Positions 1 to 64,000 of a DNA stretch of 64,000 nt are shown here, piece by piece. The translations under genes were made by a program, and so were the position numbers. Positions within the stretch are counted from its first letter, which is position 1. Each line of letters starts with the position of its first letter. The stretch is from a virus. Its lineage: Duplodnaviria > Caudoviricetes. The stretch covers positions 64,001-128,000 of IMG/VR virus record IMGVR_UViG_3300033120_000574. One strand, 5' to 3'. The notes under the pieces are model-generated. The model made no database searches. It was not told where the DNA came from and saw only the letters and a list, made by a program, of their open reading frames with translations.

Positions 1-1215
1 CCTACCATTACGATTCTTGTTGATGAAGATACGCATGATGTTCAACTCTTTCTCTTCCTTCGTTTGTGCAAGGATTAGAGCAGCATCAGCAGTGAACAAG
101 CGGCTAATACTTCCAGAAAGTCCAGTTTCGTCTGCAGTTTCCATAGCCATACCAGAACGATTAAGCTGAAGCGCTGACCATATACGAATGTCAAACTCTT
201 TGGACATACCACGAACAGCTTTAACAACTGCCGCTTGTTCTTGGTTAACATCATGGTAATTGCGATGTGGCTTCATCAAATCCAAGTAGTCAATGATAAC
301 TAGCTTTGGTGTAACACCAATGGAAGACAGCTGTTTGTAGTGTGACTTGATTGTATAGATCGTTGCTTCGTCTTCTGGGTATTCCTTAATGATTAGGTTG
401 TTTCCAAACTTAGCGTGCAAGTCATGCAATGACTTGTAAGCTTGGTTATTTAAGCTTTTGAGTTCATTGTGTTTGATATAGCAGAATAGTGAGTCGAACC
501 TGTCTGCGATGTCTTCAGCACTCATCTCAAGTGTGTAGTAACACACCTGTTGACCTAGTAAGATACCAACACGAGATAGCCATTCCAAGAAGATGGACTT
601 ACCTCTACCGGAACCACCCACAACCAAACCAAGTTGCTTGGTCTTTAAACCACCATTCATCATCTCGTCCAACTCGGGAATGCCTGTGCTCAGCTTACGT
701 TCTTCTTCCTTTGCTGCTCGGTGTTCTAATCGATCTTGAAATTCTTGAAAGTAGTTTGTGCCTACAGTAAGGATATCCATGCCAGTGTTGGACGCCTTTT
801 GAACAATGTCAACAACTTCATCCCATCGCTCTTCCTTCACCAGATCAAAGGAATCTAGGATCGCTTGCTTCATACTTTGTGTACGTATGAACTTCAAGAA
901 AGTTGCTTGAATGTGTTCAACCTCTGTTGGCAGCGGAGGTTTTGCTACAAAGTTGTAGTAAGAGGCTACCTTATCAACGTCTGATTCTCGAATCGTCTTT
1001 GTCTTTGCAGCTTTTATTAACTCTTCACGCAGAGTTACAGCTGAGAGACTGGTTGCGGCATTCTTGATTATAGAGAAATACCACTGCAATGCACGGTTTG
1101 CGAAGTGAGTATCGTCAATAGCGTTGGAAGCAATATCCTTAAACGAAGGATTATGCAACATATATGCGAGTACTTTAACTTGGTACTCTTCTGTATAGAG
1201 AACTGTCTCGGTCAT
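1..1215 (-). CDS. dnaB: DnaB-like replicative helicase (3' end runs off the window)
   Basis: Not in the ORF track; translated by hand from ATG at 1215 (MTETVLYTEEYQ...). Contains STGIPELD, Walker A GGSGRGKS, YYTLEMS, Walker B VIIDYLDL, QLNR and KNRNG. Confidence 0.9.
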   Translation of the reverse strand, partial: MTETVLYTEEYQVKVLAYMLHNPSFKDIASNAIDDTHFANRALQWYFSIIKNAATSLSAVTLREELIKAAKTKTIRESDVDKVASYYNFVAKPPLPTEVEHIQATFLKFIRTQSMKQAILDSFDLVKEERWDEVVDIVQKASNTGMDILTVGTNYFQEFQDRLEHRAAKEEERKLSTGIPELDEMMNGGLKTKQLGLVVGGSGRGKSIFLEWLSRVGILLGQQVCYYTLEMSAEDIADRFDSLFCYIKHNELKSLNNQAYKSLHDLHAKFGNNLIIKEYPEDEATIYTIKSHYKQLSSIGVTPKLVIIDYLDLMKPHRNYHDVNQEQAAVVKAVRGMSKEFDIRIWSALQLNRSGMAMETADETGLSGSISRLFTADAALILAQTKEEKELNIMRIFINKNRNGR

Positions 1216-1841
1216 TTAATAGCTTTCCACACAGGGTCGACGTCTAAGAAGGATTGAGGAAACATGGCTAGGTGGTTCTTAACCAACTTGGTGTATACCT
1301 CTTCTCTGGACATAGACTGTGCACGCATAAGGTCTGCCATGTGTTTTTCACAACGGCGAAACAAATCTCCCATAGGTACGTTGGCAGGAATGTTATCTGT
1401 TGTGACTCGCTTTGGTGCAGTTGCAGCTGCCCTACAAACAGCGGCGTCAGTGGTAAGTTGAACCACTTCTGGTGGCTTCTTAAATGCTTGGTGAAACCAA
1501 GCAAACTGACTGCGCACAAAAGACTCAGCATCAGTATTGGCTGTGTTGATGGCAGCCGCTACACGCTTCCACAAAGCTAAGCCTTTTGGTGTAAAGTCCG
1601 TCTGGTGAGCTTGCGCATTAAACGTGCCAGTGTACTCACTAAGTATATGATAGTACGTAGACCTTGCGACAAATGCCTCTAGGTGATCTAGAGGCACGTT
1701 TTGATTTTCCTTGTTCAATAGCTGCTTAACCTGTGCAGCTATGTTCGATACTTTCTTCTCATGTCTGTCAGTAGCAGCCATGCTTTTAATTAGAGTTGCA
1801 CAACGCTTTTCTTGAACCAGGCGAAGAATATCTATAGTCAT
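1212..1841 (-). CDS. hypothetical protein (possible helicase loader or replication accessory)
   Basis: 209 aa ORF coupled by an ATGA overlap to the DnaB-like gene; function inferred from position only. Confidence 0.6.
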   Translation of the reverse strand: MTIDILRLVQEKRCATLIKSMAATDRHEKKVSNIAAQVKQLLNKENQNVPLDHLEAFVARSTYYHILSEYTGTFNAQAHQTDFTPKGLALWKRVAAAINTANTDAESFVRSQFAWFHQAFKKPPEVVQLTTDAAVCRAAATAPKRVTTDNIPANVPMGDLFRRCEKHMADLMRAQSMSREEVYTKLVKNHLAMFPQSFLDVDPVWKAIK

Positions 1842-2191
1842 TGTTTACTCATGATCTTTTCGTAAGCTGTTTTTGCCTGTAAAAACAATGCATTATCCCC
1901 ACCTTGATCTGGATGCAAGGTCTTTACAAGTTCTCGCCAAACAGCCTTCACTATAGCGTCTGGGGCGCTAGGGAGCAAGTGAAGGATCGCGTATGGGTTG
2001 GTGTTATTTTCACCAGGCGCCAAAAAGGTACGCAACTCTGGCTCATACCGCAAAAGTACATACCAAGAGTTCCCAACGAACTGTCTATGGTGTGACTTCA
2101 ATGCACGGATCCAGCTAACAGCTAATGGTGGCGGACTCTTTACTTCAATCCAACCAGACCAATATCCTGAGTCGTGTACGATAAGTTGCAT
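1838..2191 (-). CDS. J-domain (DnaJ-like) protein
   Basis: C-terminal NPYAILHL...VKAVWRELVKTLHPDQGG...AYEKI with the HPD motif. Confidence 0.85.
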   Translation of the reverse strand: MQLIVHDSGYWSGWIEVKSPPPLAVSWIRALKSHHRQFVGNSWYVLLRYEPELRTFLAPGENNTNPYAILHLLPSAPDAIVKAVWRELVKTLHPDQGGDNALFLQAKTAYEKIMSKQ

Positions 2192-2212
2192 CGTACATAA
2201 CTTGTCACAGGT

Positions 2213-2620
2213 TCAGTACAATTCAACTTCAATTAGAGTTCTATACGGATAAAACTCTGTGTTGGATGCAACAGCTGTTGGACGTAGTGGATTTTGTGGT
2301 CTACCTAGAGTAGCTTCTTTAGACAAGAAACGTAATCTGGTTAGGCTAAAGTATGGGATGTCTGCCTGTATCGATTGTGATACCGCAGTGCCAAGACGGT
2401 TCATTTCCTGAAACTCCAAAGAAAGTACCTTGTTCACTGTGTCATTTCGTACAACTAACCCAGTAAAACGCTGGATGTCATCCTTGGCAAAACGCGTAGG
2501 CTTGTTTGGTACATAGCGGTACATCTGTTTTGTAGCACCTATGTATGCCTTACGTAAGGCATACCCTAGACGCATCCAGCCCATAACATTGTCACCAGGC
2601 TTTAGTTCAACGACTTTCAT
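2213..2620 (-). CDS. hypothetical protein
   Basis: 135 aa ORF overlapping the helicase stop, within the operon. Confidence 0.65.
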   Translation of the reverse strand: MKVVELKPGDNVMGWMRLGYALRKAYIGATKQMYRYVPNKPTRFAKDDIQRFTGLVVRNDTVNKVLSLEFQEMNRLGTAVSQSIQADIPYFSLTRLRFLSKEATLGRPQNPLRPTAVASNTEFYPYRTLIEVELY

Positions 2621-4058
2621 TCCAAAGCTTCCTAACTAGTTCTATGTCTGGAGGACTTTGGTAAAGTGGGAAACACTCTTCCTTCTTGTAATCTTCATAC
2701 CTGACTAGCGAATGGCGTAGCAAGTGGTCATGGCAGTAGTTAGCAAACTCAACTGCGATTAGCTTGTTTCCCCGAAGACCACGTCCAAGACGTTGCATGG
2801 TCTTGATCTTGCTCTTACGTGAACCTGCCAGAATCAAAGCATCAATCGTAGGAACGTCAACACCTTCATCTAATATCGATGAGCTAACCAAAACTGGAAG
2901 TCTTCCCTCTGCGAAATCCTTCAAGGTGTTCTTACGTGTCTCCGAATCCTCGGAACCATGAATAAACTGGTGAGGAATGAACTGTCCATCTGTTGCAGTC
3001 CATAGCGCCTCATCAATCGCTTTGCCATGTGCGATCTCTTCACAGAGAATCAGCGTTCCCATCTTTAGTTCGGAGAATATCTTAGCCCAAGCAACTACGG
3101 ATGCCAAAGCTACTGGATTGTCCACGATTCCTTGCTTGTATGCAGTCGGATAAGTCAACTTCTTTGGCAAGACTGGAGAAGTGATCTTAGTCCAAATAAT
3201 GGATGTCTTTGCGCTTATTCCACGCTCCATAAGGAACTTGTTTGGAATGTCTACAATAACATCTCCAATGGCTGCAATGAGTCGCAAGTTAGCACCATCA
3301 GTGCGATCCATGGGTGTGCCGGACAAACCAAATCGGTACGCAGCAGGGCACAGCATACAAATCTCATACCATGTTTCAGACCCCATGTGATGCGCTTCGT
3401 CTGCGAACAACACTTGGATTCCTTGTAAGAATGCTTGACATTCCGGAGTCTCCACACGAGATTCCAATGTACCAATCGTAGCAATAGTTACAAAGCTGCC
3501 AGGTTCCCAATGACCATCACCAATCAAACCAATCTCTTTGTCACCAAGTCCTAGACGCTTCCTAAAGCGTTCACGTGCTTGGTAAAGTAGCTCTTTGGTT
3601 GTGACTGCGAATAGAGTTTGCAGTCCGAGGTGTTTAGTGATTGCACAAGCAATCTCGCTCTTGCCCCCGCCAGTAGCAACACGAATGATACCTTGCTTCT
3701 CTTTCACTGCTGTCTGTGCAGTGGTGAGTTGGTAATCGTACTTGCCCGTCATAGACACGCCTACAAGGTCGTAGGAGGTGCCCAAGCGAGTAGGGGTTAC
3801 TCGGTGGTCTACTTTCGTGTAGACAGTCTCTGTAGTTGCCAAAACCTCTTCAACGATACGTAGCAACCCAGTTGGAAAGCTGTTGGATGTGGCCTTGAAC
3901 AAATGCTTCCGTCCATCCCACACCTTAGACTTAAACGCCTTAGAGAACTTGGCACCCTCTACAGGGTAGGAGGTCGCTAAGCGAATAGCAGCTTTTGGAA
4001 ACGGTCCGGAGATCTTAGACACAGGTCCGTAGATGTCAATCTGTACTTGTTCGTCCAT
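2607..4058 (-). CDS. SF2 DEAH-box helicase (UvsW-like)
   Basis: Motifs ATGGGKS, DEAHH, SGT, EGVDVP and QRLGRGLR. Confidence 0.92.
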   Translation of the reverse strand: MDEQVQIDIYGPVSKISGPFPKAAIRLATSYPVEGAKFSKAFKSKVWDGRKHLFKATSNSFPTGLLRIVEEVLATTETVYTKVDHRVTPTRLGTSYDLVGVSMTGKYDYQLTTAQTAVKEKQGIIRVATGGGKSEIACAITKHLGLQTLFAVTTKELLYQARERFRKRLGLGDKEIGLIGDGHWEPGSFVTIATIGTLESRVETPECQAFLQGIQVLFADEAHHMGSETWYEICMLCPAAYRFGLSGTPMDRTDGANLRLIAAIGDVIVDIPNKFLMERGISAKTSIIWTKITSPVLPKKLTYPTAYKQGIVDNPVALASVVAWAKIFSELKMGTLILCEEIAHGKAIDEALWTATDGQFIPHQFIHGSEDSETRKNTLKDFAEGRLPVLVSSSILDEGVDVPTIDALILAGSRKSKIKTMQRLGRGLRGNKLIAVEFANYCHDHLLRHSLVRYEDYKKEECFPLYQSPPDIELVRKLWNESR

Positions 4059-4494
4059 TGGCTTTTACTAGCAGACTGCTCGCAGGAAGCAACGTAGAGG
4101 ATGGAAGTATGTCCAAATAGCTGGAAGAAGGAGTCCAAGAGTAAACAGTACTTTGACCTTGTAACTTCTTGAAAGCGGAGACGTTTAAGGTCTTAACACT
4201 AGGAGTGTCTAGTTCTTTCGTAAAAATGCCAGCACGTATGGAGTTGGGTTTATCGTGCCATTTGAAGTAAGCAATCAATAGTTTGCCCTCAGGCACTACT
4301 TCGTTGAATATGAAGTTCACACGTTTCACCAAAATATCCATGCATCCAATGTTTGCAGGACAATGGTCATTCTTGAAACAATGTAATGGATGGTAGTTTG
4401 GGTAGTGATCCAAGAGGGATGAGCACTCTGGATACAAGAATTTAAGTGGTATGAAAACTGTGTGTTTTTGGAAGACAAAGTAATTGTAGGTCAT
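4036..4494 (-). CDS. hypothetical protein
   Basis: Start reassigned to the ATG at 4494 (MTYNYF), which overlaps the upstream TGA. Confidence 0.65.
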   Translation of the reverse strand: MTYNYFVFQKHTVFIPLKFLYPECSSLLDHYPNYHPLHCFKNDHCPANIGCMDILVKRVNFIFNEVVPEGKLLIAYFKWHDKPNSIRAGIFTKELDTPSVKTLNVSAFKKLQGQSTVYSWTPSSSYLDILPSSTLLPASSLLVKANGRTSTD

Positions 4495-5312
4495 AGTTTG
4501 TATGCGCCACGCTTCATCAACGTAGCATGCTTCGCAAAAACTTTCCAAAGATCTGGAGTCATGAAGTTTTCTGCCCAACCAATCAAAGCCTCAACAGGTT
4601 CACCTTCATTAACGAACTCAAATAAATGTGCATCAAGTTCTTTGGCAGTCTTGGCACGATAACCAGTCGCAGTCTTAGCATATGTACCAAAATTAGGAAC
4701 TAGTTGAATCTTGCGATCTCCAATCGCAGCTAGGAAATCTGCGATAGACCTATCTACTACACCATCGTCTGTATAGGTTTGTCCACCAGCAAAGCATTTG
4801 CCTGGATAATGAATTGCCATAGCTGCCAGGAACGCCAGCAGGGGAAACCACTTCATACGTACACCAGAACCAAATGTGGACAAGCCTAATACAATATCAG
4901 GAAACCTTGCGTGAATGAGGTTTATAAGCTTTGTGGCTCCAGCATTGGCTCTGGTTTTACCTGCACCCGATGCAGCTCTTGTTGGGTTTGATCCAAGCTC
5001 AGGATCTAGTAGAATATTAGCACCAGTAGTTCCTACACAACGTGCCATCGCGTTTACAAAAGCTTCTTCACGTCCTAGGAATGGGTATCCCCAAATATAT
5101 GGAACCAGTCCTGCAGCCTTTGCGGCTTCAATAAGCTTGATACACGTAGTTGGACTATTGAGATAGCGAAGCCCCTCTGGGTCATCATCCCAAGGCCCAG
5201 CGATAGCTATCCAGCTAGCTCCGTTAGCTTTGAATTTCTGCATTAAAGCTTTTGGAGTGCCATGTTCTCTTTCAATGTAGCGACGTAAGTAGAGTGCAAA
5301 TCCTTGTGGCAT
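4491..5312 (-). CDS. putative endolysin, TIM-barrel glycoside hydrolase-like
   Basis: Start MPQGFALY at 5312 with a GGAGG SD. Pattern WIAI...GLVPYIWGY...ILLDPE resembles GH25-like barrels. Adjacent to spanin-like genes. Confidence 0.55.
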   Translation of the reverse strand: MPQGFALYLRRYIEREHGTPKALMQKFKANGASWIAIAGPWDDDPEGLRYLNSPTTCIKLIEAAKAAGLVPYIWGYPFLGREEAFVNAMARCVGTTGANILLDPELGSNPTRAASGAGKTRANAGATKLINLIHARFPDIVLGLSTFGSGVRMKWFPLLAFLAAMAIHYPGKCFAGGQTYTDDGVVDRSIADFLAAIGDRKIQLVPNFGTYAKTATGYRAKTAKELDAHLFEFVNEGEPVEALIGWAENFMTPDLWKVFAKHATLMKRGAYKL

Positions 5313-5320
5313 AATTCCTC

Positions 5321-5767
5321 CTATAAGGCAAGCAAGGCACCAAAAACAACAGTTGTAACTAACAGAACACCAGCAACAACCCAAGGCACTAAATCCCATT
5401 CATTGCTAGATCTGAGTTGTACGTTTTCTTGCAAAGCAACATCAAGGGCTTGTGAAAGTCTCACTCGCTCAGCATCTAAAGTCGTGTGAATATCAGTACA
5501 CGCTGTCAATGCAACCTGTAAGTGTGTTTGAGCTTCTTCAAGAAGAGATATCTGCGTTGCTTGTGCAGCAGCTGTTGTCTCAGTCAAACGCAAGTCATTG
5601 TCCATGTTGAGCAATTCTTGAAACTCAGGCAAAGTGTAACCTTGGTATGTTACGCTGTTCACGGTGAGTCTTGAACCAACAGGCAAACGATACCGAGTAT
5701 ACGTTTGTGCAAATACAACACTGGGTACCAGCCAACACAAAAGTATAAAGCTACTCCACTTTAGCAT
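5321..5767 (-). CDS. secreted coiled-coil protein with C-terminal TM helix (spanin-like)
   Basis: Signal peptide ending VVFA|Q, heptad-rich middle, hydrophobic C-terminus WDLVPWVVAGVLLVTTVVFGALLAL. Confidence 0.55.
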   Translation of the reverse strand: MLKWSSFILLCWLVPSVVFAQTYTRYRLPVGSRLTVNSVTYQGYTLPEFQELLNMDNDLRLTETTAAAQATQISLLEEAQTHLQVALTACTDIHTTLDAERVRLSQALDVALQENVQLRSSNEWDLVPWVVAGVLLVTTVVFGALLAL

Positions 5768-6140
5768 CTACATCACTCCATGTATTTAGACTTTGGATTA
5801 GGTCTCGGTTTTCAGCATGTGTGTACCTTAGCTGAGAGAGCTTTCCATTTATCTCTTCCACACGAATCACAGCTTGCTCAGCAGCTAGTGCAGCCTTTTG
5901 TTGTTTGTCAGTTAGGTTAGATACTTCTCCAAGTACAGCAGCAGATCGAATCTCTGCTTGTAGCAAATCTTTCTCATGCTGGAGACGCACAATCTCGTCT
6001 GACCGCAACTTCATTCTTAGCGAGAAGACAAATAAGAGTACAACAACTAGTAACGTTACAACGCTACCAATAAGCCATTTACGCCAACCGGTTGGATTGC
6101 TCTTCTTGTAGTTTTCTATATAATCAAGTATTTTTTGCAT
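5751..6140 (-). CDS. i-spanin-like membrane protein
   Basis: Start MQKILDY at 6140; N-terminal TM (WLIGSVVTLLVVVLLFVFSL) followed by a coiled coil; overlaps the next gene. Confidence 0.55.
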   Translation of the reverse strand: MQKILDYIENYKKSNPTGWRKWLIGSVVTLLVVVLLFVFSLRMKLRSDEIVRLQHEKDLLQAEIRSAAVLGEVSNLTDKQQKAALAAEQAVIRVEEINGKLSQLRYTHAENRDLIQSLNTWSDVDAKVE

Positions 6141-6142
6141 AA

Positions 6143-6552
6143 TCAGATACTCCCGAATTTCAATGTGAGTAGGACTCCATTGCAGCAATCTGCGGCCCCG
6201 TAGCGACGCCTGACATGAATGACGACCTCGCCAATCGTGACGGTGGTCGCGCCACCAGCGGCCAAAGCAGCATCTACAGCGTCCATCTCCGCATCGGTCC
6301 ACTCCGTGTCAGCGAAAACAAGTTCTCCGATCGCACCGATACAGCGATAGAAACTAGGCGGTGAGACGATACCCACGATCACGCCGAGGCGGGACGGCAG
6401 GCAGTCCGGGAGGCGTGCGGGAGGGAACCAGTGAGGAGCGATGTTCATGCCGGGTTGTCGGGGCGGGCGCGCGAGGGTTGCTACCAGCGCGCAGATATTG
6501 CCGCGTCTACCGCATCCATAGTCGCGTCGCTCCACACAGTTTGGATAGTCAT
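6143..6552 (-). pseudogene. relic fragments of tail-fibre (LamG-like) C-termini
   Basis: Mini-ORF 6481-6552 (MTIQTVWSDATMDAVDAAISARW) and IGELVFADTEWTDAEMDAVDAALAA both resemble the C-terminus of 6549-8204. Confidence 0.5.
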
Positions 6553-8204
6553 GGCCACCGCGCGATCATGGATGCGGATAGCGCGGCAAGGTCCGCTCCC
6601 CCTATCACTGCGTCGATCAGGATGACTTCCTTGACCGCGCCGACGAGAGGAAAGACGAGACTGCCAAGGCTGCCGATAGTCAGTGCCGCGTTGGCCGAGC
6701 CGAGGCTGCCAAGGCTCATCGCGATAGGAGCGCCGTTGATGTAGACGGTGCCTCCGGTGGGACCGAAGGCCCATGAGCACACTGCACTCACGGGGTACGC
6801 GCCGACCGCTACAGACGCGTCTGGCCCTGACAAATTGCCGCGTATACGCAGACGGTCGCCGCTGCCCGTGTTTTGTACAAGCGCGCTGGTGTGGCTGTTG
6901 AGCACACTGTATTGAAGGGCCGCTTGCGATGTTCCGCCTGCGCGAAAAGCGACGGCTCCAGACGAACGCGCGCCCATCGCGAAGGCGGGTGTGACCATCT
7001 CCTGCCCTCCAGCGAATACGACCTCTCCACCGCTCACTGTAGGCCGGAGCGCACCTGCCGCAGTGGGGTGCCGTCCGTGCCCGCTCAACTCAGTCCACGA
7101 ACTGAGCAGGCCCGGAGCAAGGGTCTTCGCGTCAAGCCATATCTCTGGAGACAGTGAGAGCACGTAGTCCGCCCACGATAGCCCGTTGCTCGTGTCGACG
7201 TCTGAGCCTGCGCCATTCGTGATCGTGACCTCGCACGTGACCTCTCCGAGCATGTCCGCGCTGACGACCGTGTACGTCGACGCGGTCGCCCCGCCGATCG
7301 CGACGCCATCCCGGTGCCACTGGTACGTCGGCGTCACGGGCTCGGTGCCCGTCCACGTCCCTGGCGTGCAAGTGAGCACGCTGCCGATCGAGTACGTGCC
7401 CGAGATGGCGGGCGACGTAGCGAAAACAGGAGGTAACAAATCAACAGCAATTAGATTGCTTTCTGCGCTGGTAGAGCCCACAAAGTTAACCAAAGTTACA
7501 AAACAAGTTATGTCAGTGCCTCCGTCAGCATCTACAGTAGTATATAAGTCCAGGGTCTCTCCTACAATGTCTACACCATCTCTACGCCACTGGAAGTTAA
7601 AAGCTATGGGCTCAGTGCCTCCCCATGTTCCAGGGTCACAAGTTAAAAGGTCTCCAGGTGTAGTGCCTCCAGTAATCGTTGGACTAATAATAAAGAAAGG
7701 AGCTATGAACTCTATAGGATCTCCACCACCTAGGACAACCAAAGACTCAAATGCGTCATTACGAGACCCACCAATCAGATCATCTTCAATAGAAATGGCA
7801 GTTAGAATGTTGCGGATATTTGATGTGGTACGTTTGTCAAAATGACTTGGAGTAGACTTTAGTATTTGGTCTATTTTAGTTTGTCTAGATCTGTAGGGAA
7901 ACACACGAGGCGGGTATGATATAAACGGCAAACCCTCTGTGTTGGTTAAAGTGACGAAACTCAGTCTGTATATAGTGCTGGGAGAATGCGTTGTTGTCTG
8001 TAGAAAAATAGTGTCCGTAGCTACAATGCTATCATCTGTAGGACGTAAAACGGACACTACCTGTACATTGTTAGCTGTAGAGTAACCGTATGACGCCGTG
8101 ATAACCCAGTTACTTGGGTTTAAGAAGTCACTGTCAATCCTAGCACGTTCGCTAAGTGTGACTTTTATTAGGTCAGTATTCAGGTACGTTACAGCTGTAA
8201 TCAT
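6549..8204 (-). CDS. tail fibre / receptor-binding protein with two Ig-like repeats and a LamG/ConA-like C-terminal domain
   Basis: Two repeats of P.I.G...G..LTC.PGTW.GTEP....QW.RDG, then WLDA...W...SGHGRH...EVILID. Confidence 0.7.
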   Translation of the reverse strand: MITAVTYLNTDLIKVTLSERARIDSDFLNPSNWVITASYGYSTANNVQVVSVLRPTDDSIVATDTIFLQTTTHSPSTIYRLSFVTLTNTEGLPFISYPPRVFPYRSRQTKIDQILKSTPSHFDKRTTSNIRNILTAISIEDDLIGGSRNDAFESLVVLGGGDPIEFIAPFFIISPTITGGTTPGDLLTCDPGTWGGTEPIAFNFQWRRDGVDIVGETLDLYTTVDADGGTDITCFVTLVNFVGSTSAESNLIAVDLLPPVFATSPAISGTYSIGSVLTCTPGTWTGTEPVTPTYQWHRDGVAIGGATASTYTVVSADMLGEVTCEVTITNGAGSDVDTSNGLSWADYVLSLSPEIWLDAKTLAPGLLSSWTELSGHGRHPTAAGALRPTVSGGEVVFAGGQEMVTPAFAMGARSSGAVAFRAGGTSQAALQYSVLNSHTSALVQNTGSGDRLRIRGNLSGPDASVAVGAYPVSAVCSWAFGPTGGTVYINGAPIAMSLGSLGSANAALTIGSLGSLVFPLVGAVKEVILIDAVIGGADLAALSASMIARWP

Positions 8205-8545
8205 GGTTTTGTATCTTCTATTTCAGCATCCAGCTTACTTGATGTGTCTTTACCAAGCAAGCGCATTACAGCTTTGTAGCTCCAAGCGGAGCATATTCCC
8301 GCAACCAAGCCAAACAATATACGTGTGCCTATCTCATCCCCAATAGCACTTGGCATAGGGAAAATAGGCATAACTGCAATGATTGGAGCGATCACAGCAG
8401 GATGAAAAACAATAGTACGTTTGTACCACGTTTGTTTTAAGATGCTTGGAAATGCACGTTTTACAGAGTTTCCCATATAATACACAAACACGCCCAAGAA
8501 TAAAAACGACCACCACTGCAATACGTCTGCTGCTGTCATAGTCAC
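8201..8545 (-). CDS. putative holin
   Basis: 114 aa with three hydrophobic segments and a charged C-terminal tail. Confidence 0.55.
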   Translation of the reverse strand: MTMTAADVLQWWSFLFLGVFVYYMGNSVKRAFPSILKQTWYKRTIVFHPAVIAPIIAVMPIFPMPSAIGDEIGTRILFGLVAGICSAWSYKAVMRLLGKDTSSKLDAEIEDTKP

Positions 8546-8546
8546 C

Positions 8547-11500
8547 TCAAGAAAGCTTGTTGTTTGCTGTGTACGTCCAGTTACCTGCAGCCACGGCTGG
8601 CGTCAACACACCAGTATTGATTCCATTACCAAGACTGTTTCCAATTGCAATTCCGTCCAATACGTTTGCAATCAAGATGTAGATCTCACTGGTTCCTGCA
8701 TTTGCATCTGGAGAAACCTGATTTCCAGAAACCACGAATTGTCTAAGTGTTGCAGCCACATTTGTGCCTAAGTAGATACCGTCACCTTCTGCAACTGCAG
8801 GGTGTGACCAATCAACGTTGTTATCTGAGATGTTTGCTCGTTCACAGTCTAGTAAACGGATACCAACACGGTTTGTTGTCAATGCACCAGTCTTCATGCC
8901 AGCCAACGTATTTCCACGTATTGTTACGTTACGTGTAACAGCTGGAGCATTATGACCAGCAACTTCAATAGCTATGTGATTATCACCAAGTGCATATTCG
9001 CGTACTATGTTGTTAGCTACGGAAATTCCAGAGGAGTTCCCGCCAGCAGTCAAGCTAATAGCCGTCCAAACACCAACCCAATTCATGACTACCGTGTTAC
9101 CTTGAATTACTATGTCTTCATGTGCAGCAGAAGTGTTTATGCGTTGAATAGATATTCCAGTGACGCCACCAACACTAGAGGTTGTACATATGTTGTTTGC
9201 AACCGTAAGATGTCTAATCGAATCGCTGTAAGCATAGATCACATTAGGTACACGTGATCCAGTTCCAACTGTGGCGTTAGCTTGTGAACAAATATTCCCT
9301 GTAATCTTAACGTTCTCAACATTGCCAATCATCTTTATGGAAGTACCACCCAAAGTGACTGCGGCGCCAGTACCTCCACGACAAGAGAATACCGTGTTAT
9401 TGGCAACGATTAGTCCAGTATTGTTTGCACTACCGCAATTAGAAAGCAAAATTCCACAACAATCTGCATTTGGAGAAGCACTAGCAACAGTAGTTATTTT
9501 GTTTCCAGATATTGTGCAGTTTTCTAGACTGACTACATGTATTCCGGAAGTGTGAGATGTCGTAGTTGCATCACTTTGAACCACGGAGGAGATGGTGTTA
9601 TTCAATATAGAATATTGTGTTGTGTTTCCTGCAAAATCAGGGTTTAAATAGATACCTGACAGTATGTCGCCATCGGATTTCAATTCAAAAATCTTATTGT
9701 TACACACGGACAGCGTGCCAGTACTTGCGGAAAGTGGAGGAACATATACAGCTATTACGGTAGAAGAGTAAACGTTGTTTCCAAGATAACGAAACTCATT
9801 TTCATCTACCGAGATATTTGCTGTTGCAGCGGAGGGAATACACTTAACACCGTACACAGGCGACCCAGTACTACCTGTGTAGTTTATAAATGTGTTGTTA
9901 CGGATAGTAGCACTGTAAACGCCAGGAACTGAAGCGCCTTCGTAGAAGTCAATTCCAATAGCACCTTCTGTCAAACCATCGTTATTGTGAGTGTTTCCAT
10001 CTATAAGAAAGTAGCCATTCGTCATGTTAGATGACGGACTACCTAGTCTAACAAGAGAGTTACCACCACGTATGGTGTTGTTACATACCTGTATGGGTTG
10101 CGCGGAAGTACCAGTCATATCTAGAATAGTAAATACAGTGTATCCAAGCGCTGGAAATGTCGCAGTGTTTCCACTTATTTCCAATCCATTAGTGTCTCCC
10201 AATGTTACACAACGCACGATAGCCCCTGGGGCACTTGAACTTGTTCCAGAGTTTCCAGTAACAATGAACTTGTTGTTCTTAATAGTGGAGTACTGCAGCA
10301 AAGCAGTTGCAGCAAAGTCAATAACAGGCGATGTAGTCAAGGAGTCAATACCAACAGCGTTATCTACTACGTTCAAGTAAGCAACGCTTTGAGTATTGGC
10401 CGACGCGAACACACGACCGTTTATTGTATTGTTAGCAATCTGTACATCTACAAAAGGCGCACCAGCTACAGATCCAGCTATGACCACACTTGCAGTGACA
10501 CGACTGTTAACTATTCGAGAATACAATAAAGCAGTGCTTATAACCGCGCTAGATGCAGCAGTGAATGTACAGCTATCAAATACACTGTACGCAAGAATTC
10601 CATTGCTAATTGGAAGGAAGATAGCACTTGCTGCTGGAGAAAAGGTGAACACACAGTTGTATGCACGAAAAGAAGCCTGTACGTTATTGATGCGTACTCC
10701 TGTAGCCAATGAGCAGCGATCCAGAGACACTGTGATGTTAGCCGTTACATCTATAGCAGACTGGAGTCCTGCTCCTGTTTGAGAGATCGCAATGTTCTCA
10801 AAAGCAGTTGCAATGGAAAGCGTGAATGCAGCTCCTGCAGCGTTAGCATTCAAGATTGAAGTGTTTGTTGTACCTGATCCTAGAAACGTTACAGCCTTTG
10901 CAACAGTTACAGTATTCGCAAACGTGTAGGTTCCTGGCTTAACAAAAATCACACCACCAGAAGCAGGTAAAGCTGACAGAGCTGCCAAGAATGGAGCCTC
11001 TGTAGTTCCATTGAAGTCTCCAAATGTAGTAGTTCCGTTTCCTATAGTAAATGTTGCTGTACGTGCACCCTGTACTGAGCCTGCGCGGTCATACCAACGT
11101 GGGCGTGGGGGAAATGAAGCTGGTGGCGCGGTAGAGATTATTTCAGGACGTGGTGATCCAAACTTAAGTTCTCTTAGTTGCGCAGCCAAGTGGTCTACTT
11201 GGTCTTTAATGTTGTGGATACTCAAGTCATCTCTAGCACCTGGGTAGTCTTGACTAACCATGAGGGCGCTACCACGAACTTCGTTAGCCTGCCACAAGCG
11301 TTGCGCCATGTCTGGATGTCCAGGCGTAGCTAGCAATGGATTAAGTACTGGGTCACTTGGATCTTTGTTTTGTGCAGCAAAGTAAACTAGTGGGTTTGTT
11401 ACTTGAACAACTGCCCCAGCTGGATGGGCATTTGTTAATGCTACAGAGAGAGTAAGTATGTCATTGACTTTATCATGTGTTGACACAGTTCGCGCTTCAG

Positions 11501-12197
11501 GAATACCACTCCCAAAGTCAAAAGAAATGTCAAATGGAACTGGAGGCAGTATACGACCATCAAGCACACGAAAGGAAGTTGTTCCGCTGGGAACATCAGA
11601 TTCGACAATAGCAACAGGATTCACAAGCAACAATCCAGGGTTTGCTCCAACATCAATCACGTTAGCGCCATCAGTTCGAAGTACGGCAACTGGAACACGC
11701 AAAGAGTTCGGATTACTGCTCTGCTCAAAGCCAGTAGTGGATACAGGACGAACAATACGCCAATCAGACGCTACGCGAGTCGCTACGTTCTCCATGAACT
11801 CTGACCCGTTTGGAATAGGAGGAGAATTAAATTCTGTAGGATCCCAAAAGTACCTAGCATCACAGTCACCAGTGACTGTTGCCAACTCAACTTCTACATA
11901 AAAGGTAGTGTTGAGCCCCTGTAAAGTCGTAGACCTTGAGTCGTCAGGCGTATCTTCATTTGTGAATACCTGGCCTGCTCTGTTTATAGCCACGCCATTA
12001 TACACAGTAATCTGGCCAGGAAATGTTCCTTGGTCTTCTATTCTTACACGAAAGCCATCACTAATGCGTGCACGGTTATCTATCAGTTCTTTTTCAGAGA
12101 TGAAGTTAACAGACTCTTGTGTGAAAACGGATGTACCATGTACCAGGTCTGGAAGGTCTAAACGTTCACCTGTGTGTAGTTTTACGAACTTTGGCAT
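8547..12197 (-). CDS. tailspike / tail fibre with parallel beta-helix (pectin-lyase-like) domain
   Basis: ALSALPASGGVIFVKPGTY followed by many I.NN.I / I.GN.. repeats; located after the baseplate genes. Confidence 0.8.
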   Translation of the reverse strand: MPKFVKLHTGERLDLPDLVHGTSVFTQESVNFISEKELIDNRARISDGFRVRIEDQGTFPGQITVYNGVAINRAGQVFTNEDTPDDSRSTTLQGLNTTFYVEVELATVTGDCDARYFWDPTEFNSPPIPNGSEFMENVATRVASDWRIVRPVSTTGFEQSSNPNSLRVPVAVLRTDGANVIDVGANPGLLLVNPVAIVESDVPSGTTSFRVLDGRILPPVPFDISFDFGSGIPEARTVSTHDKVNDILTLSVALTNAHPAGAVVQVTNPLVYFAAQNKDPSDPVLNPLLATPGHPDMAQRLWQANEVRGSALMVSQDYPGARDDLSIHNIKDQVDHLAAQLRELKFGSPRPEIISTAPPASFPPRPRWYDRAGSVQGARTATFTIGNGTTTFGDFNGTTEAPFLAALSALPASGGVIFVKPGTYTFANTVTVAKAVTFLGSGTTNTSILNANAAGAAFTLSIATAFENIAISQTGAGLQSAIDVTANITVSLDRCSLATGVRINNVQASFRAYNCVFTFSPAASAIFLPISNGILAYSVFDSCTFTAASSAVISTALLYSRIVNSRVTASVVIAGSVAGAPFVDVQIANNTINGRVFASANTQSVAYLNVVDNAVGIDSLTTSPVIDFAATALLQYSTIKNNKFIVTGNSGTSSSAPGAIVRCVTLGDTNGLEISGNTATFPALGYTVFTILDMTGTSAQPIQVCNNTIRGGNSLVRLGSPSSNMTNGYFLIDGNTHNNDGLTEGAIGIDFYEGASVPGVYSATIRNNTFINYTGSTGSPVYGVKCIPSAATANISVDENEFRYLGNNVYSSTVIAVYVPPLSASTGTLSVCNNKIFELKSDGDILSGIYLNPDFAGNTTQYSILNNTISSVVQSDATTTSHTSGIHVVSLENCTISGNKITTVASASPNADCCGILLSNCGSANNTGLIVANNTVFSCRGGTGAAVTLGGTSIKMIGNVENVKITGNICSQANATVGTGSRVPNVIYAYSDSIRHLTVANNICTTSSVGGVTGISIQRINTSAAHEDIVIQGNTVVMNWVGVWTAISLTAGGNSSGISVANNIVREYALGDNHIAIEVAGHNAPAVTRNVTIRGNTLAGMKTGALTTNRVGIRLLDCERANISDNNVDWSHPAVAEGDGIYLGTNVAATLRQFVVSGNQVSPDANAGTSEIYILIANVLDGIAIGNSLGNGINTGVLTPAVAAGNWTYTANNKLS

Positions 12198-12198
12198 T

Positions 12199-15102
12199 TT
12201 ACCTCTGTGTTATGAAAGAAACTTTTACGCCTGCTGCTCTGATCAGATTAAGTACATAACGTAAGCGTTCCTCAAAAGAAACAGGAAGACGTACAGGAAA
12301 CTCAAATCCAAACTGTTTAGGATAACCAGTATCACCCATCGGAGAAACATTGTCAATCTGTTGATGGTTATGGTTTACTAAAATACTACTAGGAACAGTC
12401 AGGGTGGCGCCTGTTTTATTAGTATAGCTTAAGTTCTCTTGTGGGCCAGGTGTGAATGTAACTGTGGTACCTTCTGCGTAATCCCAACAAAGTGCATGTG
12501 ACAGCGTAAGTTCGTTTGTACCAACATTATTGTTAGTCACAGTATGTACTTGCTCATACAGTGGACCTGCACCAGGTGAGATAGTAATAAAGTAGGGATA
12601 AACTGTTGGAAATTGTGCAGTACTTAACAGGGATATAGTAGTTGTTCCAGCAAAATAAGAAGAACCTGTTATGTTTTTTACTGTCTGGGTCTTGCTTCCG
12701 AAATTAAAACAAGCGGTACCTTCTTCTTCAAAGTCTGTACCAGAGGTCAGTACCAGAGAGGAGTACACAGGTCTGCATATATCAGCAGACAGGTACTGTG
12801 ATTGTTTTGGGTAGAATGCCTTCAGGTCTACACCTTCACTGATTCCTAGGTGATCATCAGTAAGCCCTGGACTAACGCGGATCACGTCTGCAAGCAGTCT
12901 AATTTGCTTTGCAGAGCCGTGGTTTTGCGTGAGAGGGGAACCAAGCAAAAGCCTGTTTGGACCCGTAGCAGTTCCAATAACTTCAACAACCTCGCGAGGT
13001 CCAATACCGCCTGCACCAGTTAGTACAACACGATAAGATGACCCATTTGGGAAAGTGTGCAGCGGACCTACAGGTCCACTCAAGGACGATACTGGCAGTT
13101 CCATATCGCCAATGTTCACACCACTAGACAGTAATGTCCTTGTTCTGTTTTTTAAAGCAATCTGCTGTGCAGCAACGGTCTCAACGTTTCCCGAATTCTC
13201 TCCGACACGCAATTGAAAAGGAAACGTTGTTGGGAAATAACTAGCATCTTCTACTTCCAATACATTACGACCTGCATAAGTATCTATTGCTATTTTTGTT
13301 GGACCCGCAGTGGGTGAAGTAGCGACGACGTTACCCACTGTTTGGTTTAATGGTACGTTTTCAAAAAAATCCCAGCAGTAAGGACCAGGCCAGTTGTTGA
13401 AACCACTCCACATGTTTCCATCTAAATATGTGGAGAAAAAGCTTACAGCGCTACCAGCCAATACAGTAATTTGTAGTGGGTTACCTAACTTCAATACAAC
13501 GGATTCTTTTAGTTTACTGCCTTTAGGTATGTAGAAAGACGTAGCCGGAACAACAAGTGCTGTTGAGGATGCCACCAAATATGTAGTATTTCCTAATGAA
13601 GAACCATTGTAGGTCACATCTACATCTCCAGTGGAAGGAAACAATGAGGTGTCATCCACTTCCAGCAGGGTTGAACCTGCCTCAGCATCAAGGTTGGTCC
13701 AAGTATGAGGAACTGTGTAGTTATACTGTGCAAAACCATTGAGTGTGATCATTCCAAGGTCAGAGAAAGTTGAAGTGTCTGTGATTTGAATTGATGTATC
13801 ACCTACACCAGCAGTCACAGCCATAGTACTCGCAGCGGCAAGATTTACATTAGGATCTCTTATATAACTAGCTGTTCTAAGGTCGTTAACGACTAGCTCT
13901 CTAGGAATGAGCACTTCGATGTGTCTTGGATCACTTTGAAATATGTCCCACCCTTGTGACTTAACTTGAACCTGAGCAACACACACCGTGTTAGTTGCCT
14001 TGAGTTGGGTAACTTTGTTTGGACTGACGAATGACGTTAAATTAGGTGCTGGCTCCTTCAACAGGATAGTTCCGTTCTCTGGAATAACTCTGTTGTACTG
14101 GAAGGGAAACAAAATATCAAAATCATCGCCAACAACAGGAGCAGCGGGAAGAACATTAGAGAGATAAAAGGTATCTGCAGCTACAAAAGAAACAAACCCA
14201 AGCTTATCTTGTAATGCTGGTGTTGCTGTGCCACGAAAACGAAGAACGCAACCTGCAAAGTCTCCACCACCCAAAGCGGAAGTCAGCGGAGTGTAGGATA
14301 CAACAGTTGTAGTGGTGCCTCCAGCTGCGGGAACCTCACTCAGTAATAGAACACTAAGTAACCCGCCCTTAGCCTCCAAAGACGCTACGTCACTAAGTGA
14401 GATCTCTACTGCGTTTTCTTGCGCAGTGTCAGCAACGTTCATTACGTTTGGAGTAGCCTGTGCCCCTGTAAGAGGATTTGCTGTTCCAAACTGTACAGTT
14501 ACAGAGTGTCTGTTTAGTGCACTAGAGTACACATCTACGTGTTCTTGTGGCGTACCTCTACCAATGCATACGGTGTGTTCAACTGTAGGAAATCCAGATG
14601 AATCGAAAACGCTGTATGTGCTATCCATCGCAGCAACATCATTGATTATAGGTGTTTCCCACACTTTGTTCACTGCAGCATGTGGCATGGTGATTGGGGT
14701 AACTAGTGTTGCCTTACCTGTGTCTTTGTCTAGGAAAGAGTAGGAAACTACTTCAGACTGAGAGATGTATTGGTCTAAATGAAACGTTCCAACTTGTGGA
14801 AACCTTTCCGGTTCTAGTATGTATATCTCTGTGTCTCCTGGTGACGCATTTTGTGCCAAGGCGCTACACACCGTGACTCTAGGTCCAAGAAGAATGCTAA
14901 GTACTGCCTCAATTTTGTTTATGGTAAGCTTGTCCTGTATAGATAACGCACGTACGATCGCACGCCACACGTCATCAGAGAACCCATTCACGCTTCTTGG
15001 AAACCCAAGATTCGCAGTTACAACGTCCAGTCTGTCATCATCAGCAAAATCCAGACATAGCTGGTCTCTGACTTCTGCAATAGCGGATTTAATAGTCATC
15101 AA
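12199..15102 (-). CDS. baseplate wedge / tail-fibre attachment protein
   Basis: N-terminal LD...NLG.PR...SDD.WR and C-terminal LIRAAGVKV; follows the baseplate J-like gene. Confidence 0.65.
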   Translation of the reverse strand: MMTIKSAIAEVRDQLCLDFADDDRLDVVTANLGFPRSVNGFSDDVWRAIVRALSIQDKLTINKIEAVLSILLGPRVTVCSALAQNASPGDTEIYILEPERFPQVGTFHLDQYISQSEVVSYSFLDKDTGKATLVTPITMPHAAVNKVWETPIINDVAAMDSTYSVFDSSGFPTVEHTVCIGRGTPQEHVDVYSSALNRHSVTVQFGTANPLTGAQATPNVMNVADTAQENAVEISLSDVASLEAKGGLLSVLLLSEVPAAGGTTTTVVSYTPLTSALGGGDFAGCVLRFRGTATPALQDKLGFVSFVAADTFYLSNVLPAAPVVGDDFDILFPFQYNRVIPENGTILLKEPAPNLTSFVSPNKVTQLKATNTVCVAQVQVKSQGWDIFQSDPRHIEVLIPRELVVNDLRTASYIRDPNVNLAAASTMAVTAGVGDTSIQITDTSTFSDLGMITLNGFAQYNYTVPHTWTNLDAEAGSTLLEVDDTSLFPSTGDVDVTYNGSSLGNTTYLVASSTALVVPATSFYIPKGSKLKESVVLKLGNPLQITVLAGSAVSFFSTYLDGNMWSGFNNWPGPYCWDFFENVPLNQTVGNVVATSPTAGPTKIAIDTYAGRNVLEVEDASYFPTTFPFQLRVGENSGNVETVAAQQIALKNRTRTLLSSGVNIGDMELPVSSLSGPVGPLHTFPNGSSYRVVLTGAGGIGPREVVEVIGTATGPNRLLLGSPLTQNHGSAKQIRLLADVIRVSPGLTDDHLGISEGVDLKAFYPKQSQYLSADICRPVYSSLVLTSGTDFEEEGTACFNFGSKTQTVKNITGSSYFAGTTTISLLSTAQFPTVYPYFITISPGAGPLYEQVHTVTNNNVGTNELTLSHALCWDYAEGTTVTFTPGPQENLSYTNKTGATLTVPSSILVNHNHQQIDNVSPMGDTGYPKQFGFEFPVRLPVSFEERLRYVLNLIRAAGVKVSFITQR

Positions 15103-16949
15103 AGCACCTGTACAAGAGAAGCACCGCTACCATCAAAAGGTAGAGGCAATTCACTCTCTAAAACGGTTATATTTGCTGTTGGTGTAATTATTCGTATGTC
15201 TTCCAAACCTACGACGGAAAAAGCTACGTCTATTAACTTTGATCTAACAACGTCTCTACCTATACGAAGGGAAGAAATATATGACTCAATAGCACGCCTT
15301 ACTTGAGGTGCAAGAAAGGACTCCGAGTAGCCTTCTGCTGCAGTTATTGAAGCAACGACAGTTACACGTTTTATCGTAGGTTCTTCTACAACTAAAAACG
15401 TACCAGCAGCTTTTACACCAGGATAACGAGTAGGATCCAGTGGATCACCTTCCATTACTTTTTGAACCTCGGCAATCAAGTTAGTGTAGTATATGTAGTG
15501 AGAGATTACCTTTGTTCCAGCTAAAAACCCACCAACGTCTATCAACTGAAACTCACCAGTACCTCTATTTAGATTGTACTCAGTACGGCTCAACAGTCGC
15601 CATACACCGGAGGGTGGCTGTATCCAAACACGTTCACTTCCACGGACCAATGGAAAGTTTGTGAACTGTAAACGACGTTGAGTAGCCTCTGTTGAACTAG
15701 ACAAAACGTCCACAAAGTTTACGATAGTTGTAGCTAAATGTGGAAAAGCAAGAGGAGTTGTTGTAGTTGGATAGAATGTGTTAGCATCATATTGTAAAAG
15801 CTCTGGGTCAGTAGAGTCTTCAATGTATAGCCATCCTGACTCTGGCCAGTCGTCAGAGTTAACAAGGGGAACACCAGAAGCTCCAGCCAGGATGTCAGAC
15901 GCTATCGAGTCACTAGGGAGAATCTGTGTTCTTGCGGAGCTTCCAGTCCCATCATCAATGTAGAGAATAACTTCATCATTAGCAAAGTCTTCTACAATGT
16001 TTGACGAGATAACGCGAGTTTGAGATACTGGATCTTCTACTCCAATGGCTTTTGACTTCAGCGCTAAAACAGTACCAAGTCCTAATGCGGCCAACTGTTG
16101 TAAAGCTCTTGTTCTAAGGTCTATGTCGGTCTCTGCATCCAATCCACCTTGTGCCTGTGTAATGTTTGATACTGCCCCACCAACAAAAGGAGGCGAACTA
16201 GCCCATTGGTTGATTCTACCAGTTCCTATGTTTCCTGCCAAGCCGCTAGTAGTACATTTAACTATAACCTCATTGGATTCATAGTTACCTTGAAGAATTG
16301 TAGCTGGTTCAATCGTTGTGTAAATTCTAGCTGTTTCGTTAACTGTAGGTGGTGCTTGTACCTCGGTTCCTATTGGAAGAAATCTAGATGAAGAGGAAGG
16401 TGCAACTGGAGCAAAGAGAGAACCACCAGTTACAAAGGCAAGACGATCTCCAATAAACAAATCTGAAGTGGTAGCGGAGGAGATAGTCATGGTTCCAGTA
16501 GATGTGTCATTGTTAGTGACTTCAAGATTTTGTTGACGTGCTGTGCCTTCTCCAACACGGACAGTGTATGGATACCCCGTTGTTGGAAATCTTGTAGTAT
16601 CAAACCCGTTTACAAACAAACTACCAGCAGTTATATCAATTCCAAGTCTGGTTCGTATTAGGTTGTTGTCATAGAACTTAACCAAAGCTGTAGCAGGTTT
16701 AGCAGATCTACGTGTTATGCCAAAATCTGCTAACCTACGATCGAGGTCCTCGCCAGCAGCGGTCGTATAACTAAACAAGTCTAACAATTGAACCATTTGA
16801 AAGTACTGTTCATCGTCTTCCAATGCAGCAGCTTCAAGTATGGTTCGTATTACAGATCCTACGTTATAATCGGAGACTATGGTACGCGTTTGCATATATG
16901 CGACCATGTCTGTTAGAATCTGGTCAAAAGTTCTAGGTAGAAATGCCAT
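15099..16949 (-). CDS. baseplate J-like protein
   Basis: SDYNVGSVIRTILEA, GEDLDRR..DFGITR, GGLDAETD.DLR.R, SLRIG.DV. Confidence 0.88.
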   Translation of the reverse strand: MAFLPRTFDQILTDMVAYMQTRTIVSDYNVGSVIRTILEAAALEDDEQYFQMVQLLDLFSYTTAAGEDLDRRLADFGITRRSAKPATALVKFYDNNLIRTRLGIDITAGSLFVNGFDTTRFPTTGYPYTVRVGEGTARQQNLEVTNNDTSTGTMTISSATTSDLFIGDRLAFVTGGSLFAPVAPSSSSRFLPIGTEVQAPPTVNETARIYTTIEPATILQGNYESNEVIVKCTTSGLAGNIGTGRINQWASSPPFVGGAVSNITQAQGGLDAETDIDLRTRALQQLAALGLGTVLALKSKAIGVEDPVSQTRVISSNIVEDFANDEVILYIDDGTGSSARTQILPSDSIASDILAGASGVPLVNSDDWPESGWLYIEDSTDPELLQYDANTFYPTTTTPLAFPHLATTIVNFVDVLSSSTEATQRRLQFTNFPLVRGSERVWIQPPSGVWRLLSRTEYNLNRGTGEFQLIDVGGFLAGTKVISHYIYYTNLIAEVQKVMEGDPLDPTRYPGVKAAGTFLVVEEPTIKRVTVVASITAAEGYSESFLAPQVRRAIESYISSLRIGRDVVRSKLIDVAFSVVGLEDIRIITPTANITVLESELPLPFDGSGASLVQVL

Positions 16950-16950
16950 G

Positions 16951-18852
16951 TTAACGCCTTCTTAATGCAAAACTGGTAGATAAGGTATCATGAGATTCAG
17001 TCAATTGTACATTCGCACTTAAGGCGAGTATATCATTGTTAGTGGCAAGATCCAAGTTGGATACCCGTAGTACGCGAGTGTCTGAGAGCAACGTCCCCAA
17101 AGCGTTCAACCTAATCTGGTTAACACTCGCTTGTGTTAACTTTCTTCCAATAGGTATTTTCGTACCAAAGTATGTATGCGCAGGAAGCTCTCCTTGCTCT
17201 GTAGCAAACTTGATACGTACTGCTTGTTCTACATTTGGAACTCCAGCTATAGTAGACAAGTCGCCACGTTGATTTATTAGTACATCCGTTAGTTCTTGTG
17301 AACCAACGAACTGTGAACGCAAGCGCAAGTCTCTACCATATGGCAACTGCGTTAGACTAGACCCCTGCGCATTTGCCAAGTTTTCAGCATCAGGTGCATT
17401 CTGGGTGCTCACTAGAGAAGAAGACGAAGTGGTGGTCGGAAACAGTATAGCATCTCCAGGTCCCAAGGTGTCTGGTAGACCTTCATCGGATATATAAGGA
17501 TATCGTAGTCTGTTTAAAGCAACTAAGATACGCCATCTTGCTCTGTCGTTTAATACACGTGCGGCAATGTCTCTGATTCCTTCTCCAGGGGCAACTATAA
17601 CAGAGCCTGTGCTAACTGGAGTTGGTTCCAATCCAATGAAAGAAGGACTAGACGTAGGAGACCTACGCGGACTTGTAATAGTTCCTGCAGCTTCATATGC
17701 AGTTGCCATACGATTCAAAGTAAAAGCAACGTCAGAAACTGAGGAGCTACCAACTGCATCCTCTGACAGGACACGTGCACCAGTAACAAGGACTCTGTTT
17801 AGACTCCTAAACATGTCTATAAAGTCTAAATAGTCTTGATCTACTTGACGTAGACTAGACAACTCAGTTATCGCAGCTTCAACATTTGAAACCAGCGTTA
17901 AAGCTTTATCTCGAAGTCCTTTATGTACGCCAAAAGCGGAAGTCTTAACAGCGTTAAGGCCGTTAATGACTGCTAATAGCGGGCTCAGTACAGTGTTACT
18001 GACGAATGTTGTGTATCCTTGAATGCTGTTTATTCTGTTTGAAATTGTCAAGAACATGTTCAACAGATTTTGACTGTATTCTTGTAAACGTGCTTGTAAA
18101 CGCTGTCTATCCCTAGCGGCTGCTAGAGGATCTGGACCTGGTGTATAGCTAAAGTTGAAAACACCCAAGGTTTTAAGGCTAATGTTATATTCGTATGTTA
18201 GCGGACTAGCAGAGTTCTGGGACAGTCTAAAATCTTCAGGCTCAACAATCCAATAATCAGCGTCTTTTAGGTTACGCCACAGCAACAACACACGACTAGA
18301 CAGCTCGTCAGAATGCTTGATATCAGAGTACTTCCTAAAAATGTTACGCAAAAAGATGATGTCATCATGTCCTGTGATCTCTCGTGGTGAAAGACGACGA
18401 ACATCTGTAGTTAATCCGCTGCCCAAAAGAGTTTGTATCTGGTCATCGCTTATTCCAAGTAATGGAATCGTTCCACTTCGTACTTTGTTTGGACGGAATC
18501 CAGTCGTACCTGATATGCGAAGAGACTTTAGAATTGAACCATAAGATTCAACAAACTTACCTGCGTCTTGTGTACATATGATGCTTGTGGCAAACGGTTC
18601 ATCAAACTCATGTACTTTGGGTGGTACACGAAAGAAGTACTCTGCATTTTGTGTACGCTTTGCTGGGTCTAACCCTGGGGCTACTAAAGTCTCACTAGTA
18701 GCTGTATCAAACAAAACAAGAGAATAAAGTGTTTGTATGACCTCAGACAGCTGAGTAGCTTGAACGACTTGGGCACGTTGTTCATTTGAAAGAGTAGTTA
18801 CAGTGTTACCAGATATACCAACACTTGTTTTTCCATTGTTTGCCATTGTCAT
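16951..18852 (-). CDS. baseplate protein with LysM-like and gp25-like domains
   Basis: GEGIRDIAARVLND..RWR.L..LN.L.YPYI (LysM-like), then GDL..IAG..NVEQA....TEQGELPAH..FG (gp25-like). Confidence 0.75.
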   Translation of the reverse strand: MTMANNGKTSVGISGNTVTTLSNEQRAQVVQATQLSEVIQTLYSLVLFDTATSETLVAPGLDPAKRTQNAEYFFRVPPKVHEFDEPFATSIICTQDAGKFVESYGSILKSLRISGTTGFRPNKVRSGTIPLLGISDDQIQTLLGSGLTTDVRRLSPREITGHDDIIFLRNIFRKYSDIKHSDELSSRVLLLWRNLKDADYWIVEPEDFRLSQNSASPLTYEYNISLKTLGVFNFSYTPGPDPLAAARDRQRLQARLQEYSQNLLNMFLTISNRINSIQGYTTFVSNTVLSPLLAVINGLNAVKTSAFGVHKGLRDKALTLVSNVEAAITELSSLRQVDQDYLDFIDMFRSLNRVLVTGARVLSEDAVGSSSVSDVAFTLNRMATAYEAAGTITSPRRSPTSSPSFIGLEPTPVSTGSVIVAPGEGIRDIAARVLNDRARWRILVALNRLRYPYISDEGLPDTLGPGDAILFPTTTSSSSLVSTQNAPDAENLANAQGSSLTQLPYGRDLRLRSQFVGSQELTDVLINQRGDLSTIAGVPNVEQAVRIKFATEQGELPAHTYFGTKIPIGRKLTQASVNQIRLNALGTLLSDTRVLRVSNLDLATNNDILALSANVQLTESHDTLSTSFALRRR

Positions 18853-20339
18853 CCTGTAGTAGTGGTTGTAGAAATCGCAGCTGTAATAGAAGCGGCCAGA
18901 GCGGCAGCTGCGTTAGTCAGTGCTAATGCATATGCAGTCTCTACAGTGGCTGATGCCTGTGCTGCGGCCACTGACGCTGCGAATGTTGCTACTGCCTGTA
19001 GCAAAAATGTTCCGCCAACAACACCACCAAGAGATCCACTGCCTATGGTAACTCCTGCAGGTTGGATAGCGATTGAGCCAGGAGCACCAGATCCACCAGA
19101 CGCCAGGGTGATGTTTGTTCCAGCAATTGCAGTTGTAGTGCTGTTAATGGAATATTGTGTACAAGTAATGTCGAGATTGTTAGCAACGGTGCAAGTAACA
19201 CTGTCTGCGCTAGATACAGTGCAGCTGCCCGTCATATCCACACTTGTAGCTTGGGTAACCACCACTTCTAGGTCTGCTGACACTGTTGTTGAGCTGTTGC
19301 CTGTAATGGTCTCGGTCTTGTCACCATCTGTGGATAAATTTGTGTCACCAGTAACTTCAGTAGTTAAATCACCACCTACGTTAATTGTAGTATTTTCATC
19401 GGAGGATAGCAAGATACTTGATGCACTCTCTACGGTAAAGTTGTCTGGAACTTCAACCAAAAACCTATCCTTCTCAATTAACAGGTACGTGTTATCCTTC
19501 TGTGTTGCACGTTCTGGGTTGCTTGGATTCGGTTGTGCCAAGTTTGGATCTCCCAGGTCCAGTACGCCAACGCCGTTTGCAGGTAAATTGAAATCAAGTT
19601 CAAAGGATTGAGAAGGTTTGATCCAAGCTTTGAAACTGCCACCAGTATCTGCGTTAACAGTTCTAGGAAAACGGCCATCTGTAGAGGTGACAGGGTCGCC
19701 AAAAGACATGGCAGCATTAGAAAGGTGTGTAGAGAGGTAAATAGTGCCTTCTTGGGTTATTGTGAACTCAGCCCCATTTATACGTTGAAAGTATCTGTTT
19801 TTTTGGTCCAAGTAACGTTGGCTGCCTCCGTTTGATGAAGGATTTCTATTTGCTGATGTAGCTGGGTCAAATCTGTTTCTAGGATGTGGCCACCAACGTA
19901 GTATGAATGGACTGTCTAAACTTCCACCTAGAAAGCCAACAATACACCAATCTCCATCCAAATCGAAGGGATTGATGTTATTCATATCCCCATTCCATGC
20001 TTGCCCTGTAACCAAAGTTGTACTTCCCCTGGGCAGCTGCTCACAATAGTTGTCAATTCCTACGTTAGCATTTGGTGTGATGATTACGTTTGCCAAAGGA
20101 AAGTTAGAAGAACGTCCATCTTCAACAACCAGAACAGTGGCAGTATGCATGTATCCACGTCGATCCGCAGTTTGAATGGCAGTACGGTTCTCTTCCGCAT
20201 CTGAATGGTTCACAGACAGCACTACACCCAAAACCAAACGGTCAAACGCAAGGCTAGCATTACGCTGCGCTGTCAACGCTTGTGCAACAGGTTCACCATA
20301 CCCATTGATTATTCTTCGTTGTCCAACTACTCCACTCAT
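18849..20339 (-). CDS. baseplate central spike (gpV/gp5-like)
   Basis: OB-fold signature GD.C.VGFLGG..DSPFI and C-terminal V.GD....V.G beta repeats. Confidence 0.75.
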   Translation of the reverse strand: MSGVVGQRRIINGYGEPVAQALTAQRNASLAFDRLVLGVVLSVNHSDAEENRTAIQTADRRGYMHTATVLVVEDGRSSNFPLANVIITPNANVGIDNYCEQLPRGSTTLVTGQAWNGDMNNINPFDLDGDWCIVGFLGGSLDSPFILRWWPHPRNRFDPATSANRNPSSNGGSQRYLDQKNRYFQRINGAEFTITQEGTIYLSTHLSNAAMSFGDPVTSTDGRFPRTVNADTGGSFKAWIKPSQSFELDFNLPANGVGVLDLGDPNLAQPNPSNPERATQKDNTYLLIEKDRFLVEVPDNFTVESASSILLSSDENTTINVGGDLTTEVTGDTNLSTDGDKTETITGNSSTTVSADLEVVVTQATSVDMTGSCTVSSADSVTCTVANNLDITCTQYSINSTTTAIAGTNITLASGGSGAPGSIAIQPAGVTIGSGSLGGVVGGTFLLQAVATFAASVAAAQASATVETAYALALTNAAAALAASITAAISTTTTTG

Positions 20340-23300
20340 ATTCCATCTCTCCTCACTCTTGCAAGAGCGTCACTGTATGTTGAGTTGCTGGCTGGATTAG
20401 TTGAGAAGCCAGAGGAGCTGTTGTTAGCAGAGGTGATACCCAATGAACGTGCCTCTGCTTCTCTCAATTCTGCTGCAAAGTTAGGATCCGAAGTACCAGT
20501 AACAGCATCTATTAGAGTCTCATTGTAGTTATCTCTGCGTTCTCCAAAGTCAGTCTCATTGTAGGCTGCACTGACTCGTGCTTGTGCAGGAACTACTTGA
20601 GTTCCTTTACGAACAGTAAGAGCACGTCGAACTGCTACTGGATCTGGGCACATAAAGAACGCTCCGAGACGAGAGTTTACTCTTCTCTGTGTCTCTGTTG
20701 CACCAAGCCCTTCTAGAGCAGGGCACACATAGACTGGGTGTGGATTGGTTGGTTGACCACGGGTTACTTGTAGGTTAGTGGTCATGTGCTGGTCAACATT
20801 CCAAGTATGGGATACGCTTTCAACATAGAAAGACATGTTACGATCAGGAAGGTCCAACCTGTATCCTGCACGTATTTCTGGTGCACCACGCATCTCTATA
20901 TTTCCTGACACGTACTCTATGTTGTGTTGATACCAATGGTCATGCAGGAGTGTCCAACGTGCTAGCTGCCTTCTTGTCATGGCAGTATCTACATGAGTAT
21001 ACATTTGTTGTGTACTTGTGGTTGTGTCTGTTGTTTCCCTAGTACCAGGCGTTGGTGGTGTCTCAGGTAAGTGTGCTTCTTCACCACCATCTGTTACTTC
21101 AACCTCGTCATCTGGAGATAGGAGACCTGCAGTACCAACAGGTAAAGTAACACCAAACAGCTCTCTAAACACTCTAACAGGATCCTGACTTACCGTTAAA
21201 GATTCATCTGGATTAGGAGGTCGTGTAGGAGAAAGTACGCTACTTACAGCGGGTGCACCAGCAGGTACAGCATCTCTGAATCTGTCAGGAGCCAATCTGT
21301 TTCTGTCTGACATGGAGGAATAGCTACGTCCGTTTCGTTCAATATTGAACTCAAAGTGAAGGTGTACTCCAAATCGAGATTCATCTACACGCGTCTCTGG
21401 ACGATCCACAGGCTCTGCATCTGTGTTACCTACATAACCGATAACATCTCCTGCGCGGACAGGCACTTCTGTATACCCACCACGGGCATTCAATCTTGTG
21501 GACTGGAAAGGTGCAAGATTGCTACTAGATCTTGCACGTGTTACTGGTTGCACGTTTTCCGCAAAGCGATCTAGGTGTCCATAAAGTGTGTACATATTGT
21601 CTTGCGGATGGAATATGTAAACACAATTTCCATAGGCAGGGACTACGTTAGGGCTTCGTGGACGTTGTGGCAAAGCCATACACACGAGACCATCACGTAC
21701 AGCGCGTACAGGTGTTCCACGAGGAGCATGTATATCTACGCCGTTGTGGAACCTCCAGTATCTTGTTCCTGCTGCTGGTGTTATGTTGTTTGGGTTATTG
21801 TTTACTGGTCTTTCAAATCTGGTTTCTTTAGGACGATACCACCATTGGTTTTCAGGCGTAACGAATCCTTGAGATAAAACGCCATCTGCCTCTACCAAAG
21901 CAACAGGTAGCACGGTCACGCTGCTAGCAGGCGCGGGGGTAGTTGTCTCAGCCAAAGCTTGTTCTGGCTCGTTTACAGTGGTTACCCGATTTGCTAAATC
22001 CAAGCCACCACGTGCACAACGTGTATTCAAGGTACGTTTACGTAGCCCATGACGCACAATAGCAACAGGTGTAATAAGTGGACTCAAGTCTCGCATGTAG
22101 AATCTAGAAGCTTCACCACTCAGGGCACTTTCAGACACCATCTCTATCAGATTAAAATGATCGGTGTCACTTCTGCTTAGACTTGTAGAAATTATCTCAG
22201 TGTTGTGTACTACGGCTACATCTAAATGTTTCTGTGCAGTTTCAGGGGAAGTTCCATTTGACCTAGCTTGTACCGAGATAGTTGGAATGGTTATTACATG
22301 ACGACCTGGTTCGTTTGGACGATCGCTAAATATTGCACCGAATATAACAGTTCCCAAATTTCCAATGGCGTTACCTGTGAACGAAGTAGCCGAAGTGCTG
22401 CTTTGCACGACTGTGATTGGTACATTCTGTGCATCAATTCGGTCAATGGTAGAAAAAGGATACTCACGCATTATCAAAGCTGGTACGTGACAAATACCGT
22501 TCACTCCTACATCAGCTTCGTTTCCTCCAAGCTCATCCAACTCTCTGGAGAAATCGGTACCAACAGTCAATCCTCCATCGCGGCTCAAAGGACGCAAATC
22601 TAGGAACAACTCATTTACAATTTCATTTGAGACAGAGTTGATGAAGCTCCACACACTATCTTGTCTTTCCCAAATTGACAACTCGGCAAAGTAACCATCA
22701 ATAGCATTTCGCTCTACGAATGTAGATAGATCAATTATGTCCAATAGCGTTGGAGGGGCACTAGACACGGTAGTGTTGAGTATTGAAAAAGCTTCACCAC
22801 CGTTCAATGGCAGTCCGTTTCCTCCCGTGTCATTTGGACCACGTCCATCCAAAGCACGTTGAGCAGCCAAACTAAAACGCTGTCTGTCGTTACGACGAAT
22901 GTCTCCAGCAAGTGGAGACTCAGGGTCAGTTCGTAACAGTTGATCCGTGCTTATAGTGTCATCAAACCCTGCTTGGGTTTTGATTTGATCCAAGAAAGCT
23001 TGGTAACCACCCAAATCCAGCACCTGCCTACGTATATCCTCAGACAACAACCCCAATGCAAACTCTGCCCGTTGTGCACGTATTTGATTTAGGTTTCTGG
23101 GAACAAAAGACGCAGGTAATATGAATTGTCCACCAAACCCCATTAGAAGCAAAATAACGTTTACCACCACGTCAGCAGGGGATCCATGAGCAAGCAATCC
23201 CCGTGTACGCAGTGCTGCACCTCCCATATTAGTGGTTCCAATAAAATTTCCATCAAAGTCAGGTCTTGCTGCAACATGTGGATTGAAGTAAAGTTGTGTT

Positions 23301-23686
23301 CGTTCAAATGCTTTTTGGAAGTCAGAACAAACAATTGTGTACAGTGTTGTTGGCTTTCCAGCAGCGTCCACTCTATCTATTTCTGTGATGTTATCTACAA
23401 ATCCAAAGTGTACACGAGTCCATCCTTGTCCATCTCCTTTATCACAATAAGCAGCTATGTAGTCATTGGGAAATACATAGTTTAAGTAGTCACGGTCAGC
23501 TACCAAACTCATGCTTAAGTTTCCGACAGACTTTGTAGTCTTTGTAGTGTTTACTGTGACGAGTGCTTTAGATAGGTCAACAGTGTTATTGTGTTGGTGA
23601 CTCTTAACCAGAATCTTCCAACGTGTTTTGTATCTACGAGCACCATCTGGACCTAGTGCTCTATCAAGTATTGTTATTGCACTCAT
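20336..23686 (-). CDS. baseplate hub protein with inserted M23 peptidase domain
   Basis: Hub-like ends (HFGFVD; G.PEIRAG.RL...FYVESVSH.W). M23 motifs HNGVD, YGHL and HLHFE. Confidence 0.8.
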   Translation of the reverse strand: MSAITILDRALGPDGARRYKTRWKILVKSHQHNNTVDLSKALVTVNTTKTTKSVGNLSMSLVADRDYLNYVFPNDYIAAYCDKGDGQGWTRVHFGFVDNITEIDRVDAAGKPTTLYTIVCSDFQKAFERTQLYFNPHVAARPDFDGNFIGTTNMGGAALRTRGLLAHGSPADVVVNVILLLMGFGGQFILPASFVPRNLNQIRAQRAEFALGLLSEDIRRQVLDLGGYQAFLDQIKTQAGFDDTISTDQLLRTDPESPLAGDIRRNDRQRFSLAAQRALDGRGPNDTGGNGLPLNGGEAFSILNTTVSSAPPTLLDIIDLSTFVERNAIDGYFAELSIWERQDSVWSFINSVSNEIVNELFLDLRPLSRDGGLTVGTDFSRELDELGGNEADVGVNGICHVPALIMREYPFSTIDRIDAQNVPITVVQSSTSATSFTGNAIGNLGTVIFGAIFSDRPNEPGRHVITIPTISVQARSNGTSPETAQKHLDVAVVHNTEIISTSLSRSDTDHFNLIEMVSESALSGEASRFYMRDLSPLITPVAIVRHGLRKRTLNTRCARGGLDLANRVTTVNEPEQALAETTTPAPASSVTVLPVALVEADGVLSQGFVTPENQWWYRPKETRFERPVNNNPNNITPAAGTRYWRFHNGVDIHAPRGTPVRAVRDGLVCMALPQRPRSPNVVPAYGNCVYIFHPQDNMYTLYGHLDRFAENVQPVTRARSSSNLAPFQSTRLNARGGYTEVPVRAGDVIGYVGNTDAEPVDRPETRVDESRFGVHLHFEFNIERNGRSYSSMSDRNRLAPDRFRDAVPAGAPAVSSVLSPTRPPNPDESLTVSQDPVRVFRELFGVTLPVGTAGLLSPDDEVEVTDGGEEAHLPETPPTPGTRETTDTTTSTQQMYTHVDTAMTRRQLARWTLLHDHWYQHNIEYVSGNIEMRGAPEIRAGYRLDLPDRNMSFYVESVSHTWNVDQHMTTNLQVTRGQPTNPHPVYVCPALEGLGATETQRRVNSRLGAFFMCPDPVAVRRALTVRKGTQVVPAQARVSAAYNETDFGERRDNYNETLIDAVTGTSDPNFAAELREAEARSLGITSANNSSSGFSTNPASNSTYSDALARVRRDGI

Positions 23687-25806
23687 CGTTCACCTTGTCC
23701 GCCTGTGCTATCAAATACAGCACTGTAGGAAGGAGGAACCGTCAGTTGCACACTGGCTAGATACGCAAAAACTTCACGCATTTCTCGACCACGTTCCAAG
23801 CTAGGGCCAATATTAGGAGCATTACCACCATGGTTTCGTTGTGCCGCACGGAAAGCTGCCTCTAACAGTTGTATTGCAGCATCTTCCGCACGTGTCTTAA
23901 ATGCTTCATTAGCTTCAGTACGGTTGTATTCAGTCATTCCACGTATAGCTGGATCGTTTCGGTCAATTCCTTGATCACGAATGAAGAGTGCTGCACTTCC
24001 TGCTTCCATTGTGTTCCTAATCTGAGACTCATCCAAGTTTGCGTTAGGAACTAGCATCTCTGCATTATTTTTCATCATGTTGTTTATGATCTGATCTGAA
24101 CCGCTTACTTTCTTTTTGTCACTGCTAGAGAAACCAAAGCCTTCAGCGATAACATCTAAATTCTTAGCAATTTCACCCATACCACGCAACAGGTCAGTCA
24201 TTGCAAGAATGCCACCACTCACAGCTTGCATTATAGGACGTAATGCAGTAAGCGCATCAGCAGCAGCCTTGGTTGCGTTAACCATAGCTGTTTGGTTTTC
24301 CATTATAAACTCATGGAAAGAGTCATGAACACTTTCCATAGAAGTGTGCAAACTTTCTCCTACATCCACTGAATCTGCTTGATACCTAGCCATTCTTCGT
24401 GTTTCTTCCAAAAGTGGATCATTATCACCACTAAGTAATCTACGGATGTCTTTCAAGACATCCGTTTCTGACTCCGTCATACTCCTAATCATATTGGAGA
24501 GGTTCTCATCTGACTCTCCTGCGGCCATAGCAGCTTGCACGGATTCAATCTGATCTAGGCTCAAAGATCCACCAAGAATCTGCTCAAGCGCTAAGTTAGC
24601 TTCTTCTCCAGGCCCGCCAAAGGAAGCGTTATTGTATTCTATCTGCCTCCTAACGAAATCTGCTTGACCTTTTCCATCGGAGCCTAACTGCACTGCCTTA
24701 CGTGCTTGGTAGTAGCTTGCGCCATTTCCATAACCCATAGCTGCCATAGCACGTAACTGTCCTTCGTCACCACCACCAGGGTTCCTAAAACCCTGCTCAA
24801 GAGCAGACCCGACAGCAGCTCCACGTGCCCCTTGTAACCCAGCTTGTCCTGACCTGCCTAAAGTAGCAAGAAGCTGTGCATAAGGACCAGTAGTTACAGT
24901 ACCACCTGCACGTGAAGCTCCTTGTTGGGTCATTGTCATTACACCTTCAAGAAACTCAGGCATACGCGACTTCTCAATTCCAGATACCATACCTGCGGCG
25001 ATAGCCCTAGTAAGCTGCTTATACCCAGCTCCTCCTTCACTAAAGCCAGTTGTGCCTCCCTGTCTAATGGTTCCAAACATACCAGCTGTCTGGTTCATGT
25101 CAGTTCCCAATAGACGGGACACAGCCATTGTGGACCCAGCACCATCTGCACTTCCCGTAGCACGTGCAGTAAGTGCAGTAGCGTTTATAGCCTCCTCTGG
25201 TGTGTATCCCAGCTTACGTGCAGGTATGTTTCGCAGCATCTTCATGCTGTCTGCAGTTGCTCCACCACCTGCATATCCACTGACATTCGCTAAGTTCTTT
25301 GCGTAGCCTTGATAAGAATCATACTGAGATGTAATGGCCTGGAAAGGCATGGATACTAATGCTGCCAAAGCTGTAAGTGCAGCACCACCAACCATACCTG
25401 CTGCACTACCAAGCCCACCTCCACCGCCTCTAAACAGTTGTTTGCTTTCACGGCTACGTTTAAGTTCTTGCTCTTGCTTCTTCTTCTCCCTGTTTATATG
25501 GTCTTCGGCTTTTTTCTGTTCTCTAGCAATCGTACGTGCTGCTTTGGCAGCTTCACGTTGTGCGACCGTTGGACGTGCTGCTGCCTTAGACAACTTGTCA
25601 TAGAGTGCAATTTGCTCTTTGAGAGCTTTATTTTGCGCAATGGTCTCAGCAGATTGCTTCTTTTGTTGCTTAAGAAGGTTTGGGATGTTCTCCTTGTTCT
25701 TCTTACGGAACTTCTCAACAATAGAAGTAGACTTCTTTGTTTCTGCGTCAAGATTCTTTGAATCACCTTCAAAGGTTACTAATACTTTGTGATTTGTATC
25801 ACTCAT
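23683..25806 (-). CDS. tape measure protein
   Basis: Ala/Gly-rich helical 707 aa protein directly after the tail chaperones. Confidence 0.7.
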   Translation of the reverse strand: MSDTNHKVLVTFEGDSKNLDAETKKSTSIVEKFRKKNKENIPNLLKQQKKQSAETIAQNKALKEQIALYDKLSKAAARPTVAQREAAKAARTIAREQKKAEDHINREKKKQEQELKRSRESKQLFRGGGGGLGSAAGMVGGAALTALAALVSMPFQAITSQYDSYQGYAKNLANVSGYAGGGATADSMKMLRNIPARKLGYTPEEAINATALTARATGSADGAGSTMAVSRLLGTDMNQTAGMFGTIRQGGTTGFSEGGAGYKQLTRAIAAGMVSGIEKSRMPEFLEGVMTMTQQGASRAGGTVTTGPYAQLLATLGRSGQAGLQGARGAAVGSALEQGFRNPGGGDEGQLRAMAAMGYGNGASYYQARKAVQLGSDGKGQADFVRRQIEYNNASFGGPGEEANLALEQILGGSLSLDQIESVQAAMAAGESDENLSNMIRSMTESETDVLKDIRRLLSGDNDPLLEETRRMARYQADSVDVGESLHTSMESVHDSFHEFIMENQTAMVNATKAAADALTALRPIMQAVSGGILAMTDLLRGMGEIAKNLDVIAEGFGFSSSDKKKVSGSDQIINNMMKNNAEMLVPNANLDESQIRNTMEAGSAALFIRDQGIDRNDPAIRGMTEYNRTEANEAFKTRAEDAAIQLLEAAFRAAQRNHGGNAPNIGPSLERGREMREVFAYLASVQLTVPPSYSAVFDSTGGQGER

Positions 25807-25812
25807 TGCGCC

Positions 25813-26346
25813 TCACTCATCTGGATCGAAGTCACCACCAAATGTAGGTTTACTGAACAAACTATCCAAAGGAGTTTGTCCTTTTACATGCAAACCACTT
25901 CGGTTTGCATCATTGGCTACACTTTCAAACGTATCCTTTATAGATACAGCTGCATAAGGATCTCTAGATTTTGCAATTTCACGTATCTTAGAAATCTGCT
26001 GAAGAGATTCTTCGTTAAAGGACTCTAACAAATCAGGAGTGATTCCGTCCGCAATTTGTTGTTCCCAACGGTCAACCATTTCATCGCCAGTATCCTTGAA
26101 CTGGATCTCTCCATCTGCATTTCTGTGCGACTCTAGTGGAGTCTCTTCATACTTAGAAATGTAGAAGTCTAGTAGGTGTTCGTATACTGTACGTTCTTGA
26201 AACAGTTCATGGTTCGAGGGCAGCCCGTACTTCTTTATCCACCACCGTGACAGAGCCTCTGTCAGAGTTGGCTTGCGGAACATTTTCTTCGCTGCTTCCT
26301 GCGCCAGTTCCGTTATTGGCTTTTCGCTCGCTCGCCCTTCGGAGAA
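25813..26346 (-). CDS. tail assembly chaperone, frameshifted extension
   Basis: Open +1 frame overlapping the upstream chaperone with no convincing start of its own; WW..KY.LP.N...F motif. Confidence 0.65.
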   Translation of the reverse strand, partial: FSEGRASEKPITELAQEAAKKMFRKPTLTEALSRWWIKKYGLPSNHELFQERTVYEHLLDFYISKYEETPLESHRNADGEIQFKDTGDEMVDRWEQQIADGITPDLLESFNEESLQQISKIREIAKSRDPYAAVSIKDTFESVANDANRSGLHVKGQTPLDSLFSKPTFGGDFDPDE

Positions 26347-26689
26347 ACGAGTTCTCGAATTCGAGAACCTCCTGGAATACCTTTCCAATAAGCTGTGGGT
26401 CAGAGATCTTATCCAAGTTCCACCAATCTGGGTGTTGCTTAACTGAGATCTCCAAGTGTGCGATCATGTTATTGAAGTCATCAGTCTGCTCGTCAACACC
26501 ACGACCAGGATTCTCGGAATCGTAGTACATTCCGCCATTCAGTTGAGACTTGCGTACACCAAGTGCACCCATCTCACGAATACCTAGCTTCTTAACTGTA
26601 AAGGTCCCTTGATACCTTCTGTCTTCTAAATCAGACATGAAATCAATGGAAAATGTTTTTGTGAACGAATTCTTTGTGTCCAAACTCAT
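26207..26689 (-). CDS. tail assembly chaperone
   Basis: ATG at 26689 with a GAGG SD; lies between tube and tape measure genes. Confidence 0.75.
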   Translation of the reverse strand: MSLDTKNSFTKTFSIDFMSDLEDRRYQGTFTVKKLGIREMGALGVRKSQLNGGMYYDSENPGRGVDEQTDDFNNMIAHLEISVKQHPDWWNLDKISDPQLIGKVFQEVLEFENSFLRRASERKANNGTGAGSSEENVPQANSDRGSVTVVDKEVRAALEP

Positions 26690-26730
26690 GTAACCTCTAA
26701 CCAAGACTTACCATTAAGTAATCTTGTAGT

Positions 26731-26764
26731 CAAACAAATAAAGCAGGCCGTCAAGCCTGCTTTA
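26731..26764 (-). terminator. intrinsic terminator after the tail tube gene
   Basis: TAAAGCAGGC-TTGACG-GCCTGCTTTA followed by TTTGTTT. Confidence 0.7.
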
Positions 26765-26794
26765 CTTAGATGTCAAGTATAAGCCAGGTTTAGC

Positions 26795-27217
26795 TTATAG
26801 CCCATTTTCACTTTCATCCAAAACTCGGATAGCAACGAAGCTAACGGACTCTTGTACGATGCCTCTAGCAGTAACGTCCCAAGAGTGTCCAGAACACTTA
26901 ACGCCTTGAAACAATGCGATAGTAGACCCTGTGACCTTGTCCTGAATGGAAGCATCCAAGTCACCGGATGTGAGAATATCTTCTTGTCGAGGAAGAATTC
27001 CAAGACGCTTCAAGCTATCACCAACAACACGGAAAACCTGTGCATTCAGACTAACTCGGTATGCAACGGGCACGAACTCACGAACCTCTAGCAAAGCTAG
27101 AACGTCCACAGGTTCATAGTCAATCATTTCTTCACCGGAGACTCCTCCAGCAAAAGCCACAGGAGCACTTCCAATTAAGAAAATAGCTCTTGCGCCAGAA
27201 AAGGTCTTTGATGCCAT
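26795..27217 (-). CDS. tail tube protein
   Basis: 140 aa, MASKTFSGAR...YEPVDVL..LEV.E.VPV, SPO1-like tube size and position. Confidence 0.82.
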   Translation of the reverse strand: MASKTFSGARAIFLIGSAPVAFAGGVSGEEMIDYEPVDVLALLEVREFVPVAYRVSLNAQVFRVVGDSLKRLGILPRQEDILTSGDLDASIQDKVTGSTIALFQGVKCSGHSWDVTARGIVQESVSFVAIRVLDESENGL

Positions 27218-27276
27218 AGTAAATCTCCTTATGCACCTAGGTTAACTAAGTGCATCTTGATTATATCAGGTATTTC

Positions 27277-28542
27277 TCAAGTTGGTAGTGTGAACGCAGC
27301 TACTGCAGCTTGAGCAGCACGAATCAGTTCTGCTAGGATGCGATTGTCTCTCATCTGTCCGCCTGCAGTAGCAGTGTAGTTGCGGCTAGCATCTGCAGTA
27401 TTTTCCGGCATTGTGATGGAAATTGATGCGCCATCTGCAATTGTGGTAAGGTTTCCAGCCACAGTAAGAGTGTTCTCAGTATTTGAGACAATCTTAGCTA
27501 CCTGTGCGCCTGCAGTAAACTTCATGTTCTTGAATGCATCGATACGGAAAGAGCTACCCTTCGTATTCAAACGCACTGTTGTATTGTAGGAGCGACGTGT
27601 AACCAATGCAGCAGATGAAGCGCCCACAGTAACTCCAGAGAACAAAATCTGTTCAGGAGCCAAGGTTCCGCCAAGCTGTTGTACAATGCGAATCAAAACG
27701 TCAGTTGTGATGCGAGAGTCCGCGTATAGGGAGGTAGCAGCAGCGTCTCCACGCCCACGACCATTGCGCAACACGTTGATTGCACTGTTAGCCATGGTAC
27801 CACGAATTGTGTAAGTATCACCAGCTGCAGATGCTACTGCAACACCTGCGGAGCCAATCACAGGGCCAGTAAAAGTAAGTATGTTTGCAGTGTTTGAAAG
27901 CACTACAGCAGTCTTACCTGCAAGTGCAGCAGTTACGTTACCTGTAAAAGTAACGGTGTTGCCGATCTGGGAGTTAGCAACAAATGCGCCAGTATCTGTA
28001 AGCGTGCTTGTTGTGCCAGAGACTACAGTCAAAGTAGCTACTGAGTTCAAGCTGTCCATCAAAACTTCAAGTACAGAGGCCACGTCTTGTGCCCTAACAA
28101 AGTTAGATGGCAAAGTAGCGATAGCGTCTGCCCCACCACGACCACCAGACAGGTTAGCAGTAGAAGCGACTGAGATACTTCCTGCACCAGAGCCAGTAGG
28201 CAACACAGCAAGTACTAGAGCTGAAGCAGCTGCACTGCCATTGATTGCTGCAGCGATCAATGTAGCTGTGTTGGAAGCACCAACCACAACACCACTGCTT
28301 ACAGCTAGTGCTACTGTGATTGCATTACCAACCACAGATACAGTTAGGCCGCTTGTGCCTGCAGGCACTGTGAAGGCAACTGAGATGTTATTTCCAGTAA
28401 CTCCAGGTTCTTGCGCAATCAACTGCACACGAGATGTAGTAGATCCTACAATCAAAGAAGCAGTGGAATAGTTAACACCAGAGCGAAGAAGGTCTCTGAT
28501 TCTCTTTAGGTAGATTACATTGTCAGTAGGAATTGCAGGCAT
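27277..28542 (-). CDS. virion structural protein (tail decoration?)
   Basis: Ala/Gly/Thr-rich beta modules; lies between the sheath and tube genes. Confidence 0.6.
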   Translation of the reverse strand: MPAIPTDNVIYLKRIRDLLRSGVNYSTASLIVGSTTSRVQLIAQEPGVTGNNISVAFTVPAGTSGLTVSVVGNAITVALAVSSGVVVGASNTATLIAAAINGSAAASALVLAVLPTGSGAGSISVASTANLSGGRGGADAIATLPSNFVRAQDVASVLEVLMDSLNSVATLTVVSGTTSTLTDTGAFVANSQIGNTVTFTGNVTAALAGKTAVVLSNTANILTFTGPVIGSAGVAVASAAGDTYTIRGTMANSAINVLRNGRGRGDAAATSLYADSRITTDVLIRIVQQLGGTLAPEQILFSGVTVGASSAALVTRRSYNTTVRLNTKGSSFRIDAFKNMKFTAGAQVAKIVSNTENTLTVAGNLTTIADGASISITMPENTADASRNYTATAGGQMRDNRILAELIRAAQAAVAAFTLPT

Positions 28543-28560
28543 GATTACTCCTTAAGTAAA

Positions 28561-30903
28561 TTAGGCAGACTGTGTCGCTCTAGAAAGATAGATATCTGTT
28601 AGTTCAAAGTTGATTCCGGGCACTGGACATACGCCTACAGCTAGACGAACAATGTCGCCATCTGAGTACACACGCATGTTGTGATACGCCTTGACAAAAG
28701 CACCTGTTGCAGGGTCTGTAGAATCCACAATGATGGAATCTGTTCTGTACGTTTCCAACAAGGAGGATGCAGTATCCTTGATGCTCGCCACAGTTGCTGG
28801 TGTTGCCTTACGTCCAGTAAATTTACGGTCAATTTCTGTACGAAGTCCATAAGCTACATGACGGACTACATCACGTACACTGCCTTCAGTGTAGGCAAGA
28901 TTGTCATCGCGCACCCAAGTTGTGAGGTCACGTACCCAACGTGTTCCACGACCAGGAACAGTCTCTGCAAACAAGCAGCCTGCAGCGATCAAATCTCCAG
29001 AGTCGGTAACATCAGCTGGATCCCAAGAAGAGTCTTGAGCAATTGCACTTACACGAAGGTACTTATTAGTTAGGGGCTCTCCTACTTCAGCAACACCACA
29101 GCGCATACTTGCACCCATGACTGCAAACTCACGAGGTCCCTTGAGTACCAAGTCTCCGGATGCGGAAACTACGGTTGGGCTTTGTGAAACAAGTTGAATA
29201 TCAAAGTCATTCAAGCTGTTTGCAGCTGCAATGTAAGCAGCCTTGTTTCCACGGAACCCAAGCCATGCTCCACGCTCTAGACCAGCGCTGCCACGTGCAG
29301 CTATTACATGGTCCTTCAACTGTGCTGACACAGCAGCCCAGGTAGCAGTTGATCCATTGCCTTCATTAACCAAGTCTTGGTCAATCAAAGGAACTACTTC
29401 GTCAACTACCTGTAGCAACATGCTATCAAATCCTGCTTGAAAAGCAGAGTTTGAGGTGGTTCCACGTTCACCACCGTATAGTTGAAAAGTGTATGGAAGG
29501 GCATCACCAGTTGTTGCGGGGTAGTCCACTACGTTCGCGTCACTACCATCCAATACGTCTGTAGTTGCTCGTGTAGCAATCAAGTACTCGGATTCCAAGT
29601 TGATCCAACTTACAATCTCTTGCAAGTCCTGTCTAAACCCAGCGGTAGATACAGTACCAGTATAGCTACGTTGCAAATTAGTAGTTGTTCCGGTTCCAAA
29701 ATCAAACTGACTTGCAAGTGTCGTATCACTGTTAATGCGAGCAGGCACTGTTGCAACATAGTTTGGGTTAGTGTTGATCAATGCTGCCAACTGACGTAGT
29801 GTCATTGTTGACGTAATTGCAATGTTCAGGTCATCCCCAGTAACACCAGTGATTGTTGTTGCGAAAGCTGTAGCAACACCGGAAGTGCCAGTCATTGTGC
29901 CTGTAGCGTTGGTTACTGATCGCAGTTCTACAATGTCGCCAACAACAGGTACAGCACTGAGTGCTACTGAGAGCGTGACAGCATCAGTGGTATTAGAAGC
30001 TACTTTGCTAACTGCTTTCACATTTCCGGAAGAATCCTTCAGGATGAAAGTGTGGTTAACGTGAGCAGCTGCAATCAAGCTAGCCACAGTGACGTTAACA
30101 ACAGTGGTAGTAGATCCGGAAACAACAAGAGAGTTGTCAGCTAGTGTACCACCACGGTACAACACATGTAAGTAGTTTCTAAGTTGTCCACCAAGGCTTG
30201 GAGACAATTGTGACACGCCTTCAAAGCTTGAGTACACTTGGTACGCTTCAGTAGTTGGATCGTAGTCCACAGAAGCGTCGATTCCTGCTGTGTGCAAACC
30301 ATAGTCACGAGACTGTACAGTAAGCAAAGTGCTTCGGATCAACACAGGGTCAGCAGCTACTGGCGCTTGTGGAAGCGCAGCATGCAAAGTAATGGAAGAG
30401 GTTGTGTTAGCAACGATCCTACGAAGAAATGTAGGAGTACCTGGAGCAGCCAAGATTTGAATCTGTACCCAACGACCAATCATTGCACCAGCAACTAGTG
30501 TTGCTGCAACGTTAACCACAGTAGAAGTTGATCCAACTAAAGCAGTAGTTGAAAACAGGTTTGTTGTAAGGCTAGGAAGCTGAACGCTGCTTCGTGTGCT
30601 GGAATTTGTCTTATAGACAGCAACTTGTGCTGCACCACCAGGAACAATGGGATCTCCTGACGACTGGAAAGCAAGCTTAATAGCATCTACAAGGGGGCCA
30701 CTTTTGAACAAGTCAGTAGCACGACTTGGGTCACGAAGAAATACAAGCCCAGCAGATCCTGGTGCGCCACCATCTGCTTCTCCAACCAAGCCAAGAACAC
30801 CACCAGCGGAAACACCAACCTGGTTGAGTGCATCTGCGTTGACACGGGTGATTCCACCTGGACGGAATCTGGTAACTCCATTGAAAGTAACTGATCTAGT
30901 CAT
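28561..30903 (-). CDS. contractile tail sheath protein
   Basis: VTFNG....RPG...GEADGG.P, F.SG.L.DA, GEPLTNK, PGINF. Confidence 0.9.
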   Translation of the reverse strand: MTRSVTFNGVTRFRPGGITRVNADALNQVGVSAGGVLGLVGEADGGAPGSAGLVFLRDPSRATDLFKSGPLVDAIKLAFQSSGDPIVPGGAAQVAVYKTNSSTRSSVQLPSLTTNLFSTTALVGSTSTVVNVAATLVAGAMIGRWVQIQILAAPGTPTFLRRIVANTTSSITLHAALPQAPVAADPVLIRSTLLTVQSRDYGLHTAGIDASVDYDPTTEAYQVYSSFEGVSQLSPSLGGQLRNYLHVLYRGGTLADNSLVVSGSTTTVVNVTVASLIAAAHVNHTFILKDSSGNVKAVSKVASNTTDAVTLSVALSAVPVVGDIVELRSVTNATGTMTGTSGVATAFATTITGVTGDDLNIAITSTMTLRQLAALINTNPNYVATVPARINSDTTLASQFDFGTGTTTNLQRSYTGTVSTAGFRQDLQEIVSWINLESEYLIATRATTDVLDGSDANVVDYPATTGDALPYTFQLYGGERGTTSNSAFQAGFDSMLLQVVDEVVPLIDQDLVNEGNGSTATWAAVSAQLKDHVIAARGSAGLERGAWLGFRGNKAAYIAAANSLNDFDIQLVSQSPTVVSASGDLVLKGPREFAVMGASMRCGVAEVGEPLTNKYLRVSAIAQDSSWDPADVTDSGDLIAAGCLFAETVPGRGTRWVRDLTTWVRDDNLAYTEGSVRDVVRHVAYGLRTEIDRKFTGRKATPATVASIKDTASSLLETYRTDSIIVDSTDPATGAFVKAYHNMRVYSDGDIVRLAVGVCPVPGINFELTDIYLSRATQSA

Positions 30904-30916
30904 AGACTACTCCTGT

Positions 30917-31144
30917 TCAGTAATTCTGAATTTTGGAATCCCAGTTTTCCAAAGAAAACTTGCTTCCTGCCTCAGCACCCAAAAATGCACGAATGCCTTG
31001 TAGGTGCCGTTCTGGACGGTTTCTAATACGTGCCCACTGTTCAAAACTGTAAACCTTTGATGTATTGATTGAAATCAACGTCTTAACTCGTGGAGCTATG
31101 ACATCTGATTCAGATACTTCAAATTCTTCTGTTTTCTTTGCCAT
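30917..31144 (-). CDS. hypothetical protein
   Basis: 75 aa ORF between neck and sheath genes. Confidence 0.65.
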   Translation of the reverse strand: MAKKTEEFEVSESDVIAPRVKTLISINTSKVYSFEQWARIRNRPERHLQGIRAFLGAEAGSKFSLENWDSKIQNY

Positions 31145-31145
31145 G

Positions 31146-32192
31146 TTAAACTTCTAGGTCTGCTACGTCTATCCTAATTGGGTCAGTGGAGCAGCAACCA
31201 CTTGTTAGTGTAATTTGAATTCTCTTTATTGCTTCTTGTTCAAGAATGAAATCAAATGGGTAAGAGAATTGTAAGGTCATGGACCTAGTAAACACTTCAT
31301 CTGGAAGTAGTTCACTTCGAGGAGCTAAGTCAGTTCCAGAGATGCGAAGAGCCATTACTCCTTGTGCTTCTAAGAAGTCACGTTGTGCAAACAATATAGC
31401 TTTTAGAATACAATACAGGTAAATAACTTCTTCTTGAGATCCTGCCAAAACTTCCAATTGGTATTGAACTTCATAGTTAGCACCAATACGTCTTTGTGTT
31501 TTGTTGTTAACATCGTACTGTCTTGTGGGCTGCCCATAAGCTAGTTCTTTGTCTTCCGCAAGACGAATGTCTATGATGGAAGTTTCATTACAGTTTACTT
31601 CAAATATACCCTCTATGTCAAGGCGATCAGAGCAAATCGAGTCTATTATTTTAACCTGTCCGGCTCCTGCACCAGACACAACGTGGATTGCTAGGGGAGG
31701 CCAAGAAGAATTCTCAGAGAAGAACGCTTCAAGGACCTCTTGGTCCTCCTCTGTAAAACGAACAACAGAGTATGGGCGCACACCAGTGTCAACCATATTA
31801 ACTTGGGACAGTACATGAAGGTTACCTAAAACTAGCGCAGGCAATCCAGCTGTTGGACTTATAGTAGCCCCTCCGTTTCCACCCAAGGTGTCTATTGCCA
31901 TGTCTTGATCTGGCATTCCATAATTAGGATGCACACCCATTAAATCGCCAAGAAATTGATTCGACTCTGATTCGGTCTTCAACAGGAGAATAATTGCTGG
32001 AACTTTAACTTCAGTTTTAGGATAGTTGAGATTGAAATCTATGATCTTAGTCAACATGTACTGTTTGATCTGCTCTTGTTGCACTTCTGGCAGATTCTTG
32101 AACAGTAGGTTTATTATACGAGGATCCGAACGTATGCCTTGCATTCCGTTTATGATAGATCTTTGAAGTATGATTTCAGGTAAAACAGCCAT
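31146..32192 (-). CDS. tail completion / terminator-like neck protein
   Basis: NYP....VPAI.L.L..ESE....LGD; VFTRSMTL; position before the sheath. Confidence 0.65.
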   Translation of the reverse strand: MAVLPEIILQRSIINGMQGIRSDPRIINLLFKNLPEVQQEQIKQYMLTKIIDFNLNYPKTEVKVPAIILLLKTESESNQFLGDLMGVHPNYGMPDQDMAIDTLGGNGGATISPTAGLPALVLGNLHVLSQVNMVDTGVRPYSVVRFTEEDQEVLEAFFSENSSWPPLAIHVVSGAGAGQVKIIDSICSDRLDIEGIFEVNCNETSIIDIRLAEDKELAYGQPTRQYDVNNKTQRRIGANYEVQYQLEVLAGSQEEVIYLYCILKAILFAQRDFLEAQGVMALRISGTDLAPRSELLPDEVFTRSMTLQFSYPFDFILEQEAIKRIQITLTSGCCSTDPIRIDVADLEV

Positions 32193-32765
32193 TTAAAATG
32201 TGTCTTTCAAAAACGCAGCAATCTCACGAGGAAAAATGTTGTTTGTTAACTCATTGACAACTTCTTGTGCCAGGTTCACACCTTTCCAACCTGGATGAAT
32301 CCAAGAGCTAGCTGGTGATTTGTCTGTGACCATTCTGAACACCTTCGGCTTGGTCAAGTTGATTACATGGCCAGGATTCAGTGGAACAATACGATACTTG
32401 GTTATTGCACTTTTAGGTGGGAGAGCAGCAGCCAAAGCTCTAGGAATCTTTCTTTTCTTTGGTGGCCAGGAAAGAGCGTTCTTTAACAGTCCAGGCTTCA
32501 TATCAAAGCTTGGACCACCTGCTTCAACAGCCACAGCCAAAGGGTCATCCAACACCAAGTAAAAAGAAGAAGCATCTACGATAGCCATATCAATGCCCTT
32601 TACATAGGCATTCCTAGAAGCTCGAAGCTTCTTTCCAGCTAAAGCCTTCCAAAATGACTTACCAGCCAAAGCAAGTTTACGAGTCAGCTTTGGAAGCTTG
32701 ATATTAAATTGCTCATGAGCTTTAAGCAAAGCATCAGGTAATTGTACATCTATAGACACATTCAT
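32193..32765 (-). CDS. neck / tail completion protein
   Basis: E.G...FDMKPGLL...FR.V.DKS...SWIHPG. Confidence 0.65.
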   Translation of the reverse strand: MNVSIDVQLPDALLKAHEQFNIKLPKLTRKLALAGKSFWKALAGKKLRASRNAYVKGIDMAIVDASSFYLVLDDPLAVAVEAGGPSFDMKPGLLKNALSWPPKKRKIPRALAAALPPKSAITKYRIVPLNPGHVINLTKPKVFRMVTDKSPASSWIHPGWKGVNLAQEVVNELTNNIFPREIAAFLKDTF

Positions 32766-33547
32766 ATCTTCAACCTACCTGTCAAAGACAATTGCTCTGT
32801 TTGACGTTGTTGAGGGGTTGCTTTGTCTGTGGAGTTCAAGAAAGCCACATGCTTTTTACGTAAAACAACACGTTGTTTCAGGTCACGACCACGGTCAACA
32901 CGCTGAAGTGGGGAAGCGTAAACTATCCACTCAGGATAGTAATGATACTTAATTGTATAAAACACACCGTCTGCAGGCTTTCTGCCAAGCCAACGAACTA
33001 CGTTATCGTCTACTACAAAGTCTACACCAACATCATAAACAACGTTGTTTTGGTCTTCACACCAAACAACACAGCCATCACCAGCATACCAAAGTCTGTC
33101 TTCTGCTGCAGTCAGTGTTCCTGGTTTGAATGCCGCATAGCTTAGCTTGGCAGCATTGCGTTGAATAACTTGCCCTTCATGGAGCACATCAGTAATGCAC
33201 AAAGTAACTTTGTCCATGTCTTCTAAATTTGGAGAATCTAGAGCAGGGCTGAACACGCAATCGCCAGGGAATACCAGACCACCATCAATGAGTTGTCTCT
33301 GGCCAGAATTAACCTGTGTCAGCAAGCCAACAACCTGTTGTGCATTGCGGTATAAGAAACCATCCCCATGACAACTAGAACAGTTGAAATCACGAATGTT
33401 GGTAACCTCTGTAGGATTTCGTTCATTGAAAGCAGACGTTGGATCTCCTTTGCGACATGAAGCACATGCAATCGCAGTTTCCCAGATGACAGTGTCACCT
33501 CGGTCATGTACGAACTCATTGAGTAAATTGAAATCCCAGTCTATCAT
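32762..33547 (-). CDS. head closure (neck) protein
   Basis: V.WE.A..C.C ... C..C.GDGFLY; position in the neck module. Confidence 0.65.
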   Translation of the reverse strand: MIDWDFNLLNEFVHDRGDTVIWETAIACASCRKGDPTSAFNERNPTEVTNIRDFNCSSCHGDGFLYRNAQQVVGLLTQVNSGQRQLIDGGLVFPGDCVFSPALDSPNLEDMDKVTLCITDVLHEGQVIQRNAAKLSYAAFKPGTLTAAEDRLWYAGDGCVVWCEDQNNVVYDVGVDFVVDDNVVRWLGRKPADGVFYTIKYHYYPEWIVYASPLQRVDRGRDLKQRVVLRKKHVAFLNSTDKATPQQRQTEQLSLTGRLKI

Positions 33548-33553
33548 AACACC

Positions 33554-35380
33554 TCACACCACCGTTAACGTAGCCCCTCTATAGCGGCCTTTGTATTGAC
33601 GAAGATTGTCATCAATCCACTCTTTGAAAGCGGTTATGGTTCCTGTGTATGCTCCATACTTTTGCTGCGTTGTGTACGAAACACTTTGAGAAACACCATC
33701 ACGTCCCATAGACACTGATCCTACTCCTGGGCGAATAGCGTTACCAAGCATGATCAAAGCATCCATTGCAGCTTTCTTAGCAATGAGTTCCTGCAAGTCA
33801 CAAGGGCAGTCACGCAATCCAGCAATTACGTTAAAGTGCCAAAAGTTAGGTATTGCTGATGCACCAGCCCCTGAGTTCATCCACATTAGTCCTAAATAGT
33901 CAAAAGCCACGGACTGGTTGAAAGGAACCAGTTGTACAAGACCACCTTGTGTATAGTGTTGAATCCAATCTAGGTCGATATCAATAACGCGAGTGTTAGC
34001 AATAGCACCAAACAAGCTGTCCACTCTGATTAGCTGCTGAAACGGCATCTGTACGCTTACCCAGTTTCCTGTAGCGTTGGAGACAAAGTAAGTCAGCGGA
34101 CCGCTTATGAAATCATAGTCAGGATCTGTAAATATTGGGTTAGGAGAATTTATGCCGGAAGAAAATTGCAACGTTGTAGCGTCACGATCTGTGACTACAT
34201 TAGTAGGCTCTAAGTAAATTCCTAAAGCAACATTCTCTAACCATGACTCAGCTTGGCATAGATATTCCGCTAGTGCTGAATCGCTAAGTTCAGAGTTTTG
34301 AACTAACAGCTCTTCTGTGACATTCGTTGTTGGCAACGCAGAGAGCGATGTAACACGCACAACAATGTAATCTTGCCCCAATGTGGAGGTAAGAAGCTTA
34401 GGAGCACATCCACCGCCAATACCTTGAGACCCCTTACGTAGTATGAACGTACCTGGACGGTTAATAGTAACTAAAGGGCCACCACACCAGCTTAGCTGTC
34501 TAATTTCCACACCAGCTGGATTTGAAGCTGCATCCAGGTAAGTGTACGTAAGTGGACCAATACCTAAAGGATGGTTCCTTGATACCTCTACAACTAGTAC
34601 TCCAGTTACCGTTGCTGGTTGATACTTTACGAATCGAGTGTCACCAGCGTATCTGGGAATGCCAAACAAGAAGTCGTTCTTCAAACGCTGTACAGTGACT
34701 ATACGTACAGCAACGTCTGCTGACGCCCCTACGACCTCATCTCGTCCACCAGAGAAGAACGTGACACCTTCTGCAGTGTTCAAGGATTGGTTTGCCAAAC
34801 CAGTAAAGGAAGCAGCTAGGGTGTTTCCATAGTTAGCTTGTATTTGTGCAACTATTGCTTCACGTGTGTTCAAAGAAGACACAGGAACACCAGCACTAAC
34901 TGCAAGCGAGATAGTAACGTGTGTTCCTACAATCACAACAGACAGTGGACTGGTTCCACTAGGTAGCAAGACTTCAAAAGACCACAAGTTCTCATCAGTA
35001 CCAGTACCCAAAGTGAGCAAAGAGATAGGAGTAGAAGATGGAGTACCTACAATGCCAACAGCACCAGTGGCAAGGCTTCTAGCACGAACAAAGTACTTGC
35101 CATGTCTTACTAAGTTGATGTTGTCCTGATCTACAATGTTTTCTAGTTGAAATTGAGCAGTCTGCGATAGAGGACTGGTGGTTCCTGTAAAGTACACAAA
35201 AGAGGACGCCACAACAGCGTCACGTGACCTGCGTGCCTTAACGAGCTCCACAAGCACAGCTTCAGCTACATAGGGCTCCCCACCTGTAACTGAGATGGTA
35301 GCAGTTATGGTGTTGTTGAGCGATTCATACCTTGAGTATTCAGTGTTGTCCGTAAGAACGGATATCTGTGTTGGTTGCAT
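33554..35380 (-). CDS. head-tail adaptor (neck) protein with N-terminal extension
   Basis: C-terminal PGVGSVSMGRDGVSQS.S.T....YG motif. Confidence 0.7.
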   Translation of the reverse strand: MQPTQISVLTDNTEYSRYESLNNTITATISVTGGEPYVAEAVLVELVKARRSRDAVVASSFVYFTGTTSPLSQTAQFQLENIVDQDNINLVRHGKYFVRARSLATGAVGIVGTPSSTPISLLTLGTGTDENLWSFEVLLPSGTSPLSVVIVGTHVTISLAVSAGVPVSSLNTREAIVAQIQANYGNTLAASFTGLANQSLNTAEGVTFFSGGRDEVVGASADVAVRIVTVQRLKNDFLFGIPRYAGDTRFVKYQPATVTGVLVVEVSRNHPLGIGPLTYTYLDAASNPAGVEIRQLSWCGGPLVTINRPGTFILRKGSQGIGGGCAPKLLTSTLGQDYIVVRVTSLSALPTTNVTEELLVQNSELSDSALAEYLCQAESWLENVALGIYLEPTNVVTDRDATTLQFSSGINSPNPIFTDPDYDFISGPLTYFVSNATGNWVSVQMPFQQLIRVDSLFGAIANTRVIDIDLDWIQHYTQGGLVQLVPFNQSVAFDYLGLMWMNSGAGASAIPNFWHFNVIAGLRDCPCDLQELIAKKAAMDALIMLGNAIRPGVGSVSMGRDGVSQSVSYTTQQKYGAYTGTITAFKEWIDDNLRQYKGRYRGATLTVV

Positions 35381-35389
35381 CTAAACACC

Positions 35390-35998
35390 TCATGGAATGT
35401 CAAAAATGTTTGTAGCAGAGGCAGGGACCACGAACACACGCTTGTAATCTGCGTCAGGTATAGACACTTCGTATTGCGCACCTGTAATCAAATCTACAGT
35501 GAACAGTCCTGCAGAGTCAGTTGTGGTTGGTACAAATGAAGAAGTCAGTAAATAGCCAGGTGACATGATTGCGGGTTTAGCTAGTAGATGGAAGCTTATG
35601 CTTACACCCGCCTTTGGCTCTCCTACAGGGTCCAAGATTGTACCGAATACGGAGCTGGTATCTGGAACCGCGCTAGGTGTTGGAGCAGTTGCCAGTGTGG
35701 TAGCTGTCACAACCTCAGCATTAGCTAGTCGAGACAGTATAGACGCACCACTGAAGAACATGTAGATGGAACCTAGTGTATTCACATCTCCTATAGCCAA
35801 GGTCACTTCATACAAACCTGCTCCTAAGTTGGTAAAATTCAGAGCAGTCAAGGTAAAGGGAATGAATACACCCGAAGTCTTTTTCAAAGAACAGGATATG
35901 TCAGAAAAAGTTAGAGTGCTAGCTGGCGTAGAGTCTGTATTCTCTAGGTAAACCACTAGTCTAGATGCGGTATTTTGTAGGAATAAGGGTGTTGCCAT
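35390..35998 (-). CDS. virion protein with carboxypeptidase-regulatory-like beta-sandwich
   Basis: ATG at 35998 with a GAGG SD; V.G.I.DP.G.P..GV...TTDS.G.F...L..GA.Y. Confidence 0.6.
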   Translation of the reverse strand: MATPLFLQNTASRLVVYLENTDSTPASTLTFSDISCSLKKTSGVFIPFTLTALNFTNLGAGLYEVTLAIGDVNTLGSIYMFFSGASILSRLANAEVVTATTLATAPTPSAVPDTSSVFGTILDPVGEPKAGVSISFHLLAKPAIMSPGYLLTSSFVPTTTDSAGLFTVDLITGAQYEVSIPDADYKRVFVVPASATNIFDIP

Positions 35999-36010
35999 AT
36001 AGCCTCTTGA

Positions 36011-36059
36011 AAAAGTTAAAGCAGTATAGCATGCTGTTGTTAGCACCGCTATACTGCTT
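36011..36059 (-). terminator. probable intrinsic terminator
   Basis: AAGCAGTATAGC...GCTATACTGCTT stem followed by TAACTTTTT. Confidence 0.55.
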
Positions 36060-36080
36060 ACTTTATGAATAAGTACTAGT

Positions 36081-36410
36081 TCAGTACTTGTCTGAGTCGA
36101 CCATATCCACAAGCTTAATTACAGAGTTAGCCTTCTCGGAAGCACGCAATGGGATAGCAGGAGAACTCTTAACGCCAGTAACTCTGCGGTTGGTTCCAAC
36201 GTGTGGAGCAGGAGTACCACTTCCATCTACTCCGGTAGCAAGCATATTAGAAATAGCTTGAAATCCTTGAACTGGAGTAAGTGTTGTAGCCACAACTTCA
36301 TCTGAGATGCCCTTGAGTGCAAGCAATAGGGAGTTGTAAGAACGCTTAAGTGCGTCAAATTCAGCACTTGCTTGGTCACCAATAACTACGGTCGCTTTAA
36401 CTGTTGCCAT
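36081..36410 (-). CDS. hypothetical protein
   Basis: 109 aa ORF with a GAGG SD. Confidence 0.7.
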   Translation of the reverse strand: MATVKATVVIGDQASAEFDALKRSYNSLLLALKGISDEVVATTLTPVQGFQAISNMLATGVDGSGTPAPHVGTNRRVTGVKSSPAIPLRASEKANSVIKLVDMVDSDKY

Positions 36411-36416
36411 GTTTCC

Positions 36417-36989
36417 TCACTTCTTTTTCTTTGAACTCTTGGAGTTCTTTGGTTCTGGGATAGTGTACTCTTCATCGAGTACGACTACTTCTTCTGTTGA
36501 TTCGGAAAGCACTTCCACTTCATCAATGTTGCCTACAAAATCCTCTTCAGTAACCAAAAATGGTGTAAGCTCTTCAGCTACAGTTTCAGGTACAAAAGCA
36601 GGAGCAGATTCATTTACAATGAAATATCTTCCTGGCTTATTATTCATCTCTTGTGTAAACACTTCAAGAAGGTTAGCAGGAATTCTGGCATGTCCACTTG
36701 TGTCAAACGTAACTGTTTGATTGTTTGACAGCAAAATTGTTCTGTTTCGTGCGTAATTAGATTTAATCAGTATCTCAGCCATCGGACGTACCTTTACTCG
36801 TACTACTATTTTTTGTGCAATCTGGTTCAACCCAGTTCTAACTTCATCCATACGTTTTGTAGTTAGAACTTTTCCTTTTCGATTCTTCAACTCTTTTGAC
36901 TCAGTCAAAGAGCAGGAGCTACACACAATATCGTAGGATTTGTATGTTGCATTGTAAAGGTCTTTATTGCAAATTGTGCACTTTGTCAT
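36417..36989 (-). CDS. hypothetical protein with N-terminal CxxC pairs and an acidic/basic tail
   Basis: CTIC...CSSC; directly downstream of the capsid gene; start uncertain. Confidence 0.6.
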   Translation of the reverse strand: MTKCTICNKDLYNATYKSYDIVCSSCSLTESKELKNRKGKVLTTKRMDEVRTGLNQIAQKIVVRVKVRPMAEILIKSNYARNRTILLSNNQTVTFDTSGHARIPANLLEVFTQEMNNKPGRYFIVNESAPAFVPETVAEELTPFLVTEEDFVGNIDEVEVLSESTEEVVVLDEEYTIPEPKNSKSSKKKK

Positions 36990-37000
36990 AGTTGTAAGCC

Positions 37001-37046
37001 AAAAAGGGTGTACGTATCTTCTAGAGTGGAAGACTCGTACACCCTT
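37001..37046 (-). terminator. intrinsic terminator after the major capsid gene
   Basis: AAGGGTGTACG...CGTACACCCTT followed by TTT. Confidence 0.75.
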
Positions 37047-37063
37047 CTCAGTTAGAAACTAAC

Positions 37064-38515
37064 TCAGCGTAGGTTGAGTTGTCCAATGTTGATAAAGCGC
37101 ATCCACTTCTTTGGAGCAAAGAGGACTGGCGTACCGTACAACATGATCATCCAACGGTATGCTGGAGAGAGAACCGCAAGGTCCATCTTCATCAAAGGCA
37201 TCAACTGACGGAAGGTCAACACGTTTGGTGTCATCTCTCCAAGGTATGCGCTTGAGGTGAAAGGAAGTTGCAAATTCACATCGTTAAACACTGTTACGCC
37301 AGCTGCGTTTTGCGCTGCTGCAGGAACCTGTGCGATGAGAGCGTAAGATGCCAAGCTGGTTGGAACCACAGCAGAGGAGCTTGCCACTGAGCGGTAGATA
37401 CGGAAGAATTCTGGAGGGAATGCGCCGATTACAGCTGGGTTGGTGATGGTGAGTGGAAGGTAAGTTCCAGCATCCTTGTTAGCTTGTGAAAGAGCAGTTA
37501 CAGCGCCAGCGAATGCTACAGGAGCAGATTCACCAAAGCGGTTACATGCGGTTACCAAGTAAGCAAAGTTGCTTGTCCCTGCAGGAGCGCCCTTGTTGTG
37601 GTCTCCTGTGGTTCCGGTTGCAGCACCAGCTGCGATGGATGCAGGAGTTACTGGTGCAGATGCTGAGGTTGCAGCTGCAGGAGGAGTTGGGGTCTTCTGA
37701 ATGAAGACATCTGGATTGAACTCAATCACACCAGCTTGTGTTGCCATGGTCTGAAGAGTATTTCCAATCTGTCCATTCATTGGAGCAGGCATTTGAATGC
37801 GCTCACGTGGATAGAAAGTCTTAACAAGGTCACTCATTGTACGGGTACCAAGGAACATATCCGTTGGGAATCCGTAGTTTTCGATGATCATGTTTGCTGC
37901 TTCTTCGATATCAGCCTCTTGAAGTGTCTGTCCCTCAAGGTCGATAACGTTTGAAGAGTCAATCAAAGCATCAAGGCCATCCCATTGCTCAGATTCACCG
38001 TCGAACGCAAGAGAGCTATCTCCAACGAACATGTGACGTTCAACCTGTTGCAAGAGCCACATGATACCCGCTTGGTTTTCCAAAGCGATCAAGTCACCGT
38101 GCGCAGGATGCGTAAGGGTAGCCTGATGTGTGATCTCACGTGTAGTACCAAGGAACTTGATAAGTTGCATTCTACGAACGTAGCTTGAATCTGTTGCCTG
38201 TGGTAGCTCACCTTCCTGCACGAACGGAGACGCTTGTCCACCGTAGTCAGTAAGTTGGTTGTACTCTTCAACAGTGCTGTACGCTGGGCTCTTTGGCATC
38301 TTCTTCCAAAGCTTCACGTGACTGGAACTGTATGTTAGTACCTTCAAGCTAGCGTCAAGAGATTCAACACGAAGAGCAGAGCCTCCGGTCTTTCCAGCGC
38401 CAACTTGATAACCAGCTTCAAGAGCCTTGTTAAGTTCAGCTACGCTAGCTGAGCTTTCTACACCAAAGCCGGAACCGATGTTACCGTCTTGGAAACTTTT
38501 TAGTCCTACTGTCAT
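37064..38515 (-). CDS. major capsid protein (SPO1/Twort-like)
   Basis: ELNKAL.AG...GGSALRVESLD..LK.LT, STVEEY, F.GDS, C-terminal L.PLMK.DLA...YG...L..PKK. Confidence 0.93.
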   Translation of the reverse strand: MTVGLKSFQDGNIGSGFGVESSASVAELNKALEAGYQVGAGKTGGSALRVESLDASLKVLTYSSSHVKLWKKMPKSPAYSTVEEYNQLTDYGGQASPFVQEGELPQATDSSYVRRMQLIKFLGTTREITHQATLTHPAHGDLIALENQAGIMWLLQQVERHMFVGDSSLAFDGESEQWDGLDALIDSSNVIDLEGQTLQEADIEEAANMIIENYGFPTDMFLGTRTMSDLVKTFYPRERIQMPAPMNGQIGNTLQTMATQAGVIEFNPDVFIQKTPTPPAAATSASAPVTPASIAAGAATGTTGDHNKGAPAGTSNFAYLVTACNRFGESAPVAFAGAVTALSQANKDAGTYLPLTITNPAVIGAFPPEFFRIYRSVASSSAVVPTSLASYALIAQVPAAAQNAAGVTVFNDVNLQLPFTSSAYLGEMTPNVLTFRQLMPLMKMDLAVLSPAYRWMIMLYGTPVLFAPKKWMRFINIGQLNLR

Positions 38516-38542
38516 CTGTAACTCCTTCTTTACTTCATTTGA

Positions 38543-39502
38543 TCAGCGAAAATTAGAAATGCGAGCTTTTAGTTCATCACTAAGTTCGCCGGTTGCGTCA
38601 AACTTCAAAACTTCATTGACATTCATCTGTCCCTTTTGGACCATGTTTGTCATGATGTTTGTTACCATTGACTTGCTCATAGGAGTCCCCTCTGCTTGTG
38701 GAGCAGCGCCAGACTTCACAATGGACTTAGCACCACGAGCGGGTGTTGCTTCAACTTGGTCAATGCGCTGGCTGTGAACAGCAAGCACTCCACCCAAAGA
38801 AGACAATGCCTCTGCTAGTGCCTTCTGTACGTCATTCTGTTCTACAGAAGACTTGGAAATAGCAGTGATTACACGGTCAGTGATACGAGCTTCCATAGAA
38901 GTCAAAGACTTGTGCATCACAGATGCGAAACCAGCCAAGAACTCAGAGACCTCGAAGCCACCCTTAACTGCAGTATTCTCTGCAGCGTGGTCAGCGAAAG
39001 ACTTGTTAACATCCTTACCCTTAAATGCTTCTGGCTTAATCTCATCCTTCAGCATCTTCTTGTCTTCAGCAGCATCTGGATGTGCCTTATCGATGTCCTT
39101 ATCCTTGTCCTTCTCGAATGGAAGAGCCTTCTCAGTCTCTTCAGCGTCCTTAAACTTATCTAGACCACCCTTAGCAACGAAGTTCTTTTCGCCACCAGTG
39201 AGTGGAAGACCCTTTGAGATCTTAGACATTACGGACTTACGCATCTTTGCGCCTGCGGACTTGTAGTCAGTTCCGTCAGGACCAATAGAGTCGCTCCAAT
39301 CTTCACCTTCCCAGCTTGATCCAGCCCAGGTTCCTGGGGATGAATTGCTTGGTGTGTGGAACACTTGTGGGCTTCCGGACTCTCCTACCATAGAAACAAC
39401 TTCAGTTGTTGCTGTGCCACGAGAATTGTGTCCTTTAGCAAGGTCTTGAAGAGCGCTAAGCGCCTTCTTCAGGTCTGCAGATTCAATCTTAGATTCACTC
39501 AT
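38543..39502 (-). CDS. scaffold-like head protein
   Basis: Charged helical protein between protease and capsid genes with many KS/KA sites. Confidence 0.7.
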   Translation of the reverse strand: MSESKIESADLKKALSALQDLAKGHNSRGTATTEVVSMVGESGSPQVFHTPSNSSPGTWAGSSWEGEDWSDSIGPDGTDYKSAGAKMRKSVMSKISKGLPLTGGEKNFVAKGGLDKFKDAEETEKALPFEKDKDKDIDKAHPDAAEDKKMLKDEIKPEAFKGKDVNKSFADHAAENTAVKGGFEVSEFLAGFASVMHKSLTSMEARITDRVITAISKSSVEQNDVQKALAEALSSLGGVLAVHSQRIDQVEATPARGAKSIVKSGAAPQAEGTPMSKSMVTNIMTNMVQKGQMNVNEVLKFDATGELSDELKARISNFR

Positions 39503-39505
39503 TGT

Positions 39506-40252
39506 TTACTCCTGTGCAAATAAGCCAAAGGCTACATTGACAATGGCTTGTACGGTGTCTGTGTCACTTAGTCCGAGTTCACTCTTTACTAAATCAATTG
39601 CTTCTTGTCTAGTAAGAAGTTGACTTTTTTCAACAGTCTTCTTTTCCTCTTCGTCCAAGGACTCAACCTTTGCAACAGAAGAGACGCTATCCATAGCCTT
39701 AGATGTGTCTTCTACATTTCCCCACGCAGCAGAGAGTGATTTTGCAATCTCTGCCCAAGAAGCTGTGTTAACTGGTTGTGTTGTAATCGCTATATCTTGA
39801 ATCCAACACTTTTCGATCTTATTACCAGCACGCCGAATGACTTTACCTTGAATCGAGAAACCAACCTTCCGGTCAGATCCAGATTCTCTAAGTTCATTCA
39901 TCAAGTTCCAATAGTAATCAGCTCTGGTTTCTTTGGTTGAATCAGGGTTCTTGAACAAGAAACCTTTTACAAACAAACCGTTCTTTGTAAGTTCTGCATG
40001 TGTTGGCTGACCAACCTTGTACTCAGGACCAGCCTTGTGGTCATCATTGAAATAACCATGCTTCAAGAAGTAATCGAAGTCGATTCCCTTCTGTTCAATA
40101 ATCTCGCCTTGCAAGTCTCTACCATCGGTAGATGCAATACCTTGAATCCAGCGTTTGCCAGATTTATCAGCACCTTTATCACCACTCTTAACAATCATTT
40201 GTTTGATTGGTACGAAGCAGGAGAAAGTGTCTTGTGAGGTCCAACCGTTCAT
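39506..40252 (-). CDS. prohead protease
   Basis: IQGIAST...DLQGE.I...G.D..YF...G.FN.DH, GFSIQG, AIT..PVN. Confidence 0.9.
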   Translation of the reverse strand: MNGWTSQDTFSCFVPIKQMIVKSGDKGADKSGKRWIQGIASTDGRDLQGEIIEQKGIDFDYFLKHGYFNDDHKAGPEYKVGQPTHAELTKNGLFVKGFLFKNPDSTKETRADYYWNLMNELRESGSDRKVGFSIQGKVIRRAGNKIEKCWIQDIAITTQPVNTASWAEIAKSLSAAWGNVEDTSKAMDSVSSVAKVESLDEEEKKTVEKSQLLTRQEAIDLVKSELGLSDTDTVQAIVNVAFGLFAQE

Positions 40253-40267
40253 TTAAACCTTAAAATG

Positions 40268-40305
40268 CAAAAGGGGAGTAGACAACTCAATGTCTTACTC
40301 CCTTT
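40268..40305 (-). terminator. terminator-like hairpin in the protease leader
   Basis: AAAGGGGAGTAAGAC-ATTGAGTT-GTCTACTCCCCTTTT. Confidence 0.55.
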
Positions 40306-40328
40306 ATGGAGAACTTTGTAATGTTATT

Positions 40329-40357
40329 ATCTTACATGATGCAATTCTACATGTCAA
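40329..40357 (-). promoter_or_regulatory. sigma70-type promoter for the head operon
   Basis: TTGACA-17 nt-TAAGAT in the intergenic gap. Confidence 0.65.
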
Positions 40358-40578
40358 GAAAATTTACGAACATATAGTGGAACATGTTTTGATTCTGTAG
40401 AAAGAGACTTTAACATACTGCTATCTACTTGCAAGGGCACTTTTACTTCTTGATCACAAGATTTACACACAGCGTATGCAGCGTTGCCTTTAAATACAAT
40501 AATCTTTGAACGAACCTTCATGTTGTCTTCGTTTATTGCCTTCACGATTAGCTCTCCACACTTGCAGTTTATTTGCAT
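40354..40578 (-). CDS. small zinc-ribbon protein (Com-like)
   Basis: I.CKCGELI ... AVCKSC..EV, 74 aa. Confidence 0.6.
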   Translation of the reverse strand: MQINCKCGELIVKAINEDNMKVRSKIIVFKGNAAYAVCKSCDQEVKVPLQVDSSMLKSLSTESKHVPLYVRKFS

Positions 40579-41519
40579 TACATGGACTCCATCGTGGACT
40601 TAACTAAGTCCAAACATAGGTTTACGTGCTTATCAAGCAAAGATATAAGCACAGCAGGTGATACATTGCCATCCAACGTTAAATCAAAGTGATCGTAAGA
40701 CCTGTCGAATGCTTTTATAAGAGCAGGATCTCCTGAGCGTGAAAAGAAGCTCAAAGAGCTTTGTGAAACTAAACCATACAGTGTCTCACCAGTATCAGTA
40801 TCTAACTCCAGTATTTGTCCTGGCTTCATACGAGACTTAACTAGAGGCCACACGTCTTCCTCAAAATCACATTGCTTTAGCTTTGTTCGAAGCTCACGAA
40901 GGTTCTCGGGGATACTCTGTCTAAACGTGAGTTTGTTTAGACTCTTAACAACTCCAACAGCATTCATTGCTTGTGCAGCTTCTACGTTCTGCGCAGAGAA
41001 GAAAGAATCCTTAAGCAAATCCCAAGAGTATGTATGGTTGTTCTGTGTCTGCACAACTAACTGCTCACTAGGATAACAAGTGTACGTAGCAGTTGCCTGC
41101 TTAACCTTGATAGCTTCCTCTGTCCTTGAAGCTTCCTTTTGCTTCAGTTGAGATTGTTTAGCATGTACTGCACAAGGCTTTCCTTCTACAAGGTCGCCTT
41201 CATCCCCAACTGGCTCCAAATTCCAGAACGCTGGATTGGTTGGATTCTTACGTTCTACATTCTCTGTTGCGTTGGGGTCAATGACTTGCCAATGGTAGTC
41301 AGCTACGTGAAAGCCAGGATTAGCGTAACCTAACAAGAAATGTAAATTACCGTCAGACGACCCAAGTGTGTGACGAGTTAGTGTAGTATGGGATGGATGG
41401 CAACAGGTAAATGTAATGTCTTTAGCTGTCTTACCTTGTAGGCGCTCACTAAGGGGTTGCAGTTTATCCCACTTAGCCAGTCCTTTTGCTTTACGGGCTT
41501 TAGATAAAGTTTCAGGCAT
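40578..41519 (-). CDS. hypothetical head-region protein
   Basis: 313 aa ORF in the operon with several hydrophobic-x-KS/KA sites. Confidence 0.65.
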   Translation of the reverse strand: MPETLSKARKAKGLAKWDKLQPLSERLQGKTAKDITFTCCHPSHTTLTRHTLGSSDGNLHFLLGYANPGFHVADYHWQVIDPNATENVERKNPTNPAFWNLEPVGDEGDLVEGKPCAVHAKQSQLKQKEASRTEEAIKVKQATATYTCYPSEQLVVQTQNNHTYSWDLLKDSFFSAQNVEAAQAMNAVGVVKSLNKLTFRQSIPENLRELRTKLKQCDFEEDVWPLVKSRMKPGQILELDTDTGETLYGLVSQSSLSFFSRSGDPALIKAFDRSYDHFDLTLDGNVSPAVLISLLDKHVNLCLDLVKSTMESM

Positions 41520-42807
41520 TTGAAGGCTCCTCTTTCTTCTCTGTTGGTTCCTTCTCTGTTGGTTCCTTCTTTGGTGTGCCCTCTTCCTCGTCTATCTCTT
41601 CTGGAGGTGGCTCTATGATCTCAGTCTCTGGAAGAACACTCTCTATAGCAGCCTCTGTTTCAGGAGTAGAATCATGCATCGGTTCGTTGTGTAACCAATT
41701 AGAAAACTCCTGTTCATCTTCTCTGAACGATGTGAGGTCTGACCTGACGACAGCAATGCCGAAGTCATCCACAACCAAACGAGACAAAGACTTAGCTACA
41801 GCAGCGTCTGGAACGTCACCAGTGGCTTGGTAATTGCGAGCTAAGGTGGTACGCAGTTTATAGTCAACAAGGTACTGTACATCATCATGAGATGACAATA
41901 CACGAGCCAATTCCTCAAAGGCTAAGGTCTCAACGTCCTCTGCAGGCACCTTTTGGAAAGACATTCTATTGACTATGCGACTGTATAGATGTGAAGCATT
42001 CCAGTACAACAAAAACTTTGGACTAACCCTTGCAGTGAAGAACACGGAGTTTATGTAATTAACACCAACACGCGAAGAACCGTGTTTAGTGTCATACATG
42101 AACAATGGATCTGTAGGGCTTCTGCCTGCAGTTATGCTGGTTAAGAAATCCAAAAAGGGCAGGTCGCAAACAAAGCGCCTACCCAACAAAAGTACAGACT
42201 GGTCTATGAACTCTACGTCACCCACCAATGCGTTTGAAAGCTCTTCTACTTCGTAGAAGGCTTGGTCACATAGCATTATTATGCATCCAGTAATCTTGTC
42301 TTTGGTGTGTGGCGCAGCAAAGGACTCAGTAGCAAACTGTCTTAGTTTTCCTAAATTGGAGTCTACCGTACGCAAAAAGGATTGTACGTATAAGTCAGCG
42401 TTCTCTTTAACGTCAGAATCCAGATACACATACTTTGGTCCTTCTAAGTCAAAAACTTCAAACCAAATGTTTACTGCACTGTTCTTATCATAAGATGGAT
42501 TCTGTAATGGCTCTATTCCTTCAGGAACTGCCATGTTGCGTTTGTATCCATCCTTGGTGAAGAACTTAGTATGTTTCTCTGGTACAGGCTGCTCTGGATC
42601 CATCATGGGTTCTCCATAGAATGGATCGTAATCAGGAGACTCTGGTGGGGCGTTTGAATAGCGATAGTAGTTACCCGCTTGGTCCATCCACCAATATTGA
42701 TACAAACTTCCGTACTCTCCTGATTTAAAAACATAAGTATGCGTGCCATCTGTTGCAGGCATACCAAACGCTTTACTTATGTTTTGGATCAAGGCAGTAG
42801 TCATCAT
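41512..42807 (-). CDS. degenerate type IB topoisomerase-fold protein
   Basis: YVY...LGKLR...I.L.D..FYEV...PLF.Y...INS.F....SPKFLLYWNAS...LA..L aligns by eye with the TopIB core; catalytic residues replaced. Confidence 0.5.
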   Translation of the reverse strand: MMTTALIQNISKAFGMPATDGTHTYVFKSGEYGSLYQYWWMDQAGNYYRYSNAPPESPDYDPFYGEPMMDPEQPVPEKHTKFFTKDGYKRNMAVPEGIEPLQNPSYDKNSAVNIWFEVFDLEGPKYVYLDSDVKENADLYVQSFLRTVDSNLGKLRQFATESFAAPHTKDKITGCIIMLCDQAFYEVEELSNALVGDVEFIDQSVLLLGRRFVCDLPFLDFLTSITAGRSPTDPLFMYDTKHGSSRVGVNYINSVFFTARVSPKFLLYWNASHLYSRIVNRMSFQKVPAEDVETLAFEELARVLSSHDDVQYLVDYKLRTTLARNYQATGDVPDAAVAKSLSRLVVDDFGIAVVRSDLTSFREDEQEFSNWLHNEPMHDSTPETEAAIESVLPETEIIEPPPEEIDEEEGTPKKEPTEKEPTEKKEEPSNA

Positions 42808-42994
42808 TTACCGTAAAAACCTCGATGTTGTTAGCATCTTTGTCACTGTGTAACACACCAAGTTTGTGCAGTCTAGTTATTATCTCTGTTGGAAACAACT
42901 GCAACAACTGTAGTTTGGTCTGTGGTCCTTTACTGCGAAGGTGCAGCAACGTCATCTTGTCGTACACTGTCAGTTGGTTCGGCTGTAGCTTCAT
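42773..42994 (-). CDS. small hypothetical protein (winged-helix-like)
   Basis: LLHLRSKGPQT..QL......I.RL.K.G.L. Confidence 0.5.
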   Translation of the reverse strand: MKLQPNQLTVYDKMTLLHLRSKGPQTKLQLLQLFPTEIITRLHKLGVLHSDKDANNIEVFTVNDDYCLDPKHK

Positions 42995-43301
42995 TTAAAG
43001 CCTCCAAGTAGTCTTTGAGGTAGCCTTTTATATCCATTCTATGACGCCTTGGATCATCTTCTACTTCATAACCAGGCCAAATGGTCTTAACTAAGTCAGT
43101 TATTATATTTGGATCCATTATAGGAAGCAAGGAAAGCAGCTTACTTATTCCTTCAGGAGTATCAAGATCGAAATCATAGATAGACTTACGTATGTAGTCT
43201 GATGTGTGGATAAGGTCAGACACGCTACAAGACAACAGCCTAGTTGCTTCATTGTTGTCAAAAGACTTTTCTATACCTTCAATCTTGAACGAGTTTTCCA
43301 T
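42930..43301 (-). CDS. hypothetical protein
   Basis: 123 aa ORF in the operon. Confidence 0.65.
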   Translation of the reverse strand: MENSFKIEGIEKSFDNNEATRLLSCSVSDLIHTSDYIRKSIYDFDLDTPEGISKLLSLLPIMDPNIITDLVKTIWPGYEVEDDPRRHRMDIKGYLKDYLEALNEATAEPTDSVRQDDVAAPSQ

Positions 43302-43530
43302 TTGAATCTACCTTTGCCTTACGTGTGTACATGTAACCCGATCTGTATATGCTTGGAATTTTGTCGAAAAATTCTTTACCTGCGCCGTAAGAAAGGCCAG
43401 CCACACAATGATCCTTCAAGCCTTCCAAAAAGGCTGGGTCATCCGATTCCATCTTTGTACCAGTCCACCAAACAGTGGCAATGACGTTTTCCTCGTCGTC
43501 CATAACTTTAAAAGCGTTGTACACACTCAT
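43279..43530 (-). CDS. hypothetical protein (possible immunity partner of the upstream kinase)
   Basis: 83 aa ORF directly downstream of the MuF-kinase gene; role inferred from position. Confidence 0.55.
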   Translation of the reverse strand: MSVYNAFKVMDDEENVIATVWWTGTKMESDDPAFLEGLKDHCVAGLSYGAGKEFFDKIPSIYRSGYMYTRKAKVDSNGKLVQD

Positions 43531-43536
43531 ATAGTA

Positions 43537-46206
43537 TTACTCTTTCTTGTAAATGTCAACAGGGAAAGCACTGGAAATGTCAGAGAGGAACAGGCTCTTG
43601 TCCAACTTTCTATTTGGTTTTACTGTGTCAAGTTCTCTTGTTGGTTTTACTGTGTCAAGTTCTCTTGTTGGTTTTACTGTGTCAAGTTCTCTTGTTGGTT
43701 TTACTGTGTCAAGTTCTCTTGTTGGTTTTACTGTGTCAAATTCTCCTATAGCAGACAGAATTGTTGGAGCACGCGCTTCTGTATGAGAAACTCCATCTTT
43801 ACCCCAAGAGTTTAGTGGAGAGTAAGAAGGAATGCTATCCCAATGTATGGTGCGGTCTGCAGAGGAACCGCCTTCGAAATGGGCAGTGCCTGTAGGAAAC
43901 AGCTTAATAGATCCTTGTAGTTGTGCTTGTTCTTGTGTGGATGCATCTCCAATTTTACCAGTAGAATAGTCTTTTGCGAACCTAGCAAATAACTGGTCTG
44001 GCATTTCCCAAGAATCATTTGCTTTCTTAATTTGTGCAGTTCTCTTGTCAGCGTCTCGTTCCCATCCAGGGAATGCAGGTGCTCTATGTGTAGGAAGTAC
44101 TCCTTTGGTTCTAGCGGCCATCACAGGGTCTGGAGACACAGCAACAGTTACTGCGTACCTTGTGGATTCTACTGGAATAGACCCGTGTGTTTCTTGTAAA
44201 TGTGCAAGGTATTTCATACGGACATGTGTCTGTGCAACTTGCCAATCAGTGAGTCCACTGCTTTCTAATTGTCGTTTGGTCTGATCAAAACTTTGAGTTT
44301 TGAAACGAGTAATCATATGATCTGGAACAGTTAGGTCTTTTCCAGATTTGACAAAAAGCTGGTGAATTATGTTTTTATGTCCTTCCATGCCAGAGCCAAA
44401 CGACAGGCCATGATCAATTGCTTTAACATCAGATTGATCTGGGGAAAACACAAGGTTACCCATATGTCTATCGTTATTATTCATCACAATATCAAGACAG
44501 GCTATCTCTGCAAGTTTGGTCTGCACACGCTCTTTGTGTTCGTCTGGTACAGACGACAGTACCTCGTTTAGAGAATTTGCTGGTTTCTTGCGAGACTCTA
44601 AAGTATTCCAACCTTCTTGCCAGGATTGTACGGACATGGGGCCAACATGATGGACATCGGAAAGTCCATCATGTTCACGTGACACTGTAACAGGCACATG
44701 GTCTAACCCTAAACTAGAAGATAGTTGGTGTGCGGCTACTTCACTTATGTGGCCCTTGTCTGGAGGCAGTGAAGACAGCCCATCCGCAAAAAGCCAGCCG
44801 GCATAACCCTCTTCTGGAAAGGTTGGAGGAGGTTTCATACATCCTGAGCCATTGCCCGCAATAGTTACTTTGTAGGAAACGTGTGCTCCAGATTGTGGAT
44901 CGTCTCCATCCTCCATTTCTTTACCTAGTTTCTTAGCGGAAGAGATAGTGCCTTCACTGAGATGCTCAGCAAGAACTTGCGTAGTTTGTGACTTATCAGC
45001 AAAGAATGTCTTAGCTCTAACTTGTTCCTGCTTCTTTTGTTGCTCTTTAGCTTCTTCTGTCTGTGGAATAGCACCAGCTGCCATAGCCTCTTGGTGCTTC
45101 TTCATAATAGACCCGTTTGACTTGTGTTGAGTAGCTCCGTTTCCACCATGCTTCTCACACTCCGAACCACCACCAAATGGACACGCAGCCATGTCATTGC
45201 CACCAGTGCCACCAGTGCTGCTAACACCACCTTTTGGAGCAGCTGTTCCCAAAGCAGGAGGACGACCTGGTCCGGCTGTGTTGCCAGGAGCAGCTACACC
45301 TGCCACCGAGGGCATTCCAGGTGGCTTTTGTTGGCTAGGAGCACCCTTTGGCTTTACCGTAGATGCAATGCCACCAGCAACACCAGCTGTAGCTTTGTTG
45401 AGTGTTGAATCGAACAAAGACTTATTTACCAGACTGAGTTTCCCAGCCTCCCAAGCATAGCCAGGAGGAACGTAGCGCACCATACATCCACAGTTTGGAT
45501 GTACAGGAGGAAGGGTAGCAATCCAGTGAGTATGTATTCCTGACTTTTTTTCATGTTCTTCTGACTGTCTAGCATTGATTAGATCTGCCAGCACGAAAAG
45601 CTTAGGCGAACCATCAGGGTTCAAATACAAACGCTTGCAATCTAAACAGCAATTGGCACCAGGAACTACAATAACATTGGAGTTCAATCCATTGCTAGTA
45701 CTAAACACACCTTGTTTAGACACAATGGCATTTACACTACCAGCCACTTTGGCTCTGTGTAATTCTGTCTTAACAACTAGAGCAAATTTTACCTTAAGTC
45801 TATCAAACACTTTAGGATCAAGCGGTTTGCTTTCCAATAGAAGCTTGGAAAACACACCAGCAACCATCTGTGTAAGTTCCGCACTGAACTGCGCGATGCT
45901 CAAAATGCTCTTTAACGACAGTTTGTCAAAGGCAGTGACATCTTCTGTAGTGAACAAGTCTTCTGTGTCACTTAATGTTGCGTTTGCATACTCAGTTTTC
46001 TTGGTGGAAGCCTTGAGTTTGCCAAGAATGAACGAAGTCTTAGCTAAGTCCAAACTAGAATCCAGGGGCAGCTTCTTGTAAGTCTTCAATGCTGCAAAGG
46101 AACTGTGGCTTATTGCAGTTGGACCAAAGACGAAGTATAGCAACCAATTGGTATGGAGCTGTAGAAGCCTATTAAGCTTTGCAATCTTTGATACAAACGT
46201 GTTCAT
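43537..46206 (-). CDS. MuF-type minor head protein fused to a PI3/PI4K- or HipA-like kinase
   Basis: MuF: C..C..LY...G.P..F....L, PPVHPNCGC. Kinase: MKP, EVAAHQLS..LG...VP.T, GPMSVQSW, D....NNDRHMGN, AIDHGLSF. Confidence 0.78.
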   Translation of the reverse strand: MNTFVSKIAKLNRLLQLHTNWLLYFVFGPTAISHSSFAALKTYKKLPLDSSLDLAKTSFILGKLKASTKKTEYANATLSDTEDLFTTEDVTAFDKLSLKSILSIAQFSAELTQMVAGVFSKLLLESKPLDPKVFDRLKVKFALVVKTELHRAKVAGSVNAIVSKQGVFSTSNGLNSNVIVVPGANCCLDCKRLYLNPDGSPKLFVLADLINARQSEEHEKKSGIHTHWIATLPPVHPNCGCMVRYVPPGYAWEAGKLSLVNKSLFDSTLNKATAGVAGGIASTVKPKGAPSQQKPPGMPSVAGVAAPGNTAGPGRPPALGTAAPKGGVSSTGGTGGNDMAACPFGGGSECEKHGGNGATQHKSNGSIMKKHQEAMAAGAIPQTEEAKEQQKKQEQVRAKTFFADKSQTTQVLAEHLSEGTISSAKKLGKEMEDGDDPQSGAHVSYKVTIAGNGSGCMKPPPTFPEEGYAGWLFADGLSSLPPDKGHISEVAAHQLSSSLGLDHVPVTVSREHDGLSDVHHVGPMSVQSWQEGWNTLESRKKPANSLNEVLSSVPDEHKERVQTKLAEIACLDIVMNNNDRHMGNLVFSPDQSDVKAIDHGLSFGSGMEGHKNIIHQLFVKSGKDLTVPDHMITRFKTQSFDQTKRQLESSGLTDWQVAQTHVRMKYLAHLQETHGSIPVESTRYAVTVAVSPDPVMAARTKGVLPTHRAPAFPGWERDADKRTAQIKKANDSWEMPDQLFARFAKDYSTGKIGDASTQEQAQLQGSIKLFPTGTAHFEGGSSADRTIHWDSIPSYSPLNSWGKDGVSHTEARAPTILSAIGEFDTVKPTRELDTVKPTRELDTVKPTRELDTVKPTRELDTVKPNRKLDKSLFLSDISSAFPVDIYKKE
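43614..43745. repeat. 27-bp tandem repeat, about 4.9 copies, encoding ELDTVKPTR
   Basis: TTGGTTTTACTGTGTCAAGTTCTCTTG four times exactly, plus a partial copy with one mismatch. Confidence 0.95.
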
Positions 46207-46580
46207 TAGTCATTGTCTTTAGCATAACCACACAATGCTGCAAAAGATTCTAGGCTCTTCAACATACCAGGGACTTTGGATTCTTCTTTTGTAGGTTCAC
46301 ATGCTTTTTCAAGCTCACCATTCACAAAAGCCTTAATCACATTAAGCGGATTCTCTTCTTCGCTTTTCTTTGGTTTGATCTCAGCAGCTAAAGAACTCTT
46401 GATCAATGCAGGGTTCAAAGTCAGTTCAATGTCTGGAGGAGATAGTCTGTAACGACCACCACCAGTAATGGGAGTACCATCCGCATCACGTTGGCGTTCT
46501 ATTCCTGACTTACTCTTTGAGAAGATCTCAGGTTCATACATCACAAAAAGTGGATTTTCTGATTTTGGGCGAGGAAGCAT
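46206..46580 (-). CDS. hypothetical head-region protein
   Basis: 124 aa with FSKS, LIKS, LEKA and MLKS sites. Confidence 0.65.
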   Translation of the reverse strand: MLPRPKSENPLFVMYEPEIFSKSKSGIERQRDADGTPITGGGRYRLSPPDIELTLNPALIKSSLAAEIKPKKSEEENPLNVIKAFVNGELEKACEPTKEESKVPGMLKSLESFAALCGYAKDND

Positions 46581-46587
46581 GTGACTC

Positions 46588-46782
46588 CTAATGTAAAAGG
46601 ATAGATATCTCAGTGCAAAGGTTCTTCATCATTGTAGAGAAAGCGGTCTCAGCCTTCTCAAGTAATCCAACTTCAACTTCATTCTCTAGAACAATCTCAT
46701 CATGCGTGGGTGCTGCTAGCTTAATGAGTGACTCACCCATTGCAGCCATTTCACTGTTTGATAAGTTAGTTGAAATCTTCAT
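46588..46782 (-). CDS. hypothetical protein
   Basis: 64 aa, coupled to the upstream stop codon. Confidence 0.6.
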   Translation of the reverse strand: MKISTNLSNSEMAAMGESLIKLAAPTHDEIVLENEVEVGLLEKAETAFSTMMKNLCTEISILLH

Positions 46783-47291
46783 TAGGAACGTGTTTGCTCT
46801 CTGCCTGGTACAGAGGAACCGCCGAGGCCCGCGTTGTAGTTCAATTCAGCTGCAAGATGAGCAGCAACCATAAAGGTAAGCTGCATGCATTCCATGTCCG
46901 AGATTCTAAAGTTGACATTGCGAATGGTGTTAACGAACGAAGAGTCAACGTATGTAAATAAAGTAGGAAACACACAACCAATTGCTAGTTGTTCTTGAGG
47001 AGTTAAGTACGCCTTGTCCTTCTCTTTGTGTAGAATTTCTATGATTATGTGCTTTGCCGCCTCATAGTCAAGTTCACCACTTGGAAGTCTACGAAACAAT
47101 ACATTTCCGTTTACACGATCTGTGGGCGCGTTGAAAGAAGAGACTACCTTAGCTTCAAGTTGTCCAGACAGCACTTCTGGTTTGTAGTCTGTGCCAGTTC
47201 CAGCAGAGCCACCTGACAGTACTTCTTGGCTCTTTAACAGGTCAGAATTGTGTGCAAGCCAGTTAACTGGCGTCTTTGGTAGGTTATTCAT
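46782..47291 (-). CDS. hypothetical head-region protein
   Basis: 169 aa with a DLLKS site. Confidence 0.65.
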   Translation of the reverse strand: MNNLPKTPVNWLAHNSDLLKSQEVLSGGSAGTGTDYKPEVLSGQLEAKVVSSFNAPTDRVNGNVLFRRLPSGELDYEAAKHIIIEILHKEKDKAYLTPQEQLAIGCVFPTLFTYVDSSFVNTIRNVNFRISDMECMQLTFMVAAHLAAELNYNAGLGGSSVPGREQTRS

Positions 47292-47292
47292 G

Positions 47293-47676
47293 TTAAATCC
47301 TAATGTAGAGTAAACTCTTCTTCACGGATAGAAGAGAGGAATCCTTAGACGCAGGCTTATGTACAACACGTCCAGTATGTTTGTCCGTGCTTTCTGCATG
47401 CTCTGCTTTGACCTTATGTTCAAGTTGCTTTGCAGCTTTAGAACGTCCTTGTCCTGCTAAATACTTTTCGTAAGCTTCTTCAGTTTCAAAGTATCTGTAC
47501 TTTGGAGAGCCATCGTGATCGTAGCCATCCTGAATGCGTGCAGCATACTTGCCACCCTTTGCTTCACCGCGACCACCTGAAGCAGATACAGCAGCACCAG
47601 AGCCTTCTTTGGTTTTTGGCTTTTTAGCATCTGACTTGGCAAAACCAAGTAAGTCTGATCGTAAATAACAAGTCAT
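47293..47676 (-). CDS. basic hypothetical head-region protein
   Basis: Start reassigned to the ATG at 47676 (TAATG overlap); GGKY..R......G..KYRY motif. Confidence 0.65.
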   Translation of the reverse strand: MTCYLRSDLLGFAKSDAKKPKTKEGSGAAVSASGGRGEAKGGKYAARIQDGYDHDGSPKYRYFETEEAYEKYLAGQGRSKAAKQLEHKVKAEHAESTDKHTGRVVHKPASKDSSLLSVKKSLLYIRI

Positions 47677-48479
47677 TAGCGTCTCCAAATAGGTAGCGCA
47701 GGAGCACTCTGTTTTTCCAACAGAGAACAGTGTGAACATGAGTTGTCCAAACTCTTATTCATATGTCCGCAAGCATTGCAGGACTTGTAGATCTGCACAT
47801 TAACTTGTTCTGGTGCAGCTGAAACGTTCACAACTGGACGACCGTTTCTAAATGCTTCGTACAAATGTGGTTCTTTTGCAGCTGCAATAGGTTCAACAGT
47901 AATTTGTTCCTCTCCAGAGGAGACTGTATCAGTTGCCACACTTATGGCTTTTCCAGACTTTGTGGACATCAAACGTGATGTCAGTGCTTTCAGGATTTCT
48001 TTTGGTGTGGACATATTTACTCCAGTGCGCGAACTAGGTCCTTGAATACTAGCAGATCGCTCATTTAAAAACAAGTGTTTGATTAGTTTACCATTACTTG
48101 CTTGCAGCTTAGCTTTAAATGCAAGCATAGTATACTGTTTGATACTTCCTAAAAACTTCGGATTGTTATAGTGCTTTAGGTAAGCAGCCTTGGCTTCTTG
48201 CTCAGAGTCGAAGCCAAGCATTACCTTCTGTTCATCTATTTCTACAAATTCAGGAGCTTTTAGCTGTGTGACTACAAAGACGTTCTCAGCATGCGGGCTT
48301 GGTCCCACATAAACATCTACTTCTTCTCCATCCGTTCCAAGGGTACCACATATGAATCCGTAGGGATTCTGCATGTAAGTAGTACCCTTAGTGTCTGAAA
48401 ATGGGTCGTACCAGTGTCGTTCTGTTCCTTGGTCAGTTTCGACACAAATACACAAGTCTTGATATGTAATATGTTTCAC
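47676..48479 (-). CDS. InPase (phage polyvalent-protein-type pyrophosphatase) domain protein
   Basis: GTG start at 48479; YGFI.GT.G.DGEEVDVYVGP...VFVV.Q...DEQKVMLGF.S...AK.AYL..Y; C-terminal CxxC..CxxC. Confidence 0.75.
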   Translation of the reverse strand: MKHITYQDLCICVETDQGTERHWYDPFSDTKGTTYMQNPYGFICGTLGTDGEEVDVYVGPSPHAENVFVVTQLKAPEFVEIDEQKVMLGFDSEQEAKAAYLKHYNNPKFLGSIKQYTMLAFKAKLQASNGKLIKHLFLNERSASIQGPSSRTGVNMSTPKEILKALTSRLMSTKSGKAISVATDTVSSGEEQITVEPIAAAKEPHLYEAFRNGRPVVNVSAAPEQVNVQIYKSCNACGHMNKSLDNSCSHCSLLEKQSAPALPIWRR

Positions 48480-51400
48480 TACACACCTCTGTAGAAATCC
48501 AACCAAGACTCGTCTTGGTCAAATGAGACTTCAAACGTTTTAGTGTCAATGGACTTGGTGAAACCATCTGAATAAGAGGGTTTTGAATTATCTTCAGCTA
48601 CTTGTGCTTCCGGTTTGTCTTTTCCTGGTTGTGCACTTGGTGGAGCTGTGCCACCACCAGCAGCTCCAGCAGCTCCGGCAGCAGCCTGCTGTTGCTCTAG
48701 TTGCCTACGTTGTTGTTGTGCTGTGGTGTATGTTGGGTTCAAGATCAAATCTCCATCAGCAACGTCAGGAAGGTCTTCTTGTCTACGAATCTCATTCAGG
48801 GTCATGTATGTTGATACTTGTTCCTTACGTAGTTCATGCTTTTCTTGCTCTGTGAGTTCATCAAGACCAACAAAATCAAACGTGAAATTGTCGTCCAACT
48901 TATTAACCACGTTGTCATTTATCAGCTTAGCAAGGAAGCGAAGCATTGGCTTAAGCCCACGATCACGAGATGCCTTTAGCTTCCATTCTTGGCTTGATTC
49001 GAATAGAGGTGTCTGCTGAACACCGCCATGCATGTCAAAGTTCAACTCTGCTGGATCGATCAAAAACACAGCACAGTTGTGTACAGCAAATCTGTGTGCT
49101 TGATATGTGTGTTCTCCGTCTACCTCTATGTTGTAAACCTTTCCTTCAAAATGGTTTGTGTGAGAAGAAGAGACGGGAACGTAATAATACGTAGCACTTT
49201 CATAAATGGTAGAACGCAGTGCAGTCAAACTACTCACTCTGTCACGTAACTTGTTACCCTTTGGCCCTCTCAACCAAGTAGCTAGTCTAGCGGAGTAGAC
49301 ACCATTAATATCTAAGCGGTGCAAGTCATTAACAGAATTGAAACCAGTGTTTGTTACAGTGTAACGATGGGAATACACATTTTGACGAAACAACAGGTGG
49401 CGAATCTGTTCTAGTGCTGTTTTTGACACAAGAGACAAAGTACTTACTGCAGCACCAGTGACGAAAGCAGGGACGGACCCGTCTCCTGCGAACACGCCGC
49501 TTATGAATGCACGTTGAACTTCTGTAGGAGCATCAAATAGCATCTTAGGAATCTTTTTCAATACAGCTTTTGAACCAAACAAATTTCCAAGAACATCAGC
49601 AACAAGAGAACTGTGCAAACAAATGTTAGCAGTGCTTTCTTTTGCTGCATAGGTACGAGAGTGTACTCCAATTCTAGTAGCTATGCGTTCAACAGCAGCT
49701 ACGTACTCTTCTTCATGTTTTGCAAAAGTAAAGTATGCTGCTGACTCGGTTGTATTTCCTTCAGCTAAATACAACCCAAGAACGTAAGCTAGCTCTTCAT
49801 CCAAAGCCCAATAACGTTGAATAAATTTTCCAGCATTTCCTTTAGGTGCAATATGCAAAGCATCAGGTGACACTCTGCAATTAGCGGCTCCCAATACGGC
49901 CAAACAATCGATTGTTTGGTCTTTTCCAACAAATTCATACGTCTTCTTTGGTATGGTTAAGTAGTCAACGCCTTCAACGATTTCTCCTGCGTTTTTCCAC
50001 GCAGGCTCACCAAATAGGCGAGAGCCGTTGTGCAAGGATGAGGAAACAACCCACATAGGATGTTCTGGAGTTACTTCGATGGTTTCTCCTGCTGTAAGGG
50101 TAACCAAAGGTCCACAGTATTCTGTGATCTGTAAGTTACTCACATTGCGTGGTTGACCTGTGTGAGAAAATACCACATCTCCAGGCACTACAGATTCTAT
50201 AGCTGTAGTCGACCCGTCTGCCATCGTGATTGGTGTATTACCAGTGAAGCAGGTAATCTTGATCAGGTATTCCATCCACATGGAGTACTCCATCTCTTGA
50301 TTACTTTGATGCAAAGGAACCCAGTCAATACCCTGCTCTGATTGCATGATGGGAGTACGCCAAGCGTTGGTGACGCCCTCTACATTGTTCTTCCACTCAC
50401 GTTTGAACACTTCTAACTGATCTCCAGTTAGATTGTCTCCCTTTATGTTCAAAATACCTTTCGGGGCTGAATTGGACGTTATACAGCCACCAGCGCTCCA
50501 CCTATGTCCCTCATGTGTTTGTCTGACATCAAACATAGGAACATGTACACCAATCACGTTAATGGATTTAATCTGAATCCATCGATAGTTTAGTGCCTCT
50601 TCTTGAGCAGAGGAGCGCAATGCTTTCAACTGTGACTTACTTCGTGTGCCACCAGGTACATACCCTATTAACCGTTGTAGTATTCCTTCTTGTGCAAAGC
50701 GAGGAATCTTACCACCAGAATCCTTTCGATTAGGAGAAACTGTTTTATATGTTTGTAGAAACCCAATCAGAGAAGCAAATTTGTTGTTTTCACAAACACG
50801 CAAATAGTGACAAGGTCTACCACTAGCATTCATCAAAGAATGAGACAAGCTACTAGATATACCAAGAGACCACAGCAACTGTTGTACGCCAGCAATAAGG
50901 TTAGTACTAGAGCTACACACATATGCGTGAATGCCATTCTTAACGAACCCATCAGCACTGAAGTATCCGCGTAGAAAAGCAGCTCTGTTTTCTACAGTTT
51001 CTGCAAATAAACGAGAAGGAACAACTTTCTCATGTGATGCGGAAGAAGACATCCCAACAACGTTTGTCAAGAAATCAAACAAGCCTTTGTTTCGTATAAC
51101 CAACGTATCAAGTTTAGTTCCTCCCCAATCACCACCACTTTTACGCATATGATGTGATATTCCACGAGAACCAAGCATAGTTCGAAACTTTTCTTGTACC
51201 TCTGTGTCTTTGGGAGAGAACACGCAGGATGTCGTGTAGTTTCTCTTATTTCCAGCATTTATCGAGCTACGTGTATCAGTTACGTACCCATCACCTACCA
51301 AAAATCCAATAAATTCGTAAAAAGGGGCATCTAACAACCCTGCGTTTACTGTAGGTTGTTTTGGTTTTTTACCTACCTGAACATAAACAGGGTCTAGTTC

Positions 51401-52615
51401 ATTGAATTCTAACAAGGCTTCACTTTGAGCTACAAAATCACCAACACGCAACTCTTGTAATTCCTTCATAACTGCTTGTCCATCACAAGACAAAGACAAG
51501 AACTTGTGATTTGGAGAGGTAATTAGACTGTAATTGTTAGCCAACCCTACGCTAACAGCCTCTTTGTGGCCAGATGACACTACGTCAGAGGTAACCCACT
51601 CAGTTCCATTCCAGCAATCAAATACCTTTCCAACCAGGGAAGAGATAGGAACCAGCCCATCACGGGTATGAACAGTAGTATCTCCTGCTACACAACCTTG
51701 CATGAAAAAGCGTCTGTTGTACTCTTCAGCGTACAAATGTGCAGTGATTACAGTGATTAGTTGTTCTAGCTCTCCATAACCATAACCTTGCACATAGATG
51801 TCAGACCTGGGGTTACGTACACCAAATACAAGTTCTTTGTTAGTGTATACGTTACGTTGCTGTCCATTGATTAACTGTACATATGCAGGGACATCATGAA
51901 GCTCTGGATTTTGAACCTTCATGGTCTTATAGGGCTGGGTCAAGGTCTCAGCATGTCCACGCATCAAAGCATTGGCAGTATGCGTGGCGTGTGCCAGGTC
52001 CATATCCATGTGGTTGGATGCAATACGGATTGTAGATGCATCTACAGCAAGAAATTCGTATGGCATTCCTTTACGGTCTGGAACCACTTCGAAAGTGGCT
52101 TGATCGTACATTAAGCTGTCACGAACAAGCTTCTTTAGGAAAGTTTCAAAGTCATCACGCACATATGGACTGTGTGGATTTGGGTCTTCAGCACCACAAG
52201 CATAGATGAACTTCTCTACAGACTGTATGAATTCACGTTCACCTTTAGTCGTTAGTCGTGCGGGGTTCTTGTGTTTAACAGCAAAGCCGAGAGATTTGTT
52301 CAAACGAAACGGTGTAGCAAACTGGGCTACTTGATTACATCTGGTTTGTAAAATAGCAGAGATGAGTGCTAGCTGCTGGGGAATGCGTTTAAGCGTTTCG
52401 TAAGACAACGAATAACGTCTGTCTTTGTAACCCATTGCAAACTGAATAGACAACGGGTCAAACACCAAAGACTTTGGACCTTTTGCAGCCAACTCTGGAT
52501 CTAGCTTAGATTTCCTGATTTCTTCGGAAACCATGGAAGGAATCATGTTTGTAGCATCTCTCCACTTGGAGACGTGCTCAACCCACTTGTCTTGGTCTTT
52601 GAATCTGTCACTCAT
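48479..52615 (-). CDS. portal protein containing two inteins (about 578 aa after splicing)
   Basis: LVRDSL.YDQ..FE, VDASTIR, RNPR.D....GYG..ELE, RFFMQG|SAPKGIL, S.DRGLKP.L, TLNE.R. Confidence 0.92.
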   Translation of the reverse strand: MSDRFKDQDKWVEHVSKWRDATNMIPSMVSEEIRKSKLDPELAAKGPKSLVFDPLSIQFAMGYKDRRYSLSYETLKRIPQQLALISAILQTRCNQVAQFATPFRLNKSLGFAVKHKNPARLTTKGEREFIQSVEKFIYACGAEDPNPHSPYVRDDFETFLKKLVRDSLMYDQATFEVVPDRKGMPYEFLAVDASTIRIASNHMDMDLAHATHTANALMRGHAETLTQPYKTMKVQNPELHDVPAYVQLINGQQRNVYTNKELVFGVRNPRSDIYVQGYGYGELEQLITVITAHLYAEEYNRRFFMQGCVAGDTTVHTRDGLVPISSLVGKVFDCWNGTEWVTSDVVSSGHKEAVSVGLANNYSLITSPNHKFLSLSCDGQAVMKELQELRVGDFVAQSEALLEFNELDPVYVQVGKKPKQPTVNAGLLDAPFYEFIGFLVGDGYVTDTRSSINAGNKRNYTTSCVFSPKDTEVQEKFRTMLGSRGISHHMRKSGGDWGGTKLDTLVIRNKGLFDFLTNVVGMSSSASHEKVVPSRLFAETVENRAAFLRGYFSADGFVKNGIHAYVCSSSTNLIAGVQQLLWSLGISSSLSHSLMNASGRPCHYLRVCENNKFASLIGFLQTYKTVSPNRKDSGGKIPRFAQEGILQRLIGYVPGGTRSKSQLKALRSSAQEEALNYRWIQIKSINVIGVHVPMFDVRQTHEGHRWSAGGCITSNSAPKGILNIKGDNLTGDQLEVFKREWKNNVEGVTNAWRTPIMQSEQGIDWVPLHQSNQEMEYSMWMEYLIKITCFTGNTPITMADGSTTAIESVVPGDVVFSHTGQPRNVSNLQITEYCGPLVTLTAGETIEVTPEHPMWVVSSSLHNGSRLFGEPAWKNAGEIVEGVDYLTIPKKTYEFVGKDQTIDCLAVLGAANCRVSPDALHIAPKGNAGKFIQRYWALDEELAYVLGLYLAEGNTTESAAYFTFAKHEEEYVAAVERIATRIGVHSRTYAAKESTANICLHSSLVADVLGNLFGSKAVLKKIPKMLFDAPTEVQRAFISGVFAGDGSVPAFVTGAAVSTLSLVSKTALEQIRHLLFRQNVYSHRYTVTNTGFNSVNDLHRLDINGVYSARLATWLRGPKGNKLRDRVSSLTALRSTIYESATYYYVPVSSSHTNHFEGKVYNIEVDGEHTYQAHRFAVHNCAVFLIDPAELNFDMHGGVQQTPLFESSQEWKLKASRDRGLKPMLRFLAKLINDNVVNKLDDNFTFDFVGLDELTEQEKHELRKEQVSTYMTLNEIRRQEDLPDVADGDLILNPTYTTAQQQRRQLEQQQAAAGAAGAAGGGTAPPSAQPGKDKPEAQVAEDNSKPSYSDGFTKSIDTKTFEVSFDQDESWLDFYRGV
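49076..50251 (-). mobile_element. intein 2 in portal (392 aa) with LAGLIDADG endonuclease
   Basis: Begins CFTGNT; block B TPEHP; LGLYLAEG and ISGVFAGDG; ends VHN|C. Confidence 0.92.
50471..51694 (-). mobile_element. intein 1 in portal (408 aa) with LAGLIDADG endonuclease
   Basis: Begins CVAGDT; block B SPNHKF; IGFLVGDG and LRGYFSADG; ends TSN|S. Confidence 0.9.
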
Positions 52616-53085
52616 TTCAACCTACTTATAGACTTACGCATACGTCCAACTAGCCAGGAATTGAACATAGCACGTTCTCTTCCTGAGATCGAAACCAAAC
52701 CCTTGCTTACGTCTTGTGGGCTGTATTCTCTTTCCACTGTAAGAAATTCATACTCAAGAGCTGAGGGGGTCAAGTCTTCCACTATTTGATTAAAAGACTT
52801 GGTTAGGTCTTGTAGTTGGCAAATAGCTTTATTGGTTGGCTTACCTACAACTCCACGCTCTTGTGCAATCTGAGAGTCTGATTTCCTGTCAGACTCTAAG
52901 TCTTCATCGGCATCAGCTGAGTTGTTGGCATCTATGGCATGATCATCAGGTTCACCACCAGTAACACCACTATGGTCCCTAGAGAATGACTCTTTGTATG
53001 ACCTAGAACTTTGTCTGTCATCTGCGGGTCCAGTTGCAGTATTCGGAATTCCTACTGCTTTAAAAAGGTCTAGATAAAGGTTCAT
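52612..53085 (-). CDS. hypothetical head-region protein
   Basis: 157 aa starting MNLYLDLFKA. Confidence 0.7.
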   Translation of the reverse strand: MNLYLDLFKAVGIPNTATGPADDRQSSRSYKESFSRDHSGVTGGEPDDHAIDANNSADADEDLESDRKSDSQIAQERGVVGKPTNKAICQLQDLTKSFNQIVEDLTPSALEYEFLTVEREYSPQDVSKGLVSISGRERAMFNSWLVGRMRKSISRLK

Positions 53086-54569
53086 TTACCCTCTTTCACT
53101 TCTGCTGCATCTGTATCGTCTTCAGCTTCTTCTGCTTTTTTCTTCTCTGCTCTAGAAGTCAACAAGCCATGTCCCAAACTCACTGCACCAGATCCACCAT
53201 AGTTAATTACTTGACTTCCAGCACTTCCAGCACCGCGTGGAGACACTGCAGCGTCTGCAAGTCTGGTTCCTGCATTTACACCAGTTTGTATACGCTGCTT
53301 AGCACTTATTCCATTACTTCCACCACGCTTTGTCTCTGGTGTGGGTTCTTTCTCAGTCTTTTGTGGTTTTGGTTCTTTCTCGGGCTTGTCTGGCTTAGCA
53401 ATATCTTTTGAACTTGCTTTCAAGGTCTTTAGGTCTGCTTGATGATTCTGACTTGGAACTGTTTCCAGTTGATCGTGTACATCCAAAGCAGACAGTACGT
53501 GTTGTGCTCGCTGCTCGTCATCAGGATGCATTGTTCCTGCGTCGATCTTTGCCTGAATTTGTTCTCTAAGCTGTCGAGCTTCAGCTTTATGTGCAAGTAC
53601 CTTAGCGTGGTCACTGTCTGTGGCAGGAGCAGGACTATGAGCCTTTACTTTAGCTTCATTCTCTTCTTTAAGCTTCTTTGCATCCACAGCAGTCTGCTTG
53701 TTTGTGGTCTTTGCTGTTGATTTTTTATCCGATGAGGATGCAGCTTTTTTAGGTTCTTCCTTTTTTTCTGGCTCTTTAAGTTTTGGTCCATCAGGAGTTC
53801 TAGGATCCATAGCCTCTGCATTAGCAGCAGTGGTCTTTTCATGAATCTTGGAATGAAAGTCGGAATGGTCCTGCAACCCTTCTGCTTTGAGCTGTTCACT
53901 TATTTCTTTGTGTTGAGCAGAACTGAATCCATTTGAGCGTTCTCTTGCCAGTTTCTCATGCTTCTTGGCATTTTCATCATCGCCAGTCTCTTTTGCAACC
54001 TTAGACAAACGATAGTGATCTATTGCTTTGGAGTCTGCTGGTGCATTTGAGGCATCTAGCGGATTTGGAAAGTCTTGTCTCTTGTGGCGATCTAAGTTGA
54101 TTTCTGAGTCGATCAACGTCTTCTTTTGTGAACCAGGATTCTCTTTTCCAGAATCAACGGACGCAACAGCAGGGAACTCTCTAAGCGTTCTGCTGCTGTT
54201 CTCTTCTTCGTCCTTGAAGCCACTGTTAGGAATCTCGCCAGGCTTGATCCTGCGAGTTCTCTTGTTATCCATGTTCACAGTCTTTTGTTGGTCTGCACCA
54301 ACACTACCCATGTTTTGGGATGCAGGAGTTACACCAGGCTTCTCAGGGTCGTTACCCTTAGACTCATCACCAGGAGGAGCACCTGCCTGAGAAGACTTTG
54401 CAGCCTGTGCAGTATGGTCAGTAAGCGTTTGGCTACCTAGGATATGCTTCCCACCATCTGGGCACGTACCTCCCAAAGGGCAATCAACCACCTCTGGAGA
54501 GGTGGATACCGTTTGTTTAGGTATTGATTGTCCTTTGTTTACGAGTTCAGCAGCCAAGTATAGGTACAT
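53082..54569 (-). CDS. charged low-complexity protein (probable internal head protein)
   Basis: 495 aa, K/E/P-rich, starting MYLYLAAELVNKG. Confidence 0.65.
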   Translation of the reverse strand: MYLYLAAELVNKGQSIPKQTVSTSPEVVDCPLGGTCPDGGKHILGSQTLTDHTAQAAKSSQAGAPPGDESKGNDPEKPGVTPASQNMGSVGADQQKTVNMDNKRTRRIKPGEIPNSGFKDEEENSSRTLREFPAVASVDSGKENPGSQKKTLIDSEINLDRHKRQDFPNPLDASNAPADSKAIDHYRLSKVAKETGDDENAKKHEKLARERSNGFSSAQHKEISEQLKAEGLQDHSDFHSKIHEKTTAANAEAMDPRTPDGPKLKEPEKKEEPKKAASSSDKKSTAKTTNKQTAVDAKKLKEENEAKVKAHSPAPATDSDHAKVLAHKAEARQLREQIQAKIDAGTMHPDDEQRAQHVLSALDVHDQLETVPSQNHQADLKTLKASSKDIAKPDKPEKEPKPQKTEKEPTPETKRGGSNGISAKQRIQTGVNAGTRLADAAVSPRGAGSAGSQVINYGGSGAVSLGHGLLTSRAEKKKAEEAEDDTDAAEVKEGK

Positions 54570-54572
54570 TTA

Positions 54573-55217
54573 TCACCCTGCAGAGTCTTCGTTGAATGTT
54601 AGTGGACGAGCATTAACTCCCTGCACAGCTGTAGCTCTAAACGCATCTTCGGTAGAGACAACACGCTCAACAGGCTTTTGACCTCTGCGTTCGCGCATAT
54701 TATCTATCGTCTTTGTGTTTGAAGTTCTACGTGGTACAGCCACTTGATTTGTGTCCTTGAGAGACACTAAGTCACGCAAATCAACATCTACAAGTTGATC
54801 CACTGCGACTTCAGTTAAGTTTACTTCATATTTATCTTCTTGAGTACAAAGAAGAACAAGTTTATCACGACTCTTCAATCTGTGTGCTTGTTTTGGAGAA
54901 GCAATTACAGTGTCACCATTAGCAATGTGCTTGAACTCTTCCTCACCATCTGCGTTTGTGGTGACAAAATAACCACTTCCAGTAGCCACAGTGTAAGTGC
55001 GTGTCTTCTTTGCATGCTCCCAAATAGGAGTGGATGCTCCATCTACAAAGGACATGTAAAGCACAGTAAATGGCTTACAAGAAGCTTTTACGACATGAAA
55101 TCCGTATACAGTTTGTACACGGTCTCCAGTGACACCAGCGATCTCACGAGTTGCTACAGCAACAATGTCTGAGTGTTTACGGAACTTCTTCGGATCCAGG
55201 TTCAGGTTTTGACGCAT
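54573..55217 (-). CDS. cupin-fold protein
   Basis: H.KK...Y.V..GSG...GD.V...P...HRL. Confidence 0.6.
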   Translation of the reverse strand: MRQNLNLDPKKFRKHSDIVAVATREIAGVTGDRVQTVYGFHVVKASCKPFTVLYMSFVDGASTPIWEHAKKTRTYTVATGSGYFVTTNADGEEEFKHIANGDTVIASPKQAHRLKSRDKLVLLCTQEDKYEVNLTEVAVDQLVDVDLRDLVSLKDTNQVAVPRRTSNTKTIDNMRERRGQKPVERVVSTEDAFRATAVQGVNARPLTFNEDSAG

Positions 55218-55524
55218 TTTCTTCTTTCCTCTTATTGAACGCTTTTCTATGATGAGATACCCATGCTTGGTAACGTTTAGCTACACAAGCACATATTACT
55301 GAATTCTCAGTAGCTTTGTTAATACCTACGATACCACGAGAATAACACTTTGTGCAACCCTTTAAAGCCCAGTAACCAGGACTTTCACTTGGTGTTTTGC
55401 TCTTCAAATACGCAATAAACTCTTCTCTGTCATCTGCGTACTTAGCAGCTACACGTTCTGCTACTTCAGGTGGAAGTTTACTAAGTAGTTTAGAAAAGGC
55501 ATCATCAGATGTAACAGTTCTCAT
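55177..55524 (-). CDS. zinc-ribbon protein
   Basis: CTKCYSRG...ICAC. Confidence 0.6.
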   Translation of the reverse strand: MRTVTSDDAFSKLLSKLPPEVAERVAAKYADDREEFIAYLKSKTPSESPGYWALKGCTKCYSRGIVGINKATENSVICACVAKRYQAWVSHHRKAFNKRKEENASKPEPGSEEVP

Positions 55525-55724
55525 TTGCTTCTTACTCTTTTCTTTATGGAGTCTCGTGAACTTAAGGAACGATTATGCATCCTCCTGGCCTCAACCTGTG
55601 CTCTGTGTTCTTTAAGAAACGATTCCTGTGCTTGTTTACAGTTACATGCAACCAACGTTGCAGAGTCAGCTGCTGGAAGCAAAGTCAGTGCTTCTCCACA
55701 GAATTTACACTTGTAAGAAATCAT
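55521..55724 (-). CDS. small zinc-ribbon protein
   Basis: CKFCG...ACNC. Confidence 0.55.
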   Translation of the reverse strand: MISYKCKFCGEALTLLPAADSATLVACNCKQAQESFLKEHRAQVEARRMHNRSLSSRDSIKKRVRSK

Positions 55725-56020
55725 GCTTTCCTGTGAATGGTCAGTGGTCCAACGTTCCTAGGCTTTCCAAAGGTAGCTTTGGTTAGAAATATCAAGTTAT
55801 TTATTGGTGCATGTTTCGGCAGCTTCAAACTCAAATGAAAGATTTTACCTATCTCTACAGTGTCCTTGAGTGATAGAACGACTTCGTTGTTTAAAAACAC
55901 CAAACCAGCTTGTAAGTATCTCTTACTTTCACGAATACTAGTACACATACCAGACAGGTCTAGTACTCTGTAAATTTCTGCATGAGTTGCAGTTCTGCTA
56001 GGCCAAGCCACGTATAGCAT
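55721..56020 (-). CDS. S4-like RNA-binding domain protein
   Basis: L...GMCTSIRESKRYLQAGLVFLNNEVV matches the S4 pattern; ATG at 56020. Confidence 0.65.
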   Translation of the reverse strand: MLYVAWPSRTATHAEIYRVLDLSGMCTSIRESKRYLQAGLVFLNNEVVLSLKDTVEIGKIFHLSLKLPKHAPINNLIFLTKATFGKPRNVGPLTIHRKA

Positions 56021-56026
56021 AGTGTG

Positions 56027-56035
56027 AGTATAGCA
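56027..56035 (-). promoter_or_regulatory. extended -10 promoter (possible leaderless mRNA)
   Basis: TG-C-TATACT 6 nt upstream of the ATG at 56020; no SD. Confidence 0.45.
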
Positions 56036-56036
56036 C

Positions 56037-56070
56037 AAACAGAAATACCCACGAATGTTATTCGTGGGTT
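56037..56070 (-). terminator. terminator of the tRNA operon
   Basis: ACCCACGAA-TAACA-TTCGTGGGT followed by ATTTCTGTTT. Confidence 0.65.
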
Positions 56071-56088
56071 ACTTTTGTGAGTTAGTAG

Positions 56089-56160
56089 TTTCCAGTGAAG
56101 GACTCGAACCTTCACAGACTTCTTCAGAGGAAGTTGACCTGCCAATTAGTCGAACCGGAA
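56089..56160 (-). tRNA. tRNA-Gln(CTG)
   Basis: ACTTC-CT-CTG-AA-GAAGT anticodon arm; GGTTCGAGTCC T arm. Confidence 0.85.
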
Positions 56161-56175
56161 ATATAATAATCTCGA

Positions 56176-56246
56176 AGCCCCGGACGAGAATCGAACTCAT
56201 GTCTCTCGCTTACAAGACGAGGGTACTGCCATTGTACTAACAGGGC
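56176..56246 (-). tRNA. tRNA-Thr(TGT)
   Basis: CTCGT-CT-TGT-AA-GCGAG. Confidence 0.85.
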
Positions 56247-56250
56247 AAAG

Positions 56251-56318
56251 AGGGTCTAGTGAGAATCGAACTCACCAACAATGTTTTGCAGACATCGGTC
56301 AAACCATTTGTTAGACCC
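56251..56318 (-). tRNA. tRNA-Cys(GCA), reduced D arm
   Basis: GATGT-CT-GCA-AA-ACATT; U73. Confidence 0.75.
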
Positions 56319-56324
56319 AAAAAT

Positions 56325-56398
56325 TGGAGCGTCTTGCGGGGATCAAACCCGCGCCGAGAGTTTGGAAAACTCCTATGCTATCGCTACACCAAAGACGC
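56325..56398 (-). tRNA. tRNA-Gly(TCC)
   Basis: GGAGT-TT-TCC-AA-ACTCT; encoded CCA. Confidence 0.8.
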
Positions 56399-56402
56399 AA
56401 AG

Positions 56403-56474
56403 TACCTTGTAGGAGAGTTGAACTCCTCTTACCCGATTGAAAGTCGAGAGTCCTTTCCGATAGACGAACAAGGC
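56403..56474 (-). tRNA. tRNA-Glu(TTC)
   Basis: CTCGA-CT-TTC-AA-TCGGG. Confidence 0.85.
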
Positions 56475-56477
56475 ATA

Positions 56478-56549
56478 TGACCCTATTGGGAATCTAACCC
56501 AACTTACCTAGTTGAGAACCAGGCTTCTTGAACACTAGAAGATAGGGCC
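56478..56549 (-). tRNA. tRNA-Glu(CTC)
   Basis: CCTGG-TT-CTC-AA-CTAGG; atypical T loop TTAGATT. Confidence 0.7.
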
Positions 56550-56550
56550 G

Positions 56551-56992
56551 TGGCACGTGTACGAGATGCTTTCAAAGGGCACCCACATTATGTACACATT
56601 TTTAAGAACCATGTAGCGATTGTAGTAAGTTTGGAGTCTGCTACATCTGTTGCTTTAACCCACAACAGGGATAGTAACATTCCTTATACACAACTGTGTC
56701 CTCACGACAACCTTTTAAAAACTACGTAGCAGACCCATGCGAAGCAGGGATTTACACCCTTGCAGCGTCACCGCGAACTTCTACACATACCTTAAGTTAT
56801 ATGTGCTGCGTCTTTTCAAAAACTACTTGGCGATATACTAACTGCTTTGTGTAGTTTTACCTACGCCATCTGCCTCGCACGACACCGCGAGTGTTCCTGT
56901 ATATCTTTAAAGAACCAATTTTGAGCACACAAGCAGTCAAATATATCGAGGTCTCACGCCCAACTTTGACAACCGCAAGGTTTTTAAGAACT
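56551..56992 (-). ncRNA. tandem array of 4-5 acceptor-stem-like small RNAs
   Basis: Each unit follows a GTTYTT(T)RAA leader; four close with a 7-12 bp terminal helix plus G-CCA or G-CTA; no cloverleaf. Confidence 0.55.
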
Positions 56993-56994
56993 CA

Positions 56995-57080
56995 CGAAGA
57001 GCTGAATACTCGAAATCCACACCCTTTTGAGGTGCCATCTGTTTAGCAAACAGTGCTAGTTCCTAACTAGTTAACTCTTC
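56995..57080 (-). tRNA. tRNA-Ser(GCT), 8/4 fold
   Basis: CTGT-TT-GCT-AA-ACAG; long variable arm; 8 bp acceptor and 4 bp T stem. Confidence 0.8.
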
Positions 57081-57108
57081 ATTTTAAGAACCACCAACAA
57101 CGTTGGTA

Positions 57109-57195
57109 TGGAGAACAGACGAATCGAACGCCACACCCTTTTGAGGTGCCCACTCACTTCCAATGAGGTCCAGTCCCAGACATGGTTTACTCTCC
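57109..57195 (-). tRNA. tRNA-Ser(GGA), 8/4 fold
   Basis: CTCA-TT-GGA-AG-TGAG; long variable arm. Confidence 0.75.
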
Positions 57196-57198
57196 AAA

Positions 57199-57284
57199 CG
57201 GTAGATAGAGGTATCGCGCCCCACACCCGAAAGGGTGCACACTGGTTTCAAAGCAGGTTCGGAGGCTTCTCCGATTTATCTACC
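57199..57284 (-). tRNA. tRNA-Ser(TGA), 8/4 fold
   Basis: TT-TGA-AA loop; GGTAGATA/TATCTACC acceptor; 6 bp D stem. Confidence 0.7.
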
Positions 57285-57286
57285 AA

Positions 57287-57829
57287 TCAACTTTCATCTA
57301 CCGCAAGATTCCAGTACAAGTAATCTTTCCACTCTTTTGGAGAGTTTGATAGACTTACCATGACTTTCTTCTTAGGAGACCAATCCGGTTTCGTAGGAAC
57401 ACTGTGCAGGCGCATCTTAGCCTCTGCAGGAGTCCTATCCGCCTTCTTACTGTTGCAAGTCAAGCAAGACGTTGTGATGTTGTCCCACACTGTCTTACCA
57501 CCCTTAGAGCGGGGCAAAACGTGGTCATACGTCAACTTGCTCATAGTGAATGGCTTGTTGCAGTACTGACAAGTGTAGTTGTCTCTTGCGAAGACATTCA
57601 TCCTAGAGAACTTGATTTTCTCTTTCTTAGGCTTTACATAGGTTGTCAACCTAAGTACAGCAGGACAACACATAGTGTGATTTGCACTCTTTAGTTCAAA
57701 ATCAGGGTATTCCTCTATTATGTCAACTTTCTTCTCAAACCAAAGAACTATGGCTCTTTGCCAAGTAAGAATCTTCATTGGCTCGTACGTAGCGTTCAGT
57801 AACAAGACTTTATGTTCTTCAGCTAGCAT
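57287..57829 (-). CDS. HNH endonuclease (McrA-like)
   Basis: VLLLNATYEP, RD.YTCQYC, T.DHVLPRSKGG..VWDN...C..CN..K. Confidence 0.9.
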   Translation of the reverse strand: MLAEEHKVLLLNATYEPMKILTWQRAIVLWFEKKVDIIEEYPDFELKSANHTMCCPAVLRLTTYVKPKKEKIKFSRMNVFARDNYTCQYCNKPFTMSKLTYDHVLPRSKGGKTVWDNITTSCLTCNSKKADRTPAEAKMRLHSVPTKPDWSPKKKVMVSLSNSPKEWKDYLYWNLAVDES

Positions 57830-57832
57830 AAA

Positions 57833-57905
57833 TCCACCTGGAGGGAGTTGAACCCACTCATGTCCGCTTATAAGACGGATGCCTAAACCGTTTGGCTTCA
57901 GGTGG
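57833..57905 (-). tRNA. tRNA-Ile(TAT)
   Basis: TCCGT-CT-TAT-AA-GCGGA. Confidence 0.8.
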
Positions 57906-57908
57906 GTA

Positions 57909-57978
57909 TATCAGCATCGAGAATCGAACTCGAACGTTGAAGCGTATGAAACCTAACGACTAGCCACAGTATGCTGAT
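57909..57978 (-). tRNA. tRNA with CAT anticodon (Met or Ile2), reduced D arm
   Basis: ATCAGCA/TGCTGAT acceptor; AGGT-TT-CAT-AC-GCTT. Confidence 0.6.
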
Positions 57979-58003
57979 ATGCAGAGAACCTGCAAGGGAA
58001 AAT

Positions 58004-58077
58004 TGGGAGCGATCGCCGGAGTTGAACACGGTCCTGAAGCTTATGAGACTTCGGTGCAGCCCTTACACCACCACGCC
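58004..58077 (-). tRNA. tRNA-Met(CAT), weak acceptor and T stems
   Basis: GAAGT-CT-CAT-AA-GCTTC; encoded CCA. Confidence 0.6.
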
Positions 58078-58078
58078 A

Positions 58079-58121
58079 TGTCCTAGGAGGGATTCGAACC
58101 CTCATGCTTTCGCTACACCAA
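58079..58121 (-). pseudogene. 3' half of a disrupted tRNA-Leu
   Basis: Variable arm GC-GAAA-GC, T arm GAGGG-TTCGAAT-CCCTC, acceptor strand CTAGGAC-A; no anticodon loop. Confidence 0.7.
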
Positions 58122-58149
58122 GTAAAGGACAACCAAAACAAGTATGCTA

Positions 58150-58234
58150 TAGAAACGAAGAGATTTGAACTCTTATGCACCTCACAGTGCGTTTGCGTTT
58201 GAAGCAAATGTGTAAACCATTCCACCACGTTTCC
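58150..58234 (-). tRNA. tRNA-Leu(CAA)
   Basis: TTTGC-TT-CAA-AC-GCAAA; long variable arm. Confidence 0.85.
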
Positions 58235-58244
58235 AAATAAATTT

Positions 58245-58673
58245 ATGCGAAAAAAGTATTCAAGGTACACTAAAGAGCAACTAGAACCTCTTGTTAAAGA
58301 GAGCAAATCCTATGCGGAAGTTATAAAGAAACTAGGTCTTAGGATTTGTGGAGGTAACTACGTGCTCCTACAAAGAAATATAGACAAGTTTCAAATCAGC
58401 TGTGAACATATGCTATTCCAAGCAGCGAACCAAGGAAGAGAATTTGTAAAATATGAAGAAATTTCGACGCACGCAGCTATAAAGAAACGTATTCTACGAG
58501 AACGAGGACTTGTCTGTGAGGGGTGTAATTTAGACACCTGGTTAGGTAAGCCTATTACCTTAGAGATGGATCATATAGATGGGGACAACAGGAACAACAC
58601 AAAAACAAACATAAGAATTTTGTGTCCAAATTGTCACAGTCAAACTCCAACTTGGAAGAACAACAAGAAGTAA
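58245..58673 (+). CDS. HNH endonuclease, antisense to the tRNA operon
   Basis: CEGC...LEMDHIDGDNRNN...NIRILCPNCHSQT. Confidence 0.9.
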   Translation: MRKKYSRYTKEQLEPLVKESKSYAEVIKKLGLRICGGNYVLLQRNIDKFQISCEHMLFQAANQGREFVKYEEISTHAAIKKRILRERGLVCEGCNLDTWLGKPITLEMDHIDGDNRNNTKTNIRILCPNCHSQTPTWKNNKK

Positions 58674-58695
58674 GTACCAGTTCCACCACACGGAC
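58674..58695 (-). pseudogene. 5' half of a disrupted tRNA-Leu
   Basis: GTCCGTG-TGGTGGAACTGGTAC (Leu-type D arm) abutting the HNH stop codon. Confidence 0.65.
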
Positions 58696-58783
58696 ATTCA
58701 AAATTGGTTGCCAGTTTAACTGTTACGTAAAGCACTTCTAGCAAGAAGCTTAGATTTATATTGTCACCCTAATCCAAGGGTGT

Positions 58784-58863
58784 TGCAGTTGGAGAGATTC
58801 GAACTCTCATACCGAAGCGGGAAATCTTAAAGATCCTGTGTATGCCAATTCCACCACAACTGC
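58784..58863 (-). tRNA. tRNA-Leu(TAA)
   Basis: TT-TAA-GA loop, Leu-type D arm; weak anticodon stem. Confidence 0.75.
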
Positions 58864-58877
58864 ATTTAGTTTATCAA

Positions 58878-58961
58878 TGACACAGGTGAGAGTCGAACTC
58901 ACAAGAGGAATTACCCACAACAGTTTCTAAGACTGCCCGCTCGCCGTTGGCGTACTGTGCC
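58878..58961 (-). tRNA. tRNA-Leu(TAG)
   Basis: GCAGT-CT-TAG-AA-ACTGT. Confidence 0.85.
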
Positions 58962-58966
58962 GTAAA

Positions 58967-59038
58967 TACCAGATTAGGGAATCGAACCCAACTATATCAC
59001 TGTGTAAAAGTGGTGCCTACCCAGTCAGCTTATCTGGC
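58967..59038 (-). tRNA. tRNA-Val(TAC)
   Basis: CACT-TT-TAC-AC-AGTG. Confidence 0.8.
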
Positions 59039-59043
59039 ATACT

Positions 59044-59115
59044 CGTTGTTGAAGAGAATCGAACTCTTATTTAAACTTTAGGAAAGTCTTGCTCTATCCG
59101 TTGAACTACAACAAC
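59044..59115 (-). tRNA. tRNA-Arg(CCT)
   Basis: AGACT-TT-CCT-AA-AGTTT. Confidence 0.85.
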
Positions 59116-59118
59116 AGA

Positions 59119-59143
59119 CGCTTTTGTTTGGACTTGAACCTAC
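59119..59143 (-). pseudogene. 3' end of a disrupted tRNA-Arg
   Basis: GG-TTCAAGT-CCAAA-CAAAAGC-G; acceptor strand pairs 7/7 with GCTTTTG at 59814-59820. Confidence 0.75.
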
Positions 59144-59146
59144 CAC

Positions 59147-59175
59147 TTGACGCCAAATCAAAATTGAATTATACC
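59147..59175 (+). promoter_or_regulatory. candidate promoter for the antisense HNH gene
   Basis: TTGACG-17 nt-TATACC. Confidence 0.4.
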
Positions 59176-59249
59176 GTCCTTGGTAGGAATCGAACCTACA
59201 AAATTGCTTGTTTAGAAGACAAGTGTTCTATCCGTTGAACTACAAGGAC
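59175..59249 (-). tRNA. tRNA-Arg(TCT)
   Basis: CTTGT-CT-TCT-AA-ACAAG. Confidence 0.88.
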
Positions 59250-59253
59250 AAAA

Positions 59254-59793
59254 ATGATATCAGTAACATGTGAAAACTGTAGCAAAGAATTCTTCAAGAA
59301 TAAGTCTGAAGCTGCTCGGAGCCCTAGACACTTTTGTAGCAGGTCTTGTGCAAATAGCAAGCACAACACCGAGAAAGCAAAACGAAGTAAGAAGCAAAGA
59401 ACATGTACTCTATGTACAAAGAGTTACATACAAACAAAAGCGAGACGCAAGATATGTGAAGTTTGTTTTGTTCCACCACTCTGTAAAGATAACATGACAC
59501 TCAGTCAGTGTAAGGACAAATTAAGTGTTCAAGGCAAGCACCCATCATGGTACACTGTGCACGTAAGAGGACATAATAGAACGAAGAATAAAAAGCTAGC
59601 TACTAGCTGCCAGAAATGTGGGTACAGTAAACATGTAGAGTGTTGTCATATCAAACCAGTCGCAAGTTTTGAAGGCAATGCAACGTTGGCTGAAATTAAT
59701 CATGTGGACAATATTGTTGTTTTATGTAGAAATTGTCACTGGGAGTTTGACCACAATCAACTAAGCATAGTAGATATTCCAAAGCGTAAGTAA
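59254..59793 (+). CDS. HNH endonuclease with N-terminal zinc fingers, antisense to the tRNA operon
   Basis: CENC...FCSRSC; CQKCGY...ECCHIKP...N..DN.VVLCRNCHWEFD. Confidence 0.9.
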   Translation: MISVTCENCSKEFFKNKSEAARSPRHFCSRSCANSKHNTEKAKRSKKQRTCTLCTKSYIQTKARRKICEVCFVPPLCKDNMTLSQCKDKLSVQGKHPSWYTVHVRGHNRTKNKKLATSCQKCGYSKHVECCHIKPVASFEGNATLAEINHVDNIVVLCRNCHWEFDHNQLSIVDIPKRK

Positions 59794-59795
59794 TT

Positions 59796-59820
59796 ACGCT
59801 ATCCTTTGTGCTACAAAAGC
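59796..59820 (-). pseudogene. 5' half of a disrupted tRNA-Arg
   Basis: GCTTTTG-TAGCACAAAGGATAGCGT (Arg-type D loop GGATA), next to the HNH stop codon. Confidence 0.75.
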
Positions 59821-59823
59821 AAG

Positions 59824-59896
59824 CCTAGGTAGAGGGATTTGAACCCCTCATTTCACGGTTCGTAGCCGCGCGTGGTATCCGTTACACTATACCTAG
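59824..59896 (-). tRNA. tRNA-Arg(ACG)
   Basis: CGCGG-CT-ACG-AA-CCGTG. Confidence 0.85.
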
Positions 59897-59899
59897 ATA

Positions 59900-59971
59900 A
59901 GCCGCCACAGGTACTTGAAACCTGTTTTCCTCCATACCAAGGAGGTACATCACCATATATGTTTTAGCGGC
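59900..59971 (-). tRNA. tRNA-Thr(GGT)
   Basis: CCTCC-TT-GGT-AT-GGAGG. Confidence 0.8.
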
Positions 59972-59974
59972 ACA

Positions 59975-60047
59975 TGGACAAGACTGGACTCGAACCAGCG
60001 GTCTTCTGAGTGCAAGTCAGAGGTTTTCCCAACTAAACTACTCGCCC
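59975..60047 (-). tRNA. tRNA-Ala(TGC)
   Basis: TCTGA-CT-TGC-AC-TCAGA; G3:U70 present. Confidence 0.88.
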
Positions 60048-60054
60048 AATTAAA

Positions 60055-60172
60055 ACTGACGAAATTGTTACCATTACAACACATTGCCACTGCAGTGAAT
60101 TCAAGACTAATCAAGCAAAATTACGCCCATAGTCTTAACAATGCTGGGAATCGAACCCAGGTCTTCGTACTT
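60055..60172 (-). ncRNA. circularly permuted tRNA-like RNA (YrlA/Y-RNA-like)
   Basis: Order is T arm, internally closed acceptor-like stem, D arm; the termini ACGAAG and TTTCGT pair. Confidence 0.6.
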
Positions 60173-60173
60173 C

Positions 60174-60241
60174 CACGTTATATAGGAATCGAACCTATGA
60201 TGAAAAGTTTTGGAGGCTTCTCTGTGCCCAGCACCTAACGT
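60174..60241 (-). tRNA. tRNA-Trp(CCA), reduced D arm
   Basis: CT-CCA-AA loop; D arm GTGC-TGG-GCAC; G73. Confidence 0.7.
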
Positions 60242-60259
60242 ATACAAGCTAAGATAAGA

Positions 60260-60331
60260 AGTGACTGACGGGAATTGAACCCGCTAATACCTGATTCACA
60301 ATCAAGCGCTTGGCCATTTAGCTTCAGCCAC
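60260..60331 (-). tRNA. tRNA-His(GTG)
   Basis: CTTGA-TT-GTG-AA-TCAGG. Confidence 0.85.
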
Positions 60332-60332
60332 A

Positions 60333-60403
60333 CGCTCCATAGGGGAATCGAACCCCTCTCAACTTGGAGACAACAAGTCCGCAACCCAGTTGCGCAATGG
60401 AGC
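60333..60403 (-). tRNA. tRNA-Asp(GTC)
   Basis: ACTTG-TT-GTC-TC-CAAGT; G73. Confidence 0.8.
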
Positions 60404-60458
60404 AGGCACGGCATCTTACTTTTTTGGGGTGCGTCAGCTAGCCGTAATCGACCCACAG

Positions 60459-60531
60459 TGCCATCGACTGGACTCGAACCAGCATTTATGTCCGGTTAAA
60501 AGCCGGGTACCAACCTTTAGGTGACGATGGC
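60459..60531 (-). tRNA. tRNA-Lys(TTT)
   Basis: CCGG-CT-TTT-AA-CCGG. Confidence 0.85.
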
Positions 60532-60534
60532 AAA

Positions 60535-60609
60535 TCCAAGCAGAAGGAATCGAACCTGTCAATCTCTCGCTTATCAGGCAAGCGTATATAACCACTATAC
60601 TATGCTTGG
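60535..60609 (-). tRNA. tRNA-Ile(GAT)
   Basis: CTTGC-CT-GAT-AA-GCGAG. Confidence 0.85.
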
Positions 60610-60614
60610 GTTAG

Positions 60615-60686
60615 TCCAGCTAAGAAGATTCGAACTTCTATTGTCCTGTACCCAAAACAGGTGGGTTACCGTTACCCTATAGCTAG
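60615..60686 (-). tRNA. tRNA-Pro(TGG)
   Basis: CCTGT-TT-TGG-GT-ACAGG; C1-G72. Confidence 0.85.
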
Positions 60687-60692
60687 ATGAAA

Positions 60693-60777
60693 TGCCCCAT
60701 GGAAGGAATCGAACCTCACAGCCTAACGGCACGTGGTTTACAGCCACGGGGATGTTCCAACATCCGGATCACAGGAC
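60693..60777 (-). tRNA. tRNA-Tyr(GTA), atypical fold
   Basis: CGTGG-CT-GTA-AA-CCACG; extended D stem GGATGTT/AACATCC. Confidence 0.7.
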
Positions 60778-60781
60778 AAAG

Positions 60782-60854
60782 TGCAACCTACTGGAATCGA
60801 ACCAATTTGTCTTGTTCTTCAGACAAGCGCATTAACCATAATTGCTTAGGTTGC
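60782..60854 (-). tRNA. tRNA-Phe(GAA)
   Basis: CTTGT-CT-GAA-GA-ACAAG. Confidence 0.85.
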
Positions 60855-60859
60855 ATTGA

Positions 60860-60934
60860 CTGGGACGGCAGGAGTCGAACCTGCAATCACTATATTAACA
60901 GTATAGCCGTCGCGCCGATATGACGAACATCCCA
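60860..60934 (-). tRNA. tRNA-Asn(GTT)
   Basis: CTATA-CT-GTT-AA-TATAG; G73. Confidence 0.85.
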
Positions 60935-60951
60935 ATAATCTAACTCTTATT

Positions 60952-60965
60952 CAGTTTTCAAAAAG
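60952..60965 (-). promoter_or_regulatory. rrn boxA-like antitermination motif
   Basis: CTTTTTGAAAACTG resembles the TCTTTGAAAAC boxA of many rRNA leaders. Confidence 0.45.
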
Positions 60966-61041
60966 TTTCCAGGGTAGGATTCGAACCTACGACCATCAGT
61001 TTCAAAGACTGAGTACACGTGCCAGCAGCGTAGACCTGGAA
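60966..61041 (-). tRNA. tRNA-Gln(TTG)
   Basis: TCAGT-CT-TTG-AA-ACTGA. Confidence 0.8.
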
Positions 61042-61042
61042 G

Positions 61043-61115
61043 TGGTAACGAAGGGAATCGAACCCTCTATGGCTTGCTTAAGAGGCAAGTGCTTATCCAG
61101 TTTAGCTTCGTTACC
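61043..61115 (-). tRNA. tRNA-Lys(CTT)
   Basis: CTTGC-CT-CTT-AA-GCAAG. Confidence 0.88.
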
Positions 61116-61144
61116 AAGAAGTAAGAGAACATCTTACTTCGGAT

Positions 61145-61173
61145 ATGCTATCACTTATCTTTTTCGTTGTCAA
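61145..61173 (-). promoter_or_regulatory. sigma70-type promoter of the tRNA operon
   Basis: TTGACA-17 nt-TAGCAT with extended TG, about 30 nt upstream of the first tRNA. Confidence 0.7.
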
Positions 61174-61552
61174 GAGAAATCGTAGCTAGGCGCTTTCTAG
61201 TATTCTCTATTCGCTTTGCTAGCCTGGAGTAGCCTAGTATGACTACTTTTGGCAGACCTGAGTCTTTTGTCAAGGCCAATTTGTCGGAGACAACACGAAG
61301 CATGTCAGGTACACGTGTAAACGAAGGCTCAGCTAAGAAGATGCAGGCTGCTGCCAACTCACCACTCAAAGCATCCACCAAGTTCTCCAGTTCGTCAAGG
61401 TCAGGATTCTCTTTTGTTGTCATCCCGGTATCTGCAAACATCTGGTGTAATGCTTGTGCAAACGCAACTGCGTCAGCTGCATACTCCAAAGCTTCCTTAC
61501 TTGGAGAAGATGACTCTAGAGACTCTATGATCTTGGAATAATTATCACTCAT
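61151..61552 (-). CDS. hypothetical helical protein
   Basis: 133 aa, ATGA-coupled to the RHH gene. Confidence 0.65.
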   Translation of the reverse strand: MSDNYSKIIESLESSSPSKEALEYAADAVAFAQALHQMFADTGMTTKENPDLDELENLVDALSGELAAACIFLAEPSFTRVPDMLRVVSDKLALTKDSGLPKVVILGYSRLAKRIENTRKRLATISLDNEKDK

Positions 61553-61728
61553 GATGCTTCTGGTGTTACCTTAGCTGGAAAACAGTCAGCTGGCAAGGAG
61601 CTAGCTACAACTCCCTCAATATATGCTGATACGCTAACACTCTGCTTCTCACAGTGAGTGCGTACTGCAGTGAGCACGTCAGGGTCAACAGTGATGGATG
61701 TACGAACTTTGGTTTCTTTCTTACTCAT
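61549..61728 (-). CDS. ribbon-helix-helix (CopG/Arc-like) DNA-binding protein
   Basis: Not in the ORF track (59 aa): MSKKETKVRTSITVDPDVLTAVRTHCEKQSVSVSAYIEGVV...; GAGG SD. Confidence 0.75.
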   Translation of the reverse strand: MSKKETKVRTSITVDPDVLTAVRTHCEKQSVSVSAYIEGVVASSLPADCFPAKVTPEAS

Positions 61729-61739
61729 TTATACCTCTA

Positions 61740-62153
61740 CTATAGTTGCTTCAGCCAATACAAAGCTTCTTCTCCACCCCAACGCCACTGTGGGATGTAC
61801 AATAGAAAGCCGCATTTTATCAAATTGTTGCTTGAATGAGGATTTGCCAACACTGTGTATGTGACAGCTTGTTGCATTCCTTGTTTCTTAGCCCAACGCA
61901 GTCTTGCATTTATTAGTTTGCCTTGCAAACCTTTTCCACGCCAAGCAGGTAAAACTCCTGCTCTGCAAAGAAACGCCAAATTACCGTCAAGCAACTTTAC
62001 GCCAGCATAAGCAACTGGCTTATCATCTTCGTATGCAATCCACCAATGAACATCATTTGTTACAACAGGCTGATCCTGTGCATAGTCAAATACAGTCGCA
62101 TCAAGTATCACTACTTGATTTATGTTGTTGACCTTGCGAATAGAGATGGCCAC
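61740..62153 (-). CDS. GNAT acetyltransferase
   Basis: V.P.WRGKGLQ.KL...R..WAK..G; N..S.NNL.KCGF. Confidence 0.85.
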   Translation of the reverse strand: MAISIRKVNNINQVVILDATVFDYAQDQPVVTNDVHWWIAYEDDKPVAYAGVKLLDGNLAFLCRAGVLPAWRGKGLQGKLINARLRWAKKQGMQQAVTYTVLANPHSSNNLIKCGFLLYIPQWRWGGEEALYWLKQL

Positions 62154-62162
62154 AGGGTAACC

Positions 62163-62951
62163 TCAAATGTTCCCGTCATACACTTTGCCGTTGTAAGCAA
62201 AATGTCCATCATTCATGATTACAAGATATGGACTAGCAAAACACTTGTCTGGTCCATAGAGTTCAAGAATTGTGAAACCTCTCTGCCAATCAGGGTCGTT
62301 GTTATACTCGTGGTCTCCTGTCATGCAAGGATTTGCCACAGCAATCGCAGTCTTTCCTAGCGCAGTCTGGCAGTGAATCTGTGCCTTGTGGTGATGTCCA
62401 AACACTTCGGAGGTGCCCATGGTCTTTGTAAGTCTGCTGGCTGCCAGGTGCTTTCCTGCACCAAAGCGAGCAGCTTGGTTGTGCCCGTGTCGGAGAACGA
62501 ATGGACCACAACGAACACCCTTATTGACAGTATCTTCACGAACCCATTTGATACCATCAGCCATTCCTTGGCTTTCACACTGTTCTCGGAGGGTTAGACC
62601 AATAGCACCCTTCAAGGCAACCGGAACTGCTCCAAGCACAGCTTTGGACCAACGTTCGTCATGGTTTCCTTCTACAACCACAATTTCACCAGCTTCTTTA
62701 GAAAGTGCATTCACTTCCTTTACGAAAGTCTTGATTTGTGGAATTGCGTTTATTGGAGCATGTTGATCTTGAACGTAACGACTAAGCATGCCCAAGTCTA
62801 CAAAGTCACCGAGAATCACAGTCTTCGCTGGGCGTGTAACTGCATGCCACTTTCGGAAAGCGCGCCATGTAGGTTCATGATGTAAGTCAAAGTGAATGTC
62901 ACTAACAATGGCAATCACGTTTGAATTTTTGGAAACAGCACTTTTACCCAT
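62163..62951 (-). CDS. calcineurin-like metallophosphoesterase
   Basis: SDIH, GDFVD, GNHD, HGH, GHHH. Confidence 0.88.
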   Translation of the reverse strand: MGKSAVSKNSNVIAIVSDIHFDLHHEPTWRAFRKWHAVTRPAKTVILGDFVDLGMLSRYVQDQHAPINAIPQIKTFVKEVNALSKEAGEIVVVEGNHDERWSKAVLGAVPVALKGAIGLTLREQCESQGMADGIKWVREDTVNKGVRCGPFVLRHGHNQAARFGAGKHLAASRLTKTMGTSEVFGHHHKAQIHCQTALGKTAIAVANPCMTGDHEYNNDPDWQRGFTILELYGPDKCFASPYLVIMNDGHFAYNGKVYDGNI

Positions 62952-63247
62952 TAAGCAATCCTTTTCTGTGAACTACTATCCGTAGTTAGGCGTTCCCACA
63001 AATCATGAACGGTTTTGACATAAGCAGCTGGCAATGTCTCAGGGTCAGGAAGTTCTAAAGCCATCTTTGGCTTTGCTTTCCAGCAATCCTTTGGATCTTG
63101 CTTAAGTGCTTTGGCACAAGTCCAACCACAGCTTTTCTGTCTGCTGTCTTTTGTAGAATACTGTTTACCGCATTGAATACAATGTTTTAGCATTGTGTCA
63201 CATCCTAGTAATAACAGTATGCAGCATACTACTGGGGTGTCAAGCAC
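62951..63247 (-). CDS. small zinc-finger protein (start probably at MLKHC)
   Basis: CIQCGK.Y......QKSCGWTC. Confidence 0.55.
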   Translation of the reverse strand: MLDTPVVCCILLLLGCDTMLKHCIQCGKQYSTKDSRQKSCGWTCAKALKQDPKDCWKAKPKMALELPDPETLPAAYVKTVHDLWERLTTDSSSQKRIA

Positions 63248-63249
63248 TC

Positions 63250-63537
63250 TTACTTCTTAACTACACGTAAGTTGCTGTATGAATCTTTAACACCACGTCG
63301 CATCGCACGAAGGGTTATAGCAATGCCCTCTATTTCCTGCGCAGCTTTCTCAGTCTTAGCTGTTTCAGTTATACCTACTGCAAGTTCAGCATCGCCTATA
63401 CGTCTAGACAACCTGCCAACTTCTTCGTTAAGTTTGGTTAAACTAGCCAACAGTTTATTGCTCTGTTCCTGCACCATGTGCAGGCGGTTGTAATAAACTC
63501 TGATTTCCTCAGTAAGTCTGTGAATTTCATCAGTCAC
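63250..63537 (-). CDS. coiled-coil hypothetical protein
   Basis: 95 aa with a heptad pattern. Confidence 0.65.
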   Translation of the reverse strand: MTDEIHRLTEEIRVYYNRLHMVQEQSNKLLASLTKLNEEVGRLSRRIGDAELAVGITETAKTEKAAQEIEGIAITLRAMRRGVKDSYSNLRVVKK

Positions 63538-63907
63538 GGGAATCCTTGCTTGTGTAATTTGCCAAACGCTTATCTAGCTTCTCAAGAAGAGTCATTACAT
63601 TCTCAATTTGAGTAGATAGTCGCATAACAGCTTCTTTGCTCGCTAAGGAATCCAGACGTTCTTCAAGTCGTGCCAAACCTTCTTTAGTTGCATACTCACG
63701 ACGTACTGAGTCTTCCGTGTCTTTTACAGCTTCCTGAATGGCTTTACGTACTGCCTCTGTGTCAGGACGATTTCTAATGGCATGGTCTAATGCCTTCTCT
63801 AGCGCAGGCTCCATATCTTGGTGAATCTTACGAGTAAGAACCCAAGGTAGAAACACGGCACAGATAATTGATATGAACGGAGCTACGTTTGACCATTCTA
63901 TTACCAT
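63530..63907 (-). CDS. membrane-anchored coiled-coil protein
   Basis: N-terminal TM (VAPFISIICAVFLPWVL) then a coiled coil. Confidence 0.65.
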   Translation of the reverse strand: MVIEWSNVAPFISIICAVFLPWVLTRKIHQDMEPALEKALDHAIRNRPDTEAVRKAIQEAVKDTEDSVRREYATKEGLARLEERLDSLASKEAVMRLSTQIENVMTLLEKLDKRLANYTSKDSRD

Positions 63908-63910
63908 AAA

Positions 63911-64000
63911 TCATCCTTGTAGGCTTACAACAAAGCATTCATATGCGGCTGCACCATCTGCAGCTTCGGCATACACGTATACACTGTTTGCATCAGGCAC
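63911..64000 (-). CDS. 3' end of a CDS entering from beyond the window
   Basis: Open frame ...VPDANSVYVYAEAADGAAAYECFVVSLQG*. Confidence 0.45.
   Translation of the reverse strand: MPDANSVYVYAEAADGAAAYECFVVSLQG

Follow-up and report, generated by a model that had tools for sequence, protein, structure and literature searches.

What does a phage tRNA operon encode in a gap of 440 nt that holds no tRNA gene? The window considered here, a stretch of 64,000 nt that corresponds to bases 64001-128000 of a 139-kb IMG/VR phage contig (completeness estimated at 82%), carries on its minus strand a tRNA operon in which 25 tRNAs were called by ARAGORN and three class II tRNA-Ser genes were missed by it. 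The gap is located between tRNA-Ser(GCT) and tRNA-Glu(CTC), and the spacers between the other tRNAs of the operon are just 2-4 nt long. The major capsid protein of the phage is 42-47% identical to the capsid proteins of SPO1/CP-51-like Bacillus phages. An earlier note, made from the nucleotide sequence without database searches, had divided the gap into tandem units with related leaders and had suggested that these units are small RNAs of an unrecognised family, released by tRNA processing. The reading preferred here, held tentatively at a probability of about 0.45, is that the units may be co-transcribed modules which the tRNA-processing machinery excises into small RNAs, and which derive in part from a dead mini RNase P RNA gene.

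The features of the locus are compiled in Table 1. The predicted operon promoter is the sole strong promoter-like site on the operon strand; the remaining promoter-like sites are weaker (9-10 of 12 matches) and about as numerous as expected by chance. The operon is predicted to end at an intrinsic terminator just past the last tRNA, and neither a terminator-like site ahead of this end nor a promoter-like site in or near the array was found on the minus strand. From position, strand and the flanking promoter and terminator, we infer that the array units lie inside one transcription unit and are co-transcribed with the tRNA cluster. No credible ORF was found in the gap, the ORFs there (25-59 aa) being scattered over both strands. 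Regarding the tRNAs themselves, CCA is encoded in one of the 28 operon tRNAs only (Gly-TCC). The geometry of the three tRNA-Ser genes appears unusual, since ARAGORN misses all of them and the lone Rfam match among them is to tRNA-Sec (20.8 bits), on the GGA gene.

Two HNH endonuclease genes are located inside the operon, one of them immediately ahead of the three Ser tRNAs and the array. In T-even phages, homing endonucleases are reported to drive the amplification of segments of tRNA regions (PMC13096335), and such an amplification could have built the array.

Table 1. Features of the tRNA operon, its array and the related element (positions in the window unless another locus is named).
Feature	Position	Strand	Description
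Operon promoter, sigma-70-like	61145..61173	minus	Predicted; TTGACA-17-TAGCAT with TG, 10/12 matches
Weaker boxA-like string CTTTTTGAAAACT	60951-60963	minus	In the 29-nt spacer after tRNA-Gln(TTG)
HNH endonuclease gene	59254-59793	plus	Inside operon
tRNA with anticodon TTA	58782-58864	minus	Called by ARAGORN
HNH endonuclease gene	57287-57829	minus	Inside operon
tRNA-Ser(TGA)	57285-57199	minus	Class II; anticodon by inspection
tRNA-Ser(GGA)	57195-57110	minus	Class II; anticodon by inspection
Leader 1, GGTTCTTAAAA	57082..57092	minus	Ends 1 nt before tRNA-Ser(GCT)
tRNA-Ser(GCT)	56995..57080	minus	Class II; anticodon by inspection; without encoded CCA; orthologue in L021 46.8 bits, tRNA-Sec/Ser-like
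Leader 2, AGTTCTTAAAAA	56981..56992	minus	Motif scan
U1	56917..56980	minus	Weak unit; internal hairpins only
Leader 3, GGTTCTTTAAA	56906..56916	minus	Best boxA-consensus match
U2 (78 nt)	56828..56905	minus	Closing helix GATATAC/GTATATC, then G-CCA; fold and shuffles
Leader 4, AGTTTTTGAAA	56814..56824	minus	Aligns with P1 5' strand of relatives' mini RNase P RNA
U3 (87 nt)	56727..56813	minus	P2-like closing helix AGACGCA/TGGGTCT, then G-CTA
Leader 5, AGTTTTTAAAA	56713..56723	minus	Motif scan
U4 (99 nt)	56614..56712	minus	12-position closing helix, three-way junction, G-CTA
Leader 6, GGTTCTTAAAA	56600..56610	minus	Motif scan
U5 (49 nt)	56551..56599	minus	Minihelix; 8-bp closing helix stacked on 6-bp hairpin, G-CCA
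Inter-unit helix A (13 bp)	56882-56870 (U2) with 56747-56735 (U3)	minus	
Inter-unit helix B (13 bp)	56736-56724 (U3 3' end and tail) with 56646-56634 (U4 interior)	minus	
Intrinsic terminator	56047..56069	minus	Predicted; ends operon
S4-domain protein gene	55721-56038	minus	PF01479, E 9e-6
Portal ORF (1378 aa)	48479-52615	minus	
Peptide deformylase gene	L021:881-1468		PF01327, E 9e-41
Mini RNase P RNA element	L021:1565-1799 (G003)		One independent sequence together with the copy below
Mini RNase P RNA element	L022:1274-1508 (G001)	minus	

The tandem organisation described in the earlier note was recovered. The pattern RGTTYTTNAAA occurs in six same-strand copies within 57092-56600, among 12 in the whole 139-kb genome, and the first of the six does stand immediately before tRNA-Ser(GCT), as had been claimed. 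The shorter pattern GTTYTTNAAA gave 10 matches in the window versus 2.6 expected, a number reached in none of 100 shuffles; six of these matches are on the minus strand between 57091 and 56600. Acceptor-like closures followed by G-CYA had been seen in four units, and these were found again in U2-U5: the closing helix forms 7 of 7 pairs in U2, 6 of 7 in U3 (with a G.G mismatch), 11 of 12 in U4 and 8 of 8 in U5, and its 3' strand is followed directly by GCCA (U2 and U5) or GCTA (U3 and U4). Folded alone, each of these four units closes with its own terminal helix in the MFE structure. A terminal helix of at least 7 bp in at least four of five segments was obtained with a frequency of 0.003 in mononucleotide shuffles. 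When seven positions are anchored in tRNA-Ser(GCT) and in U2-U5, 33 of the 35 cells pair (by inspection). The closing helices differ wholly in sequence between the units, their register to leader and tail being constant, which amounts to covariation among paralogous or analogous units. The fold z-scores of the single units are modest (-0.7 to -2.4, with U4 the best at -2.4).

U1, which had been called weaker from the start, has neither a terminal helix (p 0.47) nor GCYA; its 3' part pairs without interruption with the interior of U2 over 10 positions (56940-56931/56847-56838), or, by inspection, over about 12 if a bulge is allowed. At the other end of the array, U5 stops 1 nt ahead of tRNA-Glu(CTC). 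The string TCGCGGTGWCG that had been reported as common to two units is indeed present in U2 and U3 and belongs to a block of 19 nt, TCGCGGTGWCG(C)TGCRAGG (p 0.003), and U1, U4 and U5 showed no significant similarity to anything they were compared with. In a cmscan search with lax filters and a query of 461 nt, neither tRNA nor any other Rfam family matched a unit at E<10; a tRNA cmscan of 56551-56994 was equally without a match at E<10, and thus detected no cloverleaf, ARAGORN called no tRNA in the gap, and U2-U5 have neither a T loop nor an anticodon arm. The view that the units are not tRNAs is therefore upheld.

Under the preferred reading, the gap would encode four or five short, structured non-tRNA modules within the phage tRNA precursor. 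Each module would consist of an 11-nt single-stranded U/A-rich leader, a helix that starts right after it and a G-C-Y-A tail on the 3' strand. Host RNase P would cut at the junction of leader and helix, and G-C-Y may pair with GGU of the RNase P L15 loop through Watson-Crick or wobble pairs; this pairing, which is our own proposal, would rationalise both the GCCA and the GCTA tails. The 3' side would be trimmed by RNase Z or 3' exonucleases, or by RNase E/Y acting in the AU-rich leader, and these cuts would release RNAs of 49-99 nt. The determinants published for bacterial RNase P substrates are a 3' RCC that pairs with L15 GGU, an unpaired leader and a stem, and the enzyme also processes non-tRNA RNAs with a stem and 3' RCCA, among them the P1/P7 C4 RNA and pre-4.5S RNA (PMC10731613). 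The array presents a pattern of the C4/4.5S type, with a stem and G-CCA in U2 and U5, a stem and G-CTA in U3 and U4, and A/U-rich leaders, which show no complementarity to the unit tails. Excision is favoured because the array fits these substrate determinants and the C4 and 4.5S precedents; against it stands the nucleotide N(-1), which is A and not the preferred U. Co-transcription, cleavage sites and product stability are all deduced from sequence features. By analogy with T4 RNA C/D and P1 C4 RNA, we lean towards regarding the released RNAs as tRNA-end-tagged small RNAs, in which tRNA-like ends would serve excision and stabilisation. The earlier proposal of small RNAs released by tRNA processing is thus kept in so far as the RNase P substrate features and the single predicted transcription unit agree with it, and is weakened by helices between units that compete with the unit closures.

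Small non-tRNA RNAs in phage tRNA clusters have been known since T4, in which RNA C and RNA D measure about 120-140 nt, and their function has never been explained. These two RNAs (species I and II) are the classical case of small RNAs that are encoded among phage tRNA genes and whose function is not known (PMC2330249, PMC9697503). Like them, the array would encode non-tRNA RNAs inside a phage tRNA gene cluster; it differs by showing no sequence similarity to them (blastn, 50,697 phage records) and by comprising four or five units with a repeated leader, compared with two RNAs in T4. With C4 RNA and pre-4.5S RNA the array shares the stem, the 3' RCCA and the single-stranded leader, as predicted from its sequence, whereas two of its tails are RCUA. 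C4 RNA also has antisense targets in its own operon, whereas the search for antisense targets of the units across the phage genome gave only chance-level 11-14-mers. Regarding tRNA-like minihelices and t-elements (plant mitochondria, mascRNA-type), the likeness consists in an acceptor-type stem, a discriminator base and CCA as a processing handle, and U5 with its 49 nt has the geometry of a minihelix (8 + 6 bp); the array differs by the absence of a T-loop motif and by the non-tRNA interiors of U2-U4 with three-way junctions. With its repeated leader, acceptor-like closure and RCYA tail, the locus is an unusually explicit version of the non-tRNA RNAs of phage tRNA clusters. If the units are excised and stable, they would represent a modular phage route to small RNAs via the tRNA-processing machinery.

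The leaders resemble boxA, and a somewhat unlikely alternative makes them the functional part of the locus. The 11-mers would bind NusB-S10 and the units would merely keep these sites single-stranded; the array would then equip RNA polymerase with a Nus antitermination/chaperone complex while the untranslated operon is transcribed, or titrate host NusB-S10. The published boxA sequences are UGCUCUUUAACA in E. coli and AUGAUCUUUGAAA in B. subtilis (PMC13753749). Leader 3 is an exact match to G-N-UCUUU-R-AA and the other leaders are one or two bases off, this consensus being that of other organisms, from which that of the host may differ. Leader 1 directly follows a 6-bp hairpin (about 57093-57108), an arrangement also seen in the rrn leaders of B. 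subtilis, and a weaker copy of the motif follows the second tRNA of the operon. The array recalls the boxA of rrn operons and lambda nut sites in having an 11-mer near the consensus, downstream of a helix, in a long untranslated operon. That an 11-nt motif has been kept between otherwise unrelated units suggests a sequence-specific binder, and the leader is in this respect a candidate protein-binding motif. A small gene for an S4-domain RNA-binding protein directly follows the operon terminator; its product is a possible partner of the operon RNAs or of a Nus-type complex.

What this alternative leaves unexplained are the GCYA tails and the start of each helix exactly at the end of the leader. 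Six tandem copies in the middle of an operon, each abutting an acceptor-stem-like helix, set the array apart from the boxA of rrn operons and lambda nut sites, and their number, together with the lack of RGTTYTTNAAA in the operon leader, would be unusual for antitermination; in addition, leader 4 is homologous to a P1 strand of RNase P RNA (see below). RGTTCTT precedes tRNA-Ser(GCT) in related phages too. The leader may serve as a site for Nus factors or for a nuclease, may be an optimal unstructured leader for RNase P, or may have been inherited through duplication. A likeness between the leader and B. subtilis RNase P RNA at its 5' end was considered and set aside, as a string search of the literature gave no match.

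The preferred reading treats the units as separate modules. They may not be independent, since two 13-bp helices link U2 to U3 and U3 to U4 (helices A and B). Both are uninterrupted; one such helix was found in 5% of dinucleotide shuffles and a second in 0 of 300. Helices A and B engage the 3' strand and the tail of U3. When the entire precursor is treated as an ensemble, they displace the closures of U2, U3 and U4, whose probabilities are about 0-0.06, and only the helices of U5 (probability 0.73-0.96) and tRNA-Ser survive. The interior of U4 contains ATGTAGC, which is complementary to the GCTAC(R)T tails of both U3 and U4, and these tails may therefore not be free CCA-like ends. The inter-unit helices would imply folding and cutting during transcription before the partners appear, or one composite RNA, or released RNAs that pair with one another.

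The second of these options would be a single multi-domain fold of about 450 nt held together by inter-unit helices, in which the repeated leader only creates the appearance of 'units'. It is consistent with the low shuffle frequencies of the two helices, with further complementarity between U1 and U2 (10-12 bp) and between U4 and U5 (10 bp), and with the MFE fold of the precursor, which uses inter-unit helices. It is judged unlikely: the fold z-score of the whole region is only -1.1, the U1-U2 helix and helix A cross, and duplex energies show no consistent excess between adjacent units. Identity with one known long ncRNA, which the earlier note had listed among the findings that would count against separate units, was not indicated either, as no Rfam match to large phage RNAs such as ROOL and GOLLD was obtained.

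The origin of part of the array is indicated by related phages. Relatives were collected by a search with the capsid protein, and the tRNA region is present in only three of them, G001, G002 and G003. In G002, tRNA-Ser is followed by tRNA-Glu with nothing in between. The other two, of which G001 is a complete contig of 169 kb with terminal repeats, share an identical element of about 235 nt located after tRNA-Ser(GCT) and before tRNA-Glu(CTC). In cmscan this element aligned end to end with the class A RNase P RNA model RF00010 (32 bits, E 2e-8; gathering score 100). A hairpin is all that is left of its specificity domain, and the element has no P18. By inspection, it keeps P1, P2, P3, P5, P15/P16, L15 CGGGU, CR-I, CR-IV, J18/2 and CR-V, and a P4 of 8 pairs with the canonical bulged U, both strands of which carry CG-to-GC swaps relative to the consensus and are still complementary. 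From this single independent sequence, which scores below the gathering score, the element is read as a phage-encoded miniature RNase P RNA. This intact element arguably matters more than the array, as it suggests that a phage can supply a tRNA-processing ribozyme of its own. A peptide deformylase gene lies inside the tRNA operon of the relatives, just upstream of tRNA-Ser(GCT).

Leader 4 and the first approximately 60 nt of U3 are colinear with positions 1-69 of this element, comprising the P1 5' strand, the P2 5' strand, the P3 hairpin, CR-I and CUGC, and the core block shared by U3 and the relatives is significant against shuffles (p<0.003). CR-I was sought as an GAGGAAAGUCC-like string after the P3 hairpin, and U3 has GTAGAAGTTCGCGG after its P3-like hairpin, the CR-I motif in its interior being GAAGTTCGCGG (56781-56771). 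U2 contains the CR-I-like AGGAACACTCGCGG and a hairpin CTCGC/GCGAG, and P3 is absent from it. The 19-nt block that it shares with U3 is preceded by AGGAA in U2, which makes U2 a paralogue of the U3 region that lacks P3. The likeness to the class A or mini form of RF00010 therefore comprises P1(5')-P2-P3-CR-I in leader 4 and U3, and AGGAA...TCGCGG in U2. Leader 4 with U3, and the paralogue U2, are remnants of a mini RNase P RNA gene that fills this slot in related phages, and the closing helix of U3 is the former P2. The family, which the earlier note did not recognise, has no Rfam match and is nevertheless not wholly unrecognisable, since U3 and U2 trace to the gene seen in the relatives. Through these remnants the locus is linked in evolution to a miniature RNase P RNA carried by phages.

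The array differs from RF00010 by what is missing from it. A P4 3' strand (YYGYGR-YTT) pairing with either CR-I copy is absent throughout 55900-61300; ACARAAY has two matches there (at about 59471 and 58623), both of them outside the array and neither with a complement to CR-I. The sole J18/2-like match, AGGAATG at about 56685 in U4, is in an unusable position, and CR-V and P15/L15 are absent from the array. With the P4 3' strand, J18/2 and CR-V lost, the units cannot be catalytic. Rfam models detected no RNase P RNA in the window or the operon, and a custom covariance model (R1) built from the relatives gave 1.6 bits on U3 and found nothing either in the window or in loci totalling 671 kb; the search of the genomes with RF00010 recovered not even the element of the relatives. 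A circularly permuted or fragmented RNase P RNA, to which U2 would contribute a CR-V-like and U4 a J18/2-like motif, was considered and rejected because the motif in U2 is paralogous to the CR-I-GCRAGG stretch of U3 and because of the lack of a P4 3' strand.

The earlier note had also proposed collecting homologous arrays from related phages. The array had no match among 50,697 phage records, whether searched by megablast or by blastn. Used as queries for related loci, the neighbouring protein of 495 aa yielded nothing, a phosphoesterase yielded only one more locus (L178, with a truncated operon), and the HNH protein yielded 80 unrelated phage loci, the element being present in none. The pattern of the CR-I block had 64 matches in viral contigs, real in G001 and G003 only, and in metagenome contigs only G001 was found; a triple-leader pattern had 18 matches, all of them simple tandem or coding repeats without tRNAs. 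No homologous array was thus found in the phage, viral-contig or metagenome collections, and covariation is consequently testable only among paralogues.

These results bear on a further reading, in which the array stems from a mini RNase P RNA gene that broke up and was duplicated in part, the remainder of the gap being functionless, drifting spacer. The incomplete set of RNase P features, with no P4 3' strand anywhere in the operon, would agree with such decay, as would the empty slot of the close relative G002 and the restriction of the array to this genome among the collections searched. We consider it distinctly unlikely that decay accounts for the array as a whole, given that the closing helices differ and nevertheless stay complementary and in register with leader and GCYA, that the leaders are strongly conserved between unrelated unit interiors, and that 440 nt of junk would be unusual in an operon with such short tRNA spacers.

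The opposite possibility, that the array is a working system into which the phage turned its mini RNase P RNA gene, is improbable. The gene would have become a processed set of RNAs that keep the CR-I/P2-P3 face or the RCCA-ended ends of pseudo-substrates. Such RNAs might engage host RNase P at its protein or L15 loop, or might use the six boxA-like leaders to engage NusB-S10, and the 13-bp inter-unit helices might allow them to assemble into larger complexes with each other. Were this so, the maturation of host tRNA and rRNA, or host transcription, would be redirected toward the phage.

The earlier note had further suggested that the RNAs may act as decoys which absorb host toxins that act on tRNA 3' ends (toxSAS, MenT, GNAT). 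The acceptor-like helix with G-CCA in U2 and U5 would suit this role, and phage tRNA clusters generally counter tRNA-targeting defences (PMC13096335). The proposal is nevertheless highly improbable, as two of the four tails are CTA rather than CCA and could be engaged in pairing, the surroundings showed no toxin, antitoxin or defence context, and turnover enzymes are poorly titrated by decoys. Decayed ordinary tRNA genes, which the lengths of 78-99 nt (like those of class II tRNAs), the discriminator G (like that of the neighbouring tRNA-Ser) and the location in tRNA slots might suggest, are rejected in view of the missing tRNA-model match, T loop and anticodon arm and of the lack of significant similarity to tRNA-Ser(GCT).

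Two observations concern other genes of the window. One of the operon tRNAs called by ARAGORN has the anticodon TTA and is of the ochre-suppressor type. In the portal ORF, portal matches are limited to the two ends and the middle is endonuclease/helicase-like, which suggests that the ORF carries a large insertion such as an intein.

Follow-up and report, generated by a model that had tools for sequence, protein, structure and literature searches.

To our knowledge, homing endonucleases are thought to persist in essential genes only by means of a self-splicing intron or intein, or by residing between genes. The tRNA-Leu(UAA) gene of cyanobacteria and plastids contains a group I intron in the anticodon loop, between U34 and A35. 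A free-standing endonuclease gene without an intron, mobE, is reportedly located inside nrdA of the Aeromonas phage Aeh1, and both pieces of the gene are said to be functional, with products that reassemble. The enzymes F-TflI, F-TflII and F-TflIV are HNH enzymes encoded among the tRNA genes of phage T5, where they are annotated between whole tRNA genes.

The phages T4 and T6 carry a selfish nuclease gene, SegB, among their tRNA genes (PMC2330249, PMC13096335); SegB cuts within tRNA genes of phages without it and is co-inherited with the neighbouring tRNA genes (PMC2330249; PMC13096335). It is a free-standing GIY-YIG endonuclease located between genes and targets a shared T-loop motif without isotype preference (PMC13096335); neither the splitting of a tRNA gene nor an enclosed spare of the same isoacceptor is described in PMC2330249 or PMC13096335. 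The anticodon region of a tRNA-fMet gene is the site of the intron-encoded endonuclease I-Ssp6803I (Bonocora and Shub 2001, as cited in PMC3984707). Phage introns known by 2014 were all located in protein-coding genes (review, PMC3984707). Our literature search yielded no description of a cassette composed of an endonuclease and a spare tRNA.

In this study, we analyzed a tRNA array in a 64,000-nt stretch of DNA (the window), which is part of a 139-kb uncultured viral contig (IMG/VR). Like SegB, the HNH endonuclease gene considered here lies in a phage tRNA array; unlike SegB, it is situated inside a broken gene, and its family is tied to tRNA-Leu. With the intron of cyanobacterial and plastid tRNA-Leu(UAA) it has the anticodon-loop target in common, as its relatives in the loci L044, L054, L009 and L042 are found after U34, but the window has no ribozyme, and function would be restored by a second gene and not by splicing. 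Whereas the pieces of nrdA are said to work, the pieces in the window appear dead and a spare gene would take over. The T5 F-Tfl enzymes are likewise HNH enzymes among phage tRNA genes, and a homologue of the window HNH occurs in the T5-like phage Kenya-K16; as annotated, the F-Tfl genes, however, lie between whole tRNA genes. The locus in the window is likely to be a ribozyme-free homing-endonuclease cassette, consisting of an antisense HNH gene and its own tRNA-Leu(CAA), inside a resident tRNA-Leu(CAA) gene. Homing endonucleases themselves are already known; in our view, the Leu cassette owes its value to the evidence from the empty site and to the substitution by a tRNA of identical anticodon.

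Anatomy of the broken tRNA-Leu gene

The tRNA operon is located on the minus strand and runs from 61115 to 56088, with 25 tRNAs called by ARAGORN and three HNH genes breaking it up. Around the locus, the array consists of Val(tac), Leu(tag) and tRNA(tta), followed by the split Leu and its insert and then by a Met-like gene, Met and Ile(tat). For the region 57800-59900, megablast and blastn revealed no phage relative in GenBank but scattered tRNA matches only. The first-pass annotation had placed a tRNA-Leu 5' half, an antisense HNH gene, an intact tRNA-Leu(CAA) and a tRNA-Leu 3' half in this order, and the coordinates of all these elements were confirmed:

58674-58695, minus strand: 5' stub of the resident tRNA-Leu, 22 nt, with acceptor 5' strand, U8-G9, D-stem 5' strand and D loop
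58245-58673, plus strand (antisense to the tRNA operon): HNH homing-endonuclease gene, 142 aa, intact ORF, phrog_10822
58150-58234, minus strand: carried complete tRNA-Leu(CAA), type II, A73 under the Infernal bounds, found with ARAGORN and Rfam tRNA
58127-58149, no strand: AT-rich spacer from the carried tRNA to the 3' stub, too short for any ribozyme
58079-58126, minus strand: 3' stub of the resident tRNA-Leu, with CTTGG, long variable arm, T arm, acceptor 3' strand and A73

The 5' stub, read on the minus strand from 58695 to 58674, has the sequence GTCCGTG-TG-GTGG-AACTGGTAC and directly abuts the HNH gene, the TAA stop codon of which ends at 58673 (0-nt spacing). An nhmmer profile of Leu 5' halves also detected it, weakly (E 0.9). 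The carried tRNA was placed at 58149-58235 by ARAGORN and at 58150-58234 by Infernal (56.2 bits with Rfam tRNA), and its 5' end is about 10 nt away from the HNH start codon. A promoter scan gave no sigma-70-like site for the HNH gene on the plus strand. The 3' stub comprises, from 58121 to 58079, a 14-nt variable arm, a T arm (5-bp stem, TTCGAAT loop), CTAGGAC and the discriminator A, and is directly followed by the next tRNA-like gene. The preceding CTTGG, extending to 58126, is probably the 3' strand of the anticodon stem, so that the 3' stub would begin five bases earlier than 58121. With the stub starting at this strand, the old tRNA has lost about 15 nt; the broken gene has no D-stem 3' strand, no anticodon-stem 5' strand and no anticodon. 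A CCAAG in the 3' end of the HNH gene was considered as a hidden anticodon-stem strand and rejected because it encodes a conserved TPTW motif. Neither stub belongs to any called tRNA. Their acceptor strands pair at five of seven positions, as had been noted before, and all five pairs are Watson-Crick; the probability of at least 5/7 by chance is about 0.013.

As relatives of the HNH gene probably reside in group I introns of tRNA-Leu, some of them as antisense ORFs (L009, L042), the halves might be thought to form a functional split or intron-containing tRNA that is assembled by cis or trans splicing of the RNA. For the window, we regard this as extremely improbable. The non-coding spacers of the locus measure 0, about 10 and about 23-27 nt, in total less than 40 nt, and leave no room for a ribozyme. 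A permissive Rfam search of 55500-61500 gave no Intron_gpI match at E values up to 10, and a group I ribozyme core (P3-P9) is absent between the exons; the locus is thus without a group I intron. The parts of the tRNA that are absent and the acceptor pairing of 5/7 also argue against a spliced product, and a whole tRNA inside a putative intron would be excised by RNase P and RNase Z. The insertion does not separate U34 from A35 between complete exons, since the 5' stub stops at about nt 22. The locus also differs from split tRNAs of the Nanoarchaeum type, the halves of which make a complete tRNA and have pairing leaders.

The empty site in related phages

Relatives of the window were located via a nearby metallophosphoesterase, initially in IMG/VR, with closer ones in metagenomes. 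With the 495-aa ORF 53082-54569 as query no related loci were obtained, because this protein is of low complexity. The IMG/VR relatives L082 and L084 are too diverged to settle orthology alone. The metagenome loci L114 and L115 show 77% identity to the window in the phosphoesterase and have the syntenic order ...Arg, Val(tac), Leu(tag), [Leu(gag)], Leu(caa), ..., Ile(tat) without an HNH gene. At one and the same site, an insertion is therefore present in the window and absent in L114 and L115, both of which have a whole Leu(caa).

For the assignment of the stubs, 142 tRNAs of the window and seven relatives were used as comparison set. Both stubs obtained the top score with Leu(caa) of L115 and the second score with Leu(caa) of L114, i.e. 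with the same positional orthologue, and a derivation of the two halves from different tRNA genes, which would have undermined the first-pass reading, was not observed. The 3' stub is identical to the L115 gene at 30/35 positions, variable arm included, and the 5' stub to its 5' end at 16/18. In contrast, the carried tRNA-Leu(CAA) is only 52-57% identical to Leu(caa) of L114 and L115, which share 73% identity with each other, and therefore looks foreign. The G+C content is 0.38 for the HNH gene and 0.42 for the carried tRNA, compared with 0.445 for the genome and 0.48 for the mean tRNA. As the relatives keep the gene whole, the stubs match their orthologue and the carried tRNA is diverged, we conclude from these sequences that the resident tRNA-Leu(CAA) gene was disrupted and appears to have been replaced by a foreign tRNA-Leu(CAA). 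The own anticodon of the broken gene is gone; its CAA identity is suggested by orthologues in relatives whose neighbouring protein is only about 77% identical. In IMG/VR, no exact match was obtained for a 21-mer of the 5' stub. A 23-mer match of the 3' stub in the unrelated phage L113, a tRNA(caa) of 75 nt that shares the T arm and the acceptor 3' strand with the stub and has GTCCTTG as its 5' strand, was given no weight, since a single match is about the chance expectation.

The roles could also be reversed: the stubs would be the remains of a dead duplicate, the intact Leu(CAA) would be the phage's own gene, and a free-standing HNH gene would have landed in the spacer. Such plain decay would agree with the acceptor pairing of only 5/7 and with the tRNA-like relics and odd tRNAs that are common in this array, but we consider it very unlikely, since it is the stubs and not the intact gene that match the positional orthologue of the relatives, the stubs flank the pair of HNH gene and tRNA exactly, with 0 nt to the stop codon, and the same layout is found with 7/7 pairing in other phages. 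A further argument against decay is provided by a second cassette of the same order, 500 nt away from the Leu cassette.

This Arg cassette (59117-59822) consists of a 5' stub, an antisense HNH_2-type gene, a tRNA-Arg(tct) and a 3' stub. Its 5' stub agrees with Arg(tct) of L114 and L115 at 19/22 positions, and its acceptor strands pair 7/7 (read by eye from the sequence). The Arg 5' stub is 27 nt long and extends through the whole D arm, whereas the Leu 5' stub ends in the D loop. The two cassettes therefore have order and orientation in common, as had been described, while the junction, which had been described as the same, is not identical. The more general suggestion that the design reflects a strategy rather than chance decay is supported, with halves that come from one gene and a layout that recurs elsewhere.

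The HNH family and its sites of insertion

The HNH protein was assigned to phrog_10822 (PHROG 10822, HNH endonuclease family) with an E value of 1e-39; its score with Pfam HNH (17.6 bits) is below the cut-off, and a PDB sequence search gave nothing significant. The residues C91, C94, H110, N122, C127, C130 and H131 are invariant in nine aligned relatives. With both CxxC pairs and the catalytic residues H110, N122 and H131 kept, the protein has the HNH motif with zinc-binding cysteine pairs of a beta-beta-alpha-metal homing endonuclease, and the predicted catalytic motif is intact.

At least 585 relatives of this protein are present in IMG/VR. In 75 non-redundant homologue loci, 50 of the 85 tRNAs located at most 150 nt from the HNH gene are Leu, compared with a background of 14.7% (p 1e-20); the family is tied to tRNA-Leu genes. 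Homologues in cultured phages adjoin tRNA-Leu as well, namely in Rhodococcus phage Francesca, the Felix O1-like phage mistaenkt and the T5-like phage Kenya-K16, in the latter next to tRNA-Leu(TAG). In Francesca, an orphan Leu-like 5' half follows right after the HNH stop codon (weak match, E 0.06). The profile of Leu 5' halves detected 32 orphan halves among the HNH loci, mostly adjoining the HNH gene. For 15 of these 32, a T arm and an acceptor partner pairing 7/7 were found downstream, compared with 2.5% in cross-locus controls. Besides the window, 14 loci (13 distinct ones, as L061 and L063 are identical) have a 5' half and a partner pairing at 6/7 or better on the two sides of the HNH gene; in twelve of them the pairing is 7/7.

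The 5' part runs to GACTT, i.e. to U34, in twelve loci including L044, L050, L054, L080, L009 and L042. The usual entry point of the family is thus the anticodon loop after nucleotide 34 and not the D loop. Two types of occupied site can be distinguished. In the intron type, the HNH gene lies on the tRNA strand (L044, L050, L054, L080) or antisense to it (L009, L042), no tRNA is enclosed, and the insert contains 330-450 nt of non-coding sequence. Sub-threshold Rfam matches to group I introns were obtained for L044 (42.6 bits, E 2.5e-9), L054 (31.7 bits, 5e-6) and L009 (30.2 bits, 8e-4). Typical group I core strings occur in L009 and L042, both with the insertion at U34/A35 between complete exons, and the 3' exon of L009 begins with AAAA and the stem. 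These other family members thus probably occupy a group I intron that interrupts tRNA-Leu after U34. The segments L009:3815-4604 and L042:3805-4701 resemble group I introns in phage tRNA-Leu(UAA) with the HNH frame antisense to the intron.

In the cassette type, no ribozyme match and little spare sequence were found, and one whole tRNA is enclosed. L045 and L003 have the layout of the window (5' part, antisense HNH, tRNA, 3' part) with acceptor strands pairing 7/7. The insert of L045 is placed exactly between CTT and AAAA (U34/A35), both exons being complete, and its HNH stop codon is complementary to U33-U34-A35. The order in L008 and L039 is 5' part, tRNA, sense HNH, 3' part, again with 7/7 pairing, and the same order is present in L025 in a Gln-like tRNA (U1-A72, broken after U34) that carries a tRNA-Gln(ttg) and pairs 7/7. 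In every cassette seen, the enclosed and the broken tRNA share the amino acid (Leu in L003, L045, L008 and L039), as judged by the anticodon, on which alone the ARAGORN names rest. The pattern seen in the window therefore recurs, with HNH homologues elsewhere lying between 7/7-paired stubs and enclosing a whole tRNA for the same amino acid. In L002 and L052, the 5' stub abuts the HNH stop codon; a 3' stub was found in neither of them, and L002 runs into the contig end.

The carried tRNAs L003:3899-3975, L045:3856-3931, L008:3864-3937 and L010:4453-4527 share a UAA anticodon and a short variable arm; at 74-77 nt, they have type I shape. Between L003 and L045, the identity of the carried tRNAs is 70%, despite HNH genes from different clades. 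L061:2310-3026 (identical in L063) contains an orphan Leu 5' half, the HNH gene and a whole tRNA-Leu(gag), the 3' acceptor strand of which pairs 7/7 with the orphan half; a 5' half duplicated around the endonuclease gene amounts to a third way to keep the target gene whole.

In the phylogeny, the window HNH falls into a fully supported clade with L002, L003, L052 and L004/L005. As the four closest cassettes (window, L002, L003, L052) belong to this one clade, their layout was not invented independently but is inherited within the clade; the position of L045 and of the sense-strand cassettes elsewhere in the tree indicates repeated origin or transfer of the cassette form. The SegB-like position between intact genes, which does not apply to the window HNH inside its broken gene, fits L004 and L005, where a free-standing HNH gene lies just downstream of a whole Leu(taa). 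Although the ORFs of the window clade terminate at homologous residues, the 5' stubs stop at the tRNA positions 22, 25, 28 and 32, a spread that, in our view, can be explained only by assuming later deletions or imprecise repair. The 5' junction of the window in the D loop differs from the usual site of the family and looks like later erosion.

This variation of stub length from 22 to 32 nt, together with the loss of about 15 nt, would also be expected if a foreign HNH gene had, along with its own adjacent tRNA-Leu, replaced the middle of the resident gene without homing as a unit. Such recombinational overwriting would proceed by illegitimate or microhomology-mediated repair in conserved tRNA segments, and the layout would be a by-product of recombination stimulated by the endonuclease. 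It would agree with the position of HNH downstream of a whole gene in L004 and L005 of the same clade, with the duplicated 5' half in front of the HNH gene and the whole tRNA in L061, with the poor conservation of the carried tRNAs, which are only 52-70% identical between different cassettes, and with the report that SegB drives recombination and amplification around tRNA genes (PMC13096335). We nevertheless judge it unlikely, because in L045 and L003 the anticodon loop contains or adjoins the insert and little sequence, if any, was lost, and because the anticodon of the enclosed tRNA stands for the same amino acid as the broken tRNA in every cassette seen. It is also opposed by the distance of the HNH start from the carried tRNA, which is only 4-15 nt in the window, L002, L052, L046 and L003 (ARAGORN call) and suggests a linked unit.

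Proposed mechanism, implications and neighbouring genes

For the homing cassette, we propose the following course of events. The HNH enzyme would cut or nick the intact tRNA-Leu gene of cassette-free co-infecting phages near the anticodon loop, by analogy with intron-borne and free-standing homing endonucleases (PMC3984707; SegB, PMC2330249). The break would then be repaired from the cassette-bearing genome, with the tRNA halves and the neighbouring tRNA genes serving as homology arms, whereby the HNH gene and its tRNA would be copied into the cassette-free genome. Both the disrupted allele and the divergent carried tRNA would escape further cutting, and the latter would supply the CAA-anticodon decoding destroyed by the insertion, a task that in the intron-borne relatives would be fulfilled by the self-splicing ribozyme. 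After fixation, the stubs would be free to decay; in the window, about 15 nt around the anticodon and two acceptor pairs may have been lost in this way. In our view, the window cassette is an old, eroded member of a recurrent class.

Going further, a single HNH family may use two interchangeable rescues, either self-splicing by a ribozyme or a linked spare tRNA that resists the nuclease and has the same specificity, and the latter would be a natural cleave-and-rescue drive that spreads among phage populations and replaces resident phage tRNAs; we see about even chances for this wider interpretation. For RNA genes, breaking the target and bringing a working copy would represent a third solution besides introns or inteins and intergenic positions. 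Such a strategy would explain stubs and duplicated isoacceptors in phage tRNA arrays and would give a mechanism for the horizontal exchange of tRNA genes between phages. If true, cleave-and-rescue drives swap resident tRNAs for foreign ones and thereby steadily reshuffle phage tRNA sets, and the window would hold two such drives (Leu, Arg) based on unrelated HNH proteins. They would be a natural analogue of engineered cleave-and-rescue gene drives, with natural enzymes that may recognize tRNA-Leu gene sequences. The probable group I introns found here in phage tRNA genes are of a kind unknown according to the 2014 review (PMC3984707).

Some further features of the array were observed next to the cassette. 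At 58782-58864 on the minus strand, there is a type II Leu-like tRNA with the anticodon UUA according to ARAGORN, which would pair with the stop codon TAA. Its anticodon stem is weak, and L114 has Leu(gag) at the same array position. As the ORFs of the window are normal under table 11, recoding via this tRNA is not evident. The tRNA-like gene at 58005-58078 (minus strand), which follows the 3' stub, was called by neither ARAGORN nor Rfam. Its anticodon loop has CAU, its T arm is poor and its 3' end odd, yet relatives retain it at the equivalent position of the array (L114:12163-12235, L084:14737-14810). The 5' stub is separated from the tRNA with the UUA anticodon by an 86-nt spacer (58696-58781) containing two hairpins, whereas neighbouring tRNA genes of the relatives are 3-7 nt apart.

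Follow-up and report, generated by a model that had tools for sequence, protein, structure and literature searches.

Homing endonuclease genes are thought to survive in essential genes only by means of splicing introns or inteins, and otherwise to reside between genes. In bacteria, group I introns with homing endonuclease genes are found in the anticodon loops of tRNA-Leu(UAA), tRNA-fMet, tRNA-Arg(CCU) and tRNA-Ile. Homing without introns is known from SegF and SegG of phage T4, and "cleave-and-rescue" and "home-and-rescue" gene drives have been constructed synthetically. Among phage tRNA genes, Akulenko et al. (2004) reportedly described the HNH endonucleases F-TflI, F-TflII and F-TflIV of the tRNA gene region of phage T5; to our knowledge, the description of these enzymes does not include a split target tRNA that harbours a replacement. 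In phages T4 and T6, SegB is a free-standing GIY-YIG homing endonuclease encoded in the tRNA gene cluster (PMC2330249; PMC13096335), cleaving tRNA genes at their T-arm motif and carrying adjacent tRNA genes with it (PMC2330249). Linkage to tRNA genes is widespread among SegB homologues and shows no preference for an isotype (PMC13096335).

Here, we investigated an HNH gene in the tRNA array of a tailed phage (Caudoviricetes). The window that we analysed is a stretch of 64,000 nucleotides (positions 64,001 to 128,000 of IMGVR_UViG_3300033120_000574), part of a 139-kb viral metagenome record that is estimated to be 82% complete. Its tRNA array (56088-61115, minus strand) comprises 25 tRNA genes and includes three HNH genes. 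Within the array, tRNA-Arg(ACG) (59824..59896) and tRNA-Arg(CCT) (59044..59115), both on the minus strand, supported by ARAGORN and Rfam and in the same order as in the related phages G001 and G003, flank two pieces of a further tRNA gene. Both pieces are on the minus strand and lie 3 nt from their respective neighbours, which is the usual spacing of the array. In the direction of tRNA transcription, the order is tRNA-Arg(ACG), the 5' piece, an antisense HNH open reading frame, an intact tRNA-Arg(TCT) 4 nt further on, a spacer, the 3' piece and tRNA-Arg(CCT).

The 5' remnant (59797..59820, minus strand) follows 3 nt after tRNA-Arg(ACG) and covers positions 1 to about 25 of a tRNA-Arg (24-25 nt). 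It consists of the 7-nt acceptor strand GCTTTTG, the dinucleotide TA and a D arm with an Arg-type loop (AAAGGATA) and a single A-C mismatch in the stem. The HNH reading frame is intact and ends in the C-terminal motif of its family, so that the remnant cannot extend beyond about 59796. The 3' remnant (59119..59143, minus strand) ends 3 nt before tRNA-Arg(CCT) and comprises a T arm (loop TTCAAGT, stem pairing at 3/5 positions), the acceptor strand CAAAAGC and the discriminator G. The acceptor strands of the two remnants form 7/7 Watson-Crick pairs. This pairing can be read directly from the sequence, and both pieces were located by the original prediction to within 1-3 nt.

The T-arm motif GGTTCRANTCC was matched 19 times in the window (0.09 expected), always on the minus strand of the tRNA array, and the match at 59130-59140, in the 3' remnant, lies outside every called tRNA. 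Similarly, an Arg-type D-arm motif had four matches in the window (0.21 expected), namely the three Arg tRNAs and the 5' remnant. A chance origin of the split-tRNA signatures is thereby excluded, and we confirm that a nuclease cassette with a tRNA-Arg(TCT) is situated inside a split tRNA-Arg.

To describe the same slot in related phages, we identified kin via the major capsid protein, which yielded five records (G001-G005). Three of these (G001, G002 and G003; capsid protein 84-86% identical) carry tRNA arrays. G001, a complete genome of 169 kb with terminal repeats, and G003 are near-identical in the tRNA region and show the order Ala, Arg(ACG), Arg(TCT), Arg(CCT), Leu(TAG), in which the genes are 3 nt apart and a nuclease is absent. 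The TCT gene is also intact in G002. The HNH_2 gene was absent from all five kin records in a search that detects the window copy with an E-value of 4e-71. The nuclease is therefore sporadically present, as is characteristic of free-standing homing endonucleases, and its slot holds an intact tRNA in G001 and G003.

When the 5' remnant was compared with the 70 tRNAs from the window and the kin records, the TCT gene of G001 matched best (21/25 positions), with a score of 17 versus a maximum of 14 in 200 shuffles. A degenerate pattern of this remnant, searched in 2.9 million viral contigs from which the window's own record was possibly left out, occurred in G001 and G003 only. The 3' remnant was only 14/22 identical to the same gene. 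The original prediction had anticipated an empty-site allele beginning with GCTTTTG. Of this, the empty site itself was found, with contiguous ACG, TCT and CCT genes in G001 and G003 and the 21/25 match; the predicted start was not, as the G001 gene begins with GCTTCTA, and exact-pattern scans of viral and metagenome collections (using each of the two pieces, the end of the ACG tRNA and an arm of the CCT tRNA) yielded no allele starting exactly with GCTTTTG. A megablast search of the region against cultured phages returned nothing, and distant blastn returned single-tRNA matches only. Both pieces keep the 3-nt spacing to the ACG and CCT genes and thus point to one resident gene of this slot, most likely tRNA-Arg(TCT), which has been opened by some 650 bp of foreign DNA and whose anticodon arm has been lost.

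The break points of the split gene lie near tRNA positions 25 and 52. No anticodon arm could be identified between or in the pieces, in agreement with its predicted loss. The roughly 650 nt between the remnants are accounted for by the HNH_2 gene (540 nt), the tRNA-Arg(TCT) (75 nt) and a promoter-like spacer of 29-30 nt (29 nt in this count), and searches for open reading frames, tRNAs and Pfam domains bear out that nothing else is present. The 30-nt spacer showed no significant likeness to any tRNA and was no more tRNA-like than shuffled sequence. It contains a 4-5-bp hairpin with a 7-nt loop, which we rejected as a tRNA relic since its likeness was at shuffle level, and we read the spacer as a promoter region. 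Rejoining the pieces at all break points gave 167 ARAGORN calls at low threshold, with anticodons shifting between Pro, Gln, Leu and others, and thus did not discriminate between possible arms.

The 7/7 acceptor pairing would also be expected if the split gene were still functional, be it as a two-piece tRNA, as a processing signal with pairing ends in a long transcript or by RNA ligation, and one homologous locus (L007, see below) even keeps both halves of the anticodon stem. The window, however, has no anticodon arm, its T stem pairs at only 3/5 positions, its D stem carries a mismatch, and no ribozyme is present. Both anticodon-stem strands and a full cloverleaf, which characterize split tRNAs of the archaeal type, were not found either (no recognisable arm, low-threshold ARAGORN calls only), and no complementary leaders of the archaeal kind were noticed on incidental inspection. 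We consider a function of the split gene very improbable.

The gene between the remnants (59254..59793, plus strand, antisense to the tRNA operon) encodes a protein of 179 amino acids that matches the Pfam family HNH_2 (PF13391; E-value 3e-9, 36.9 bits versus a cut-off of 21), with CxxC pairs in the N-terminal part and the HNH core in the C-terminal part. Only HNH families matched; the GIY-YIG domain of the SegB family was not detected in the protein. When aligned with 15 homologues, the protein shows each of the 22 invariant residues and the C-terminus typical of the family, and H127, H132, N149/N153 and H162 are invariant across the 16 sequences. Because these residues and the C-terminus are kept, we judge the gene to be intact. 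It is the single copy of its family in the genome. A search of solved structures with the nuclease gave nothing useful (E-value 0.19).

The carried tRNA-Arg(TCT) (59175..59249, minus strand; ARAGORN, Rfam tRNA 65 bits) is intact and, by a whole-genome tRNA search, the only TCT tRNA of the genome, in whose long open reading frames AGA makes up 20% of Arg codons. It is not a recent copy of the resident gene: at the same positions, it is identical to the 5' remnant in 16/25 nt (manual count), and the sampled Arg tRNAs include no close relative of it (identity of 73% or less). The 3' remnant is nearer to the T arm of the carried tRNA (16/20 positions) than to the TCT gene of G001, and the 5' strand of its T stem, GTAGG, is the same as in the carried tRNA and is unpaired with its own partner strand. 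A crossover within the conserved T arm may have left this identity.

The candidate expression signals of the nuclease gene lie in or beside the carried tRNA. As predicted, the ribosome-binding site AAGGA (59244..59248, plus strand), located 5 nt before the ATG, is the antisense of the 5' end of the tRNA (positions 2-6). A promoter-like element (59147..59175, plus strand) consists of TTGACG (59147-59152), 17 nt and TATACC (59170-59175), directly adjoins the carried tRNA at its 3' end and faces the HNH gene. The proposal of a promoter at this place held in part: the second hexamer ends in C, and the element was not listed by a promoter and terminator scan, whose totals were near the shuffle expectation; on the other hand, similar hexamer pairs abut the 3' end of the embedded tRNA and face the HNH gene in the homologous loci L007, L011 and L017. 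A messenger from this candidate promoter would start beside the tRNA 3' end, and its leader would be the antisense of the whole carried tRNA, with the ribosome-binding site inside. Such a leader could hold nuclease expression low. A 7-bp hairpin across the HNH stop codon (59783..59800, plus strand), partly formed by the antisense of the D stem of the remnant, resembles a terminator with a weak T run and has a putative function.

Homologues of the nuclease were found at 45 viral loci and on several assembly contigs, all at 50% identity or less, and no homologue above 48-50% identity was present among 5.8 billion proteins. For 41 non-redundant homologue loci, we recorded tRNA or tRNA-like genes within 150 nt of the open reading frame. 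Such a gene was found at 32/41 loci, on the strand opposite to the nuclease in 25/32 cases. The nearest tRNA was a TCT tRNA (anticodon loop CTTCTAA) in 18/32 cases, compared to 12% expected from the tRNA make-up of the same loci (binomial P-value = 3.7e-9). The predicted linkage of HNH homologues to tRNA-Arg is thereby borne out.

About half of the TCT tRNA genes beside these homologues were not called by ARAGORN and share an unusual build. Their acceptor stem is followed by TA, four nucleotides, directly the anticodon arm, and a short linker; after the linker come three nucleotides that pair with the earlier four, a D-loop-like TAAYTGGA, two to five nucleotides and the T arm. Of 113 distinct sequences, 100 have an acceptor stem with 7/7 pairs and 88 have a 3-bp helix made up of Watson-Crick pairs alone; the helix shows at least 10 covarying pair sets. 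The class is present on at least 120 viral contigs, in only 15 of which it lies beside an HNH gene, and in 259 records of cultured phages of Escherichia, Salmonella and Klebsiella, where it is mostly unannotated or labelled "Undet" or "OTHER". In Erwinia phage Ep030, one tRNA of this class adjoins an HNH homologue.

The arrangement of a split tRNA with an embedded tRNA is not unique to the window, and the same pairing of HNH gene and tRNA, which the original prediction proposed to search for in other genomes, recurs inside split tRNAs at the loci L002, L007 and L026, whose acceptor sequences are unrelated. In each of them, a 5' piece is followed by an antisense HNH gene, an embedded tRNA(TCT), a short spacer, and a T arm with the matching acceptor strand. 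The acceptor strands of L002 form 7/7 pairs (including two G-T pairs). L007 has an Arg-type D loop and retains both anticodon-stem strands, and its pieces close into a cloverleaf when a 548-nt insert is left out (ARAGORN intron mode). The split layout is not found in all of the closest homologues (P0002, P0006 and P0008), and at L080 the HNH gene is instead flanked by a 22-nt exact repeat of the tRNA 3' end.

This recurrence bears on two further explanations. As the record is a metagenome assembly with an estimated completeness of 82%, a chimeric join could in principle have produced the split gene. The junctions, however, do not lie at long repeats, the HNH reading frame is intact, and the architecture is repeated in independent samples and assemblies, so we regard an assembly artefact as hardly credible. 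Alternatively, the pieces could be debris of a fast-changing array (by duplication, unequal recombination and decay) in which the HNH gene landed by accident, without targeting. The array indeed has other orphan T arms or degenerate tRNA-like elements (at 58090, 60147, 60185 and 60705) besides its three HNH genes. Yet the pieces do not overlap, pair 7/7 and keep the exact 3-nt spacing of the one slot where relatives have an intact TCT gene, and they precisely bracket an HNH gene and a tRNA with the same anticodon. Moreover, the layout recurs in other phages with other acceptor sequences, and the family is enriched beside tRNA-Arg(TCT). We consider accidental debris unlikely.

Reading of open reading frames, tRNA calls and the T-arm motif revealed a second cassette of the same layout in this array (58079..58695, mixed strands). 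It consists of a Leu-type 5' piece (58695-58674, minus strand) that ends at the stop codon of an antisense HNH gene (58245-58673), the HNH gene itself, which is unrelated to the HNH_2 nuclease at 59254-59793, an intact tRNA-Leu(CAA) (58149-58235, minus strand) whose 5' end abuts the start of that gene, and an orphan T arm with acceptor strand (58121-58079, minus strand). Its acceptor strands form only 5/7 pairs.

At two loci of the nuclease family, L027 and L032, the homologue is in antisense orientation within a group I intron that interrupts tRNA-Arg(TCT) between T34 and C35, as read from the exon junctions. The intron of L032 was detected by Rfam (Intron_gpI, 54 bits), and ARAGORN called introns in both loci. 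It is conceivable that the nuclease of the window entered in the same way, that the ribozyme was then lost, and that the inner tRNA is a later acquisition or recombination product, which would make the unit a dead relic. In a maximum-likelihood tree, intron-borne and tRNA-carrying forms are indeed interspersed: the enzyme of the window groups with L084 and L002 (support 97/94), and L007, L026 and L011 form another clade (100/98). The ribozyme core that lies between the exon pieces of L032 and L027 is, however, missing from the window, where no Intron_gpI match was found in 58900-60000 or 55900-61300 even at E-values up to 10. The HNH gene (540 nt), the tRNA (75 nt) and the spacer (29 nt) leave no room for a ribozyme in the 650 nt, the break points are near 25 and 52 and not at 34/35, the nuclease is intact, and the ribozyme-free design recurs at L002, L007 and L026. 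A decayed intron thus appears rather unlikely to us. Searches of the window for a group I intron, a permuted tRNA or a Y-RNA-like element returned sub-threshold noise only.

The loci with the split layout belong to two clades of the enzyme tree, both of them well supported. Because L027 and L032 reside in introns of tRNA-Arg(TCT), we propose that the nuclease family homes into tRNA-Arg(TCT) genes and would maintain AGA decoding of the host in different ways. Since some relatives of the enzyme splice via group I introns at 34/35, the form with a replacement tRNA would represent a sister solution to splicing and not an isolated oddity.

The explanation we favour, with a probability of roughly 0.7, is that a mobile unit, compact at about 650 bp and spanning roughly 59145-59796, inserted inside a resident tRNA-Arg(TCT) and replaces the function of its target with a carried, divergent tRNA, without splicing. 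The analysis thus supports the earlier interpretation as a mobile cut-and-replace unit. The unit would consist of the promoter, the intact tRNA-Arg(TCT) on the opposite strand and the HNH homing endonuclease gene. In a mixed infection, the nuclease would cut or nick the intact tRNA-Arg(TCT) of a phage that lacks the unit, between D arm and T arm, and repair of the break from the unit-carrying genome would copy the unit into the gene. The target gene would be destroyed in the process, leaving its two end pieces, and the carried divergent tRNA-Arg(TCT), presumably uncut, would maintain AGA decoding without splicing. Because the anticodon arm is missing, insertion at one point would be insufficient, and an extra step, either resection at the break or a later deletion, would be needed. 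The unit may still be mobile at present.

More tentatively, the HNH_2 family as a whole could act as a natural "home-and-rescue" drive on tRNA-Arg(UCU), a reading that we regard as possible and less probable than not. The enzymes would cut near the anticodon arm, and viability would be secured by a self-splicing intron, by an embedded nuclease-resistant replacement tRNA or by a duplicated 3' end. The replacement would often be a rewired tRNA, with the strands of the D stem swapped around the anticodon arm, which may escape the nuclease or anticodon nucleases of the host by its rearranged order, and the antisense leader would couple nuclease expression to the tRNA.

If the favoured explanation of a cut-and-replace unit applies, an element that sits inside an RNA gene, kills this gene and pays with a spare copy would represent a third strategy beside splicing elements and location between genes, following the logic of cleave-and-rescue drives. 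It would explain the tRNA fragments that litter phage arrays, the fast turnover of isoacceptor genes among related phages and the spread of foreign tRNA alleles. With intron-borne and tRNA-carrying members in one family, the switch between splicing and replacement is open to study, and experiments on the idea are possible with cultured phages that have related enzymes, such as Erwinia phage Ep030.

Compared with the described systems, the locus resembles SegB in that a selfish nuclease gene resides within a phage tRNA cluster. SegB belongs to another nuclease family (GIY-YIG, as opposed to HNH_2) and recognises a T-arm motif common to all tRNAs, with no preference for an isotype, whereas the family described here is tied to tRNA-Arg(TCT), usually in antisense orientation. 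Furthermore, SegB is located between genes and the nuclease of the window inside a split gene, and no dedicated replacement tRNA within target remnants is described for SegB. The HNH enzymes of phage T5 are likewise encoded among phage tRNA genes. With the group I introns of tRNA genes, the locus shares a nuclease gene placed within the tRNA gene that it targets, so that its recognition site is interrupted; it differs in having no ribozyme and in that a second, complete tRNA would keep the function while the host gene is dead. Features of an integrase-type tRNA island, namely an integrase gene and direct repeats of the 3' part of the tRNA at the two ends, were not observed, since no open reading frame except HNH lies between the pieces and these are non-overlapping halves. 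The proposed logic, to cleave the sensitive allele of a gene that is needed while providing a resistant copy linked to the nuclease, is that of intronless homing and of cleave-and-rescue drives. In contrast to the unit, SegF and SegG replace an allele via homologous flanks and leave no broken target, and engineered rescue drives are synthetic and act in diploid animals. No publication describing a unit of nuclease and replacement tRNA within a split tRNA gene was found in a full-text search of the literature. We conclude that homing endonucleases of phage tRNA clusters are known, with T4 SegB and the T5 HNH enzymes as the closest described systems, and that the replacement-tRNA unit inside its split target appears to be a new form of them.

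A tRNA-Arg(TCT) of non-canonical build, which is missed by ARAGORN, proved to be widespread. Examples at loci that encode homologues of the window's HNH protein lie at L080:2799-2875, L006:2836-2910, L011:2879-2955 and L002:2915-2992 (all on the minus strand), with a further one on the plus strand of the Erwinia phage Ep030 locus (L205:1366-1445). The acceptor strand is followed by TA, 4 nt and, without an interval, the anticodon arm; then come a linker, a 3-nt strand pairing with the 4 nt after TA, a D-loop-like TAAYTGGA and the T arm. This order looks as if tRNA segments 10-21 and 22-43 had been swapped. Of 113 distinct sequences, 88 form the 3-bp helix with Watson-Crick pairs, and at least 10 covarying types of it occur.

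At least 120 viral contigs carry this tRNA, and it adjoins the HNH family of the window in only 15 of them. It is also present in 259 cultured phage records (Escherichia, Salmonella and Klebsiella phages), mostly without annotation. A literature search found no published description of the class. At L080, its 3' end forms the unit of a 22-nt exact direct repeat (1967-1988 and 2799-2820) located on both sides of the HNH homologue. Between the repeats (L080:2043-2079) lies a collapsed mini-tRNA, consisting of acceptor strands and T arm only.

A second cassette is found in the window at 58079-58695, with the same layout as at the split tRNA-Arg gene and an unrelated HNH gene (58245-58673, plus strand). 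A Leu-type 5' tRNA piece abuts the HNH stop codon and an intact tRNA-Leu(CAA) abuts the start, beyond which an orphan T arm and acceptor strand follow; the acceptor-strand pairing is 5/7. Elsewhere the array contains other orphan T arms and elements that weakly resemble tRNAs (window 60147-60157, 60174-60241, 60694-60777 and 56252-56318), which scored 21-34 bits with Rfam and were not called by ARAGORN. The array additionally includes a tRNA with the anticodon TTA (ochre suppressor type; 58782-58864), and the position of its Ala-His gap is occupied by a tRNA-Trp in the related phage record G001.

Phage tmRNA genes also adjoin HNH homologues, namely at L021:3524-4163, L080:2884-3240 and L045:1927-2324, all on the minus strand. 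At L021, a group I intron match (69 bits) separates the HNH gene from the tmRNA.

Introns were detected in phage tRNA genes. L002 contains a tRNA-Lys(TTT) with a 249-nt intron and another locus, L019, a tRNA-Leu(TAA) with a 199-nt intron. Two tRNA-Arg(TCT) genes on the minus strand, L032:2795-3559 and L027:2563-3376, bear group I introns of about 690 nt and 741 nt, respectively, both inserted between T34 and C35, and the antisense strand of each intron encodes a homologue of the window's HNH protein.
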